Assembly (NCBI GenBank): GCA_052327205.1
Contig: CM126214.1
Location: forward strand, 171,554,001 to 171,618,000
Direction: 5' to 3'
DNA length: 64,000 nt
From: Somniosus microcephalus
Lineage: Eukaryota
Each line of letters starts with the position of its first letter. Within the stretch, counting starts at the first letter, position 1. Made by a program: the position numbers and the translations under genes. Shown in pieces: positions 1 through 64,000 of this stretch. The notes under the pieces are model-generated. The model did no database searches and was not told where the DNA came from. It saw only the letters and a list, made by a program, of their open reading frames with translations.

Positions 1-479
1 TGTCGATTTCATTGTAAAAGAAAATAAGATTCTCTCCATTTTTCTCTAAGGGAGCTGACATTTCATTTGTGCAGTTGGCACATTTGGACTAAGTGGCTTC
101 CTTTGAATGCAACACAGACCGCTCCCCTCTGCAATCAGACATTCCACAGTCATCATTAGCAACAGTGATTACCCTTCCCTCTTAACTGTAGTGGACTTTG
201 ATATGGCAGTCCGACCTAGTTTTTAAAATATAAAATGGTTTTAAAATTTATCATCTTTCCCGTTTATTTAAAAAAAAAAAAAAAAAAAAAATCTCTCCCC
301 TTTCTCTTTCATTCTATTAATTACCTGACTCAAAGCGCAGGAAATACATTCAGGTCAATGGCCAATAGGTGTAGGAATCTGGCTTGGATTGCGTTGTCTC
401 CCATTTTTTGCCTGGCGTTCTTTCCCTCTGTGTAAGAGCTTATTACCTTTTTAAGTGACCACGTTAAGCAGCTGTGAAT

Positions 480-3400
480 TCTGTGTGGCAAGTCACGCAT
501 GCCGACCCTGCGAGTCAGGAAGGTATGCGGACCCAGGATGTAGTGATGGAGGAGCCACAGCCCTGGACCTTGTCCAACAGGTATGAGGTACTTTCTACCT
601 GTATGGATGAGGAAAAGGACTGCACGGAGGATGGGCAAACTGACCATGGCACTGTGGTACAGGGGGCCAACCAAGTGGGGGGGACAAGGAAGGAATGTGG
701 TAGTACAGGAAACTCTCTTTACCGGCACCTAAATAACCGGAAATCTCTCTTAACCGGCAAAATTCAGGAGTAGGTTCAGGTAAGTTTTACTTCATATTAG
801 TGGCCGTGTAATCGGGGTTCCTGGATCTGTGGCTGTGTAACCGGGGTTCCTGCACCTGTTGCCCATGCAACAGGGACGCATGGATCTGTGGCCATGTAAC
901 CGAGGTTCCTGCACCTGTTGCCATGCATCTGTGGCTGTGTACGGGGCTCTCGTACCTTAGTAAGTATACCTCTCTGTAATCCGGACCTTTTGATCAACCG
1001 GCAGCACGCCGGTCCCGTCGGTGCCGGGTAAAAGAGTTTCCTGTAGTAGGGGACAGTATAGTCAGGGGGATAGATACTGTTCTCTGCAGCCGCGCAAGAG
1101 AGTCCCGAAGGCTGTGTTGCCTGCCCGGTGCCAGGGTTAAGGATATCTCCTCGTGGCTGGAGAAGAACTTGGAGGGGGAGGATCCAGTTGTCCTGGTCCA
1201 TGTAGGAACCAACGACATAGGTAGAACTAACAATGCGGTTCTGCTGAGGGAGTTTGAGGAGCTAGGGTCTAAATTAATAAGCAGAATCACAAGGGTAATA
1301 ATCTCTGGATTATTACCTGAGCAATGCGCAAATTGGCATAGGGTCAGGCAGATCAGAGAGTTAAATGCGTGGCTCAAAGAGTGGTGTAGGAAAAAGGGGT
1401 TTCAATTCATGGGGCACTGGCACCAGTACTGGGGAAAGAGGGAGCTGTCCTGTCGGGATGGGCTCCACTTAAACCGGGCTGGGACCAGCGTCCTGGTGAA
1501 TCGAATAATTAGGGCTGTAGATAGGGCTTTAAACTAAAAAAAGAGGAGGGTCAGGTGAAGAGAAATATCAAGGCAATAGAGCAGTGTAGCGATTTGGGTT
1601 AAAATAAGCAAGAGTGTGACAGGAAGGGATAGAGAGTTTAATGGTAGCAGTGCAGCACAGAATAAGGTCAAAGCAAGGAATAATGGTTAAAAAAAAAAAA
1701 AATTAAAGGCTCTTTATCTGAATGCATGAAGCATTCGTAACAAGATAGATGAACTAGTGGCACAAATAGAGATAAATGGGTTTGATCTAATAGCTGTTAC
1801 AGAGACATGGTTGCAAGGTGGCCAAGGTTGGGAACTAAATGTTCCAGGGTACTTGACATTTTGAAAAGTCAGGCAGAATGGAAAAGGAGGGTGAGTAGCT
1901 CTGATAATAAAGGATGACATAAGGAGAGTAGCAAGAAAGGATCTCAGCTCAGAAGATCAGGAAGTAGAATCAGCATGGGTGGCGATAAGGAACAACAAGG
2001 GGCAGAAAACACTGGTAGGAGTAGTACATAGGCCCCCTAACAGTAGCTATACCATTGGGCAGAATATTAATCAAGAAATAGTAGGAGCTTGTAACAAAGG
2101 TAATGCAATAATTTTGTGGGACTTTAATCTTCATATAGACTGGACAAATTAAATTGGCAAAGGTAGTCTGGAGGACGAGTTCATGGAATGCATTCGGGAC
2201 AGTTTCCTAGAACAATATGTTATTGAACCAACCAGGGAACAGGTTATTTTAGATCTTGTATTGTGTAATGAGACAGGGTTAATTAGCAATCTCATAGTAA
2301 AGAATCCTCTGGGGCAGAGTGATCATAATATGATAGAATTTTACATTAATTTTGAGAGTGACTTGCCTAAGTCCGAAACTAGAATCTTAAACTTAAATAA
2401 AGCCAATTACATTGGTATGAGGGGCGAGTTGGCTAAGGTAGATTGGAAAAATAGATTAAAAGGTATGGCGGTAGATAAGCAGTGGCGAGCATTTAAAGAA
2501 ATATTTCATAATTCTCAACAAAAATACATTCCATTGAGAAACAAAAACTCCACAGGAAAAGTGATTCATCCGTGGCTAACTAAAGAGGTTAACTATAGCA
2601 CTAGATTGAAAGAAGAAGCTTATTATGTTGGAAAGAATAATAGTAAGCCTGAGGATTGGGAGAGCTTTAGAAACCAGCCAAGGTTGACCAAAAAATTGAT
2701 GAGGGAAAAAATAGAATGAGAAAAAACTAGCAAGAAATATAAAAGCTGATTGTAAGAGTTTCTACAAGTATATAGAAAGGAAAAGAGTAGCAAAAGTAAA
2801 CATTGGTCCCTTAGAGGCTGAGACAGGAGAAATTATTATGGAGAATAAGGAAATGGCAGAAACGTTAAACAAATATTTTGTATCTGTCTTCGCAGTAGAA
2901 GACACAAAAAGCATACCAAAAATGGTGGGGAACCAAGGGTCTAATGAGGGTGAGGAACTTAACGTAATTAATATAAGTAGAGAAAAAGTACTAGAGAAAC
3001 TAATGGGACTAAAAGCCGACAAATCCCCTGGACCTGACGGCTTACATCCTAGGGTTATAAAAGAGGTGGCTGAAGAGATAGTGGATGCGTTGGTTTTGAT
3101 CTTCCAAAATTCCCTAGATTCTGGAATGGTCCCAGCAGATTGGAAAGTCGCAAAAGTAACACCGCTATTCAAGAAAGGAGGGAAGAGAAAAAACAGGGAA
3201 CTACAGGCCAGTTAGCCTGACATCAGCTGTCGGGAAAATGCTGGAATCCATTGTTAAGGAAGTGGTATCAAGTCACTTAGAAAATCATAGCATGATTAGG
3301 CAGAGTCAACATGGTTTTATGAAAGGGAAATCGTGTTTGACAAATTTATTAGTTTTTTGAGGATGTAACTAGCAGGGTAGATAAAGGGGAATATATGTAG

Positions 3401-4419
3401 TATATTTGGATTTCCAAAAGGCATTCAATAAGTTGCCACATAAAAGGTTATTGCACAAGGTTAGGGCTCATGGGATTGGGGGTAATATAGTAGCATGGAT
3501 AGAGGATTGGTTAACAGACAGAAAACAGAGCAGGGATAAACAGATCTTTTTCAGGTTGGCAGGCTGTAACTAGTGGGGTGTCGCAAGGATCAGTGTTGGG
3601 GCCTCAGTTATTTACAATATGAGGTTATTCACTTTGGTAGGAAGAATAGAAAAACAGAATATTTTTTAAATGGTGAGAAACTTTCAAATGTTGGTGTTGA
3701 GAGAGATTTGGGTGTCCTCGTGCAAGAAACACAGAAAGCTAGCATGCAGGTACAGCAAGCAATAAGGAAGGCAAATGGCATGTTGGCCTTTATTGCAAGG
3801 GGGTTGGAGTATAAGAGTAAGGAAGTCTTGCTACAATTGTACAGGGCCTTGGTGAGACCACACCTGGAGTACTGTGCACAGTTTTGGTCTCCTTATCTAA
3901 GGAAGGATATACTTGCCTTAGAGGTGGTGCAATGAAGGTTCACTGGATTGATTCCTGGGATGAGAGGGCTGTCCTATGAGGAGAGATTGTGTAGAATGGG
4001 CCTAGACTCTCTGGAGTTTAGAAGAATGAGAGGTGATCTCATTGAAACACAGAAGATTCTGAAGGGGATTGACAGGGTAGATGCTGAGAGGTTGTTTCCC
4101 CTGGCTGGAGTGTCTAGAACTAGGGGGCATAGTCTCAGGATAAGGGGTAGACCATTTAAGACTGAGATGAGGAAGAATTTCTTCACTCAAAGGGTTGTGA
4201 ATCTTCAGAATTCTCTGCCCCAGAGGGTTGTGAATGCTGAGTCTTTGAGTATATTCAAGGCTGAGATAGATAGATTTTTGGACTCTAGGGGAATCAAGGG
4301 ATATGGAGATTGGGCAGGAAAGTGGAGTTGAGGTCGATGATCAGCCATGATCTTATTGAATGGCGGAGCAGGCTCGAGGGGCCGTATGGCCTACTCCTGC
4401 TCTTACTTCTTATGTTCTT
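480..4419 (+). mobile_element. Near full-length degenerate CR1 LINE (ORF1 SGNH esterase, ORF2 APE-RT)
   Basis: ORF1 has VVVVGDSIVRG (split by a MITE), VLVHVGTNDIG and DGLHLN. ORF2 fragments include LIAVTETW, KSPGPDGLHPRV, QHGF and LVRPHLEYC. Tail is ttcttatgttctta. It has stops, frameshifts and an internal deletion near 3618 that removes the FADD region. 5' boundary approximate. Confidence 0.9.
706..1043. mobile_element. Tc1/mariner-pogo-type MITE, subfamily A, copy 1
   Basis: TIRs CAGGAAACTCT...AGAGTTTCCTG with TA duplicated at 704-705 and 1044-1045. Removing the element and one TA restores CR1 ORF1 gtg gta gta gta ggg gac agt. Confidence 0.9.
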
Positions 4420-4544
4420 AACCCATGGAATTCAGCTACTCCATGGTGGGTCACCTTGATAAATAGAAAACAAACAGGAAAAGGAAAAACTGAGTGAAAA
4501 GGAAGAGCGGAAACATGTTGGAGAAACCTTAGTATTTGGTAACA

Positions 4545-4635
4545 TTTTCCAGTTCTGATGAAACTTTAACACTGCTTCTCTCTCCACAGATGCTGCCTGA
4601 CCTGCTGAGTATTTCCAGCATTTTCTGTTTTTATC
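4545..4635 (+). mobile_element. Penelope-like pLTR fragment
   Basis: ccagttctgatgaaac...ctctctccacagatgctgcctgacctgctgagtatttccagcattttctg, same motif as 15035-15135, 36436-36540 and 42500-42605. Confidence 0.7.
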
Positions 4636-6136
4636 TTCGCATTTAAGAGTCTGAATCAGTTTGCAATATTATAATCGGGCTTCCCCCTGGTTGACTTGAC
4701 CATAGTATTGGAAAATAATGCATCATTCGTCAGTTGACTGTGTTGATAATCTGACTGCAGTAATTCAGTTACTGATCACTTTCTAATGGGGAATTAGCCA
4801 CTTTATTAGAAGGTGATGTTGCTAGTAGAAAGGACATCTGCTTCCCTGACATCCAGCAGTCATTGCTAAAGATTAGGAACAGAGTGGGACCAGGCACAAT
4901 TCCCTGAGGGCTCCCTGTGTAGGTTTTAGGTTAAAATTATGAATCTTTAGGACTTTGTGGGATGGTCATTGAGGATCCTGTGGCCTGGAATTTCCTTTGT
5001 ATTTCCAGAGAGAGACACAATCAGGGTGCAAGGCAAATAGGCGGCCTAAAAGATTGCAAAATTTTGGGTGTAAGTGAATTCAATACGCTCAACCATCGAT
5101 CCCTTCGCCAAAACGCAGCTCCACCATAAAACTGACCACACTCCCTCAAGGCACCTCCACATGGCTGCGGTGCTTAGATGAGCTGTTTAGCCAGCTGCTC
5201 CCCTATGCTGTCTCCCAGTAAACTCTGTTCTGGAAAAGTGGGGTGTGGTGGAGAGATGTCGGGCTGATGAGTCTTGGGCCTGTGGTTGATCCATGCTGAT
5301 GGCCCGTATACTCCTGGACCAGAAATGTGGAGCGCTCACCTGGTGTTGAATCACTCGCTCACCCCGGTGGAATGTGTTTGTACTGCTACCCAGTTGAGGA
5401 GAGCTGGCTGACTCTGCTTGGGGGTGGCCTGAAGGTTGGGGGCGGAGGGAAGCTGCCCTGCCAAGAAAGAGCGGAGATGTGCGGCTCTAGTTTTCCATCA
5501 ACCTTCTTCTGGCAGCACAATAGACCCAAGTTAAACAACAAAGCCAGAGTTCACTTCCTCCACCTCCTCCGGAAGCTGCCCCCCTTTCCTCTTCCTCCTT
5601 GCCCCCCATCTCCTCCACAACGTAGGGTAGGAAGATTGGGCCGCTGTCCTGGAACATTGAGAAATAGAGAAAGATTAGGCTTGCAGTCAGTTTGAGTGTG
5701 TGGAACAATTGAAGGAGCTACTGGTCTACATTTTTCCAAGGGTTTTTGCTGAAGGATCACTGATTACCTTGTCCCACCTCAGATACTTGAGTGTGGTGAC
5801 CACAGTGGGCAAAGAAGAAAGGTAGAGCATGGTGAATGTCTTACCTTCCCTGCTATAGCCAGGTCATTGATTTATTTTCTGCACTGCTCCACCGTTCTAG
5901 GCACTATGGATGTGGCACTCTGCCTCTGCCACCTCCGTCCATGCCTGCTTTCTGACCGTACGTGAGAGCTGGGATGTGAGGGAGCCGAGGACTTGGTCTA
6001 CAGGTTTTCGTCAGCAATATTGAAAGCCCTCTTCCTGGCAGCCTTCCTGTGATTCAGTCATCTGTGAGAAGGGAAAAGTTTGAGACAATTGAGACTCTCT
6101 GCAGAGCAATTAAATTAATTAATTAAAAAAACCTAA

Positions 6137-6322
6137 GTTTCTTTATTGGATGCAAAAAGTACTGGAATAAATGGCAAAGTGATAACAGACTACCAAGCTT
6201 GTTTTGTAGTATATATATCTTGAAGTTTTTGCAGTTCTTTACATTGCTCTGTTTAAAAGACAATGTGGACAGCAGCTTTCTTAACTGAGTTAAAAAGTGG
6301 TAAAGGCACATTAGATTAGGTC
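6137..6322 (+). repeat. Local ~180-bp duplication, copy 1 (partner 8994-9165)
   Basis: Shared blocks agtttctttattggatgcaaa, aatggcaa.gtgataac.gact.cc.agcttgtttt, aatgtggacagcagctttcttaa and gtaaaggca. Confidence 0.8.
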
Positions 6323-6473
6323 TGATGTAGTATAATGTATTTATAGGTTAAGGTATAGTTGTCAAGAAGTTGGTTGAAAAATCATTCAGATTATAGAGAG
6401 CTGTGTGCTGTTTCATCTTGCACTCCCCAGCCTCTCACTCTGAAGAAAACTTTTTTTCCCTTCTACTTTTATA

Positions 6474-7400
6474 AGCACAGAAACTTACAGCACAGAAGGA
6501 GGCCATTCAGCCCATCGTGCCTGTGCTCATTGAAAGAGCAGTCGTGCTTAGTCCCACCCCCTCGCTTTTTGTCCATAATCCTTGAAGTTCCTCATCCTCA
6601 AGTACCTGTCCAACTCCCTTTTAAAATTATTGATGGTATCCGCTTCCACCACCTTTTCAGTGAAAACAATTCTTCTCCTCTCCCCTCTCGATCTTTTGCC
6701 AATGATTTAAAATCTGTGACCTCTGGTTATTGACCCGCTCGCCAGAGGGACTAGTTTTTCTTTATCTGCTCTATCAAAACCTTTCTTCATCTTGAAAACC
6801 TCTTATTAGGTCACCTCTTAACCTTCTCTCTTCCAAGAAGAACAGTCCCAACTTTTCCAACCTCTCCTCACAGCTGAAGTCCTCCATCCCTGGTAACATC
6901 CTGGTAAATCTCCTCTGTACCCTTTCTAAGGCCTTTACATCTTTCCTGAAGTGTGGGGCCCAGAATTTTCCACAATACTCCAGCTGAGGCCTAACCAGTG
7001 ATTTAGAAAGTTCTAGCATGATCTCTTTGCTTTTATATTCTATGCCTCTATTTATCAACCCATATGCTTTTGTAACCACGTTATCAACTTGTCCTGCCAC
7101 CTTTAAGTATTTGTGTATATGGACACCAAAGTATCTCTGCTCATCTACACTTTTCAAAATTATGCCATTTATAGTATACTGTCTTTCCATATTCGTCCTC
7201 CCAAAGATAGTCAACACTGAGGAGGACTGCAACAAATTACAAGTAGTCATTAATAAACTTGCTGAGTGGACATACAATTGGCAAATGTGTTTCAACATAC
7301 TGTAGATAAGTGTGAGGTATTACATTTTGGTAAGAAAAATAAGGAGGCCACATATTACTTGGCAAATAAGAATCTAAATGGAGCAAAGGGATCTGCCAAA
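6474..7400 (-). mobile_element. CR1 3' fragment (minus strand to ~7204) joined to a + strand CR1 RT piece (~7205-7400)
   Basis: ORF 6774..7298(-) contains LVRPQLEYC and ALERVQRRFTRM; the + piece reads KIVNTEEDCNKLQ...WQMCFN. Confidence 0.8.
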
Positions 7401-8993
7401 ACTGCTCACTATTCCATGGTTTGAAAATGACCCTTTTTAGGGAACCAATGGGATTTCAGAAGGTTTAGGGTAAAGGAGTTTTCAGTCTGTGTGTCTACTT
7501 GTATACAGTTCATCCCATCACCATCGTGGAGAGGCAACTAGTTAGAATGTTGCACAGGTCAGATACTACATGTGAAATATAAATATAAGCAGGTATAACA
7601 ATTGGACTCTATTTTGAAGCACCGCTATTCTAGGTTTTCTGAGGTTTGCCCTTTTTAATCAGTTGTTGAGATTAAATTATCTCTGGCCTTTCAAATAATC
7701 AGGATCAAGTGCAAACCAATATGGTGGGTATATTGCATTTAATCGGAGTTTAAGATGGAATATAACACACTAGTTATACAGCAAAAACATGCAACCGTGA
7801 CAAGCAGCTGGTACGATCGGACAGCTGGCTGGCATGCGGGAACAGCTCTCCTTGTCTCGTGTATCTCTCTCTCTTTCTCCTTGAACTACCCAAGAGTGTT
7901 AGACCAAAGTCAGCATGGTGTCCACCCTTGGGAGTTCTCATTCCACCGTCTGCGCTAAGGGCCTTTCGGGTCTTGCTTTTATTTTCTCTTTTAGGGGTGG
8001 GCCTGGGGTAGAAAGTGGACCGGACCATCTAACCTATAGAGGTTCCCCTTAAGACAAGGTGCCCAATGGTATGTCGAGTTCTTTGTCTTAACTTTCAGAT
8101 GAAGGCCCTCCCCTAAGGGGTCTCATGTTTTCCCTCACATGTCTTTCCTGTTTATACATTCTGAAGGCCCATCCATCTGATTTCCTCCATTCTCTCCCGT
8201 CCTTATCCTCCCAAGTTGGGAGTCAGACATGCCATTCTTGGCCTTTAGATGTTCGTAGCTGCTTGTTATCAGTTGTTTATGTTCACGCTGTTCATGCAGC
8301 TTTAGCTATGCAAAACAAACTATTTCATTCCATTATCAGACTATTATACCATGGAATGAATCATTAAATTCCCAAATATATCTTCTATTCTCACACACTG
8401 GTTAACTTATGCATTTTAAAGCAGTTTTGTTGAACAAAGTTAAAATCCTAACAGCATTATAATATGGTTATTAGCAGTAATGGAAGAAACATAAGTGTTG
8501 GGCCTCGGTTGGCCAAATCAACGATAGTCAACAACCTTCCTAGCACACACACAGCAGAGGGCTCGCCTGGGAAGCAAGGTCTAAGCATCTATCCAGCTAT
8601 TCTAATACTAGTCTGAAGAGACACTTTTGTCTCAAGTTCTAATACAGGTACAATCATCTAAACACAGTATTATTTACATCACAAATTCATTCGCGCAAAC
8701 ATATACATTTTAGTACCCCTAATTTCTAACACACTACACCGTTTATGGTTTTGTTTTGCAAGACAGTGCTGTTGCACCAGTTATTCAGCAGCTAATTTGA
8801 CTGGATAATTGCTCTTGTTATCATAGGTTATATTGCAGAACATATTTGATGTGATGAATCATAGAAACTGAAAGATTTAACTGGCATATAATAATCCAGA
8901 ATTCCCCTTTACTGTGTTACGTGACTGTGTACCTTAATAGTATGTGAAGTAGCAAACAGTCATGTGAAGACGTGAAAGAGAATTGTTGAAGTA

Positions 8994-9165
8994 GTTTCTT
9001 TATTGGATGCAAAGCTTAAGTACTGGTAGGAATGGCAACGTGATAACCGACTGCCGAGCTTGTTTTGGAGTATGAAGTTTCTGCAGTGTTACTCTGAAAA
9101 AAGGAAATGTGGACAGCAGCTTTCTTAAGTGAGTTGAAAAATAGTAAAGGCAAGCTTAGATTAAG
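8994..9165 (+). repeat. Local ~180-bp duplication, copy 2
   Basis: Aligns by eye to 6137-6322. Confidence 0.8.
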
Positions 9166-10506
9166 CAATCTGTGTTCACCTTTCCTGGAGCTTGCTTGGA
9201 GAGTCGCAAGAGGTATCTCCTGGAGTCGTTGCTGAATTGACTGCAGGTTTATTCCTCTTTTGTCCCTCTACCAGAAGGCAGTGTTGCGAGGAGTTGGTGG
9301 ACGGTGTGCGACGGTGCACTTTTAACAGGAGGGGGCAGGCTTAATGGTCCTGATTGTCTTTTCGTTGTTTGTTTGTAACAAATAGTCTGAATATGCCAAC
9401 TAGACAGCAAACCAACATATCTAGCATAAGCTAAATGAGCTTGGTATAGGTAATGGTGGAATCACTAATCTGGGCAAAAAATATCAAGTCCAAGCCTATG
9501 CTTTTGGGAGAGGCTGATGCCTGCAACTGAAACTGTTACTAAAGGCATTAAGATATATAAAAACAATTACATGGATCAACTTTAAAATGTTACTGTGGAA
9601 TATGTAATATTTTTGATTTAAAAAAAAAATATTTTGAACCTTTATTTTAGAGATTAGAAACTTCAGTTACTGAGAAGAAAAATGGCAGTGGAATTTTTTT
9701 TTTCCTCAAAAGCCCTTTGGCCAAATTGTACTACTGTATCTTGGTAATATGTACAAATATAAAAGAGCAGCTGGTGTTTGTCACGTCGTGTGACACCTTT
9801 TGTCATTGAAAATACCTATCACCGTGCCATGTATAAGAGTAACAGTTATGCAGGTACTTTATTAAGAGTTTTCATTGAAGTGTGTGCCCCACATAGTGAA
9901 TTTAGTACATAATAGATAAATAGAGGCATTGAATACAGAAGCATGGTGGTGACGATTCATCTGTACTAGACGTTAGTTGGAGTACTGTGTGCAGTTTTGA
10001 ACACCTCGCTATAGAAAGAATGTGGAAAGGTGTAACTTGATTTTCCAGGATAATACCAAGATGAGAGGTTTGAAAAGTGAGGTCTGTATTTACTTGACCA
10101 GAGAAATTTAGAGGGGGAGGGGCAGTATCTAATAAAAGTGCTCAAAATTCGGAGAAAGTAAATAGTGTATGATTATTTCCACTGGTCTCGGAGAAGAGAT
10201 AAGTGGCATTCTCTGTAAAGCCTCCAATACAATAGTTTATAGCAAATCTGTAAAAAGGACAAAGAAAATGATGAAGCATGCTAAAATAGCGACAAAATTC
10301 AAAGACATTTTAATATTTACTTAACGTGCAGGAAGTATTCTGTATTTGTTTTTCCACAGAGTATAATTTGAATATGCAGAATTGCTGAATTGAGACCTAT
10401 TTTTAATATACCATTTAATTAATTGACCAAAAAGTAGAACGTACTGTTCAGAGAATTCTGTCATACAGTTTCTAATTTTCTTCTAATTTTATTGCAGTCC
10501 CAAACC

Positions 10507-10698
10507 ATGAATTATGTGGGGCAGTTGGCTGAGCAGGTGTTTGTCACGGTGAAGGAGCTGTACAAAGGACTGAATCCAGCTACCTTGACAGGATGTATCG
10601 ATGTCATAGTAGTGAAGCAGCCGGATGGCACATACCATTGTTCACCCTTTCATGTCCGTTTTGGCAAGCTTGGGGTATTGCGATCGAAAGAGAAGGTG
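10507..10698 (+). CDS. LPIN3: Lipin coding exon 1 (N-LIP)
   Basis: Acceptor ttgcag|tcccaaaccATG (exon starts 10498). [64 protein letters not shown], then |gtaagt. 192 nt. Confidence 0.95.
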
Positions 10699-12073
10699 GT
10701 AAGTTCTGTTATATAAGCTCCATTTATTGAACTAATCTATACAGTCTGTTTTACAGGCCCCAGTTCTTGACCTAAATGCTCTCAAAATATTTTTTTCTGT
10801 TTCACATTCCACAGTAAAAAAAAAAGTCATCTGCCTACAACACTCTAATTCTAGTGAGATATGTATGCAATTCATCTTAGAAACACTTTGTGTTTTGACA
10901 TATTAATAATCCAAATATTTTTGAATGAAGAAAATACTTCTTGTGAACACTTGTGCAGAGGATGGAAGATTCTAGAATAACAATATGCACTTGGAATTTG
11001 CTGGAAGCTAGTCACCTTCATTGATGTAGTTCCATCATTTGTAGAATCTATCTTGAGTCGGCCTTGATTTTATCACTGTGCATTTTTCATCTCATGAGGA
11101 TTGGATCTTGTTTGCAGTTGTGTGGCAGAAATTGTTGGGAATTTTCTTAAAGCTCGAAGCACTTTACATGCTTTTTAAAAAATCATTACTTGGCATGTTT
11201 AGTATTTTGTGAAGCAATTTTATGTCAAAAAATTGTGTTTAATGCTGTGTTGGATAGTGGTAGGTATGGGTTATGTGAGGGGAGATATGAGGTTTGGAAC
11301 GGAAGTGATTTTTTAATTCATTCATGGGATGTGGGTGTCGCTGACGAGGCCAGCATTTATTGTCCATCCCTAACTGCCCTCGATAAGGTGGTGGTGAGCC
11401 GCCTTCTTGAACCGCTGCAGTCCGTGTGGTCAAGGTACTCCCACAGTGCTGTTAGGGAGGGAGTTCCAGGATTTTGACCCAGCGACGATGAAGGAATGGC
11501 GATATACTTCCAAGTTAGGATGGAGTGTGACTTGGAGGTGGTGGTGTTCCTATGAGCCTGCTGCCCTTGTCCTTCTAGGTGGAAGAGGTCGTGGGTTTGG
11601 GAGGTGCTGCCGAAGAATCCTTGGTGAGTTGCAGCAGTGCATCTTGTAGATGGTACACACTGCAGCCACGGTACGCCGGTGGTGGAGGGAGTGAATGTTT
11701 AAGGTGGTGGATGGGGTGCCAATCAAGCGGACTGCTTTGTCCTGGATGGTGTCGAGCTTCTTGAGTGTTGTTAGAGCTGCACTCATCCAGGCAAGTGGAG
11801 AGTATTCCATCACACTCCTGACTTGTGCCTTGTAGATGGTGGAAAGGCTCTGGGGAGTCAGGAGGTGAGACAGTCGCCGCAGAATACCTAGCCTCTGATC
11901 TGCTCTTGTTGCCACAGTATTTATGTGGCTGGTCCAGTTAAGTTTCTGGTCAATGGTGACCCCCAGGATGTTGCTGGTGGGGGATTCGGCGATGGTAATG
12001 CTGTTGAATGTCAAGGGGCAGTGGTTAGACTCTCGCTTGTTAGAGATAGTCATTGCCTGGCACTTGTGTGTCG

Positions 12074-13700
12074 CAAATCACTATCACTAAGGAAATAGTA
12101 CTCGGTAAAATAATGGGACTAAAAGACAAGTCCCCTGGACCAGATGTCCTGCATCCCAGGGTCTTCAAAGAAGTGGCTGCAGAGATAGTGGATGCATTGG
12201 TTGCAATATACCAAAATTCCCTGGACTCTGGAGAGGCGCCAGCAGATTAGAAAACCGCTAATGTAACACCCCTATATAGGAAAGGAGGGAGACAGAAAGC
12301 AGGAAACTATAGACCAGTTAGCCTAACGTCTGTCGTTGGGAGAATGCTGGAGTCCTTTATTAAGGAAGCAGTAGCAGGGCATTTAGAAAAACGTACTGCA
12401 GTCAAACAGAGTCAGCATGGTTTTAGGAAAGGGAAATCATGTTTAACAAATTTGCTGGAGTTCTTTGAGGATGTAACAAGCAGGGTGGACAAGGGTGAGC
12501 CAGTGAATGTGGTGTATTTGAATTTCCAGAAGGCATTCGATAAGGTGCCACATAAAAGGTTACTGCATAAGATAAGAGCTCACGGAGTTGGGGTAATATA
12601 TTAGCATGGATAGAGAATTGGCTAACTAACAGAAAGCAGAGAGTCGGGATAAATGGGTCATTTTCTGGTTGGCAAACGGCAACTAGTGGAGTGGCACCAG
12701 GATCGGTGCTGGGGCCCCAACTATTTACAATCTACATTAATGACTTGGAAGAAGGGATCGAGTGTACTGTAGCCAAGTTTGCAGATGATACAAAGATGGA
12801 TGGGAAAGCAGGTTGTGCAGAGGACTCCAAGAATCTGCAAAGGGATATGGACAGGCTAGGTGAGTGGGCAAACATTTGGCAGATGGAGTATAATGTGGGA
12901 AAGTGCGAGGTTATCCACTTTGGCAGGCAAAATAAAAAAGCAAACTATTATTTAAATGGAGAGAGATTACAAAATGCTACAGTTCAGAGGGACCTGGGGG
13001 TCCTTGTGCATGAAACACAAAACGTTAGCATGCAGGTACAGCAAGTAATCAAAAAGGCAAATGGAATGTTGGCCTTTTTCAAGGGGGTTGGAGTATAAAA
13101 GCAGGGAAGTCCTGCTACAACTGTACAGGGTATTGGTGAGACCACACCTGGAGTACTGCGTACAGTTTTGGTCTCCTTATTTGAGGAAGGATATACTTGC
13201 ATTGGAGGCAGTTCAGAGACGATTCACTAGGTTAATTCCAGAGATGAGGGGTTTGACTTATGAGGAAAGGTTGAGCAGGCTGGGCCTATACTCATTGGAA
13301 TTTAGAAGAATGAGAGGTGATCTTATCGAAACATATAAGATACTGAGGGGGCTCGACAGGGTAGATACAGAGAGGATGTTTCCCCTCGTGGGGATATCTA
13401 GAACTCCGGGCACAGTCTCAGAATAAAGGGTCGTCCTTTTAGAACTGAGATGAGGAGGAACAACTTCTCTCAGGGTCGTAAATTTGTGGAATTCTCTGCC
13501 CCAGAGAGCTGTGGAAGCTGGGTCATTTACATTTAAAGTGGAGATAGACAAATTTTTTGCAAGATAAGGGAGTGAATGGTTATGGGGAGCGGGCTGGGAA
13601 GTGGCTTTGAGCCCTATATCAGCCATGATCTTATTGAATGGCGAAGCAGGCTCGAGGGGCCAAGTGGCCTATTCCTGCTCCTATTTCTTATGTTTTTATG
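12074..13700 (+). mobile_element. 5'-truncated CR1 LINE nested in the minus-strand LINE
   Basis: KSPGPDVLHPRV, QHGFRKGKSCLTNL, GSVLGPQLF, KFADDTK, LVRPHLEYC; tail tttcttatgtttttatg. Confidence 0.9.
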
Positions 13701-13981
13701 AATGTTACCTGCCACTTATCAGCCCAAGTCTGAATGTCGTCCAGGTCTTGTTGCATGTGGGCATAGACTGCTTCATTATCTGAGGAGTTGCAAATGGCAC
13801 TGAACACTGTTCAGTCATCAGCGAGCATCCCCATTTTTTACCTTAAGTTGGAGGGAAGGTCATTGATGAAGAAGCTGAAGATGGTTGGGTCTAGGACACT
13901 GCCCTGAGGAATTCCTGCAGCGATGCCCTGGGGCTCTGATGATTGACCTCCAACCATTACAACCATCTTCTTTTGTGCTAG

Positions 13982-15135
13982 TACGATAACAAAATACTGC
14001 AGATGTTGGAAATCCGATTCCACCTTCCACACCAGTGCTTCAGACATGTCTTCCTTTTTCCGCAACCGAGGATTCCCCTCTACCGTGGTTGATGCTGCCC
14101 TCGACCGTGTCAGTTCTATCTCCCGCACTTCTGCCCTCACCCCTGCCCCTCCCTCCCGGAACCACGATAGGGTTCCCCTTGTCCTCACCTTTTACCCCAC
14201 CAGCCTCCACATTCAACGGATCATCCTCCGGCATTTCCGCTACCTCCAAAGTGATCCCACCACCAAACGTATCTTCCCCTCCCCTCCCCTTTCAGCATTC
14301 CGCAGGGACCGCTCCCTCCGAGACACCCTAGTCCACTCCTCTATCACCCCAAACAGCCCTTCCCCTTTGCCTGGCACCTTCCTGTGCAAGTGGAGGAGAT
14401 GTAACACCTGCCCCTATACCTCCCCCCTTCCCACTGTCCAGGGCCCCAAACACCCCTTCCAGGTGAAACAGTGATTTACTTGTTCTTCTCGCAATCTAAT
14501 ATACTGTATTCGCTGCTCATGATGCAGTCTCCTCTACACTGGGGAGACCAAACGCAGATTGGGTGACCGCTTTGCGGAACACCTCCGTTCAGTCCGTAAG
14601 GGTGACCCCGAGCTTCCGGTCGCCTGTCATTTTAATTCACCGCTCCATTCCTACTCGGACCTCACCGTCCTTGGCCTCTTGTATTGTTCCACGGAAGTTC
14701 AACGTAAACTCAAGGAACAGCACCTCATCTTCCGATTAGGCACTCTGCAGCCTTCCAGACTCAATATCGAGTTCTATCGAGTTCAACAATTTCAGATCAC
14801 AACCTCGGCCCCTATTTCATTTTTTCTTGTAATTTTTCCACTCCTTTCCCCCCCCCCACCCCCCCCCTTTCCTTTTGTTTCTCTCTCACACCTGGCAGCT
14901 ATCTCTTGCCCAGCCAGTACACTTTACACCTAATCTCAGCCTATTACCATCTCGTCTAGCTTCTAATCTCTTACTTTTGTTTCTTTTATTCTTTTGTCCG
15001 ATCACAGCCCTGCCTTCGATCTAGTTTCTTTTCTTTCCAGTTTTGAAGAAGAGTTCGACCTGAAACGTCAACTCAAATTTCTCTCCATGGATGTTGCCTG
15101 ACCTGCTGAGTTTTTCCAGCATTTTCTGTTGTTAT
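13982..15135 (+). mobile_element. Penelope-like element, 3' part (GIY-YIG endonuclease plus pLTR) with an inverted pLTR piece at its 5' end
   Basis: FFRNRGFP, VPLVLTFYP, CxxxxCNTC, LIYCIRC...YTGETKR.LGDRFAEH, LGTLQP..LN. The sequence ttcttttgtgctag is duplicated at 13968-13981 and 15136-15149. Confidence 0.85.
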
Positions 15136-15401
15136 TTCTTTTGTGCTAGGTATGACTCCAGTCAGTGGAGCGTTTTCTCTCCGATTCCCATTGACTTTAG
15201 TTTTACTAGGGGCTCCTTAATGCCACACTCGGTCAAATGCTGCCTTGATGTCAAGGGCAGTCTCTCTCGCCTCACGCTGGAATTCAGCTCTTTTGTCCAT
15301 GTTTGGAGCAAGGCTGTAATGAGGTCTCGAGCCGAGTGATCCCGACGGAACCCAAACTGGGCATCAGTGAGCAGGTTACATAGAAACATAGAAGATAGGA
15401 G

Positions 15402-15901
15402 NNNNNNNNNNNNNNNNNNNNNNNNNNNNNNNNNNNNNNNNNNNNNNNNNNNNNNNNNNNNNNNNNNNNNNNNNNNNNNNNNNNNNNNNNNNNNNNNNNN
15501 NNNNNNNNNNNNNNNNNNNNNNNNNNNNNNNNNNNNNNNNNNNNNNNNNNNNNNNNNNNNNNNNNNNNNNNNNNNNNNNNNNNNNNNNNNNNNNNNNNNN
15601 NNNNNNNNNNNNNNNNNNNNNNNNNNNNNNNNNNNNNNNNNNNNNNNNNNNNNNNNNNNNNNNNNNNNNNNNNNNNNNNNNNNNNNNNNNNNNNNNNNNN
15701 NNNNNNNNNNNNNNNNNNNNNNNNNNNNNNNNNNNNNNNNNNNNNNNNNNNNNNNNNNNNNNNNNNNNNNNNNNNNNNNNNNNNNNNNNNNNNNNNNNNN
15801 NNNNNNNNNNNNNNNNNNNNNNNNNNNNNNNNNNNNNNNNNNNNNNNNNNNNNNNNNNNNNNNNNNNNNNNNNNNNNNNNNNNNNNNNNNNNNNNNNNNN
15901 N
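15402..15901. other. Assembly gap (500 N)
   Basis: Run of N. Confidence 1.
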
Positions 15902-16122
15902 AGAGAGGGGGGGAGAGGAGAGAGAGAGGGGGGGAGAGGAGAGAGAGAGAGGGGGGGGAGAGGAGAGAGAGAGAGGGGGGGGGAGAGGAGAGAGAGAGAG
16001 AGGGGGGGGAGAGGAGAGAGAGAGAGAGGGGGGGGAGAGGAGAGAGAGAGAGGGGGGGGAGAGGAGGGGGGTGGGAGGAGAGGAGGGGGGAGAGAGAGAG
16101 AGGGGGGGAGGAGAGAGGGAGA
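15902..16122. repeat. GA-rich polypurine simple repeat
   Basis: Repeated gagagagggggggagaggag units. Confidence 0.9.
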
Positions 16123-16930
16123 GGCCTTGGTGACCAGGAGCCCCCGCTGACCTGCGCGGTTTCGGTCGGGCTCTCGGGCCGCGCGGTTGAAGCTGAGAGG
16201 GGCCGGGTTGCCGGGTAACCCTCCTCCCCCCCCCCCCCCCCACCCCCCCCCCCCCCCCCCGAGCGGCTACAGGCTGAGAGGGGCCCGGGCCCGGTTGCTG
16301 GGGTAACCCTCCAAGGTTGCGGCGCCCGGCGGAGACGGCGAGTCAAGAGCAAAAAAAAGGGTGAAAGCTAGGAAAATTAATGAGCTTAGAAAAATATTTA
16401 CAAATTAATTAACTTTAAAAAAAAAAAAAAGAAAAACTATTTAATTGTGTTGAGAGTGGGAAAAATAAATCAATAGTTAGGAATCAAGATGGCGGCCACT
16501 CACCTCAGCTCAGAAGGATTAGGCCCGCCCACACACGCAATGAAACTCCCCCCGTGATGCACCGATTGGTCAACCATCAGGTAACTCAACTGCAGGATTG
16601 GTCAACCATCACGGTCACTCAACGCTATCCCCTGTAGGATGGCCCGCCCACACACACAATGAACCCCTCCCCCCCCTCCCCGTGATGCACCGATCGGTCA
16701 ACCATCACGTCACTCAACGCTATCCCCTGTACGATTGGTCAACCATCACGTCACTCGACACTAATGAGCGGAGTTGTCAATTTTTTGAATGTTTTTAGTA
16801 TACTGTCCGAACCATTTTTGTCTGACCAAAAAGTAAATATGCCTATGACACTTCCATAATCATAAGCTTTCTTTTGATATAACATATGTGTAGGTACGCT
16901 GTATAACTTTTGTGTATAGAGGACAGACCT

Positions 16931-17098
16931 ACCTTCCTTCCTGAATTCCTTCCTTCTTGAATTCCTTCCTTCTTGAATTCCTTCCTTCCTGAATTCCTCC
17001 CTTCCTGAATTCCTTCCTGAATTCCTTCCTTCCTTCCTTCCTTCTTGAATTCCTTCCTTCCTTCCTGAATTCCTTCCTTCCTTCCTTCCTGAATTCCA
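16931..17098. repeat. (TTCC)n microsatellite punctuated by GAATTC
   Basis: About nine variable units of gaattccttccttcct. Confidence 0.9.
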
Positions 17099-19189
17099 GA
17101 ATTCCACAGGTTCACCACTCTCTGGGTGAAGAAATTCCTCCTCAGCTCAGTCCTAAATGGCTTACCCCTTATCCTTAGACTGTGACCCCTGGTTCTGGAC
17201 CCCCCCGCCATCGGGAACATCCTTCCTGCATCTAGTCTGTCTAGTCCTGTTAGAATTTTATAAGTTTCAAGGTTATTGGTGAGTAAGTGCCACTTGATAG
17301 CACTGTCGACGACACCTTCCATCACTTTCCTGATGATTGAGAGTAGACTGATGGGGCAGTAATTGGCCGGGTTGGATTTGTCCTGCTTTTTATGGACAGG
17401 ACATACCTGGTCAGCTTTCCACATTGTCGGATAGATGCCAGTGCTGTAGCTGTACTGGAACAACTTGGCTAGAGGCGCGGCTAGTTCTGGAGCACAAGTC
17501 TTCAGCACGATAGCCGGGATGTTGTCAGGACCCATAGACTTTGCTGTATCCAGTATGCTCATACATTTCTTGATAGCACGTGGCATGAATCGAATTGGCT
17601 GAAGACTGGCTTCTGTGATGGTGGGGACCTCCGGAGGAGGCCGATATGGATCACCCACTCGGCACTTCTGGCTGAAGATGGTTGCAAACGCTTCAGCCTC
17701 GTCTTTTGCACTCGTGCTGGGCTCCACTGTCATTGAGGATGGGAATATTCATGGAGCTTCCTCCTCCCGTTAGTTGTTTAATGGTCCATCACCATTCACG
17801 ACTGGATGTGGCAGGACTGCAGAGCTTTGATCTGATCCGTTGATTGTGGGATCGCTTAGCCCTGTCTATAGCATGCTGCTTCTGCTTTTTAGCATTCATG
17901 TAGTCCTGTGTTGCAGCTTCCCCAGGTTGGCACCTCATTTTTAGGTATGCCTGGTGCTGCTCCTGGCATGCTCTTCCACACTCCTTATTCAACCAGGGTT
18001 GGTCCCCTGGCTTGATGGTAATGGTAGAGTGAGGGATATGCCGGGTCATGACGTTACAGATTGTGGTGGAATACAATTCTGCTGCTGCTGATGGCCCACA
18101 GCGTCTCATGGATGCCCAGTTTTGAGCTGCCAGATCTGTTCTGAATCTATCCCATTTAGCATGGTGGTAGTGCCACACAACACGATGGAGGGTGTCCTCA
18201 GTGTGAAGACGGGATTTCGTCTCCACAATGACTGTGCGGTGGTCACTGCTACCAATGCTGTCATGGACAGATGCATCTGCGACAGGTAGATTGGTGAGGA
18301 CGAGGTCAAGTAGGTTTTTCCCCTTGTGTTGGTTCGCCCACCACCTGTTGCAGGTCCAGACTGGCAGCTATGTCCTTCAGGATTCAGCCAGCTCGGTCAG
18401 TAGTGGTGCTACCAAGCCATTCGCTGTGATGGACATTGAAGTCCCCCACCCGGAGTACATTCTGTTCCCTTGCTACTCTCGGTGCTTCTTCCAAGTGGTG
18501 TTCAACGTGGAGGAGTACTGATTCATCAGCTGAGGGAGGGCGGTAGGTGGTAATCAGCAGGAGGTTTCCTTGCCCATGCTTGACTTGAAGCCATGAGTTA
18601 ATGTTGAGGACTCCCAGGGCCACTCCTTCCCGACTGTATACCACTATGCCGCCACCCTTGGTGGTTCTGCCCTGCCGGTGGGACAGGACATACCCGGGGA
18701 AGGTGATGGAGGAGTTTGGGACATTGGTTGAAAGGTATGATTCTGTGAGTATGACAATGTCAGGCTGTTGCTTGACTAGTCTGTGGGACAGCGCTCCCAA
18801 TTTTGGCACAAATCCCCAGATGTTGGTGAGGAGGACTTTGCAGGGTTGACTGGGCTGGGTGTGCCGTCGTCGTGTCTGTAGGTCGATGCTGGGTGGTCCG
18901 TCCGGTTTTATTCTTCTTATTGTTTCTTGTAGCGGTTTGTTACAACTGAGTGGCTTGCTAGGCCATTTCAGAGGGCAGTTAAGAGTCAAACACATTGCTG
19001 TGAGTCTGGAGTCACATATAGGCCAGACCAGGTAAGGACGGCAGATTTCCTTCCCTAAAGGACATCAGTGAACCAGATGGGCTTTCACGACAAACCGATA
19101 GTTTCATGGTCACCATTACTGATACTAGCTTTTTTAAAATTCCAGATTTATTTAATTAACTGAATTTAAATTCCCCGGCTGCTGTGGTG

Positions 19190-19264
19190 GGATTTGAACT
19201 CTCGTCTCTGGATCATTAGTCCAGGCCTCTGGATTACTAGTCCAGTCACATTACCACTATGCTA
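19190..19264 (-). promoter_or_regulatory. Pol III type-2 internal promoter (A and B boxes) at the LINE 5' end
   Basis: On the minus strand, TAGCATAGTGG (A box, 19254-19264) and AGTTCAAATCC (B box, 19190-19200). Confidence 0.7.
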
Positions 19265-19978
19265 CCGTTCCCTCGATTACACTGCTCATACCTCAGTCCA
19301 GGAATTTCATTTCCAGGGAGTTAATGAGGGAACAACTGATTTAAGGTTATTCATCTGAATCAGTATTGTGATTGAAAACAGACTAAGCTTGTGACATTAT
19401 TCCATTGCAGTTGAACTTTGACCACAGAATGAGCATAAACTAGGATTCAGTATTGGTGTACAGTAATTCATCCACATGAACACCAGTGTGTGTAAATTTC
19501 CCATTTTCATTTTAAAGCGACAATGCTCCATTCTGGAAGGCAGAAAATCCTTTTGCAGTGTTCTTCTCCAGCCCAGTGAGTAGGTTACAGTCTTGCAGCG
19601 AGATACATTATTCAGTGGCCATGAACTCGTGAAGCTCATCGCACATTTATTAGCAAATGTGAGGAATGGCTCCCATTTGGGCTGGAGATTTGTGCTCTTC
19701 TGTTGTAACATTTAGTGAATATAATGAGAGGGACTGTAAACCATTGGAAAGGAATAGTCTTGTGCTGACCGAATTCAATTTATTGGCTGTCTCCTATATT
19801 GAAACACGCACATGCTTCCTTGCACTCTAAAATGCCCTTTGAACTGAAACATACAAAGCAGTTGTGTGATTATGAAGCACATGACTGTGTGTAGATTTGC
19901 CTTTTGCCAATCAGACTTTTGACTAAAGTAGTGAATCAATGAAGTGTTGGCTATGTACAATGTTTCTGCTTATTTCAG

Positions 19979-20074
19979 GTTGACATTGAAATCAATGGAG
20001 AACCAGTCGAGCTGCAGATGAAACTCGGACACAATGGGGAGGCCTTCTTTGTGGAAGAAACTGAGAAAAATGAG
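19979..20074 (+). CDS. LPIN3: Lipin coding exon 2
   Basis: tttcag|[32 protein letters not shown]|gtatgc, 96 nt. Confidence 0.95.
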
Positions 20075-20876
20075 GTATGCTGCTGATTTAGAAGCAAGTC
20101 AGATGACTATTGCAGTGGGTTAGACTTTGGCCTTTCATTTTTCCGACATGGGTTCACAACAAGCTAATGCAGTGAAGATTTTCAGTGTTGGGTGTAAGAG
20201 TCCTACATGAAGCAAGTTTGGGCAGTGGGGCCTTGTCAACTTGGTCAACAATTGTCACTGAGCTATTTGATTTGATTTGCAGCTGGTTTTACCTCTTTTA
20301 AGCCCAAATTCAGGAAAAATAAAATCTGAAAATCAAAGTCAAATTGTGATAGTCAATTACAACAAAATGCTCAAGAATAAGTTGGTTGCTGAATGTATTA
20401 ATTTATCTCACTGTGATGATCGAGATTGAGAATTCATTGTGTGCAGACCTGTGCCCTAATGCACCTTGGTGCAGATTTTAGGAATAGGAGTAGGCCATTC
20501 AGTTCTTCGAGCCTACTCCCCCATTGTTAGATCATGGCTGATCTACACCTCAACTCCATTTACCTGCCTTTGTTCCATATCTCTTAATACCTTTACCTAA
20601 CAAAAATCTAACTATCTCAGTCTTGAAATCTCCAATTGTTCTAGCATCCACAGCTAATTGAGGGAGAGAGTTTCAGATTTCTACTACCCTTTCTGTGGGG
20701 AAAAAGTGCTTCCTGATTTCACTCCTGAGTGGCCTAGCTTGAATTTTAAGATGGTGTCCCCTTGTTTTTGATTCCCCCACCAGAGGAAATAGTTTCTCTA
20801 TCTACCCTACTAAATCGTTCTAACATTTTAAGCACTATGATCAGATTACACTCAATCTTCTATACTCAAGAGAATA

Positions 20877-21194
20877 CAGGAAACTTTCGTTTAACCGGAA
20901 AGCTCTATCTACCGGCAAAATTCAGGAGCCGTTTCCTATAAGTTTTTTTACTTCTCGTTGCTTTTTTTTTCCAGTCAGGCTCTGCAAGGTCTAGCTGAAG
21001 CTGTTGCTTCGCTACAGAGACGCTTTTAAGCTGCGGCCGACTGTTTTGAAGCTGTTGCTAAGCAACAGGGTTTGTTGATTCACACGGAGCTTAAAAGCTC
21101 CGTATGTTTTAACATTAGCGCTGGTTTCTACGGCAGTTTTGATGGTACGGCACCAGCTCGGTCCCGTCAGTGCCGGATACCAGAAAGTTTCCTG
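20877..21194. mobile_element. MITE subfamily B, copy 2
   Basis: TA|CAGGAAACTTTC...GAAAGTTTCCTG|TA. Confidence 0.9.
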
Positions 21195-21751
21195 TATAAG
21201 CTAAGTTTATGCACCTGTCATCACAATTTAACCCTCTAAGCCCCAGTATCATCCTGGTGAATGCACTGCACTCCCGCCAAGGCCAATGTATTCTTCCTGA
21301 GGTGTGGTGCCCAAAACTGAACACCGTGCTCCAGATAGGGTCTGACCAAGGCTCTATAAAACAGAAACATAACTTCCTCTCTAGTGCCTACACTTCAAAA
21401 ATATTTCAATGGCTGTAAAGAGCTTTGGGATGTCCTGAGGACATGAAAGGTGCTATATAAATGCAAGTATTTCTTTCTTTCTTGAGATAAAAATGAACAT
21501 TCCATTAGCCTTTTTGATTGTTTTTTTGCACCTGTCTACTAGCTTTTAATAATTTGTATATTTGGACTCCCAAATATCTCTTCTCTACATTTTCTAGTTT
21601 CTCACCATTTAGAAAATACTCTGATTTGTCTTTCTTGGATCCAGAGTAGATGACCTCACACTTGCCCACACTGAATTTCAGTTGCCATAGTTTTGCCGAC
21701 TTACTTAATCTGTCTACGTCCCTTTACAATTTCCTGCTCCCATCAGCGCTA

Positions 21752-22078
21752 CAGGAAACTCTTTTTTATCCGGCACCAATGGGACCGGCGTGGTGCCGGT
21801 TGATCAAAAAGTCTGGATTACAGAGAGGTATACTTACTAAGGTACGAGAGCCCTGTACACGGACACAGATCCAGGCGTTCCTGTTGCATGGCAACAGGTG
21901 CAGGAACCCCGGTTACACGGCCACAGATCCAGGCGTTCCTGTTGCATGGCAACAGGTGCAGGAACCCCGGTTACACGGCCACTAATATGAAGTAAAACTT
22001 ATCTGAACCTACTCCTGAATTTTGCCGGTTAAGAGAGATTTCTGGTTATTTAGGTGCTGGTAAAAAGAGAGTTTCCTG
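21752..22078. mobile_element. MITE subfamily A, copy 3 (inverted relative to 706-1043)
   Basis: TA|CAGGAAACTCT...AGAGTTTCCTG|TA; the interior is the reverse complement of copy 1 with a different internal repeat arrangement. Confidence 0.9.
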
Positions 22079-22087
22079 TATGTACAG

Positions 22088-22321
22088 TGTGGTAAACCAC
22101 TGTTATACCTGCCTGTGTGGGTGTTTGTATTCCACTGTGTACATGTCTGTACATGCCTCGGCTGACTCCTCCCACGAGTCCAGGTATAAAGGTGACTGCT
22201 CCACAGTCCCTCTGTATTCTGGACTGGTCGACCACTCGAGGCACACCTTCATTCTCTTGTTAATAAAAGCCTGTTAGTTACTCGCTTAACCTCAGTCTTT
22301 TGAGTAATTGATAGCGCATCA
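22088..22321 (+). mobile_element. Solo LTR (probably Gypsy-type)
   Basis: TGTGGT...GCATCA termini, internal gtataaa and aataaa, 5-bp flanks tacag/tactg. Confidence 0.7.
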
Positions 22322-23956
22322 TACTGTCCCTCCTAACTTAATGTCATCTGCAAACTTTGACCTACAACTCTATTCCTTCCTCAAGTCATTAATAAATATA
22401 ATGAAAAGTTGAGGCTCCAGAACAGATCCCTGGGGAACACCACTTGTCACCTCCCGCCAATCAGAATACATACCCTTTAACCCCACTCTCTGTCTCCTAA
22501 CCAATGTCCAAACCAAGTCAAAAGGCCACCTCCAATTCAGTGTGCTCTCATTTTTGCTAATAATCTCATTGTGTGGAACCGTCTGGAAGTCGATATTGAT
22601 AATAGACATCTGTATACATAGGGCATAGACAGATTGGTGAAACGGGCAGACACCTGGTAAATGAAATTTAAAGCAGAAAAGTGTGAAGTGTTACATTTTG
22701 CTAGGAAGAATGAGGAGAGGCAATGTAAACTAAATGGTGCAATTTTAAAGGGGGTGCAGGAAGAGAGAGACCCGGAGGTGTGTGTACACAAATCTTCGAA
22801 GGTGGCAGGACAAGTTCAGAAAGTTGTAAAAAAGCATACGGAATCTTTGGCTTTGTAAATAGAAGCATAGAGTACAAAGGCTAGGAGGTTATGCTGACCC
22901 TTTATAAAATACTGTTTAGGCCCCAGTTGCAGCATTGTGTCCAATTCTGGGCACTACACTTGAACCTTAGAGAGGGTGTAGAAGAGATTTACTAGAATGA
23001 TACCAGGGATGAGGGACTTCCGCTCTGTGGAGAGATTGGAGAAGCTGGGGTAGTTCTCCTCCGAGCAGAGAAAATTAAGTGGAGATTTGATAGAGGTGTG
23101 CAAAATCATGAAGAGTTTTAATAGAGTAAATAAGGAGAAACTGTTTCCAGTGGCAGAAGGGTCAGTAACCAGAGGGCACAGATTTAAGGTAATTGGCAAA
23201 AGAACCAGAGGCGAGATGAGGAAACATTTTTTTAAGCAGCGAGTTATGATGATCTGGCATGCATTGCCTGAAAGGGTGGTGGAATCAGATTCAATAACAA
23301 CTTTCAAAAGGGAATTGGATAAATACTTGTAGGTGAAAAATTTGCTGGGCTATGGGGTAAGAGTAGCGGTGTGGGACTAATTGGATAGCTCTTCTAAAGA
23401 GCTGGCACTGGCGTATCATTCTATAACATCCATAGGCACTCCCTTACCTGTCTTATTAATGATCTCCTCAAAAAATGCAACTGCGTTAATCAGTCAAGAT
23501 GTACACGTAACAAAGTTATGTCGGCTCTCTCTGATCAACTCATATCTCATATTTGTTCAAGTGCTCAGTCGCTCCATCTCTATTGACAGATTCTAGTCGC
23601 TTCCTCACAACTGACGTTAAACTGACAGGCCTTTAGTAACCTGATTTCTCTCTCCCACCATTCTTGCATAGTGGTGTGCTATTAGCAAATTTCCAATCTA
23701 ACAGCTGAATTCCCGAATCTCAAAAAAAATGGAAAGATTATAACTAACGCTTCTGCAATTTCCTCATCTACTTCTTTTAATATCCTGTGGTGGAAACCAT
23801 CAGGTCCTGGAGGTTAAGCTATCCTAAGCCCCATTATTTTCTCCATTATCATTACAAAGTTCTTCATAAATGAAAAGAAAACATTAATGATGTGGCAACT
23901 GAGCTTTAAGCTTGATGACGGTACCAATTTTACTCATGGTTTTATTTTTTTCATAG

Positions 23957-24255
23957 GGCATTGTTCCCACACACTTAACAACATCACCAATTCCAGTTGA
24001 AGGGGCTTATTTTGCAAAAGAACCAGATTTGGCTAGTTCTGAATTCATTGAGAATCAAAATTTACCAACTCCATTCAATAGCCCAGAAATTGAAAACACT
24101 GTAAATAACACTTCAGCCAAAAAGAAAAGACGTCGAAGGAGGAAGCACAAACCAGAGAATTCAAAGAAAGATGACCAGGAGTCCTCTTCAGACGAGCAAG
24201 ATGTACCCGAGATGGACATTAGTACAGAGGAACAGTTGCGATGTGTAGTTACAAA
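23957..24255 (+). CDS. LPIN3: Lipin coding exon 3 (polybasic NLS)
   Basis: catag|GIVPTHLTTSPIP...KKKRRRRRKHK...CVVT|gtaagt, 299 nt, phase 2. Confidence 0.9.
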
Positions 24256-24461
24256 GTAAGTTATTCCTCAAGCTTTAGAAGCATATGCATTGTTTTTCAT
24301 GCATGACTATTAGTTACTTGTTGCTGTCTCACTGACCAATCTATCCCTGTTTACCTTATAACATTTCATAAACTGGAAGACCAACAGGTCACTCATTAAC
24401 CTTCTCGGCACCAGTGAAAAAAGCCCAACCAAAAGCCCTGATGTCTGGTAACATCCTAGTA

Positions 24462-24786
24462 CAGGAAACTTTGGTTTATCCGGAGGTTATATGTCCGGAA
24501 TACTCGATCTAACGGCAAAAATCAGGAGCCGTTTTTTTAGTTCTCGTTGCTTTTTTTTTTCCCCAGTCAGGCACTGCAAGGTCTGTAGCTATAGCAACAG
24601 CTTCAGCTAGAGATGCTTGCAGCTGCAGCCGACTGTTTTGAAGCTGTTGCTAAGCAACAGGGTTTGTTGATTCACACGGAGCTTTTCAGTTCCGTATGTT
24701 TCAACATTAACGCTGGTATGTCCGGCACTTTTGATGGGACGGCACCAGCTCGGTCCCGTCAGTGCCGGATATCAGAAAGTTTCCTG
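24462..24786. mobile_element. MITE subfamily B, copy 4
   Basis: TA|CAGGAAACTTT...AAAGTTTCCTG|TA, inserted in an old minus-strand CR1. Confidence 0.9.
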
Positions 24787-25134
24787 TAAATATATGCTGT
24801 ACCTTTTTCTATTGCTGTTATTTTCATCCTATAAAGTGTTGTCTAAGACTGTACACAGCACTCCATTTGTGGCCGAAGTAAGGTCTTTTTCAAGGTAAAG
24901 TAAAAAAACAAGGTCAACATTACTTTCCTGTATCTCTGTACAAAACCTAGGATTCTGTTTTATGGCCGTATCTACTTTTGATGCAACTTTAATGAGCGGT
25001 ATACATGCACACCAAGGTTCCTGTACTCTATTTCAAATGTTATCACAAAATCTCACCATTGATAGTGTTGCCATTTCTTTCCCTATTCCAAAATTTGTCA
25101 GTTCACATTTTTCCACTGCATGTAGAAATTAAAA

Positions 25135-25800
25135 TCATAGAAGTTTATGGCACAGAAGGAGGCCATTCGGCCCGTCATATCTGTGCTGGCCAAAAAAGAG
25201 CTATTCAGCCAAATCCCACTTTCCAGCTCTTGGTTCGTAACCTTGTAGGTTACGGCAGTTCAAGTGCATATCCAAGTACTTTTTAAATCCGATGAGGGTT
25301 CCTACCACCCTTTCAGGCAGTGAGTTCCAGACCCCCACAACCCTTTGGATGAAAAACCTTCTCCTCAACTCCCCTCTAATCCTTCTACCAATTACTTTAA
25401 ATCTATGCCCCTTGGTTACTGACCTCTCTGCTGGGGGAAATAGATCCTTCCTATCCACTCTATCTAGGTCCCTCATAATTTTATACACCTCAATTAAATC
25501 TCCCCTCAGCCTCCTCTGTTCCAAAGAAAACAACCCAGCCTATCTAATCTTTCCTCATAGCTAAAATTCTCCAGTCCTGGCAGCATCCTCGTAAATCTCC
25601 TCTGTACCCTCTCTAGTGCAATCACATCTTTTCTGTAATATGGTGACTAGCCTGTATGCGGTATTCTAGCTGTGGCCCAATTAGTGTTTTATACAGTTCA
25701 AGCATAAGTGCATAAGAACCTAAGAATTAGGAGCAGGAGTTGACCATAGGGCCCATCGAGCCTGCTCCGCCATTCCGTAAGATCATGGCTGATCTTACCC
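25135..25800 (-). mobile_element. CR1 3' fragments
   Basis: FSLEQRRLRGDLIEVYKIM...FFIQRVVGVWNSLP; a second CR1 tail at ~25712-25797. Confidence 0.85.
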
Positions 25801-26005
25801 GGAAGGACAGGTATCCCGAATGTCCTGCACTTTCTAACTGCAGGGCTGCTTTACATTTTTTTTCCTGTTGGTTTCCTGCCCACAGACAGGCTTAGGCCTG
25901 ACTGGCGAGGAAGCCCGCTACACAAAGCCGCAGCTGAGGACAGCAGGTATGTCTTGTGGGAGGGGGTTCTGATCCCGGGGATCCAGTCTGATGTTGGTCG
26001 AGGAG

Positions 26006-26200
26006 GGGGGTCCGATGGTGGTCGGGGAGGTGGGGTCCGATGGTGGTCGGGGAGGTGGGGTCCGATGGTGGTCGGGGAGGGGGGTCCGATGGTGGTCGGG
26101 GAGGTGGGGTCCGATGGTGGTCGGGGAGGTGGGGTCCGATGGTGGTCGGGGAGGTGGGGTCTGATGGTGGTCGGGGAGGTGGGGTCCGATGGTGGTGGTG
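26006..26200. repeat. 25-bp G-rich minisatellite within a non-autonomous element (~25800-26580)
   Basis: About 7 units of ggggtccgatggtggtcggggaggt. Confidence 0.9.
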
Positions 26201-28039
26201 GGGGGGAGCAGACAGATCGCGGAGGTGGGGGTGGGATGGTTTACTGGGTAGCTTGTTGGGCTTGGAGGAAACGCACACTCCTGCTCCTTCTTGCCCACAA
26301 GCAGTGCTTTAAAGGCACTTACCTCATGGATTCAGCCCTTCTCATGTCCTTTCACCTGCTGGGTTTCCCGATTCCTGGGAAACCTGGCCGACTTGTGTTT
26401 AAAAATAGAATGAACGTTAAAATGAAGGCTGGCAGCTTCATTATAATATTTAAATGACCAGCACGCCTCCCATGAGCGGATTGGTCGCCTGCCCCCTGTC
26501 CTGCCTCCATTAAAACCAGAAGTGGGCGGGTGGGGTTCCTGTTTCAGATTTTTAGAATTTTAACCTTTGACCTGACCCCAGTATTCTGACCAATAGTATC
26601 TGAGTTTACTTCTGCTGTGATTCAGTTACCATTTGCCTCTGGTCCTATTGTATTTATATGTATTTTGCTTTAGGTTTACATCTTCAGAATTTATGTTAAA
26701 TCAAAATCCTGTTAGTTATAAAATGTCAGAATTTGTTGCTGTTAGAAAACCTGTTTTTTTAATAATGATGGAGTTCACTAACTTCTCTCCCTCCCTTCAC
26801 TTGATTGCGCATTCCCAGTCAATGCATGCCAGAAACGCACATTTTTTTCCCCTTGTACCCAACACAACTTAATCGTGGTTATCCCAACTCACACAAAAAC
26901 AGTTAAAATCTATTCTAGTTATGGCAGCTTCCCCAAGTTACTGAGTTAACCATAATCCAGTGCAAAATGATCTTTTCCTCCCTCCCCAAACCGAGTCACC
27001 TTTTTCGTGACAAACTCTACAGATATATCGTTCAACAAATATAAAATCTTATTGCACAGCCATTCAACAATTTGTTTTTTGTCTAAAGGGACAGTGTTTG
27101 TGCATTCTAGAAGAAATTGCTTTACAAGTTCAAGCAGTAACAGGGCAGAGTAACTTAACTATTCAGTCATGATTTAATAACTAGTTAGCTTTTAATAATT
27201 TCATATGTACAGCTGCAAAGATTCTAAATATCATTCTGAGCATGGAGATTTTATTGTAAACTTATTTATAAATTCTACTGCAGCCATCAGTTTTTGTGTC
27301 CTTAAAAAGTTCTTGAGTACTTGGGTGGCATAATACCCATTAAGGAATCACTTGCACTACAGTTGCCATTCTTATGCCAGTCGCTGTAGTTTGGGTTCTA
27401 GCCAGGCAGAATCCTGTTTACACTTGTTGGCTCCTGGTTGGCTAGAACATAACTGTCCTGCTCGGGAGAGAAGCTCTGTGCAAGCCTGGATACACACGTG
27501 CACAGAGTCTCCCAAAAAGTAGAATTACAGATGTTTAGAGAGTGGGGAGGGGAGAATCTCTGTTTTCTAAATAATTCAATTCAGGGCAGGTAGGTTTACA
27601 AAGAGTTCCGCTGACCACCTAAGCACATGGCAAAGCATGATTTGACGCCATACTGGACAAACCGTGCAGGCAATATTGAACCAAAGCAGTGCGAGGCGAC
27701 CCCCGCCAGGGAATCTCCACTTTGCGTTGGAATTGGGTTGGGGCTGGATTTGCACTACCAGTTTAGCATCCATGTGAGCCTGAAACTGCTGCATGACAAC
27801 ACTAAACTTGCAGTATAGATGCACCCAAAGTCGGAGTTCAGGAGAACTGGAGCCAGCCTTGATACCTTTGTGTGTTGTAAGAATTTAACTCTGTTTTGCT
27901 AACAGTGGGTTCTGGGAAGTACTCTGATTAACAGAAACACGTTTGTGTATAAAGTGTAACATCAAATGTATACTCGAGCAGTTCTAATAAGTAAACTTTC
28001 TTTTCTAAATCTAAAATGTGATACAGAAGAAAAATATTA

Positions 28040-28255
28040 CATGTAGGTAGTGCCTTATTGCATCTCGAACCACTCCACGTGAATGTGATGAATTACTTTG
28101 CAATCCAGCGCCTGTGATTATGTCGGTAAACACACAGCTATTGTGCATACAGCAAGATCCCACACACAGCAATGCAATGAATGACAAGTTAGTTTTTTTT
28201 AGTGATGTTGGGAAACTCCCTGCACCTCTTCGAATAATGCCATCGATCTTTTAAT
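28040..28255 (-). mobile_element. DeuSINE-like fragment
   Basis: cagcaagatcccacacacagcaatg...tttagtgatgttgg...aactccctgc...aataatgccat; paralogous to 51000-51330. Confidence 0.55.
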
Positions 28256-28364
28256 GTCAAATTTTATATAGAAGCAAAGTTTATTTCTCTTGCCTAACTA
28301 AAACTTTGTCTGTATGGTACATGAAAGTTAATGTGCCACTCATACTTCTTTATCTTTCCTGCAG

Positions 28365-28472
28365 CAATGAAATGTGCCATTTCTTTTCTGAACTACCTGA
28401 TGAAGATTCAAGCACCTTCCATTCACGAGAAATCTATCCATATTCAGATGGTGAATGGTCTTCTATTGAGAG
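28365..28472 (+). CDS. LPIN3: Lipin coding exon 4
   Basis: ctgcag|c NEMCHFFSELPDEDSSTFHSREIYPYSDGEWSSIE ag|gtataa; contains the lipin SDGxWS motif; 108 nt. Confidence 0.85.
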
Positions 28473-28561
28473 GTATAATTACTGAAGTTAAAGTTTTTAA
28501 AGTTTGTTATCTTTGTTGCAGTAATGTTATGAAAATTATATAACACAATTAATTTTTTTAG

Positions 28562-28682
28562 CCATTCCTATGACCGATTTTCATCACCAAATAGTGACTC
28601 TGAATTGGTTGTAAAATCGCACGAAGGATCCTTTATGGGAGCAGAGTCTCGGATGCAGTGGGCTTGGGGCGGTTTTCCACAG
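28562..28682 (+). CDS. LPIN3: Lipin coding exon 5
   Basis: ttttag|c HSYDRFSSPNSDSELVVKSHEGSFMGAESRMQWAWGGFPQ|gtacag, 121 nt. Confidence 0.9.
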
Positions 28683-29353
28683 GTACAGTATCTATTGATA
28701 ATAACTTTGTTAAATATTTGTACTACTGTACTTCATAATCTCAATTCCAGGCAATTTGTAATCAGTTTCTGCATCTGTATAAAAATTAAGCCAGTCATTG
28801 CCCTGGAGCCTGCAATTTACAAGTGGTTCCAAGTGCTCTATGATTAACCTCAGCAATTTATGAGGACTATTTAGAGCAGTGGTCTTGAGGGTTAGCAGCT
28901 AAACCTCACGAACATGATGCCGATCAAAGACTATAGATGAACAACACCAAGGAAGATCTGCTCGTTGATTTTAAATTTTTTTATTATCCATTTTTGTCAG
29001 AGCTTTGAATGTTTGTTTTTTAAATTGGCTAATTATGTCAGCATAAATGTTTTCAAATCCTGTCTGATAATCTAACTTCAATCTTTATAAAGTTTTAGGT
29101 TTCTAAACACAACATATTTCCAGCAAAAGGGTAGCTTAAGAAAAAAACTTTTCAGAGTTTTATCTTTACTGATGGCATATTGTGTTGTATTAATTTAGTG
29201 TAAAACATTTTTAATACTTATAAAGCATTTCTCCTATTTTTGTTGTTTTATAAATGTTAAAAGTTGTTCACTTATATTTCAAAGCGTTTATAGTGAAGAA
29301 TGTTCCAAATCACAACTTAATAGCTGTGTAAAGAAATGGCTTTCATCTTACAG

Positions 29354-29855
29354 GTCAGTAAAATGGAAAAGCCTGAGCAACCAAGAGTAGTTACCATTAC
29401 CCCTTCTGAGCATACACATTTCCGAGTCATTGTGGACAACAGTGCAACAGATGCAACTGCTTGTGATTCCTCTGAAATCAATAATACCATAACCATTTTG
29501 AAGCCTCAGCCTCAAAGAACCCAAAGAAGTCCTGCATTGCTTGAAACATCCACGGAACAGGCGGCTCCATCCGCAACAAAGCCAACTTTTCTAGAAGACA
29601 TCCCTTGGTCAGAACAAACCGAAGTTGTGACGGAGATTTTTGGAACAGATATTGCAGTCCAAACAGCGCTATTGGAAATTACTGAAACGTGTACATCAGA
29701 AGAGCAAGATGTTGAAGTCATTCAGTCCACTGCTCAGCCAGAAACTGAGCCAGAAAATGAAAGCCCACCCACTTTAGAAAGCAGTAATAGTCCAACGCAG
29801 CAGGCGTCGTGCCTAGATGCCAGTGTAAAAACAGAAGAAACAGATAAAAAGAAAG
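29354..29855 (+). CDS. LPIN3: Lipin coding exon 6
   Basis: ttacag|VSKMEKPEQPRVVTITPSEHTHFRVI...TDKKK g|gtaaat, 502 nt. Confidence 0.9.
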
Positions 29856-30060
29856 GTAAATACAAATGTAACGTTTTGCTGTGGTATTTATAGGTTTTTC
29901 GCTAAGTTATGGATCCCTTTTCTAGAAATGTACGCTCGTGTACAGTTTATACATTTTACCTATCACTAAAGAGGCAAAAAGCATATTAGTGTGATTCATA
30001 TCATTTATTTTCAGGAACATAATATATTTACAGCTATATTACATTCAAAGTTTTGATTTT

Positions 30061-30789
30061 GGGCCGTATTTTCCGATCGGAGGCTTCCTGCGTGCGGAGG
30101 CCTCCGATCTGGGAAAAATCTACGGACTTAACTGAGTGTTCCCGAGGTCCGGACACTTCCGCTCCTGGGCCTCTCCAACTCGAAATGCGCAGGGCCCACG
30201 TATCCCAGAGGTGCATGCAGTTCGCAAGCGTCCCTGGGATCACGTGGGCCAGGCCAGCCAATCAAAGAAGGGAATCTCCCTTCATACACTTGACAGATAG
30301 ACCTGTCAAATATATGAATGGAGTTCACCCCAAAAACACTGTAAAACATTAAATAATTTTTTTTTTAAATCACATTTTTAAAATTAGTTGAAATTACAAT
30401 AAATTAAATATTTTAAACAAAATTAATTTTTTGAAAAAAGTAATTAAAGTTTTTTACGGGGCTAAAAATAAACATACCTTTTTAAAAGTATATTTAAATG
30501 ATAAATGAGTGCTTTCCCTTTTTTCAAATCTTATGCTGGTAAAAGCGGGCCTTACGCCTGCTTTTACCAGGCGTAAGATTTCTAAGGGTTCTCTGCGGGC
30601 GGAGGTTCTCCAGAAAGCCGAACTATCCGCCCGCAGAGGCCCTTCTCTAGGGCAGGCGTCCAATCTGTCAACAGCATTCTTGATGGATCGGAAATGCTGG
30701 TTGCGCTTGCCTGAAACCGGCATTTCCGATGTCCTTACGAGGTGTGTACACAGCGCGTACACACCCGTAGGGATCGGAATATCCGGCCC
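30061..30789. mobile_element. Non-autonomous DNA transposon with GGGC termini (PIF/Harbinger-like)
   Basis: TIR gggccgtattttccgatc versus gatcggaatatccggccc (16/18); GC-rich arms and an AT-rich core. No clear TSD. Confidence 0.65.
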
Positions 30790-30924
30790 ATTGATATTTG
30801 ATTTTGATGTAATGATAAAATACTACCATATAAACAAAACCAAAAATATTTTTCTATGTCACAATTTACGCAAGATCGTGAATAACCTAGTAAAGGTGCA
30901 TCATTTTTCAACAGCTGCAACAGC

Positions 30925-31240
30925 AGCAACTTGCATTTATATCGAGGCTTTAATGTAGAAAAACATCCCAGAAAGGTATTCAAAATTTGACACTCAGCCA
31001 GAAAAGGAGGTATTAGGAGGTTGACTAAAAGCTTGGTTAAAGAGGTAGGTTTTAAGGAGGATCTTAAAGGAGGAGAGAGAGCCGATGAGGTTTAGGGAGG
31101 GAATTCCAGAGCGTCGGGCCTAGGCAGCTGAAGACACAACCACCAGCAGTGGGGCACTGGGAGTGGGGATTCTCAGGAGGCCAGAGTTGGAGGAACATAA
31201 AGTTCCCCAAGATTGTAGGACTGGAGGAGTTTTAAAATTG
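30925..31240 (-). mobile_element. L2-like 3' fragment
   Basis: Reverse complement matches 57300-57420 (ctctggaattccctccctaaacct...tttaag..ctcct.aaaac.tacctcttt.accaagctttt). Confidence 0.7.
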
Positions 31241-31345
31241 TGATGATAAATTAAGTTTTTGTCTTGTTTTAGTTCAAACAGTACTTTAAAATAGCTAGAA
31301 TTAAAATGGAAGCTGTCTTCCTTGCCAAACCTGATAATGGAGACT

Positions 31346-32027
31346 TCTCTTCTTCTTAGGCAGTCCCTCGGAACCGAGGATGACTTGCTTCCACATTAAA
31401 AATGAGTTCTCAGGTGACTGATGAGTCCAATGCAGGACCTACAGTCTCTGTCACAGGTGGGGCAGACGGTGGTTGAAGGGGCGGGTGGGTGGGGTGCTTG
31501 GGTTGACGTGCGCTCCTTGCGCTGCCTGCGCTTGGCTTCCGCTTGCTCCCGGCGAAGAGACTCGAGGTGTTCGGCGCCTTCCCGGATGCTTCTCCTCCAC
31601 TTTGTGCGGTCTTGGGCCAGGGATTCCCAGGTGTCGGTGAGGATGTTATACTTAGTGGGCACTAAGCTCATGGTCTACAGAGCAGCAGTGATACCCACTC
31701 TGCTGTATGCCTCAGAGATATGGACCATGTACAGCAGGCACCTCAAAGCACTGGAGAGGTACCACCAACGCTGTCTCCGCAAGATCCTGCAAATCCATTG
31801 GCAGGATAGGCGCACCAACATCAGTGTTCTTGCTCAAGCCAACATCCCCAGCATCGAAGCTTTGACCACGCTCAATCAGCTCCGATGGATGGGTCACATT
31901 GTCCGCATGCCCGATACGAGACTCCCAAAATAAGCGCTCTACTTGAAACTCCGACACGGCAAGAGAGCCCCAGGTGGGCAGAGGAAACGCTTCAAGGACA
32001 CCCTCAAAGCCTCCTTGAAAAAGTGTA
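31346..32027 (-). mobile_element. RTE-clade LINE, 5'-truncated with 5' inversion
   Basis: The minus part 31346-31655 ends ...CPTCDRDCRSCIGLISHLRTH plus a (GAA)n tail; the plus part 31658-32027 reads TKLMVYRAAVIPTLLY...KDTLKASLKK. Flanks are aatggagact and aatggagtct. Confidence 0.85.
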
Positions 32028-32074
32028 AATGGAGTCTGGAGTTTAGTTGTCGGGTGAGACCCAGACCAGATAGT

Positions 32075-32815
32075 ATAAGAACATAAGAAATAGGAGCAGG
32101 AGTAGGCCAATCGGCCCCTCGAGCCTGCTCCGCCATTCAATAAGATCATGGCTGATCTGATCCTAACCGCCAATCTACTATCACAGAACCATCTCCTGAA
32201 TCTAACAGAATTAGACACACAAAATAGGAGCAGGATCAGGCTACACGGCCCCTGGGCCCGCTCCGCTACCCACAGGGCCATGACCAATCCGAACCTAGAC
32301 TCATGTCCAAATTCCTGCCCACTCCCCATAACCCTTAATTCCCTTTACTTCTAGGAAACTGTCTATTTCTGTTTTAAATTTATGTAATGATGTAGCTTCT
32401 ACAGCTTTTTGGGGCAGCATATTCCATGGACCTACCACCCTCTGAGTGAAGTAGTTCCTCCTCATCTCTGTTTTGAAAGAGCAGCCCCTTATTCTAAGAC
32501 TATGCCCCCTAGTTCTAGTTTCACCCATCATCGGGAACATCCTCCCCGCATCCACCCGATCCAACCCCTTCACAATCTTATATGTTTCAATAAGATCGCC
32601 TCTCATTCTTCTGAACTCCAATGAGTAGAGTCCCAATCTACTCAACCTCTCCTCATATGTCCATCCCCTCATCCCCGGGATTAACCGAGTGAACCTTCTT
32701 TGTACTGACTCGAGAGCAAGTATGTCTTTTCTTAAGTATGGACACCAAAACTGTACGCAGTATTCCAGGTGCGGTCTCACCAATACCTTGTACAACTGAA
32801 GCAATACCTCCCTAT
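32075..32815 (-). mobile_element. CR1 3' fragment with a second CR1 tail
   Basis: ORF 32301..32804(-): LVRPHLEYC...GIKGYGEWAG. Confidence 0.9.
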
Positions 32816-33779
32816 TTTTGCTCCGTAAACTTGTCAGTGTACAGAGTCTTTGACCCAGGTGCTAATTAAATTGTACATGGCCAATATGTAAGACCTGGAT
32901 GAGGTGTGAACAGCTGCTCTTGAGCAGGATATCATGTCCTATTGTGTTGTAGAAATTTTGGAACCTTGTCGAAAGCGCGCTCATCCTTAATTCTCACTGG
33001 AGATCTGACCTTTGTGGGAGGACTGGAAATTTGCGTAATCCACATACCAACATTGCATATGTTTTGCCTGCAAGTTATGTTGATTATCAAGGGGTGTAAG
33101 ATGTACATTCTAAAAAGGATATTTTAACCCTTGTGGAGTGAATCTATCTTCTAAATAGTGTACCCTCTGTATCTTGTGTCTCACTGCTTCTGTGTATTAT
33201 TCTACATGTAAATTAATCTGACTGTTAGTTTTAGCTTGTACACATTCATGTGACAGCTTGGTATCTTCCACCTTTTTTGAGAAAAAAAAGGAACACGAAC
33301 TGGACATTTCAAGTGATCTCTCTAATTGATACCATGATTTACAGGTAATTATTAATCCAGTGGTACATTACCCCACACACTGCATGTGCAAGGGAGCAGG
33401 TTTTGGTTCATAGGTCTGCATATGGAAGCTGTTTTTCTGTGTGAGCACCAAGTATTGGAAGAAAGCCTGAACTGCTATAACGCTTTCCTGTCTTAGTATG
33501 CATTTTTTTTGCTTTGTTTTTAAACACATTTTCCCCCTTTGCATGAAAATCTGTATCCTAGAACTTTGCAGCCACATCTGCTCAAGTGGAGGTAAACAAG
33601 GACATAGACTGGTTGGGGTGGCTGGCTTGGTTTTATAGTATAACTTCTATGTAACTGATGGCAGTTGTCCCAGTATCAATTGGAACACTTCAAAGTAGGA
33701 AGGCAACAATGAAAATGGGGTAAGACTGTATATTGAGAGCTGGGAAGAGCTTCTCTGATGGCCTTGGAAGCAAAGGTAC

Positions 33780-34085
33780 CAGCTTTGATTTTTGATCTGT
33801 GCTGAATTAGGTGGTTTCAGCAACAATTTGCCTCGCCTTCCTTGGGCTTGGGAAGAGGATTCCTGCTTCTAATCGCTATCCAGCAACCCTTGCTGGAAAG
33901 TGTGTGCACATTGGGTGAGAACAGAATTGTGTAAAGGTATGAGGCATTACACAGTCAAATAGCCTGTCACACTCACTGTTCAGACTGATGCATGCTGAAT
34001 GATCAAATTACCAGAAGGCTGCTGGCACTTGTACAACCATAGCCCAACAAGAGCTGGCACATTCAAGCGAGGGGAGCGGAAATGG
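33780..34085 (+). mobile_element. Old SINE-like repeat
   Basis: tttgatctgtgctgaattag...ttcctgcttctaatcgctatccagc...; similar in reverse to ~46480-46690. Confidence 0.4.
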
Positions 34086-36435
34086 GGCACAGGATGGATG
34101 GAAAAGCTGGGAGTGTGTTGTGTACTGTAAAATCACTCGTGGTTTAACATTGTTCAAGCAATCAGTTTTATGATTTCACCCTTAACTACCATAAATTCTC
34201 TTGTATACAAAGTACTGTAAAAAGCTATAAAGTGTGGCAATTGGAAAAAAAATCAACTTTTATGAGTTTCATGGTATAAACTTTCATTTCATTGGTGCCA
34301 CCAGGTGCAGCACTTCAGGGAGCAGTTGACTAGCTAGATGTCAGGTTGTTGGAGTCGTGTGTGTGTCTGTCAAACAGAAGAGTTTTAGATGCAGGCTAAT
34401 CTTTTACAGAAAAGAGAAAGCAAACCAGTCGCTGATCCTGGTTCTTGAAATTTACAAGCAATTTGCTGCTCTCTTGTCGCTCTCCGCTACAGTTAGAAGG
34501 AAGCAGCTACAATTACATGGATTTCTACAGGGAGGACTTGAGCAGCGGCCTTAACTCTTCCTCCTATCATATTTTAGAGTTTCACAAAAGGCTTGGCTGT
34601 ACCTAGCAGTAGTAAAATATCAAAATTGCAATTAATTAAACTCCAAAAGAAAAAAATGTAAAATGCATATAGTTTTGAATATCATATTTAGAAATATGTT
34701 CAAAGGTGTTGGTCAGAATCAAGATTCAGAAGACTGTAAATGGTTCAAGTTTCATGCCATATTTTAGATTGTCGTCCAAATCGCCCAAATGTGTAACATA
34801 CTCCCAATCATTGTTTATTCAGTCACGTATAAAATGGTAATGTTTTCACCAGACAATATTGGATCTCCTGTGGTGCTGTTCATGGGTAGTTCACAGGTCT
34901 GCAGCATGGTTGTAATGATTGGTTGGTTGCTAACCTGGCCTGATGCTTTTGATGTTTACAAACCATGATGATAGATGGGCTGATGATGGATTCAGCTGAC
35001 CTGAATAGGGTATTTAAGCGACAGTGGTTTTATTTAGAGATATGACAAATCTGTACATAATATGTAGAAATAAAGACCCCACAATAGGAGAGACTCGATG
35101 GCAGTAACGTTGGATGTAGTTATCCTGCCACTTCTGCATCGATGTAAAGCCGAACAAAACGATGGTAAGGTACTGATCTAGAACGTTGCAGTGTTCGACC
35201 ACTTGGGTTTGACACCATGTAGAATGTAACTAGTGTGGTTAAGGTCACCTACCCTAACCTCCTCCAACTTACTCCTGCTCGGATTTGATGCCTACCGTGG
35301 GATGTTTCACTATGTTAAAGGTATTTATAAATGTAAGTTCTGTTTGAGAGTGCTGTGCGCAGCCACAAATTCAAAAAACTTTTACTTGGTCTGTCCTTTT
35401 GTGTTGTTACTCAATAGTAGCTTCATGTTATCATCAAATAGTTTGCTGTCTCCCCACCAGGAGCAGCCACTCTTTCAGCCATGATGCACCAACCCTGTGG
35501 AACTCCCTTCCTTCAGCATCTCCACTTGCATATTCCTCTGTCTTTTGTGTCTTGTGTTTTACTTTCAACTTCTGTTGTTAACTAGCAACCCGTAACTGAG
35601 GGTGGATATTGGATACACTTGCATGATTGCTTTGACCAATATGTGTCTCAATCTTCCTGTTGACTCCATTCTCTATCTCTGCCTTCCCCCCACCCCACTC
35701 CCATCGATCCCACTACAAAATGCTTCAGAGACCCTGATTGTTTCAGTCCGCTTATTTTCTTTGTCCCAGTCAACAAATTTGGAAGGAAAACTGCAGGTAG
35801 CAGATTTGATTTCCATCAGAAGTTTCTTGGTTTTTTTTGGAATTTTATTTTGTTCACTTATCATTTTCTTTCCTGAACTCTGCCTATAGTTGCAACTCCT
35901 ATTTCTGGAAATTGGTAGTAGACAGATTGAAGCCTTGGGTAATGTGTCAACACTTGAGACAGTGGCTTCAGCTGAGACCCTGTCAACTACAAACAAATGA
36001 AGTAATGAGGTATGGTACTCCCAGGATCCTAATGGAGAGCAACAAGGTGAACCAGTTCAGTGAATCCGCACTCAAACTGTTCAGAGTTCTTGGTTGGAAT
36101 GAAGACTGATACCACATGAATGGACTGCACTCAAATAAAATAGCTCTTTGCATTTGGTAGACCTTTTTCAAGATTTTAAAAATGAGGTTTTGGACAAAGT
36201 AGTGAGTTTTGAATTGATGTGATTTATTCGTTCACTATTAAAATTAGTTTAAACTAGTCCCAGAAAGTTTATATTTGTATATACGAGCAGATAAATAGGC
36301 AGCTGTTATATTTCAAACTTCAATACTGAATATTATCCAATTTCAATATTAACAACTCATTCTAAACTGATACGTGTAACTATTTTTCAAGCAAATACAT
36401 GGTAGGTACTGAGACGGGATTGCAATAATCATAAA

Positions 36436-36540
36436 ATCAAAACAGAAAACACTGGAAATAATCATCAGATCAGGTCAGGTAGCATCTGTGGAGAGAGAAA
36501 CAGAGTTAACGTTTCAGGTCGATGAGCTTTCGTCAGAATG
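36436..36540 (-). mobile_element. Penelope pLTR fragment with hammerhead-like core
   Basis: Minus strand: tt CTGACGA aagctc atc gacct GAAAC gttaact ctgtttctctctccacagatgct. Confidence 0.7.
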
Positions 36541-36632
36541 ATTGCTTTAATCATATTTAGGTTTTTTTTTAAATGGCAGATGCAAAGAATATAAATGAAC
36601 GCTAATATTACATTCTTTGTGTTCTGGGATAG

Positions 36633-36732
36633 GTGGACCTAAAAGAAGCCAGCATCTGGGTCCTTGTGATATCTATTTGGATGACCTACAAAAGTTGGAT
36701 CCTAATATTGCGGCTCTGTATTTCCCAAAGAG
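36633..36732 (+). CDS. LPIN3: Lipin coding exon 7
   Basis: gatag|gt [32 protein letters not shown] ag|gtactg, 100 nt; HLGP resembles lipin-3. Confidence 0.95.
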
Positions 36733-36894
36733 GTACTGTGATCAAAATGTACAGATAAAAGGAATTCAGCAAAAGAATTCAGCAGACTGATAATAGCAGT
36801 ATATTCATTTACTCTGTTACTTCTAACCATAAAGGCTGCTTGGCACAGGAAATGTTTTATTTGATGTTTATTCGACTGTGACATCATCTTATGT

Positions 36895-37676
36895 TTAATG
36901 TTGTGGGGACAGAGGAGTGTGCAGGGACAGAGGGACCTGGTGTGCGTGGGTCTCCGAGGGTGGCGGGGCATGTGGGATCTTGGGCTTCGTAGGTGGGGGT
37001 GTTGGGTGCAAAGGTGGAGAGGTTGTGCTGAACCTTTGTGGCGCGTTGGTTGGGCCAGAACTGGAGTGTTGCATCCGGTTCTGGTCGCCGCACTTTGGGA
37101 GGGATGTGGGGACCCTTGAGAGGATGCAGAGGAGACTTACCGGAGTGTTTCCGGGGATGGGGATCTTGGCTGCAGGGACAGGTTGGAGAGGCTGGATTCT
37201 ATTTTCTCTCCATGGATGTTGCATGGCCTGCTGAGTTTTTCCAGCATTTTCTGTTGTTATTCTGGATTTGTTTTCATTTGAGCAGGGGAGGTTGAGGGGT
37301 GGTTTGGTGGAGGTGTGCAGGATTGTGGCGGGTTTGGATAGGCTAGACGGGGAGAGGCTGTTCCCACTGCTTAATGGTGCAGGGACGGGGGGATGCAGAT
37401 TTGGGGTTTTGGGCGAGAGATGCGGGGGGATGTGGGGAGAGACTTTTTTGCACGGCAGGTGGTGATGGCCTGGAATTCGCTGATGACTGAGGTGGTGGAG
37501 GCGGAGACACTCAGTGTTTTCAGTGGGAGGCTGGATGGACACTTGGGGGAGGTGGTCTTACAGGGCTGCGGGGATGGAGTGGGGGAATAGGACTGACTGG
37601 ATTGCTCTGCGGGGAGCTGGCGTGGACTCGATGGGCCGGATGGCCTCCTTCTGTGCCGTTGTGACTCTTATGACTC
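36895..37676 (+). mobile_element. CR1 3' fragment with heavy A-to-G substitution, containing a Penelope pLTR piece (~37195-37268)
   Basis: Translates as LVGPELECCIRFWSPHFGRDV (family LVRPQLEYCVQFWSPHFRKDV) and FSFEQGRLRGGLVEVCRIV (family FSLEQRRLRGDLIEVYKIM); tail gactcttatgactc. Confidence 0.85.
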
Positions 37677-38640
37677 ATTTTAGACAGTAAAATGTACTTG
37701 TATATAGTTCTTTTGAATTGTGTTGACTAAAACAAAATGGTACTGATACGGAGTTGTGTAATCTGATTACTTGGGACTACTCTAATTGACAGTGTGTTGT
37801 AAAGAACAATAAGATGAGCTATGCGGTCCTAAACATTGTGTTAAACATCAGGCCTCAGTTTCTTACTGGTGGTTGTAATGAGAGGCTAAGAGGAAATGGA
37901 TGAAAGCAGGTTAAAAAGAGAGGGGAAATGGAAGAGGAGATGAAATGTGGAGAACATCAGGTACAAAAATAAGTGGAAAAATGTGAAGTATGAAACTCGA
38001 AGGGTTGGAAGCTGTGGCAGGCAGGAATAACCCGGGATGGCTGGGAGAAAGTGAAATATGATGCCCTAGAATTTGTGGTATTATTAAACTGTTCACGATA
38101 GGTTTTAGATTTTGAAAAATCTAACCAAATTTGTTTTTGGACAAATTAATTTTGCTGCATATACTTTTGATGTTATAGTGTGCTGACAATTTAGTTGACC
38201 AAACAGGCGATGGCCTCTTGGTTTCCTAAATTGCCACCTGTGAAGGCCATTAGATTTATTTTGAAGAACTAATTGGCTCAGAGATGGAGAACTCATAAAA
38301 GACGTAAAAAGAGTGCAAGCAACGCTCAGATAGTTTGAGAGTGTGAATGCAGTAGAGAGAGAAATAGAGAATGGGAGAATTTATTGAGTCTGCTGTTGGA
38401 AGTTACAAATGACCAAAATCGTTTTGCTGTTTCAGTAAAGCTCACATAGTTATTGGGTCTTGTATATATGTCGATCCTTTTCCGTAAATAATTATTTGTG
38501 AACTCAGAAGTGGTACAGTAAAGACTGGAAAAAAATTCAAGATACAAACTATCAGTCAAAAATGTCAGAAGTGTCACGGGGCATAGGTAGGAATTGTACT
38601 TGTGTTATCCATTCAATAGCTTGAGTCCCCACAATGGGTT

Positions 38641-40715
38641 TCATAGAATCATAGAAAGTTACAGCACGGAAGGAGGCCATTTCGGCCCATCGTGTCCGCG
38701 CCGGCCAACAAAGAGCTATCCAGCCTAATCCCACTTCCCAGCTCTTGGTCCGTAGCCCTGCAGGTTAGAGCATCCCAAGTACACATCCAAGTACTTTTTA
38801 AATGTGGTTAGGGTTCTTGCCTCTACCACCCTTTCAGGCAGTGAGTTCCAGACCCCCACAACCCTCTGGGTGAAGACATTTCCCCTCAAATCCCCTCTAA
38901 ACCTTCCCCCAATTACTTTAAATCTGTGCCCCATGGTTTTTGACCCCTCTGCTAAGGGAAAGAGTTCCTTTCTATCCACTTTATCTATGCCCCTCATAAT
39001 TTTATACACCTCAATAAGGTCTCCCCTCAGCCTCCTCTGTTCCAAGGAAAATAGACCCAGCCTACCCAGTCTTTCCTCATAGCTAAGATTCTCTACTCCC
39101 GGCAACATCCTTGTAAATCTCCACTTTACCCTCTCTAATGCAATCTCATCTTTCCTGTAATGTGGTGACCAGAACTGCACGCAGTACTCTAGCTGAGACC
39201 TAACTAGTGTTTTATACAGTTGAAGCATAACCCCCCTGCTCTTGTATTCTATGCCACGGCTAATAAAGGCAAGCATTCCGTATGCCGCCTTAACCACCTT
39301 ATCTACCTGGCCTGCTACCTTCAGGGATCTGTGGACATGCACTCCAAGGTCCCTTTGCCCAAAACAGGTTCTGTACTCCCAGTTGAAGGAAGGGCAGAGG
39401 TCTCCTGGTGGTCAAAAGAAGTGTTACAAAGATAACATCAAAGTAATCCTTAAAAAGTTCCATATCGATATTAATAACTGGGAGGAAATCGCACTGGACA
39501 GAGACAATTGGAGAAAATGCATCCACAACGGTGCCGCACTACATGAAAAGAATCTCCAGCGTGCCGCTGAGGATAAACGCCAGCGCCGTAAGGAGAGACA
39601 ACAACTTAAGAAGACTCATACTCCAGTCACTACTAATAGTCTTGCATGCCCACACTGTAGTAGAGTCTGTGGATCTCGGATTTGCCTCCACGGCCACCTG
39701 AAGACCCACAAGTAGATGACTGATGAAGGACATACCATACTCGAATTCGAGTGGTCGCCGATGATGATGATGTTCCTCTACACTACTCAGTGTCCTACCA
39801 TTTAATGTGTATTCCCTTTCCTTGATGGCCCTCCCCAAATGCATTACCTCACACTTCCAGATTGAATTCCATTTGCCACTGTCCTGCCCACCTGACCAAT
39901 TTATTGATATCTTCCTGCAGTCTACAGCTTCCTTCTTCAGTAGCAACCACACAGCCGATTTTAGTATCATCTGCAAACTTCTTAATCATACCCCCTATAT
40001 TCAAGTCTAGATCATTGATATATACCACAAAAAGCAAGGAACCTAGTACTGAGCCCTGCGGAACCCCACTGGAAACAGCCTTCCAGTCACAAAAACACCC
40101 ATCAACCATTATCCTCGGCTTCCTGTCTCCGAGACAGTTTTGAATCCAACTTGACACTGTCCTGGATCCCATGGGCTTTTAACTTCGTGACCAGTCTGCC
40201 ATGTAGAACCTTATCAAAAGCCTTGCTAAAGCCCATATACACTGCATCAAACGCACTACCCTCATCTACCCTCCTTGTTACCTCCTCAAAAAATTAAATC
40301 AAGTTTGTCAGACACGACCTTCCCTTAACAAATCCGTGCTGACTGTCCTTGATTAATCCGTGTCTTTCGAAATGAAGATTTATCCTGTCCTTCAGAATTC
40401 TTTCCAATAATTTTCCCACCACCGAGGTTAGGCTGACTGGCTTGTAATTACTCGGTCTATCCTTTTCTCCCTTTTTAAACAAGGGTACCACATTAGCAGT
40501 CCTCCAGTCCTCCGGCACCACACCTGAAGCCAGAGAGGATTGAAAAATGATGGTCAGGGCCTCTGCTATTTCCTCTTTTGCTTCGCTTAACAGCCTGGGA
40601 TACATTTCATCCGGGCCTGGGGATTTATCCACTTTTAAAGCTGCTAAACCCCTTCACACTTCCTCTCTCGCTATGTTTATTTCATCTAATATTTCACACT
40701 CCTCCCCCCCGATAG
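38641..40715 (-). mobile_element. CR1 ORF2 3' half, split by an RTE fragment
   Basis: KSPGPDEMYPRLL, QHGFVKGRSCLTNL, SGVPQGSVLG, KFADDTK, LVRSQLEYC; tail (tcatagaa)n. Confidence 0.9.
39356..39771 (+). mobile_element. RTE-clade LINE 3' fragment (second family)
   Basis: PKQVLYSQLKEGQRSPGGQKKCYKD...CPHCSRVCGSRICLHGHLKTH; (GAT)n tail. Confidence 0.8.
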
Positions 40716-40719
40716 CAAA

Positions 40720-42420
40720 GTCTCCACATTTTTCTATAGTCACTGATGGCTGCAATGTCTTCATTAACGTTGTCCTCATTCTTTTTGAAGTCTTTGTCTC
40801 TTGAAGCCTGGAAATTGTTAGAGGCAGATAATTTTTAAATATGTTAGAGTTGGAGCAAGAGCAGGTCCCCGAGGGAGTTTGTTTTTCTGGATCCTCCATG
40901 TGCTCAGCTTATTGCATAACATCACCTGAAATTGTCTGTCTTGATACATCATCTCCGTAGCCATAATACCCGATCGAGGTAACACCATTAACATCTTGAC
41001 CAGTAGGCCAGTGTGTCAGACAGTATCATATGCCGCTGTCATCAAGAAATACAGCCCCTGTCGTCTTCTGTTGGAAACCACTTTCTAAATAGGTGGTAAG
41101 AGCAAGAATTTGGTCACAAGATGTGGTCTGCAGCCTGCCTGCTCACCCTTCAGAGGTGCATCTACTATGGGCATAATTCTTTGCCGAATTGGCTACTCCA
41201 GGGGTTTTTAAGCACATTTCAGAGGTGATATAGGACAGTAACTAGCTGGGAGGGAATGATTCTTCCCTGGTTTTGGTATAGCTATCACCCTAGTATCTTG
41301 GGCATCTTGCTCTCTCTTGGAAGGCATGGGATATAAAGATTTTCAGCCCTTTTATGCTCTTCTTTCTAAGGTGTAGTAACATTTCTGGTGAAATCTTGTC
41401 AAGGCTGCAAGCTTTTCCTGCTATCTTCACTTCCTCAGTGGAGAATGGTTGGAAGGTGTATTCCTCACTGAGGTGAGACCACTCTGCATCTACGCCACTT
41501 CCACTTTACTGATTCTTCAAAGATCTCGTCCCAGTTGACATTTGCCATGTTATTCAGGTGTGTGGTGATACTGTTCATGGACTTCTTACACTGACCTATG
41601 GGTGCTAGTTTCTGTGCTGCTCCAAACTTCCTAATGAGAGACCATGCTTTTCTGCTAGACGTTGTCATGCCATATCTGATGTAGTTTCTTCCTAACGTTG
41701 CAACAGGCATTGAGGCTGTCAATATAGTGGTTTGCTATTTCCGAGTCACCAGATTCCTCATACTGTTTCAGAAGTTCTGCACATTCCCCATCTAAACAGG
41801 GTATATAAACTTTTTAACAGCCATGTGGGATGGATTTAGTGGCTGCTTTGAAGATTGCTTTGAAGAAGTGAGGGTAAGCGTTTTTTTACAGGTGTGCACA
41901 CTGTATACATGTCAGTCAACTCTCAAGTATTTTTGCCAGTCTGCTTTTCTGTACTTTCACCTTAATCTTGGGATGGTAGTTATTACGGGATCATCACATC
42001 TATCCGAGTAAGAATGATGCGGTGGTGTTCCAAGAACTCCAGAGAAGTCTGGAAACAGGTGGCCCTCCTGCTGAGGTGCCTCGGTTGAGGTGAAGAAAGT
42101 AGCCCGGCCTCCACCATGCATAAAAGAATGTGGCTGGCTGTTTAAGATCATGCAAGAGGTATAGATCATTTATAGAAGTTCAGGCTACAAAATCCAGTCC
42201 ATTTCTGTCAGATTCTCTGTAGCTGCGGGAGTTGTGGTGGCTGTTGAAGGCCCCAACATAAATGGATGGATTTTGAAGCTTTGGTAAAGGTTGGCATTCC
42301 AGGCTTCATCAAGAGGTTTATAAACTTCGGCAACTTTAAATTGGCCGACTTATACAATGTCAAAGTGAAACGAAGTAGTTGGTAAGGTCTCCACGTTAAC
42401 AATAACATATATCACATAAA
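40720..42420 (-). mobile_element. Degenerate Vingi/Ingi-like LINE
   Basis: MTTSSRKAWSLIRKFGAAQK and PYQLLRFTLTLYK fragments resemble Vingi RT-proximal sequence; many frameshifts. Confidence 0.55.
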
Positions 42421-42499
42421 TAGCTCTTCCATGTAGATTTGAACTAGCCTCTTATTGTAAGCATATTGGCAAAGAAGGAGTCTACATGTGTTTCTTGAA

Positions 42500-42605
42500 A
42501 TAACAACAGAAAATGCTGGAAATACTCAGCAGGCCAGGCAGCATCCGTGGAGAGAGAAACAGAGTTAACGTTTCAGGTCTGGGACCCTTCATCAGAACTG
42601 GAAAA
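42500..42605 (-). mobile_element. Penelope pLTR fragment with a near-intact minimal hammerhead motif (42563-42599)
   Basis: Minus strand: AGTT CTGATGA A GGGTC cca GACCT GAAA C GTT AACT. Confidence 0.75.
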
Positions 42606-43161
42606 AGCTGGAGATGTAACAGATATTAAGCAGGTGCAGAGACAGCGGTGGGGGGGGGGTGGGGTTGGGTTAAGAGGGGAGGAAGAAATAGAAAGAACAT
42701 CCTGTACTTTTGTAAGAGGCAGGAAAGATATTAACTTTATGAGGTTCTCTATTACTGAGCGCTTTGCAGCTGACAGCCCTTCGACACTAAGTTGAAGAAT
42801 GAAAAGTGAAGAACCAATGCAAGTTAATCCAGTACCACTGAAACCGGAATCGGGTTGTCCAGGTTTGGTCTGCTGTTTGCTGCTTTGGTTTCCCTTGAAA
42901 GGAAATCGCAGGATGCATGACGAGAACGTAGCAGTGTTGCACCCCATTTATAACATGGTGGCTCTCATCTTTTGCCTTTTTATGATGTTAATGCCACAGG
43001 TACAGGATGTATGTAATCAAATCACCACACTCTAAGCATTACCACAAGATGCTTTGTGTTTAAATTTGCTGATTGATGTGTAATTTGTCATTTCAGCAAA
43101 ATATATTGCATTTAATTATTTCGTCTACTACTGGACATAACTGCTGCTGCTTCCTTTTCAG

Positions 43162-43349
43162 TGAACAGGATTTGGGTTCTAAGCAGTTGAATGAACCTGG
43201 TACACATTCAGAGTCCCAATCTCCACAATCAGTAGGAAGTGCAGCTGGAGATAGTGGCACGGACTATCTGTCTGATTCGGCTAGCGAACTGCCCGATGTA
43301 AATCTCTCTCTGTGTGGTGGTCTCAGTGATAACAATGAGATTTCCCAAG
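43162..43349 (+). CDS. LPIN3: Lipin coding exon 8
   Basis: tttcag|t EQDLGSKQ...[45 protein letters not shown] g|gtacag, 188 nt. Confidence 0.95.
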
Positions 43350-44141
43350 GTACAGTGAACTGGAATACAGTGACTTAAATGGTCATTATCCAACATTTAT
43401 TTGATCACTAATTTCTGTAGTCTGTATGTGGAGAATTCTAATATTTTTGATTGCGCTGGATACAATAACCGTTCTGCCTGACTATTGATCACTCAGGATA
43501 TTGCTTTTTTTTTTCATTTCTCTTTTAAAAATGTTTTTGTTGTGTCTTCTGCATGTTGGTACTTAAATATTCTTTGCGTTGCCTTTAGCTAACATGATGT
43601 GTGAAAATTCTTCCAGGCCTGGTGCAACTGTTATTACAAATCTGTTTTATTGAATTTTGATTGCTTTCTTTAAGTACCTACACATTTTTTTAAGTACCTA
43701 TACGTTTTTTTTAAAGTACAAATATAAATGTGTTTTGCATTGGTGCAATTCTTTTTTTCATCTGCAATTTATACAAAAGTCTTCTAAACTGCCAAGTTTG
43801 AAAGCTTACTCTCTTCGTTAACTGGTGAAGAACTGCAACAGGAGATGCACCGATGGGTGCTTCAGTAGTGCTTATGACTTGGTCCACAACTTTTCTTTAT
43901 CATTTGTAGGAGGAAAAATGTAAAGATTGGGCCAAGAGATAGTTAATTTTGCCACGAATGTAGTCGACCTTAATTAATGAAACACAATATTAAATACTGG
44001 ATTTTTTGAAAAAAACTAATTGCAGTATACAAACTCGCATTTGCGGTGTCAGTCTGCAAAATATATACTTAAAAAAAATACACATTTACTTCACGAAGGT
44101 GCTGTGCATCAAATGTTCCCAGAGAGTGTGTATAGTCACCT

Positions 44142-44380
44142 AGAATCATAGAATCCTACAGCACAGAAGGAGGCCATTCAGCCCGTCATGCCTGTGCCAG
44201 CTCTTCGAAAGAGCAGTCGTGCTTAGTCCCACATCCCCGCTTTTTGTCCATAACCCTGTAAGTTCCACACCCTCAAGTACCCGTCCAACTCCCTTTTAAA
44301 GTTATTTCTGGAATCGGCTTCCACCAGTTTTCCAGGTAGAACGTTCCAGATCCCAACAAAATTTCTCCTCATCTCCCCTC
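44142..44380 (-). mobile_element. CR1 3' fragment
   Basis: tagaatcatagaat tail; WNVLPGKLVEADSRNNFKRELD. Confidence 0.8.
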
Positions 44381-44697
44381 CACCTAAACGCAATTTCAAT
44401 GTGAGAGAATGGAATGTTTTGCCACCAGTAGGAAGGCAGCGGTAAATGGACAAGCATCACCAAAAGAACAAATCATCAAGTTTTTTGTTTTTGTTTCTTG
44501 GAACTAGGTTGATTGACTTTGATGGACGATTTGTATATTATCTGATCAGTTGGCCAAGTTGTGATTAGTCATTTAGCTTTGTGTTTTATTTTAAGAATGT
44601 GAGATGTCAATGCCAAATTCTTTGCATGCATGGTAGTCTTTCTCAGCTGAGACTCTTGAAATGATTGTTTATTAACAGTTTATTAACTGTGCCACAG

Positions 44698-44791
44698 AGA
44701 AATTTGTGCAGCACATGGTCACATACCAGGAGCTGGTTGAAAATCCTGGAATTATTGATGATCCAAATTTGGTTATTGGAATCAATAAAAA
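44698..44791 (+). CDS. LPIN3: Lipin coding exon 9 (M-LIP)
   Basis: cacag|ag [30 protein letters not shown] aa|gtaagt, 94 nt. Confidence 0.95.
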
Positions 44792-46033
44792 GTAAGTTCA
44801 TAAACTCCATAACAATACATATTGTTACAAAAAGCTGCCTCAAACACTTAGTATATTATTATACAGCCGCTTAAGTTTCTGTTTTCACAAAATGGTAGTT
44901 TGCAATCTGGTATAAAATATTGAATTCTCAGAAATGTGCGAAAATTGGCTAAAATAATCAATATGCAAATGTTATATAAGCACATTGTGTTTATCCTGAT
45001 TTAATATTGGTGTTTATCCTGATTTAATATTGGTGAAATACAAATAAAACACCTCTGCAATTTATGAAAATCGGAAAAGAAATCGGAAAATGCTGGCAAT
45101 ATACAGCAAGTCAGTCAACTGTTGAGTGGAAAAAAAAATTATACCCAAAACGTTAACCTGTCTTTGCTCTTTGCAGGTGCTGAGTGACCTGCTGTATATT
45201 TCCTGTTTTTATTTTAGTAATAGTACAGCTATTCTGATTGTTTACAGGTGTTTTTTTCAACAACTTTCTTTGTTCCATCCTGACCTGTTCACTCCCGTGT
45301 ATTGAATTTCTCTAATAATTAAGTATGTACTGAAGATTCTTAATTTTTGCACGCTTCATTTATTTAATTGTATGCCTGTATGTGGATTTTGGACTAATTC
45401 TGGGTAACGGAAGCCAGCAAGCCCATAAACATCCATCACAACATGTAGCATTCTGAACACAATGTTCAGAATTATGCTCTGAACACAATAATCAAAAGGT
45501 GCTGATAATTCTGATTTCAAAATTGGCACCATAAAAAAGCTTGAATTCCTAAAATGGCTGTTTAGTCATGTAAATAATTCAAAATGGCAGACTGAGTTTC
45601 CTGTTGGAGTATGCTTTTTCTGCCTCGAGCACATGCTCCCTAAACCTCTGACTCCAATTCCAGGTCTTGATGAGAGAGTGTCATAAAAAATAGCCTCATC
45701 AACTGTAGCATGGATGTGAACTAGCATGTAGAATTGTTTTCCTAACTCTACATGGAATGGGAAAGCTGTGTCTGGCAGGAAGGAAGGAAGTGGATGACTT
45801 GCTTTATATAGGCCATTATCAAATTTAAATGTTTGAAGCGTTTCACACACTGAATTAATTTGAAGTGGAATGATAGCAAAATTCGTCCTTGTTCATAAAG
45901 ACTATAGTTGGCATATTTTTAACTTGGTAAAAGTGGCATTATTGAAAATTGGAGGTTATAGTACAAAATTAATCTTTTAAAGTTAGATTTCTTTATTACA
46001 CTGGTATAAACCCTTGGACCTTTTTTTTTATAG

Positions 46034-46103
46034 GTATTACAACTGGGCAGTTGCTGCTCCCATGATTCTCTGCATTCAAGCTTTTCAGAAGAACTTGCCC
46101 AAG
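46034..46103 (+). CDS. LPIN3: Lipin coding exon 10
   Basis: tatag|g [23 protein letters not shown]|gtacac, 70 nt; [10 protein letters not shown] and AFQKNLPK match lipin-3 as I recall it. Confidence 0.95.
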
Positions 46104-46861
46104 GTACACATTATACATTTGGCAAGGTGTTCTGATTCACCAAAGGGGTTGTGCATAATAATATACTTAGAAATTACAAGGTGAATTATGTTTTTTTCCA
46201 ATAATCGTTAGTCAATGTTATACTTATTGGTTGTAATTTTTCAGAACTGTAAAAGCGCATCCTATTTTTCAGAGCTGTAAAAACACATCCTATTTTTCAG
46301 TGCACTGTCTCCCAAGTAAAATAATTGTTGCTTGTCCCTCTACTGAAGACAGCGACCAATGCTAAAATATGGTTCTTTGGGTGTCGGTAACTCTTCAACA
46401 TCCTGCTGAATTGACTGTTCTCTATGTGTGAGTTTAGATAGTGAGGATTGGTGGGCGATTTGAGTATGGCATGTCTTGCAGTCTCTCCTTCCCTCACCTG
46501 GTGTTCACATCTGCAGTGGCCACTAGCTAGTGATCGGGAACCTTGACTGATATTTTTCTTTTCTTCCCTCTCCCCTTCTTCACTCTGGAGAATAATGAGG
46601 CCAGTTGTTCTACCATTACTGTTACATTGGCTGAGATCAGCTCATTCAGCATAGATCAGAGGCTTTCCTGCTCTGAATGACTCAGCAATGAAACACATGA
46701 TGAATTCTACATGGCCCAATAATGCATCTCATGGTGCATTTACCCATTAAACAAAAGGGCAACTCATAATACAACCTTGAGGCAAAGGTAATTATGTAAT
46801 TGTCTGAGCTTTCTTTCTTTACTGCCTCTCCTATGTGAACCCTGTCCCAATATTTTAAACA

Positions 46862-46980
46862 AGAAACTCTCGATGCTGGAAATCTGGAAACAAACAGAAG
46901 ATGCTGGAAACACTCAGCATGTCAGGCAGTATCTATAGTGAGGACAAGTTGATGTTTCAGGTGTGGACTGGTCATCAAAT
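46862..46980 (-). mobile_element. Degenerate Penelope pLTR fragment
   Basis: gatgctggaaatct...acagaagatgctggaaacactcagcatgtcaggcag...gtttcagg. Confidence 0.6.
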
Positions 46981-47258
46981 ATTTTTAAACCTGCTAACCG
47001 GATCAACGGAAAAACCAATAGTGTTGTCTAGTATTGTTATTGTCCATTTTATAAACCATTGAGTATTTCTACAATATGTCTTCAGACGCAATGCCCAAGG
47101 CAGCTTAACTGGCACTTTTGAAAAACATACTTGTCTTTTCCTTGAGAAAATTTCCCTAACTTGTATATAAATGTGCCCTTAAATAGCGCATGTAGTAACA
47201 TCTCAAATTATTTCAAACTTAATGTACTCCGCTCAATGGTATTTGTTCTTGTTATAAT

Positions 47259-48023
47259 GGGGCAGTAATTCCTCCCCAAACACGTGAGTACGGAAGGGGT
47301 ACTCACGCGTCTGGCCGGAGGAAATGCCGGTTTTCAGCATGCACAGCGCATGCGCTGAAAACCGGCATTTCCTCTCCTCCAACCCAAGAGTTGAAGAGGC
47401 TAGCGCGTGCACTGTAGGGGGCAGCGCGTGCGTCTTGGATTTCCTCTGTTTTGGGGGATTTGCGCATGTCTAAAGGCCTCCGGTCTTTACGCTTGTAAAA
47501 AGCACACGTAAGTATTTATTTTTACAGGCAAGTGGTGTTTTAGTGTAATTTAGAATTTTTTTTCCCACAAGTTTATTATTTTAAAGAATCTACAATAAGG
47601 TAAGTTTAGTTTTAGACCCTTTTTATTAAAAATTTATTTTTTTCAAAAAAAATAATTATTGTTTAAATTATTTTTTTTAACTTATTTATACTTAATTTAA
47701 TGATTGGGATGTTTTTTAAATTTTTATTTAAAGTTTAAATAGTGTTTTGGGCCCCCGTAGTTTTCATGAGTTTGACAGTTCTTACTCTCAAACTCATGAA
47801 TGAACCTTCCCCTCCCCTGATTGGTTGTACAGTGCTCACCTGATCCCAGCCGGCACATCGCACTAACTACGCCGCTGGATCAGGTAAGCACTGCGCGCTG
47901 ACATCTGAACCGGGCCTGTCACAGGAAATGCAAGCAAGCCCGGGCTTCAGATGTCAGCGCGCAGGGTGAGTGCATATCGGGGGCTTGCACGCGCGGCAAG
48001 CCCCCGACACCAAGTTCTGGGCC
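47259..48023. mobile_element. Non-autonomous DNA transposon (GG-C termini, palindromic arms, AT-rich core)
   Basis: aat|ggggcagtaattcc...caagttctgggcc|aat. Internal hairpins ggaaatgccggttttcagc...gctgaaaaccggcatttcc and ctgcgcgctgacatctgaa...ttcagatgtcagcgcgcag. Architecture is similar to 30061-30789. Confidence 0.6.
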
Positions 48024-48167
48024 AATAAAATATTGAAGTGTCATTAGATTAGGATAATGTGTATTTAGGGAGGAGAAATAAAGAAGCTGATCGTGCAGTG
48101 GTTTTGGGGATTCATAATTACATTTTTGCTGCTGGATCCTTAAGTTGGGTGTTCCTGTTCATTTTAG

Positions 48168-48260
48168 GCAACTATAGATAAGCTGGTAAAGGAAAAGATG
48201 CCAAAAAAGACTGGTGGGTGGTGGTTCTCCTGGCGCAGAAAAAACTCTGCAGTAAAAGAG
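48168..48260 (+). CDS. LPIN3: Lipin coding exon 11
   Basis: tttag|[31 protein letters not shown]|gtatgc, 93 nt. Confidence 0.95.
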
Positions 48261-48731
48261 GTATGCTTTCTTTTTACTGTTTCTTTGTTTTACCACTTTT
48301 AATGAAATAGTAAATGAAGCAAGAACAAACCAGACACACACACAGCACAGTTACTGATGGGGGGAGTGGTACGATATGGGAATCTGCTAGTTAATCTGTT
48401 TGTAGTTACCTAACACTTATGCAAGATTTACATTGATTCTGAGCCAGCGCACATCATTTGGGCAGCTAATAGTGACAAATGGAGACTAGATTTCAGTTCA
48501 TTTCAGAATGAACCTGACCTTTACAATTGTAAACACAATATAAGAAAGGAGCTACATAGCAAAAAGAGATCTTTTGTATAAAAATGTGCTACATGATTGG
48601 ATTGCATTTTTTGATGCATTTAAGTTACAGACTGAGTAATTCAGCCAGGCACTGTCCTTGTAATGGATTTGCTATTGCACGGCTTAGCCTTGTGTATGTA
48701 AAGAGCTTTGACGCAGTGTCTTTATTTTTAG

Positions 48732-48811
48732 CCAGAATCCAGTATCAAAAAAGGTGACGATCAGAATGAAACAAGTGAAACTAAACAAGCTAGCTTACTC
48801 GTGGGTTGCAG
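48732..48811 (+). CDS. LPIN3: Lipin coding exon 12 (poorly conserved linker)
   Basis: tttttag|PESSIKKGDDQNETSETKQASLLVGC ag|gtaata, 80 nt; it supplies the phase 0 to phase 2 bridge needed between its neighbours. Confidence 0.75.
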
Positions 48812-49089
48812 GTAATATTCAAGCATCAACTCTTTTTATGACCTTCACAAAAGTTATGGTTGTTAGCTATATGTGGCAACTGATTTTGTTTTGAAGTGTT
48901 AAAATAAACCTGACCATTTCTAACATTCACTAAGTCATTTGTTGTTAAATATCAGTGACTACAAAATATATGTTATGAACAGGAAGCAACATCCAGCTTT
49001 TATCGGTTATTTTCAGTACTGTATATAGAAAAAATCACACCAGTGTATAAGTGGCTAAGCCACTTAAAAAAAAATATTGTTCCCCAGGT

Positions 49090-49600
49090 TGTTATCTATT
49101 CCTACTTGCTATGAAAAGGTGATGGTGGGCCTTCTTAAACTGCTGCTTTCCTTGTGCTGATGGTGCTTCCATCATGGTGTTCGGTAGGGAATTCCAGGAT
49201 TTTGACCTTGTGTCCGTGAAGGAATAGCAGTTAATGTCCATTTTAAGATAGTGCGTGGCTTTGAGGGAAGTAGTGTTTCCATAATATTGCTGCTTTTGTC
49301 CTCCTTGGTGTTGGAGAACAAGGGGCTGAGAGCCGCTGTTGAAGTAAGTTCGACGAGTTGCTGCAGTGCATCCTGTAGATAGTACATGCTGCAGCCACAG
49401 TCTGCTCATGGTACAGGGGGTGCATATTGACTACCGTGGCAGGGGCTCTCATCGTGCAGATGCTCTGTCCTGGATGGTACCAAGTTCTTGAGTGTTGTTG
49501 CAGCTGCACCTATCCAGGCGATGTGAGTATTGCAGGTGGTGGAGAGGCTTTGAGGGTTCAGAAGGTGAACCACTTCTGGCAGACCAACTGTGCAGGATGA
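49090..49600 (-). mobile_element. Diverged 3' copy of the LINE family at 11310-12073
   Basis: Shares ggaattccaggattttgacc, tgcagtgcatcctgtagat and ttcttgagtgttgttg.agctgcac. Confidence 0.7.
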
Positions 49601-49729
49601 CCAACTGGTAAAAATGAATTTATAGCAATGTATAAATTGCATCTAAAAACTGCATGTGGATTTCATGGTGTCTGGGCAGGTTAAGGGTCAATGATTAAGA
49701 ACAGTCAATTTAAATTACGGACATAAAAC

Positions 49730-50335
49730 AAGTTGGAAATGACTTGCAGCCGTATTTTGATCCTGAGATTTTTTTTTATGGAATGGCTGGATGGACCTCG
49801 GTTGGTTCTCAGCTTTTCATCAAACTTATTAATGACTTGGATGAAGGACTAGAGCTGTATGTCTGAGTGCACAGTAAATTGTGTGGATGGGAACAGGAAG
49901 TTTGCCTTGGCCTTGGAAAGGGGTACAGCGCAGATTCACCAGAATGATACCAGGGTTTAAAGAGTTAATTTACAAGGATGGGTTACGGAAACTTGGCTTG
50001 TATTTGCATGAGTTTAGAAGGTTGAACTAATCGAGGTGTTTAAAATGATAAGATTCGATAGAGTAGACAGAGAGAAACAATTTCCTCTGGTGGGGGAATC
50101 CAGAACAAGAGGGCGTAATCTTAAAATTAGACCTAGGCTATTTAGGAGTAAAATCTGGAACTCCTTCCCCCAAAAGGCAGTGGATGCTGGGTTAATTGAA
50201 ATTTTGAAAACTGAGATCAATAAATTTTTGTTAGGTAAGGATATCAAGAATATGGACCAAAGGTTGGTAAATGGAGTTGAGTTACAGATCAGCCATGATC
50301 TAATTGAATGGCGGAACAGGCTCGAGGGGCTGTTT
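49730..50335 (+). mobile_element. Degenerate CR1 fragment
   Basis: DRVDREKQFPLVGESRTRG...WNSFPQKAV; CR1 3' UTR gatcagccatgatc. Confidence 0.75.
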
Positions 50336-50718
50336 AATCTCTCAATACCCAAAAGATCATCATGATTTTTGTGTAAGTCAGCACTCTCATAACAACTTTT
50401 ACATCTTTGAACAGTTCCCTGTGGCTTTCCTTCAACTACAACATTATCAAAATTAGTCGCCCTGTTTCTGTTTATGCAGACTGATATTTTGTATTTTGAT
50501 ATCATATGTGCTTCTGGCAACAGGTGTTTTCATTTTCAATATACAATGTGTAATTTATATAGTGCACATACTAATTTATACTTTATTTTTCTATGAACAT
50601 TCTAATCAATTGTAATATGTAATAAGGAAACCTGCGTATGACTGCCTTAATATGTCAAATGTTGCCGTTTGATTAAATTTTTAATACTTTAATACTTTAT
50701 TATTTATTTATGGAACAG

Positions 50719-50863
50719 GCCTAAGGAAGAGTTAACTTCTAGTGATGATGACTTCAGTACCATCAAGGACCGTCCAAAGCCAGGTTCTAAATGTCGAGAT
50801 TCACCTTGTCAGAGCAGTCCCGCTACGTACAAAAAATCCCTGAGACTGTCCACGGAAAAACTA
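50719..50863 (+). CDS. LPIN3: Lipin coding exon 13
   Basis: aacag|g PKEELTSSDDD...ATYKKSLRLSTEKL|gtaagc, 145 nt. Confidence 0.9.
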
Positions 50864-50999
50864 GTAAGCAAATAGTTCTTAAATCTCTGCTTCAACCATA
50901 TTATAACTTAAATCATGAAATCAATTATTGATCCGGTTTCATATTTAATACTTGCTGTACCTAGAAAGTTTACATGGAAAAGTTACTGGCTGGGGTGAA

Positions 51000-51330
51000 T
51001 AAAGAAAGAACTGACATTTAGAGCATACATTTCACAACTTTAGGACATCCCAAAGTGCTTCACAGCCAATTAAATAACTTTTGAAGTGTAGTCATTGTTG
51101 TAATTTGGGAAAAAGCAGCAGCCAATTTGTGCACAGCAAGATTCCACGAACAGCAATGAGTTGAATGCTCAGCTAACTGTTTTAGTGATGTTGGTTGTGG
51201 GATATATGCTGGCAAGGACACTGGGAGAACTCCCCTGCTCCTCTTCAAATAGTGGCATGGGATCTTTTGCATCCCTACTGAAGTGTCAGCTTAGATAATG
51301 TGCTCATGTCTCTGAAGTGGGGCTTCAATT
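51000..51330 (-). mobile_element. DeuSINE-like element
   Basis: ggacatcccaaagtgcttcacagccaat...ttttgaagtgtagtcattgttgtaat...gcagccaatttgtgcacagcaagattccac. Confidence 0.7.
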
Positions 51331-51333
51331 CAC

Positions 51334-52123
51334 GGGCCCAGATTTTGCGTTGAGAACAATGGCGAGGCTAACAGCACTCGCTGTTATTATGGAGTATATT
51401 GGACAGCAACTTCGGAGTACGTACATGCGCAGTTAACTGCAGAAATCCGAAAGATGCAGTCCGATTTACCCTTCTCCACAGGCTGCGCTTCAACAGTATC
51501 TCACCGATAGACTCGGCATTGAAATCCATGCAAGGCTGTGAAGTTGCGGTAGTTACCCACTATACACACCAGAAAAGGTTAGGGCTGATTAATTTTTTTA
51601 CAGCGTGATCAGCAATGTTCGCATTAAGCTGTGTGGCCGAGCAGCGGTCTGGAGGTCCTACGCAGGCCCGTCACCGGCTATTGAATGGAAAAACCACGCA
51701 TGTGCGGAAATGTGAATGGGCCACGCAGCGCATTAAAGGGGCCGCACACTCTCAAAAAAAATAAAAATTAGAGGGAACATCGGTGATCCGTCATAATTAC
51801 TGCCAAACAACACCTCTGGCCCTGAAAATTTAATTTTACATGTGTGGTGTCTCATTACTTCAGAATTTAATTCGTTCTGGAGTTTTTTTTTACTTTTTCT
51901 GTCTCGTTCTTTTATCTTTCTCTCTCTCTCTCTCTCTTAATCCCATCTTTCTTTCCCAGTCTTTATTTCACTTTCAGTACATGATTTAAATCTAATTTAT
52001 AATTTCTGGTTTATACTTCCTGTTTGGACTCAGCATGTCTCAGTGAGGATTCTTCAGTCTGATTGGTTGAAGAGCTACGCTGTTGCTTTGCCTGCTCACA
52101 GACGCCACAGATCCCCTGTGGAT
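51334..52123 (+). mobile_element. Non-autonomous DNA element family C, copy 1 (contains a hAT-type MITE)
   Basis: Reverse-complement similarity along its length to 54038-55198. Confidence 0.75.
51613..51782. mobile_element. hAT-type MITE
   Basis: caatgttc...ttagagggaacatcg with 8-bp flanks gtgatcag and gtgatccg. Confidence 0.75.
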
Positions 52124-52438
52124 CTCAATTGGAATGGTACTTGTACACCATTCTAATTTTATATTGTTACCGGCAGACCTCCTGTAGCATTGTTTACACT
52201 TGTCTGCAGCCTGGCGCATGGTTGTGGTGCTAACCCAGAATGCCCCTTGTGGCCAGTGCTCTAAATGGAGTTATTGTAGTTACTTATAAACTGCTGAGGT
52301 CAATCAGAATTTGACGTTCCAGGTCAATGACTGGCTATCTCTCCACTCTACCCGCCGCCCCCCCCCCCAACCCCCCAAGACTGTATTTAAAAAATATAGA
52401 TGGGCATGAAATTTGTGCCTCAGGTTAACATTGAGTTA

Positions 52439-52753
52439 CAGGAAACTTTGTGCTATCTGGCACCGACGGGACCGAGCTGTTGCCGTTCCCTCAAAACTGC
52501 CGGACACTCCAGCTCTAATGTTGAAGCATACGGAGGTTTTCATCTCCGTATCTGACAACAAACGCTGTTGCTTCTAAACAGTCGGCTGCAGCTGCAAGCG
52601 TCTCTAGCTGAAGCTGTTGCTATAGCTACAGACCTTGCAGTGCCTGACTGGGGGGGGGGAAAAAAGCAACGAAAAGAAAAAAACGGCTCCTGATTTTTGC
52701 TGGTGGCTCGAGCTTGCCGGACATTTAGCCTCCAGATAACACAAAGTTTCCTG
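52439..52753. mobile_element. MITE subfamily B, copy 5 (reverse orientation)
   Basis: TA|CAGGAAACTTTGTG...CACAAAGTTTCCTG|TA. Confidence 0.9.
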
Positions 52754-52948
52754 TACCAATATTATAAGTTGATTTTTTTAAAATGACAGTGCCTTGAAAA
52801 GTGTAATGTGGGCAAGGTACACTTCTTCATGATTGAAGATAATGCAATTTAGGCAGATGACGTTTCCTTGTTTGGAGTGAAGCAGCAGTATTTAATTTTA
52901 CAGTGTTGAATTATCCGCATTACATATTTGTTTCTTTATGCCTTGCAG

Positions 52949-53097
52949 AGAAGTCTGAACCTGAAAGATGGCCCAAATAATGCAGTGTTCAGCGTGACAA
53001 CTCAATATCAGGGAACCTGCCGATGTGAAGGTACCATTTACCTCTGGAACTGGGATGATCAGGTTATTATATCCGATATTGATGGGACAATAACAAA
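52949..53097 (+). CDS. LPIN3: Lipin coding exon 14 (catalytic DIDGT, HAD motif I)
   Basis: ttgcag|[49 protein letters not shown] aa|gtaagt, 149 nt. Confidence 0.97.
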
Positions 53098-53220
53098 GTA
53101 AGTGTGCCTGTACCCATAGTTACTTTTGCTGAAGTATGTGTTCATTAAACTAAATTTATAACTTCCTAGGGATCCACATCTAATTTTATAATTGAAGATC
53201 ATATTTTGCTTTTGATGGTA

Positions 53221-53553
53221 CAGGAAACTTTGTGCTATCCGGAGGTGAGCTATCCGGCAATCTGGAGCCACCGGCAAAAATCAGCAGCCGTTTTTTATTC
53301 TTTTTGTTTGTTCAAACAAAGCAAAAAAAAAAGTCAAGCTGTGCAAGGTCTGTAGCTATAGCAACAGCTTCAGCTACAGAGCTTTAGGGCCACACCCAAG
53401 TGTTTAGAAGCTGTTGCTAAGCAACAGTGTTTGTTGTCAAATACGGAGATAAGAATCTCTGTATCTCTCAACATTAACTCTGGAGAGTACGGCAGTTTTG
53501 AGGCAACGGCAGCAGCTCGGTCCCGTGGGTGCCGGATAGCACAAAGTTTCCTG
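53221..53553. mobile_element. MITE subfamily B, copy 6 (forward orientation)
   Basis: Perfect 22-bp TIR caggaaactttgtgctatccgg, with TA flanks. Confidence 0.9.
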
Positions 53554-54478
53554 TAATGTGAATTAAGTCTACCCCTTTCCATGCTGAGAAAAAAGATGAA
53601 CAGTTCATGAACCCTATTCCAACATTTGCAAAATAGAATTAGTCACTTATTTGTACCAATTGAGAAATATAGTGAAGCCCACATAAATGCACAGTTTGGT
53701 TAATTGCGCACTTCTTTGGAGTCCTAATTCTTTTACCTTTTGCTAGATGTCAAGTATTCTGGTTAAATGCAGTTTAAAGCATATGCTATATAAGTGCACA
53801 GATTTTCATAGCTTTTGATGGGCCATTCACTCACCTAAATTTACAGATTCTAATTTCATCAGCCCAGTGTCTCCTGAAGAGAAAATAACTAATATCTGCA
53901 TTACTTTGTATTAAAAGATGAGCCTACCTGAGGTATTGATAACTCTGCTTAAAAGCGCTTAGAGATCCAGCAATTGCGATACTTCTGAGCAGTTGCTTGA
54001 GAAATTAGTACTCAGTCTGTTTTAAGAGTAGACCATTGCCAGGATTTCGCGGTCAGTGGCGAACTAACGGCGCTAGCCATGCATTACACTTGCCCACAGA
54101 CTTTCTGTGGGCTTTTGCACTGCGACTTGCGGTATTAGAAATCCGAAACAAAGCAGCACCCTCTACAGGGGATCTGGGGCCTGTGTGAACAGGTCAAGCA
54201 ACGGTGTGTCTCCTCAACCAATCAGATTGAAGAACCTTACTGCGATACGCAGAGTCTAAACCAGCAAGTGTCAGTTAGAATATTTAATTCAATGCCAAAT
54301 CATGTACAGAAAGCAAAATAAAGAGAGGGAAAGAAAGATAGGATTAAGGGAGAGAGATAAAAGAAACAAAGAATAAGTAAAGATTAAAAAAAATTATTTA
54401 AGCTTTTTAAATCTCCACACTTTTAAAGTACATTTTCAATGCCAGAGAGGTTGATTGGCAGTAATTGAGACTTATTAC

Positions 54479-54601
54479 TAATGTTCCCCTTATTTTTTTT
54501 TTGGGTGTGCAGCCCATTCACAGTTTCATGCATGCTTTGGAAAGGCTGGTCCCGGGCTGCGCGGGACCGGCAGAGAGCTGGGCTGCTTAGAGGGGACATT
54601 G
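54479..54601. mobile_element. hAT-type MITE
   Basis: taatgttcccctta...ttagaggggacattg with 8-bp flanks cttattac and cttatcac. Confidence 0.7.
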
Positions 54602-54704
54602 CTTATCACGCCGATAAAAATTCACTTACACTTGAATGGATAAGCCCTAACTTTATTGGATGTGTTTAGTGGGCAAGTACCGCAAACTCACGCTCTTCCA
54701 CGTA

Positions 54705-55026
54705 CAGGAAACTTTCTGATATCCGGCACTGACTGGACCGAGTTGGTGCCGGACATACCAGCGTTAATGTTGAAACATACGGAACTGAAAAGCTCCGTGT
54801 GAATCAACAAACCCTGTTGCTTAGCAACAGCTTCCAAACAGTCGGCTGCAGCTGCAAGCGTCTCTAGCTGAAGCTGTTGCTATAGCTACAGACCTTGCAG
54901 TGCCTGACTGGGGGGAAAAAAAAAGCAACGAGAACTAAAAAAAAACTTACAGAAAACGGCTCCTGATTTTTGCCATTAGATCGAGTATTCCGGACATATA
55001 ACCTCCGGATAAACCAAAGTTTCCTG
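54705..55026. mobile_element. MITE subfamily B, copy 7 (near-identical reverse complement of copy 4)
   Basis: TA|CAGGAAACTTT...AAAGTTTCCTG|TA. Confidence 0.9.
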
Positions 55027-56571
55027 TATGTGAATGCCGAGTCTCTCAGCACGATACTGTTAGAGCAAAGCAACTCGGACAGCAGCTTCCTGATTTCCAC
55101 GTTTAACTATGCATGCAGGCGCCAGAGTTGCTGTCCGATTTACTCCATAATAATGGTGAGTGCCGATAACCTCACCGTTCTTACTGCAAATCCGGGCCTA
55201 TGCTAAATTCAAAAGTATTTTTACATTGGTGTTTATTTAGTTTAGATCCCACCTGTGTCTGTGAGCAGGCTCCCCATGTTTTCACTGCTAAAATCCTTAT
55301 TCCCTCCATAATCTCCAGTGAGTCAAGCTGTTCTTCAGGATCTGTTCACTTCATAGCTGAGATGCACTCTTGGTTGTGTCGCTGTTCTTCTTTCTCTTCA
55401 CGTCACCCCTGCTCGAGCCAGGTACTCTGACTGATGCTTGTTGTTTCCTTCACGTGTTGTTTTAATTGAGTGGTTCTGCTGTTTAAATTGAGAACCGAGT
55501 GTTGTCGTGAATGAACGGAACAAGTCGCTTCATTAAAAGGAGTCTCTGACTGCTCCTGCTTTTTTATGGTGTTGTGCCTATCTTGTTTTTCAAGAAAATA
55601 AGGGGCATTGGTTGACTTTACTTTATGTAAATTTTGCATGCATGTCTACCCTGAAAAAAGCTGCTGGTTTCACATGACTTGTAGACATTCACTCAGTGAA
55701 ACCTTGATTTGATCACTTTGATTTAATGCAAGATTTAATTGGAAAATCAACACCAGCACAGTTTGGTGCACTGGTTTTGCTGTAATTTTAAGAAGGCTTC
55801 ATAGTAAATTATTAATCCAATGGCAGGTGGTTATTCCATTTTTTAACCACTATGTTACTGAATTACTCTGGTTCCCACTAGTTTTTGCAAAGTGATTGGA
55901 CAGATTTGAAAATTCTGAAATGCACATTCCTTTAAAATGCAGCTTGCAGCAGTTAACTCTAAGGACACAGTCTCCAGCAGCCAGCACATGGTGTGCTTCA
56001 GTGCACTTTGTCATGGAATAATGACTCCCAATACAACAAGTTCTTCATTTCAGCTGTGCTGGAGGCAAAGAAGCAGCAGATTAGAGGTTAGGCAATTTTT
56101 CACTGGTAAAGCTCGAGCGAACTGGAGGAGAGTGACCCAGTTCTACTTGCAGCCGCTCGTGTTGAGCATTTAAAAAGGGGCATTGATGCCCAGGGAACAA
56201 GCCCAGGCCCACATTTCTGGCTGAGCGGTGGTGCACAGTGCAAGGAAGAAGATTGGAGCACAGAAATATACAAAGTAACCTAGTCAAACAAAAATATCAT
56301 TAGTTAGTTCTTCAGTACAGTAAATAAGGGCATGATTTTCCTACAAACAGCAGCAAGGAGTGATGCTGCTGCTGGAAACATTTTTTAAACTCGTGTAAAA
56401 TAGCAGTAAATCCCCATGTGACCACCTTGGAGAGAATTCTGCCTCAGTCCCCATGTAGACAATTTGTGCTTTGATCCACTTGTGTTCTGAACTCGGATGC
56501 CGTTGAACCATGTTTCAGTGAAATACTGAATGTACATGTTTAATACCAGTGATTCTTTTGTGTGTTTCCAG

Positions 56572-56658
56572 ATCCGATGCTTTGGGCCATATTTTGCCAC
56601 AGCTGGGAAAGGATTGGACCCACCAGGGCATTGCAAAACTCTACCACAAAATACACCA
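56572..56658 (+). CDS. LPIN3: Lipin coding exon 15 (LxxIL motif)
   Basis: ttccag|a [28 protein letters not shown] ca|gtatgt, 87 nt. Confidence 0.97.
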
Positions 56659-56849
56659 GTATGTATTTACATCTGTTCAACATCATTCAACAGAAAATAG
56701 TAAATGCTCAATCACCACTTTTGGTGACCCTTTCAATTTTTCCCTGTTAAACAGCAGTTCCTGCTGAAGTATAGCTTTACAGGTGGTGTTGGCCCTCCTG
56801 TGCTGTTCAAGTGAGTATTGATGGGTTAGTGCACCATGGAAACCATGCT

Positions 56850-57430
56850 CAAGTGTTTGAGCTTCCAACCCCATATCCTCTCCATCACCAAGACCGCTTA
56901 CTTCCACCTTTATAACATCACCTGTCTCTGCCCCGCCTGCTGCTGAACCCCTCATCCATGCCTTTGTTACCTACAGACTCAACTATTCCAAAGCTCTCCT
57001 TGCCGGCCTCTGTAAACTTGAGCTCGTCCAAAATTCTGCTGCCCATATCCTAACTCGCGCCAAGTACGGTTCACCCATCATCCCTGTGCTCGCTGACCTA
57101 CGTCGGCTCATTGTCCAGCCAACGCCTTGATTTTAAAATTCTCATCCTTGTTTTCAAATCCCTCCATGGCCTCGCCCATCCCCATCTCTGTAACCTCCTC
57201 CAGCCCTACAACCTTCCCAGGTCTCTGTGTTCCTCCTATTCTGGCCTTTTGCGCATCTTCAATTTCCTCGCTCCACATTTGGCAGCTGTGCCTTCAGCTC
57301 ACTTGGCCCTAAGCTCTGGAATTCCCTCCCTAAACCTCTTTCCCTCTCTACCTCTCCTCCTTTAAGTCACTCCTAAAAACGTACCTCTTTGACCAAGCTT
57401 TTGGTCACCTGTCCTAATATCTCTTTATGT
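56850..57430 (+). mobile_element. L2-clade LINE 3' fragment
   Basis: LIHAFVTYRLNY, LVQNSAA, DFKILILVFKSLHGLA, LWNSLP. Confidence 0.8.
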
Positions 57431-57778
57431 GGAAGCCAGGCTTGTGGGATTTAAAATGGAATGGGGGACTTGCCCACTCCTTTCCTGTCCCAATGTGGCC
57501 GTCTGCAGTTTTAAATTGCAGGCAGCAAGGACACCTGCCCAAGAGGTTGGGTCCTCTTTAAATACGCAGATCGGGCTCTGTTGACGTCATCGGAGCCCGA
57601 TGTTATTTTAACCTGAGACCGGAGCAGGGGAGCAGTGGTGGTTTCCCCGCCAGGCAAAACCTGCCAGGAACAGCAGCCAGAGCCAGAAAAGGCCCAGTTA
57701 GGTAAATTTGTAAAAAAAAAAATCAGTTTCCTAAAATGACATCTTAGGTGATTAATGACATAAATAGTACCCCGATTG

Positions 57779-58949
57779 AGGGTGAGATGGAGCATTGCAG
57801 CAAGGAAGATCGAGAAGAGCGTTGGTCTCAATCTTCCTTGCTGCAATGCTTCATCTCACTCTCAGTAAGCTCCCCACTGGAGTGGAGCTAATTTACAGAA
57901 TAAATGGGAAACTGTTCAACCTCCGTCGCCTCCAGTCCAGATCCAAGGTCGTCCCATCCTCTGTCGTTGAATTACAGTATGCAGACGACGCTTGCATCTG
58001 CGCTCACTCGGAGGTCGAACTCCAAACCATCGTCAACACCTTTACCAAATCGTACGAGAGCATGGGCCTTATACTAAACATCCGTAAGACAAAGGTCCTC
58101 TAACAACCTGCCCCCGCCACACAGTACTGCCCCCCGATTATCAAAATCCACGACAAGGCCTTGGACAACGTGGACCACTTTCCATACCTCGGGAACCTAC
58201 TGTCAACAATGGCAGACGTCGACGACGAAGTCCAACACCACCTTCAGTGTGCCAGTGCAGCCTTCGGTCGCCTGAGGAAGAGAGTGTTTGAAGACCAGGA
58301 CTGCAAACCCGGCACTAAGCTCATGGTCTACAGAGCAGCAGTGATACCTGCCCTGCTGTATGCCTCAGAGACATGGACCATGTACAGCAGGCACCTCAAA
58401 GCACTGGAGAGGTGCCACCGACGCTGCCTCCGCAAGATCCTGCTAATCCATTGGCAGGATAGGTGCACCAATGTCAGTGTTCTTGCTCAGGCCAGCATCG
58501 AAGCTTTGACCACACTCGATCAGCTCCGATGGACAGGTCACATTGTCCGCATGCCCGATACGAGACTCCCAAAACAAGCGCTCTACTCGGAGCTCCGGCA
58601 CGGCAAGAGAGCCCCAGGTGGGCAGAGGAAACGCTTCAAGGATACCCTCAAAGCCTCCTTGGAAAAAGTGTAACATCCCCATCGACACCTGGGAATCCCT
58701 GGCCCAAGACCGCACAAAGTGGAGGAAAAGCATCCGGGAAGGCGCCGAACACCTCGAGTCTCTTCGCCGGGAGCAAGCGCAAGGAGCGCACGTCCACCCA
58801 AGCACCCCACCCACCCGCCCCTTCAACCACCATCTGCCCCACCTGTGACAGAGACTGTAGGTCCCGCATTGGACTCATCAGTCACCTGAGAACTCATTTT
58901 TAATGTGGAGGCAAGTCATCCTTGGCTCCGAGGGACTGACTAAGAAAGA
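57779..58949 (+). mobile_element. RTE-clade LINE, 5'-truncated with a short 5' inverted duplication
   Basis: ELQYADD, FPYLG, KLMVYRAAVIPALLY, CPTCDRDCRSRIGLISHLRTH; 13-bp TSD agtaccccgattg at 57766-57778 and 58950-58962. Confidence 0.9.
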
Positions 58950-59787
58950 AGTACCCCGATTGCCATTTTAGGTAGGAACTGGTCAGTGCACAGTGGAAAA
59001 AAAAATTGTTGTAAACTCAGACCTTGGTTTAAAAAAAAAATCAGTCATCTTACCAAACTGTAGGACTGTATAGGTGTTACTGTTATCAGTGAATGAACTA
59101 AATTAAGATGGCATCCAAGTGTAGTTGACGGAGAGTGAGAATTGAGAGAGATTTTGTGCATAATGTGTATTTTTTAGATTCCACCACCAGGTGGTGCTGC
59201 AGTATTGTTTCAAATGATGTAAGAACATTTCAGTCTAAACTTATGTTTTATTTATAGCTTCTGCTAACTAGGTTTCAGTAAAGTTTGTGTGCTGCATTTT
59301 GCAATATGGATTCCTGACTCATTTAACTGCTGATAATTTTGATCAATAATTTGGCTACTGGATGTTTTATTTTGAAGTTAGTTTATTTCTTGTCCAAAAA
59401 TATAGAACCAACAAAATACCTTGTTTCGTAAAGCTAAAGGGCTAGATTTTCCACTCGCTCAGTCAATGGGCAGAACATTTAGTTTAGAATGCCTATAAAC
59501 ACTCTTTAAGGAACATCAGTAAATGATCTACAGTCAACTGTTAATTCAAAGTTGCTTTCCTGTGTGAAAAAAATTAATTACCCAGTAATTAGATTTAAGC
59601 AATTGGAATAAAATAGCCCTGGAAGCTGTGAAATTCAATTTCAAATTATCCAGTAGTTTAACTTTAGCAACTGAATTAACAGCATAGACTGTATTTGCTT
59701 GATTTATCTTTGAGATGGTTTCTAGTTTAGTTTGTTGAGGTAATACAGTCTTTAAAATATAATCTTGTCTGTTTGGGCTGTAATTTG

Positions 59788-59935
59788 ACATAAGAACATA
59801 AGCATTAGGAGCAGGAGTAGGCCATATGGCCCTTTGAGCCTGTTCCGCCATTTCAATAAGATCATGGCTGATCTTCGACCTCAACTCCACTTTCCCGCCC
59901 GATCCCCATATCCCTCGATTCCCCTAGAGTCCAAA
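59788..59935 (-). mobile_element. CR1 3' end fragment
   Basis: acataagaacataag...ggagcaggagtaggcc...aagatcatggctgatc. Confidence 0.8.
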
Positions 59936-61583
59936 ACAGCTTGTATGATGCTGATGCGCAAGTTACACAGCTTATTTTTAATATTTTTGCTAGTTCAATG
60001 GATATGTGAAGTGAAGTTAAACTACTTTACCCCTGTAAATTTCAATAGGTAACACGTGTGGTTTGAAATCTTCAAACGTGAACAATATCTGGTTTGCTCG
60101 TGACTCTCATTCTTTCTGTAGCTGCCAAGGCCATGCTGACATTTAGGAAGCACAGAAACTATTGCAGTGAATCATTTGTCAAAAAGCTAGGGTAGCAGCT
60201 CACTGTGTGATAAAGGTTTATAGCTAACAAGTTTCCATTTGTTTTTCTCTTGTTGACGTGAGGTTTGTGTTTTTTGCACGGGTCCGAGGGAAAAATCTTG
60301 TCTAGCATCAACCCCCATTTTTGGCCTGTGCACAAAATGTTAGCTCCCAGTTTCTTGTGCTCATGGAACAGTAAGCTAGATTTCTGCCACTTGATGTGCA
60401 GGCAATTAAGTGAGCTGTAGTGAGTTATTTCCTGTCACAGTTCACCACTGGGCCATTCTGCAGACTGGAACCTCACACCTTGTGAATTTTAGTTATTTCT
60501 AGGGGGAAAAACATTGAAAAGTTAGTGGAACTGATAAAAGCTCAAATCATTGAAGCACTGAATGCTGCTATGTTGTGTCCATCAGATACTCAGTATCAGT
60601 TCAGTTTTCCCCCTTCTCCCCATCTAGGGGCAAAATCTTTCAAGAGTGTGGTTCTGCGTGTTTGTCAAAGTAATGAAAGCCCATGCTCTGTTTTGTAGGC
60701 ATTGTGACAAATGTTTCTGTTTAGAAAAGTAATGCGGTTTGTTAACGTTGGGAAATGAGACACTTTTCAATGCAATTGAAACTCAATTCCAGGTCAGTCA
60801 ACACTGCCCAGCAATTAACCCCTACCAATGGCCAATTTTGTATCTTTTCTGTTGTGGAGTAGCGGAGTTTCAACTGAGGTGAAATTTCCCGAATTCATTC
60901 CACATAGCATTTTGTAGACAGAATGAAAGTCATCCATCTCTCTCTATCGCCTGTAGGTGGAGTTGACTTTCATTCCCTCACTCGAGGTGGAGTTGATCTT
61001 CATTCTGAGGTGGAAAGGCAGTGTGCTGACACTCCACAGCGTTCAGTCTTATTTAATGTATCCATCCTTGAAATGAATGAAATATGTAGCATTGAATAGT
61101 ACAGGACAGAAACAGGCAATTAGGCCAATCAAGTCTGCGCAGATGTTTTTCTCCTAGTCAAATCCCGCTCCTCTGTTAAAACTTTCACAAAATGATCAGA
61201 GTCCACAATAAAAGTTCCTGAAGTTCGAAGCCACAAATATTTATTAGCAGTGAGAATTTCTTATCTTTCTTTGTCATTCCCTTTGTCTTTGCAGGGTTCC
61301 ATATATAATGTTTTTAGTGAGTTGGTTGACAGAGCGGTGTCATGCACAGCTCTCATTGTCAAAAATGTGGAGAGTTTTAAAAAAAACTGATTTTCTATTT
61401 GGGAGATGAATTAATCCAAATGTTTCTACCCTGAGGCTTAATATGCTAGTAAATTTACTGAAATCATGCCATATTTTATTAAGTACCTAGTCCACATAAA
61501 ATAAATTGTAGTTATGGCAATTATGCAAGACAACGGTGAAGAATACCATTGTCATTGATCGTATTGTTTGACTTTTTATACAG

Positions 61584-61736
61584 GAATGGCTACAAATTTC
61601 TTTACTGCTCTGCCCGTGCAATAGGAATGGCAGATATAACCAGAGGATACTTGCACTGGGTTAATGACAGAGGTACTGTACTTCCCAGAGGACCCCTCCT
61701 GCTGGCTCCCAGTAGTTTGTTTTCAGCATTACACAG
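61584..61736 (+). CDS. LPIN3: Lipin coding exon 16
   Basis: tacag|g [50 protein letters not shown] ag|gtaatg, 153 nt. Confidence 0.97.
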
Positions 61737-63142
61737 GTAATGATTCTTTTCAGTATTAATATATTTCATGAATAGCAAAGTTGCCATCATTTATCTATGC
61801 CTGCAAATCTAATTGGGTTTTAAGCATCACTTAAGCTTCATGGTGCAGACACATTTAAAGAGGAAAATTCCTACATGTGTTTACACTTCAAATAAAAACT
61901 GTTCTGACTTTTATATTGTCACAGCAGACTTTATGAAAAATCTGCCTATTTGACGAATTCACGATTACTTGTAGCAGGGGAAATCTTGACACTTGCCAAC
62001 TGAAGTCGGCCACAGACTATGGCAGCAAACACCCCTATTGATTCAACCAGGGCTTATCTCTTCCAGTTTTCCGAAGATCTCGATCATTAAATAACCACAG
62101 TGGCTGACAGAGTTGTTTGATGATAACTTGGGATCTCCACATGGGTGTAGCATTGTGCTGCTAACCTTTGCTTGTAGGTAGTAAAATGAGTTTTTCCTTT
62201 TTTTGCCCTTTCAGAAATGCAATTTTCAATCTTTTCTTAAAAATAAAATCGAATGGAAAAACTGTACTGAACTTGCAATACTTGCATCCTCTTGATTTTT
62301 GCACATCAATCATTTTACATTTTATTGACGACGCTGCTGGGAATGCCAGTGACTTGCTTTTTCCAGTGTCTTTTAATTCCAAACAATAAGTTATTCTATA
62401 ACTCCACTTCATCTCACATGTAGATAGTGGGGGTTAAATTGGGCTGCGTAGCGCCAGTTTTTCAGGCGCTATGTGGTCTCCTAAGGCCCCAAATCGCGGG
62501 CAAGTAGTGCGCGCACACATCCAACTGGAAGTGCGTCGTCCGCCATATTGGATGAGGACAAACAAGAGGCGTCCTTTACCCATGCCTGAAGCAGGCATTG
62601 GGCCGTTTGCATGTGCAAATAAGGGCCCTAGCACCTACTCCAGGTCCTCACTCCAACATTGGCTCCATGCTGGCTGCCTCAGGGAAAACCAGCCCTAAAC
62701 ATCGCCTACATAAAAAAAGGTAAGTACTGACCACAATCACCATCCGATCATTGCCGCTCCCAGTCCCAAGATCGCTGACCTCCAGGCCCCTCGATCTCTC
62801 ATCGCTCTCCCTGCAACCCCCCCCCCCCCCCCCCGATTCCCGATCTTACTCCCCCTCCCCCACCCCCCGATCCCAACCCACAGCAAACTGCTCATTTGGT
62901 TTGTATAAAACTTATTACAGCACGTTACCTCATTTGGTTTGTATAAACCTTATTGCAGCACGTTACAAAAAGTGTTGCCCGGTTAATGCCTTCTTGAATA
63001 ATGTTTTTAAAAATGCAGTAATGGATCATTTTAATTGGCACAGTCTGTATTTTACACACATTTATTTGGAAAATAGAAAAAATCTTGCAATAATACAGTT
63101 CGATTAAAATGCCAAAAACTTCTTGTTTCTTCTGTTTTTCAG

Positions 63143-63257
63143 GGAAGTAATTGAGAAGAAACCAGAAGTGTTCAAAATTCATTGCTTGAATGACATCCGG
63201 AATCTATTTAATCCACATAGGTGTCCATTTTATGCTGCTTTTGGAAACCGGACTAAT
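63143..63257 (+). CDS. LPIN3: Lipin coding exon 17
   Basis: tttcag|g [38 protein letters not shown]|gtaagt, 115 nt; KKPEVFK resembles lipin-3. Confidence 0.97.
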
Positions 63258-63786
63258 GTAAGTGAAGTGTCTTTTGAAGTAAGAGCTGGATGCATAAGCA
63301 AACAATCTTGCAATTAAATACCGTTTTAATCCTATTTCTGCCATTTTCTATGCCATCTGCCCCGTACATATACCGCTCATCACAGTAAAAACCTCTGGAG
63401 ACAGGCTGGGCGGGTTATCCTCGCTGTGGATTTCTCAGGACATTGGTGTCCTATGACCAGTTGACAGGAAATGGACAGTGTTGGTTATTCCATCAAGGTG
63501 GAATATTCATACCGTGCTTGCTAAGAGTTGATAAAACATCACAATTGAAGCCAGCAAATTTCATGCGTCAGGCAAGTCTGAGGCTTGGATTTGTATCATT
63601 TTAACAGTACAGTTGGCACTGTTTTTGCTAACCTGCCTGGCCAGTGTGATTCAAAAGCTGACTTCTGAAAGCTTTTCTTTGTGCTGAAGGATCATGAATA
63701 AAGCTAAAATTCTTGGAATTTCTTTAAATCTGATGTCATTTCTTGAAACGTTTGTGGTGACTTTTTTTGTTGATATTCAATTGCAG

Positions 63787-63890
63787 GATGCTTATGCATA
63801 TAAAGTCGTCAGGGTCAAAGAAAGCAGGATTTTCATAGTGAACCCCAAAGGAGAATTAATTCAGGAACAAACCAAGAGCAACAAGTCATC
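63787..63890 (+). CDS. LPIN3: Lipin coding exon 18 (penultimate; final exon outside the window)
   Basis: ttgcag|[34 protein letters not shown] tc|gtaagt, 104 nt. Confidence 0.95.
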
Positions 63891-64000
63891 GTAAGTAGCC
63901 AACAATGTTAACCGAAATCAAATCAGCTCATTAATAGAAAGCGACGATAGTTTTTAAATTGCTTTTTGATGGTCATTTCAAATATCCCAAAGTAAATAGC

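What the first reader, a model, noticed from the sequence alone, without database searches (positions are those of the whole stretch)
36895..37676. CR1 retrocopy with dense one-strand A-to-G hypermutation: candidate genome-fixed ADAR-hyperedited RNA
Seen: against other CR1 copies in this window, many sense-strand A are G while T and C are largely kept. Example 1: 37061 ctggagtgttgcatccggttctggtcgccgcactttgggagggatgtgggg versus the reverse complement of ~6930-6983 ctggagtattgtggaaaattctgggccccacacttcaggaaagatgtaaag. Example 2: 37281 agcaggggaggttgaggggtggtttggtggaggtgtgcaggattgtggcggg versus 23064 agcagagaaaattaagtggagatttgatagaggtgtgcaaaatcatgaagag. At protein level Y>C, K>R/G, I>V and D>G recur. 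The G skew starts and stops at the element edges. The copy also carries internal deletions and an embedded Penelope piece. Known: ADAR converts A to I in dsRNA and reverse transcriptase reads I as G; APOBEC leaves G-to-A; CpG decay and GC-biased conversion are strand-symmetric. Inference: a hyperedited transcript of an already degenerate composite copy was reverse-transcribed into the germline, or an edited cDNA converted this locus (an antisense CR1 lies ~1 kb downstream in the same intron). Either would be an RNA-editing-to-DNA route that is seldom documented for LINEs.
Basis: partly seen in the sequence, partly recalled or inferred. Interest (0 to 1): 0.85.

Follow-up and report, generated by a model that had tools for sequence, protein, structure and literature searches.

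The report
ADAR-edited CR1 RNA fixed in DNA
A jumping-gene copy in an intron of a lipin gene has about 44% of its A letters changed to G on one strand, in the neighbour pattern of the RNA-editing enzyme ADAR, and at least three other copies in this genome carry separate scars of the same kind, which likely means that edited RNA was now and then copied back into inherited DNA.

Summary
Observation confirmed. Against its own CR1 subfamily the copy has 78 A>G at 178 A positions but 2 T>C at 158 T positions (family background 0.7%). Edited fraction by 5' neighbour is U .88, A .69, C .32, G .17, the ADAR pattern. It is not a G-rich subfamily and not an assembly artefact: contigs of two further runs match its 5' half, and a related organism holds the same locus with most of the G's. 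Three other copies are heavily and independently edited (L003, L064, L066); none was found with the mirror T>C scar (four pattern pairs; small numbers). The antisense neighbour is only 69% alike and shows no matching scar. Best reading: ADAR-hyperedited CR1 RNA, then ordinary retrotransposition (0.85). This scan noted the same phenomenon before, in this genome (e1-8846201) and others. I found no paper on ADAR-scarred genomic LINE copies, but two likely papers were not held.

The parts
36905..36914 (+). 5' junction: short second copy of the CR1 motif that recurs at 36925-36934 (likely template-jump filler)
   Evidence: seen in sequence; interpretation inferred
36913..37198 (+). CR1 ORF2 3' region, hyperedited; carries deletions of 7 nt (36940/41), 25 nt (36967/68) and 1 nt
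   Evidence: family ORF has RVT_1 upstream
36966..36973 (+). 8-nt sequence left at the 25-nt deletion; in organism C it stands twice, 25 nt apart, made identical by A>G changes
   Evidence: table 4
37199..37261 (+).
37262..37676 (+). CR1 end of ORF2, 3' UTR and microsatellite tail, hyperedited up to 37661 in the first tail unit
36635..36732 (+). exon of the host gene just upstream (lipin by context; this exon alone has no Pfam hit)
61584..63257 (+). two host exons with the LNS2 (lipin) domain; fix the host gene on the + strand
38640..40700 (-). antisense CR1 of another subfamily in the same intron; 62% alike to the edited copy, 69% to the unedited family; not part of the event by the tests done

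Best explanation
This is a 5'-truncated CR1 LINE copy with a one-strand A>G scar that was likely written by ADAR on the element's RNA before that RNA was reverse-transcribed into the germ line. Shown: the copy belongs to a subfamily with thousands of 97-99% identical members; 44% of its sense-strand A read G; A after U or A is hit, A after G is spared; the G's are in DNA of more than one sample and of a related organism; other copies carry independent scars. Inferred steps: (1) a sense CR1 RNA paired along its whole 3' 770 nt with a near-identical antisense CR1 RNA, either an inverted copy in the same transcript at an unknown source locus or an antisense transcript in trans; (2) ADAR deaminated A to inosine; (3) CR1 ORF2 protein, made before editing or supplied in trans, primed at the 3' tail and read inosine as G; only a sense arm carries the tail, so only sense A>G copies should result; (4) the copy was fixed before the split from organism C; (5) afterwards came CpG decay, a 25-nt deletion between 8-nt repeats that editing had made identical, and probably the 63-nt insert. 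It is a rare by-product (about 1 copy in 1-2 thousand), with no sign of function.
For: 78 of 178 A>G against 2 of 158 T>C. 5' neighbour edited fraction U 29/33, A 27/39, C 10/31, G 12/72, p 8e-13; pooled over L003, L064, L066: U .40, A .39, C .19, G .07, p 3e-16; G depletion upstream is the ADAR mark in PMC3197674, PMC5625713 and PMC8586724 (passages). L066 77:0, L064 41:1, L003 29:1; shared edits match the context expectation for independent events (window and L066: 44 shared, 41.2 expected). L003 and L064 are edited in patches. X1 and X3 contigs over 36510-37231 differ from the window at 1 letter each; organism C contigs span both junctions and show 24, 3 and 16 other letters where an unedited copy would show at least 28, 8 and 35, and 13 of the 24 are listed at positions that are not edited sites. 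Four sense patterns gave 16 matches besides the window, 3 heavily and 2 moderately edited; four mirror patterns gave 2 matches, neither T>C-rich. A_deamin genes are in the genome, 25 exon matches on 6 contigs. ADAR hyperediting of repeats is on record for elephant shark RNA and of CR1 3' fragments for chicken RNA (PMC5625713, passages).
Against: No source locus or double-stranded partner was found. The 3' neighbour preference for G is weak (36/65 against 35-41% for the others, p 0.16; pooled sisters p 0.08, G not highest). Sense-only scarring genome-wide rests on 3 against 0 clear copies (p 0.125) or 5 against 0 with moderate ones (p 0.03), and 3 of the 4 sense patterns were picked at sites edited in the window copy. 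11 of the 16 sense matches are not hyperedited. No target-site duplication was found for the window copy, L003 or L066. L003 has an inverted scrap of the same subfamily 5 kb away that overlaps its densest patch, which a local mechanism would predict. In cell culture, ectopic human L1 RNA was not edited by ADAR1 (PMC5224506, passages). Only assembled contigs, no raw DNA reads, were laid; X1 or X3 may be the window's own sample.
Confidence: 0.85

Rival explanations
1. In-place rewriting: the CR1 sat here unedited, the lipin pre-mRNA folded on an inverted CR1, ADAR edited it, and a cDNA of that RNA converted the chromosomal copy.
For: The copy is sense to the + strand host gene, so the pre-mRNA strand is the edited strand. 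L003 has an inverted same-subfamily scrap 5 kb away overlapping its densest patch, 1 of 6 edited loci examined.
Against: Best inverted partner in the window is 69% alike and shows no + strand A>G excess (15 A>G, 11 G>A against its nearest window paralog). No same-subfamily inverted partner within 10 kb of L066, L064, L004, L063. The scrap near L003 is unedited and L003 has no edits over the scrap's 3' part. Antisense-lying copies should then give sense T>C scars; none found in four mirror patterns.
Confidence: 0.05
2. No ADAR: error-prone DNA synthesis during insertion (G opposite T in second-strand synthesis when dATP is short) or an unknown DNA adenine deaminase made the scar.
For: Gives one-strand, one-event, element-bounded changes without a dsRNA partner, and none was found. 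The 3' G preference is weak.
Against: 5' order U>A>C>G repeats in four independent copies and matches ADAR; patchy editing in L003 and L064 fits partial duplexes; no such enzyme or error spectrum is known to me in vertebrates (recalled).
Confidence: 0.06
3. One reading: the RNA came from an old composite copy that already held the deletions and the insert, and was edited and retroposed as a whole.
For: An insert would loop out of a duplex and escape editing, so 0 of 8 edits in it (p 0.002 if it were paired) does not exclude this. The 7-nt deletion may be shared with organism C (gap arithmetic, record 18: 25 put in, 7 left out).
Against: The 25-nt piece is present and edited in organism C. Organism C's contig stops matching at 37262. 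L002, the only copy with an insert at this site among the loci fetched, differs in insert length and duplication and is unedited.
Confidence: 0.03
4. G-rich subfamily, or a sequencing or polishing artefact.
For: The CR1 sense strand is G-rich anyway (0.35). Trace-level mismatch clusters can be artefacts (PMC2873906, passages; there mainly G-to-A).
Against: All edited columns are A in at least 81% of 27 copies; 7200 exact unedited matches against 5 doubly changed at one site; edited copies share no more edits than context predicts; the G's stand in contigs of three organisms' labels and two studies; C at 37394 in organism C shows a CA>CG>TG path that needs the G to have been in methylated DNA.
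Confidence: 0.01

Closest known systems
ADAR-linked A-to-G hypermutation in avian retroviruses (RAV-1, Felder 1994; avian leukosis virus, Hajjar and Linial 1995), as cited in PMC8586724 (passage read; originals not seen)
   Same: RNA hyperediting carried into DNA by reverse transcription; one-strand A>G clusters
   Different: Here a non-LTR element, in the germ line, fixed across a species split, and recurring in one genome
APOBEC G-to-A 'DNA editing' scars in genomic retroelements (PMC4866542, PMC3880073, PMC2873906; passages read)
   Same: Host deaminase scar preserved in inherited retroelement copies; detected by one-direction, one-strand clusters against the subfamily consensus
   Different: Those are C-to-U on cDNA giving sense G>A; the PMC4866542 filter keeps G-to-A and not A-to-G. 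Here A>G with ADAR context, and G>A is only 9
ADAR hyperediting of repeat-derived dsRNA in transcriptomes (PMC5625713, PMC3197674, PMC4365171; passages read)
   Same: Density, 5' G avoidance, CR1 3' fragments as substrate, activity in a cartilaginous fish
   Different: Those are RNA-versus-DNA differences; here the change is in the chromosome
ADAR1 restriction of human LINE-1 (PMC5224506; passages read)
   Same: ADAR meets LINE RNA in the retrotransposition particle
   Different: That restriction was editing-independent and no edits were seen in more than 2.5 kb of L1 RNA; this copy shows editing can occur and be inherited, rarely
Mouse provirus Mtv61 5' A>G excess (PMC12548423; passage read)
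   Same: A>G excess in an endogenous retroelement, ADAR considered
   Different: The authors found no ADAR context there; here the context is strong and the excess 39-fold over T>C

Membership tests
ADAR hyperediting footprint | Dense A>G on one strand with other changes at background | tested here: met
   78/178 A>G, 2/158 T>C, 9 G>A, 8 C>T, 11 transversions
ADAR hyperediting footprint | G depleted, U and A favoured 5' of the edited A | tested here: met
   U .88, A .69, C .32, G .17, p 8e-13; sisters p 3e-16
ADAR hyperediting footprint | G favoured 3' of the edited A (most vertebrates) | tested here: inconclusive
   G .55 against .35-.41, p 0.16; sisters p 0.08 with A highest; PMC5625713 reports two species groups, G or A downstream
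ADAR hyperediting footprint | A double-stranded RNA partner for the edited stretch | tested here: inconclusive
   No close inverted partner near the inserted copy; the source locus is unknown, so the partner could not be tested there
ADAR hyperediting footprint | Dependence on ADAR enzyme | not testable with these tools
   A_deamin-domain genes are present; the domain also covers ADAT and ADAD (recalled)
CR1-type LINE copy | 3' end of an RT-encoding ORF, 3' UTR and short microsatellite tail, 5' truncated | tested here: met
Family copy L033 has RVT_1; tail and truncation seen.
CR1-type LINE copy | New insertion: empty site in an outgroup or target-site duplication | tested here: inconclusive
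   No duplication found; organism C has the filled site; more distant organisms not read
APOBEC-edited retroelement | Sense-strand G>A clusters | tested here: not met
   G>A 9 against A>G 78
Penelope-like element (the 63-nt insert) | Link to a Penelope RT/GIY-YIG gene or hammerhead-bearing terminal repeat | tested here: inconclusive
   Rfam found nothing in 35000-44000; it is a very abundant short repeat; no ORF link tested

The most novel reading that the evidence does not exclude
ADAR hyperediting is a recurring, heritable mutagen of LINE insertions in this lineage (probably cartilaginous fish), the RNA-level twin of APOBEC scarring: about one CR1 insertion in one to two thousand comes from an inosine-laden RNA, so the genome holds a datable fossil record of germ-line ADAR activity, of its ancient sequence preference and of which retroelement RNAs were double-stranded.
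Probability: 0.65. Interest if true: 0.75.

Novelty: new variant of a known kind. Interest (0 to 1): 0.6.

Why it matters
A-to-I editing is held to change RNA, not heredity, and ADAR's effect on human LINE-1 was reported as editing-independent. Copies like this show a route from RNA editing to inherited DNA in a vertebrate LINE, give direct evidence that retrotransposing RNA can be double-stranded and edited in germ cells, and can be counted and dated with a simple genome scan mirrored on the published APOBEC scans. They also mislead repeat dating: this copy looks 16% diverged but is about 5% at non-A positions. It is rare and shows no function, which caps the interest.

Tried and rejected
Window-only paralogs are 60-67% alike and blur the spectrum; replaced by own-subfamily copies. 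Search for an unedited source with the same deletions and insert: none among the loci fetched; L002 rejected; no locus shares more than 4 of the window's 30 non-A>G differences. Target-site duplication search: nothing convincing. Rfam on 35000-44000: 0 matches. PDB search of the nearby exon: no useful hit. Sense-pattern matches that turned out not hyperedited: L061, L068, L069, L070, L072, L075-L080 (11 of 16); L072 and L077 belong to another subfamily. L006 (9:2) and L023 (10:1) from the first search are ambiguous and not counted. No RNA holder listed. Runs with small word shares (organisms D-F) are not used as evidence; only X9 of them was laid and it showed one flank piece. A second read-laying on organisms C, E and F gave no result, so the insert's presence in C and an empty site in E or F stay open. 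Literature: 10 full-text searches found no report of ADAR-scarred genomic LINE copies; Carmi, Church and Levanon 2011 and a 2015 Knisbacher and Levanon review were not held and may discuss A-to-G clusters; no supplements were read. An earlier scan note names 'genome-encoded A>G clusters in mammalian retrotransposons' as known; I could not trace the paper.

Full report
Observation. The stretch 36905-37676 is a 5'-truncated LINE copy on the + strand. Its G skew is bounded by the element, but the sense strand of the family is G-rich anyway: G 0.35 in the family, 0.42 in this copy, 0.20 and 0.26 in the flanks. Paralogs inside the window are only 60-67% alike; against them A>G already exceeds T>C about fourfold (649 against 158 summed over 7 copies). 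A search of the 6.4-Gb own genome found the true subfamily at 83-85% identity, whose members are 97-99% alike to each other and carry a reverse-transcriptase ORF upstream. Against the column majority of 27 distinct members the copy has 79 A>G at 188 A and 2 T>C at 168 T (Fisher p 1e-23); members themselves show 47 of 6689 and 27 of 5362. Leaving out the uncertain 5' junction gives 78 of 178 and 2 of 158, with 9 G>A, 8 C>T and 11 transversions. Every edited column is A in at least 81% of the 27 members. Non-A divergence is 5.3%, within the family range of 1.2-8%.

Context. The edited fraction depends on the 5' neighbour: U 29 of 33, A 27 of 39, C 10 of 31, G 12 of 72 (p 8e-13). The 3' preference is weak: G 36 of 65 against 35-41% (p 0.16). 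Depletion of G upstream is the shared ADAR mark in PMC3197674, PMC5625713 and PMC8586724 (passages read). Genes with the A_deamin domain are in this genome (25 exon matches on 6 contigs).

Is it in DNA? Logan contigs of four runs were laid. X1 (organism A) and X3 (organism B), one study, each give a contig over about 36510-37231 with 1 other letter; one of them may be the window's own sample. X4 (organism C, another study) holds the orthologous locus: contigs span the left junction (36509-37122, 24 other letters), 37262-37353 (3), 37336-37652 (16) and the right junction (37630-37957, 15). These first three spans hold 28, 8 and 35 edited sites; 13 of the 24 differences and 2 of the 16 are listed at positions outside the edited list, so at least about 40 of 71 edited sites are G in organism C (allowing for its 14 gaps), and likely most. 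At 37394 organism C has C where the window has T before an edited G, a CA>CG>TG path. No raw DNA reads were laid, and no listed contig of organisms A or B spans the 3' half.

Order of events. Organism C has 25 letters after 36965 that the window lacks; against family copy L008 they differ by three A>G and nothing else. So editing came first and the deletion later, in the window's lineage. The 25 letters begin with the same 8 letters that follow them; in unedited copies these two 8-mers differ, so editing likely made the repeat that seeded the deletion (inference). The 63-nt insert at 37199-37261 lies between 7-nt direct repeats, has 0 of 8 A changed (p 0.002 at the element's rates), and an organism C contig stops matching exactly at 37262 with 9 letters left over: probably a later insertion, not proven, because an insert would loop out of a duplex and escape editing in any case. 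L002 has an insert of the same repeat at this site, but about 115 nt long, with a 15-nt duplication and only 4 A>G: a hot spot, not the source.

Other copies. Four pairs of patterns were run over the genome, each asking for two A>G changes on the sense strand or for the two mirror T>C changes. Sense: 5, 5, 2 and 7 matches, 3 of the 19 being the window. Mirror: 0, 1, 1 and 0. The unedited form of the first site matches 7200 times. Of the 16 other sense matches, three are heavily edited (L066 77 A>G to 0 T>C, L064 41:1, L003 29:1), two moderately (L004 11:0, L063 14:2) and eleven not; neither mirror match is T>C-rich. L066 has about 36 more A>G upstream of a 290-nt insert. The three sisters repeat the 5' context (p 3e-16) and share with the window no more edits than context predicts (44 against 41.2, 18 against 15.6, 21 against 17.5), so these are separate events, not a G-rich branch. 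Sense-only scarring is suggestive: 3 against 0 gives p 0.125, 5 against 0 p 0.03, and three sense patterns were chosen at sites edited in the window. Frequency is of the order of 1 in 1-2 thousand copies (rough).

Surroundings. The host is a lipin gene on the + strand (LNS2 exons at 61584-61736 and 63143-63257; exon at 36635-36732), so the copy is sense to the pre-mRNA. The antisense CR1 at 38640-40700 is 69% alike to the unedited family and has no + strand A>G excess. No same-subfamily inverted partner lies in the window or within 10 kb of L066, L064, L004 or L063; L003 has an inverted, heavily deleted scrap 5 kb away whose 60-nt piece overlaps L003's densest patch, but the scrap is unedited and L003 has no edits opposite its 3' part.

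Mechanism. Shown: a one-event, one-strand, ADAR-context A>G scar in inherited DNA, recurring. Inferred: a sense CR1 RNA paired with a near-identical antisense RNA (inverted copy at an unknown source, or in trans among thousands of 98% identical copies), was hyperedited by ADAR down to the first tail unit (37661), and was then copied by target-primed reverse transcription with ORF2 protein made earlier or supplied in trans. Editing of the cDNA strand in an RNA:DNA hybrid would give sense T>C and does not fit. Confidence 0.85; rivals are in-place rewriting (0.05), synthesis error or an unknown DNA deaminase (0.06), the composite-source route (0.03) and artefact or subfamily (0.01).

Known work. 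ADAR hyperediting of repeats is documented in RNA, including elephant shark brain and chicken CR1 3' fragments (PMC5625713, passages). Its passage into DNA is reported for avian retroviruses (cited in PMC8586724, passage). Genome scans for deaminase scars targeted G-to-A (PMC4866542, PMC3880073, PMC2873906; passages). ADAR1 restricted human L1 without editing it (PMC5224506, passages). One mouse provirus has an A>G excess without ADAR context (PMC12548423, passage). PMC5974252 and PMC4365171 (passages) added nothing on this. Ten full-text searches found no report of ADAR-scarred genomic LINE copies; two likely papers were not held and no supplements were read, so prior mention is not excluded. 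This scan's notes describe the same phenomenon in this genome (e1-8846201) and in at least eight windows of other genomes; they are unchecked and not counted as support. That the animal is a shark or ray comes from those notes and was not tested here.

Verdict. Real, well supported, rare, without sign of function. New variant of a known kind; interest 0.6.

Noticed in passing
L002:1715-1845 (G000:C4) and window 37192-37268: Two copies of this CR1 subfamily carry independent inserts of the same short repeat at the same site, with the same left breakpoint but different lengths and duplications (15 and 7 nt); the repeat's end resembles the target, suggesting a homology-guided insertion hot spot.
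   Followed up: partly
L066 (G000:C7:77019085-77020350): A 980-nt copy with about 113 A>G and almost no T>C, split by a 290-nt A-rich insert whose two flanking short repeats differ at one editable A; its 5' junction has a tripled 19-nt motif and its first 60 nt look unedited.
   Followed up: partly
L085:5251-5550 (G000:C21): Inverted, heavily deleted scrap of the same subfamily 5 kb from edited copy L003; its 60-nt piece overlaps L003's densest edited patch but is itself unedited.
   Followed up: partly
window 36966-36973: A>G changes turned two imperfect 8-mers into a perfect direct repeat, and the 25 nt between them were later lost in the window's lineage but kept in organism C.
   Followed up: yes
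L061, L068-L070, L075, L076, L078-L080: Copies with two A>G at chosen UA or AA sites but no hyperediting outnumber mirror T>C doubles 9 to 2; light editing of many more copies is possible.
   Followed up: no
window 38640-39360: The antisense neighbour shows 26 T>C against 9 C>T on the + strand relative to the copy at 25130-25707 (unpolarised; 25 against 22 relative to another copy); mild editing on its own sense strand was not tested against its subfamily.
   Followed up: no
window 23957-63257: Host gene is a lipin (LNS2 domain exons at 61584-61736 and 63143-63257), + strand; a 500-N gap lies at 15402-15901.
   Followed up: partly
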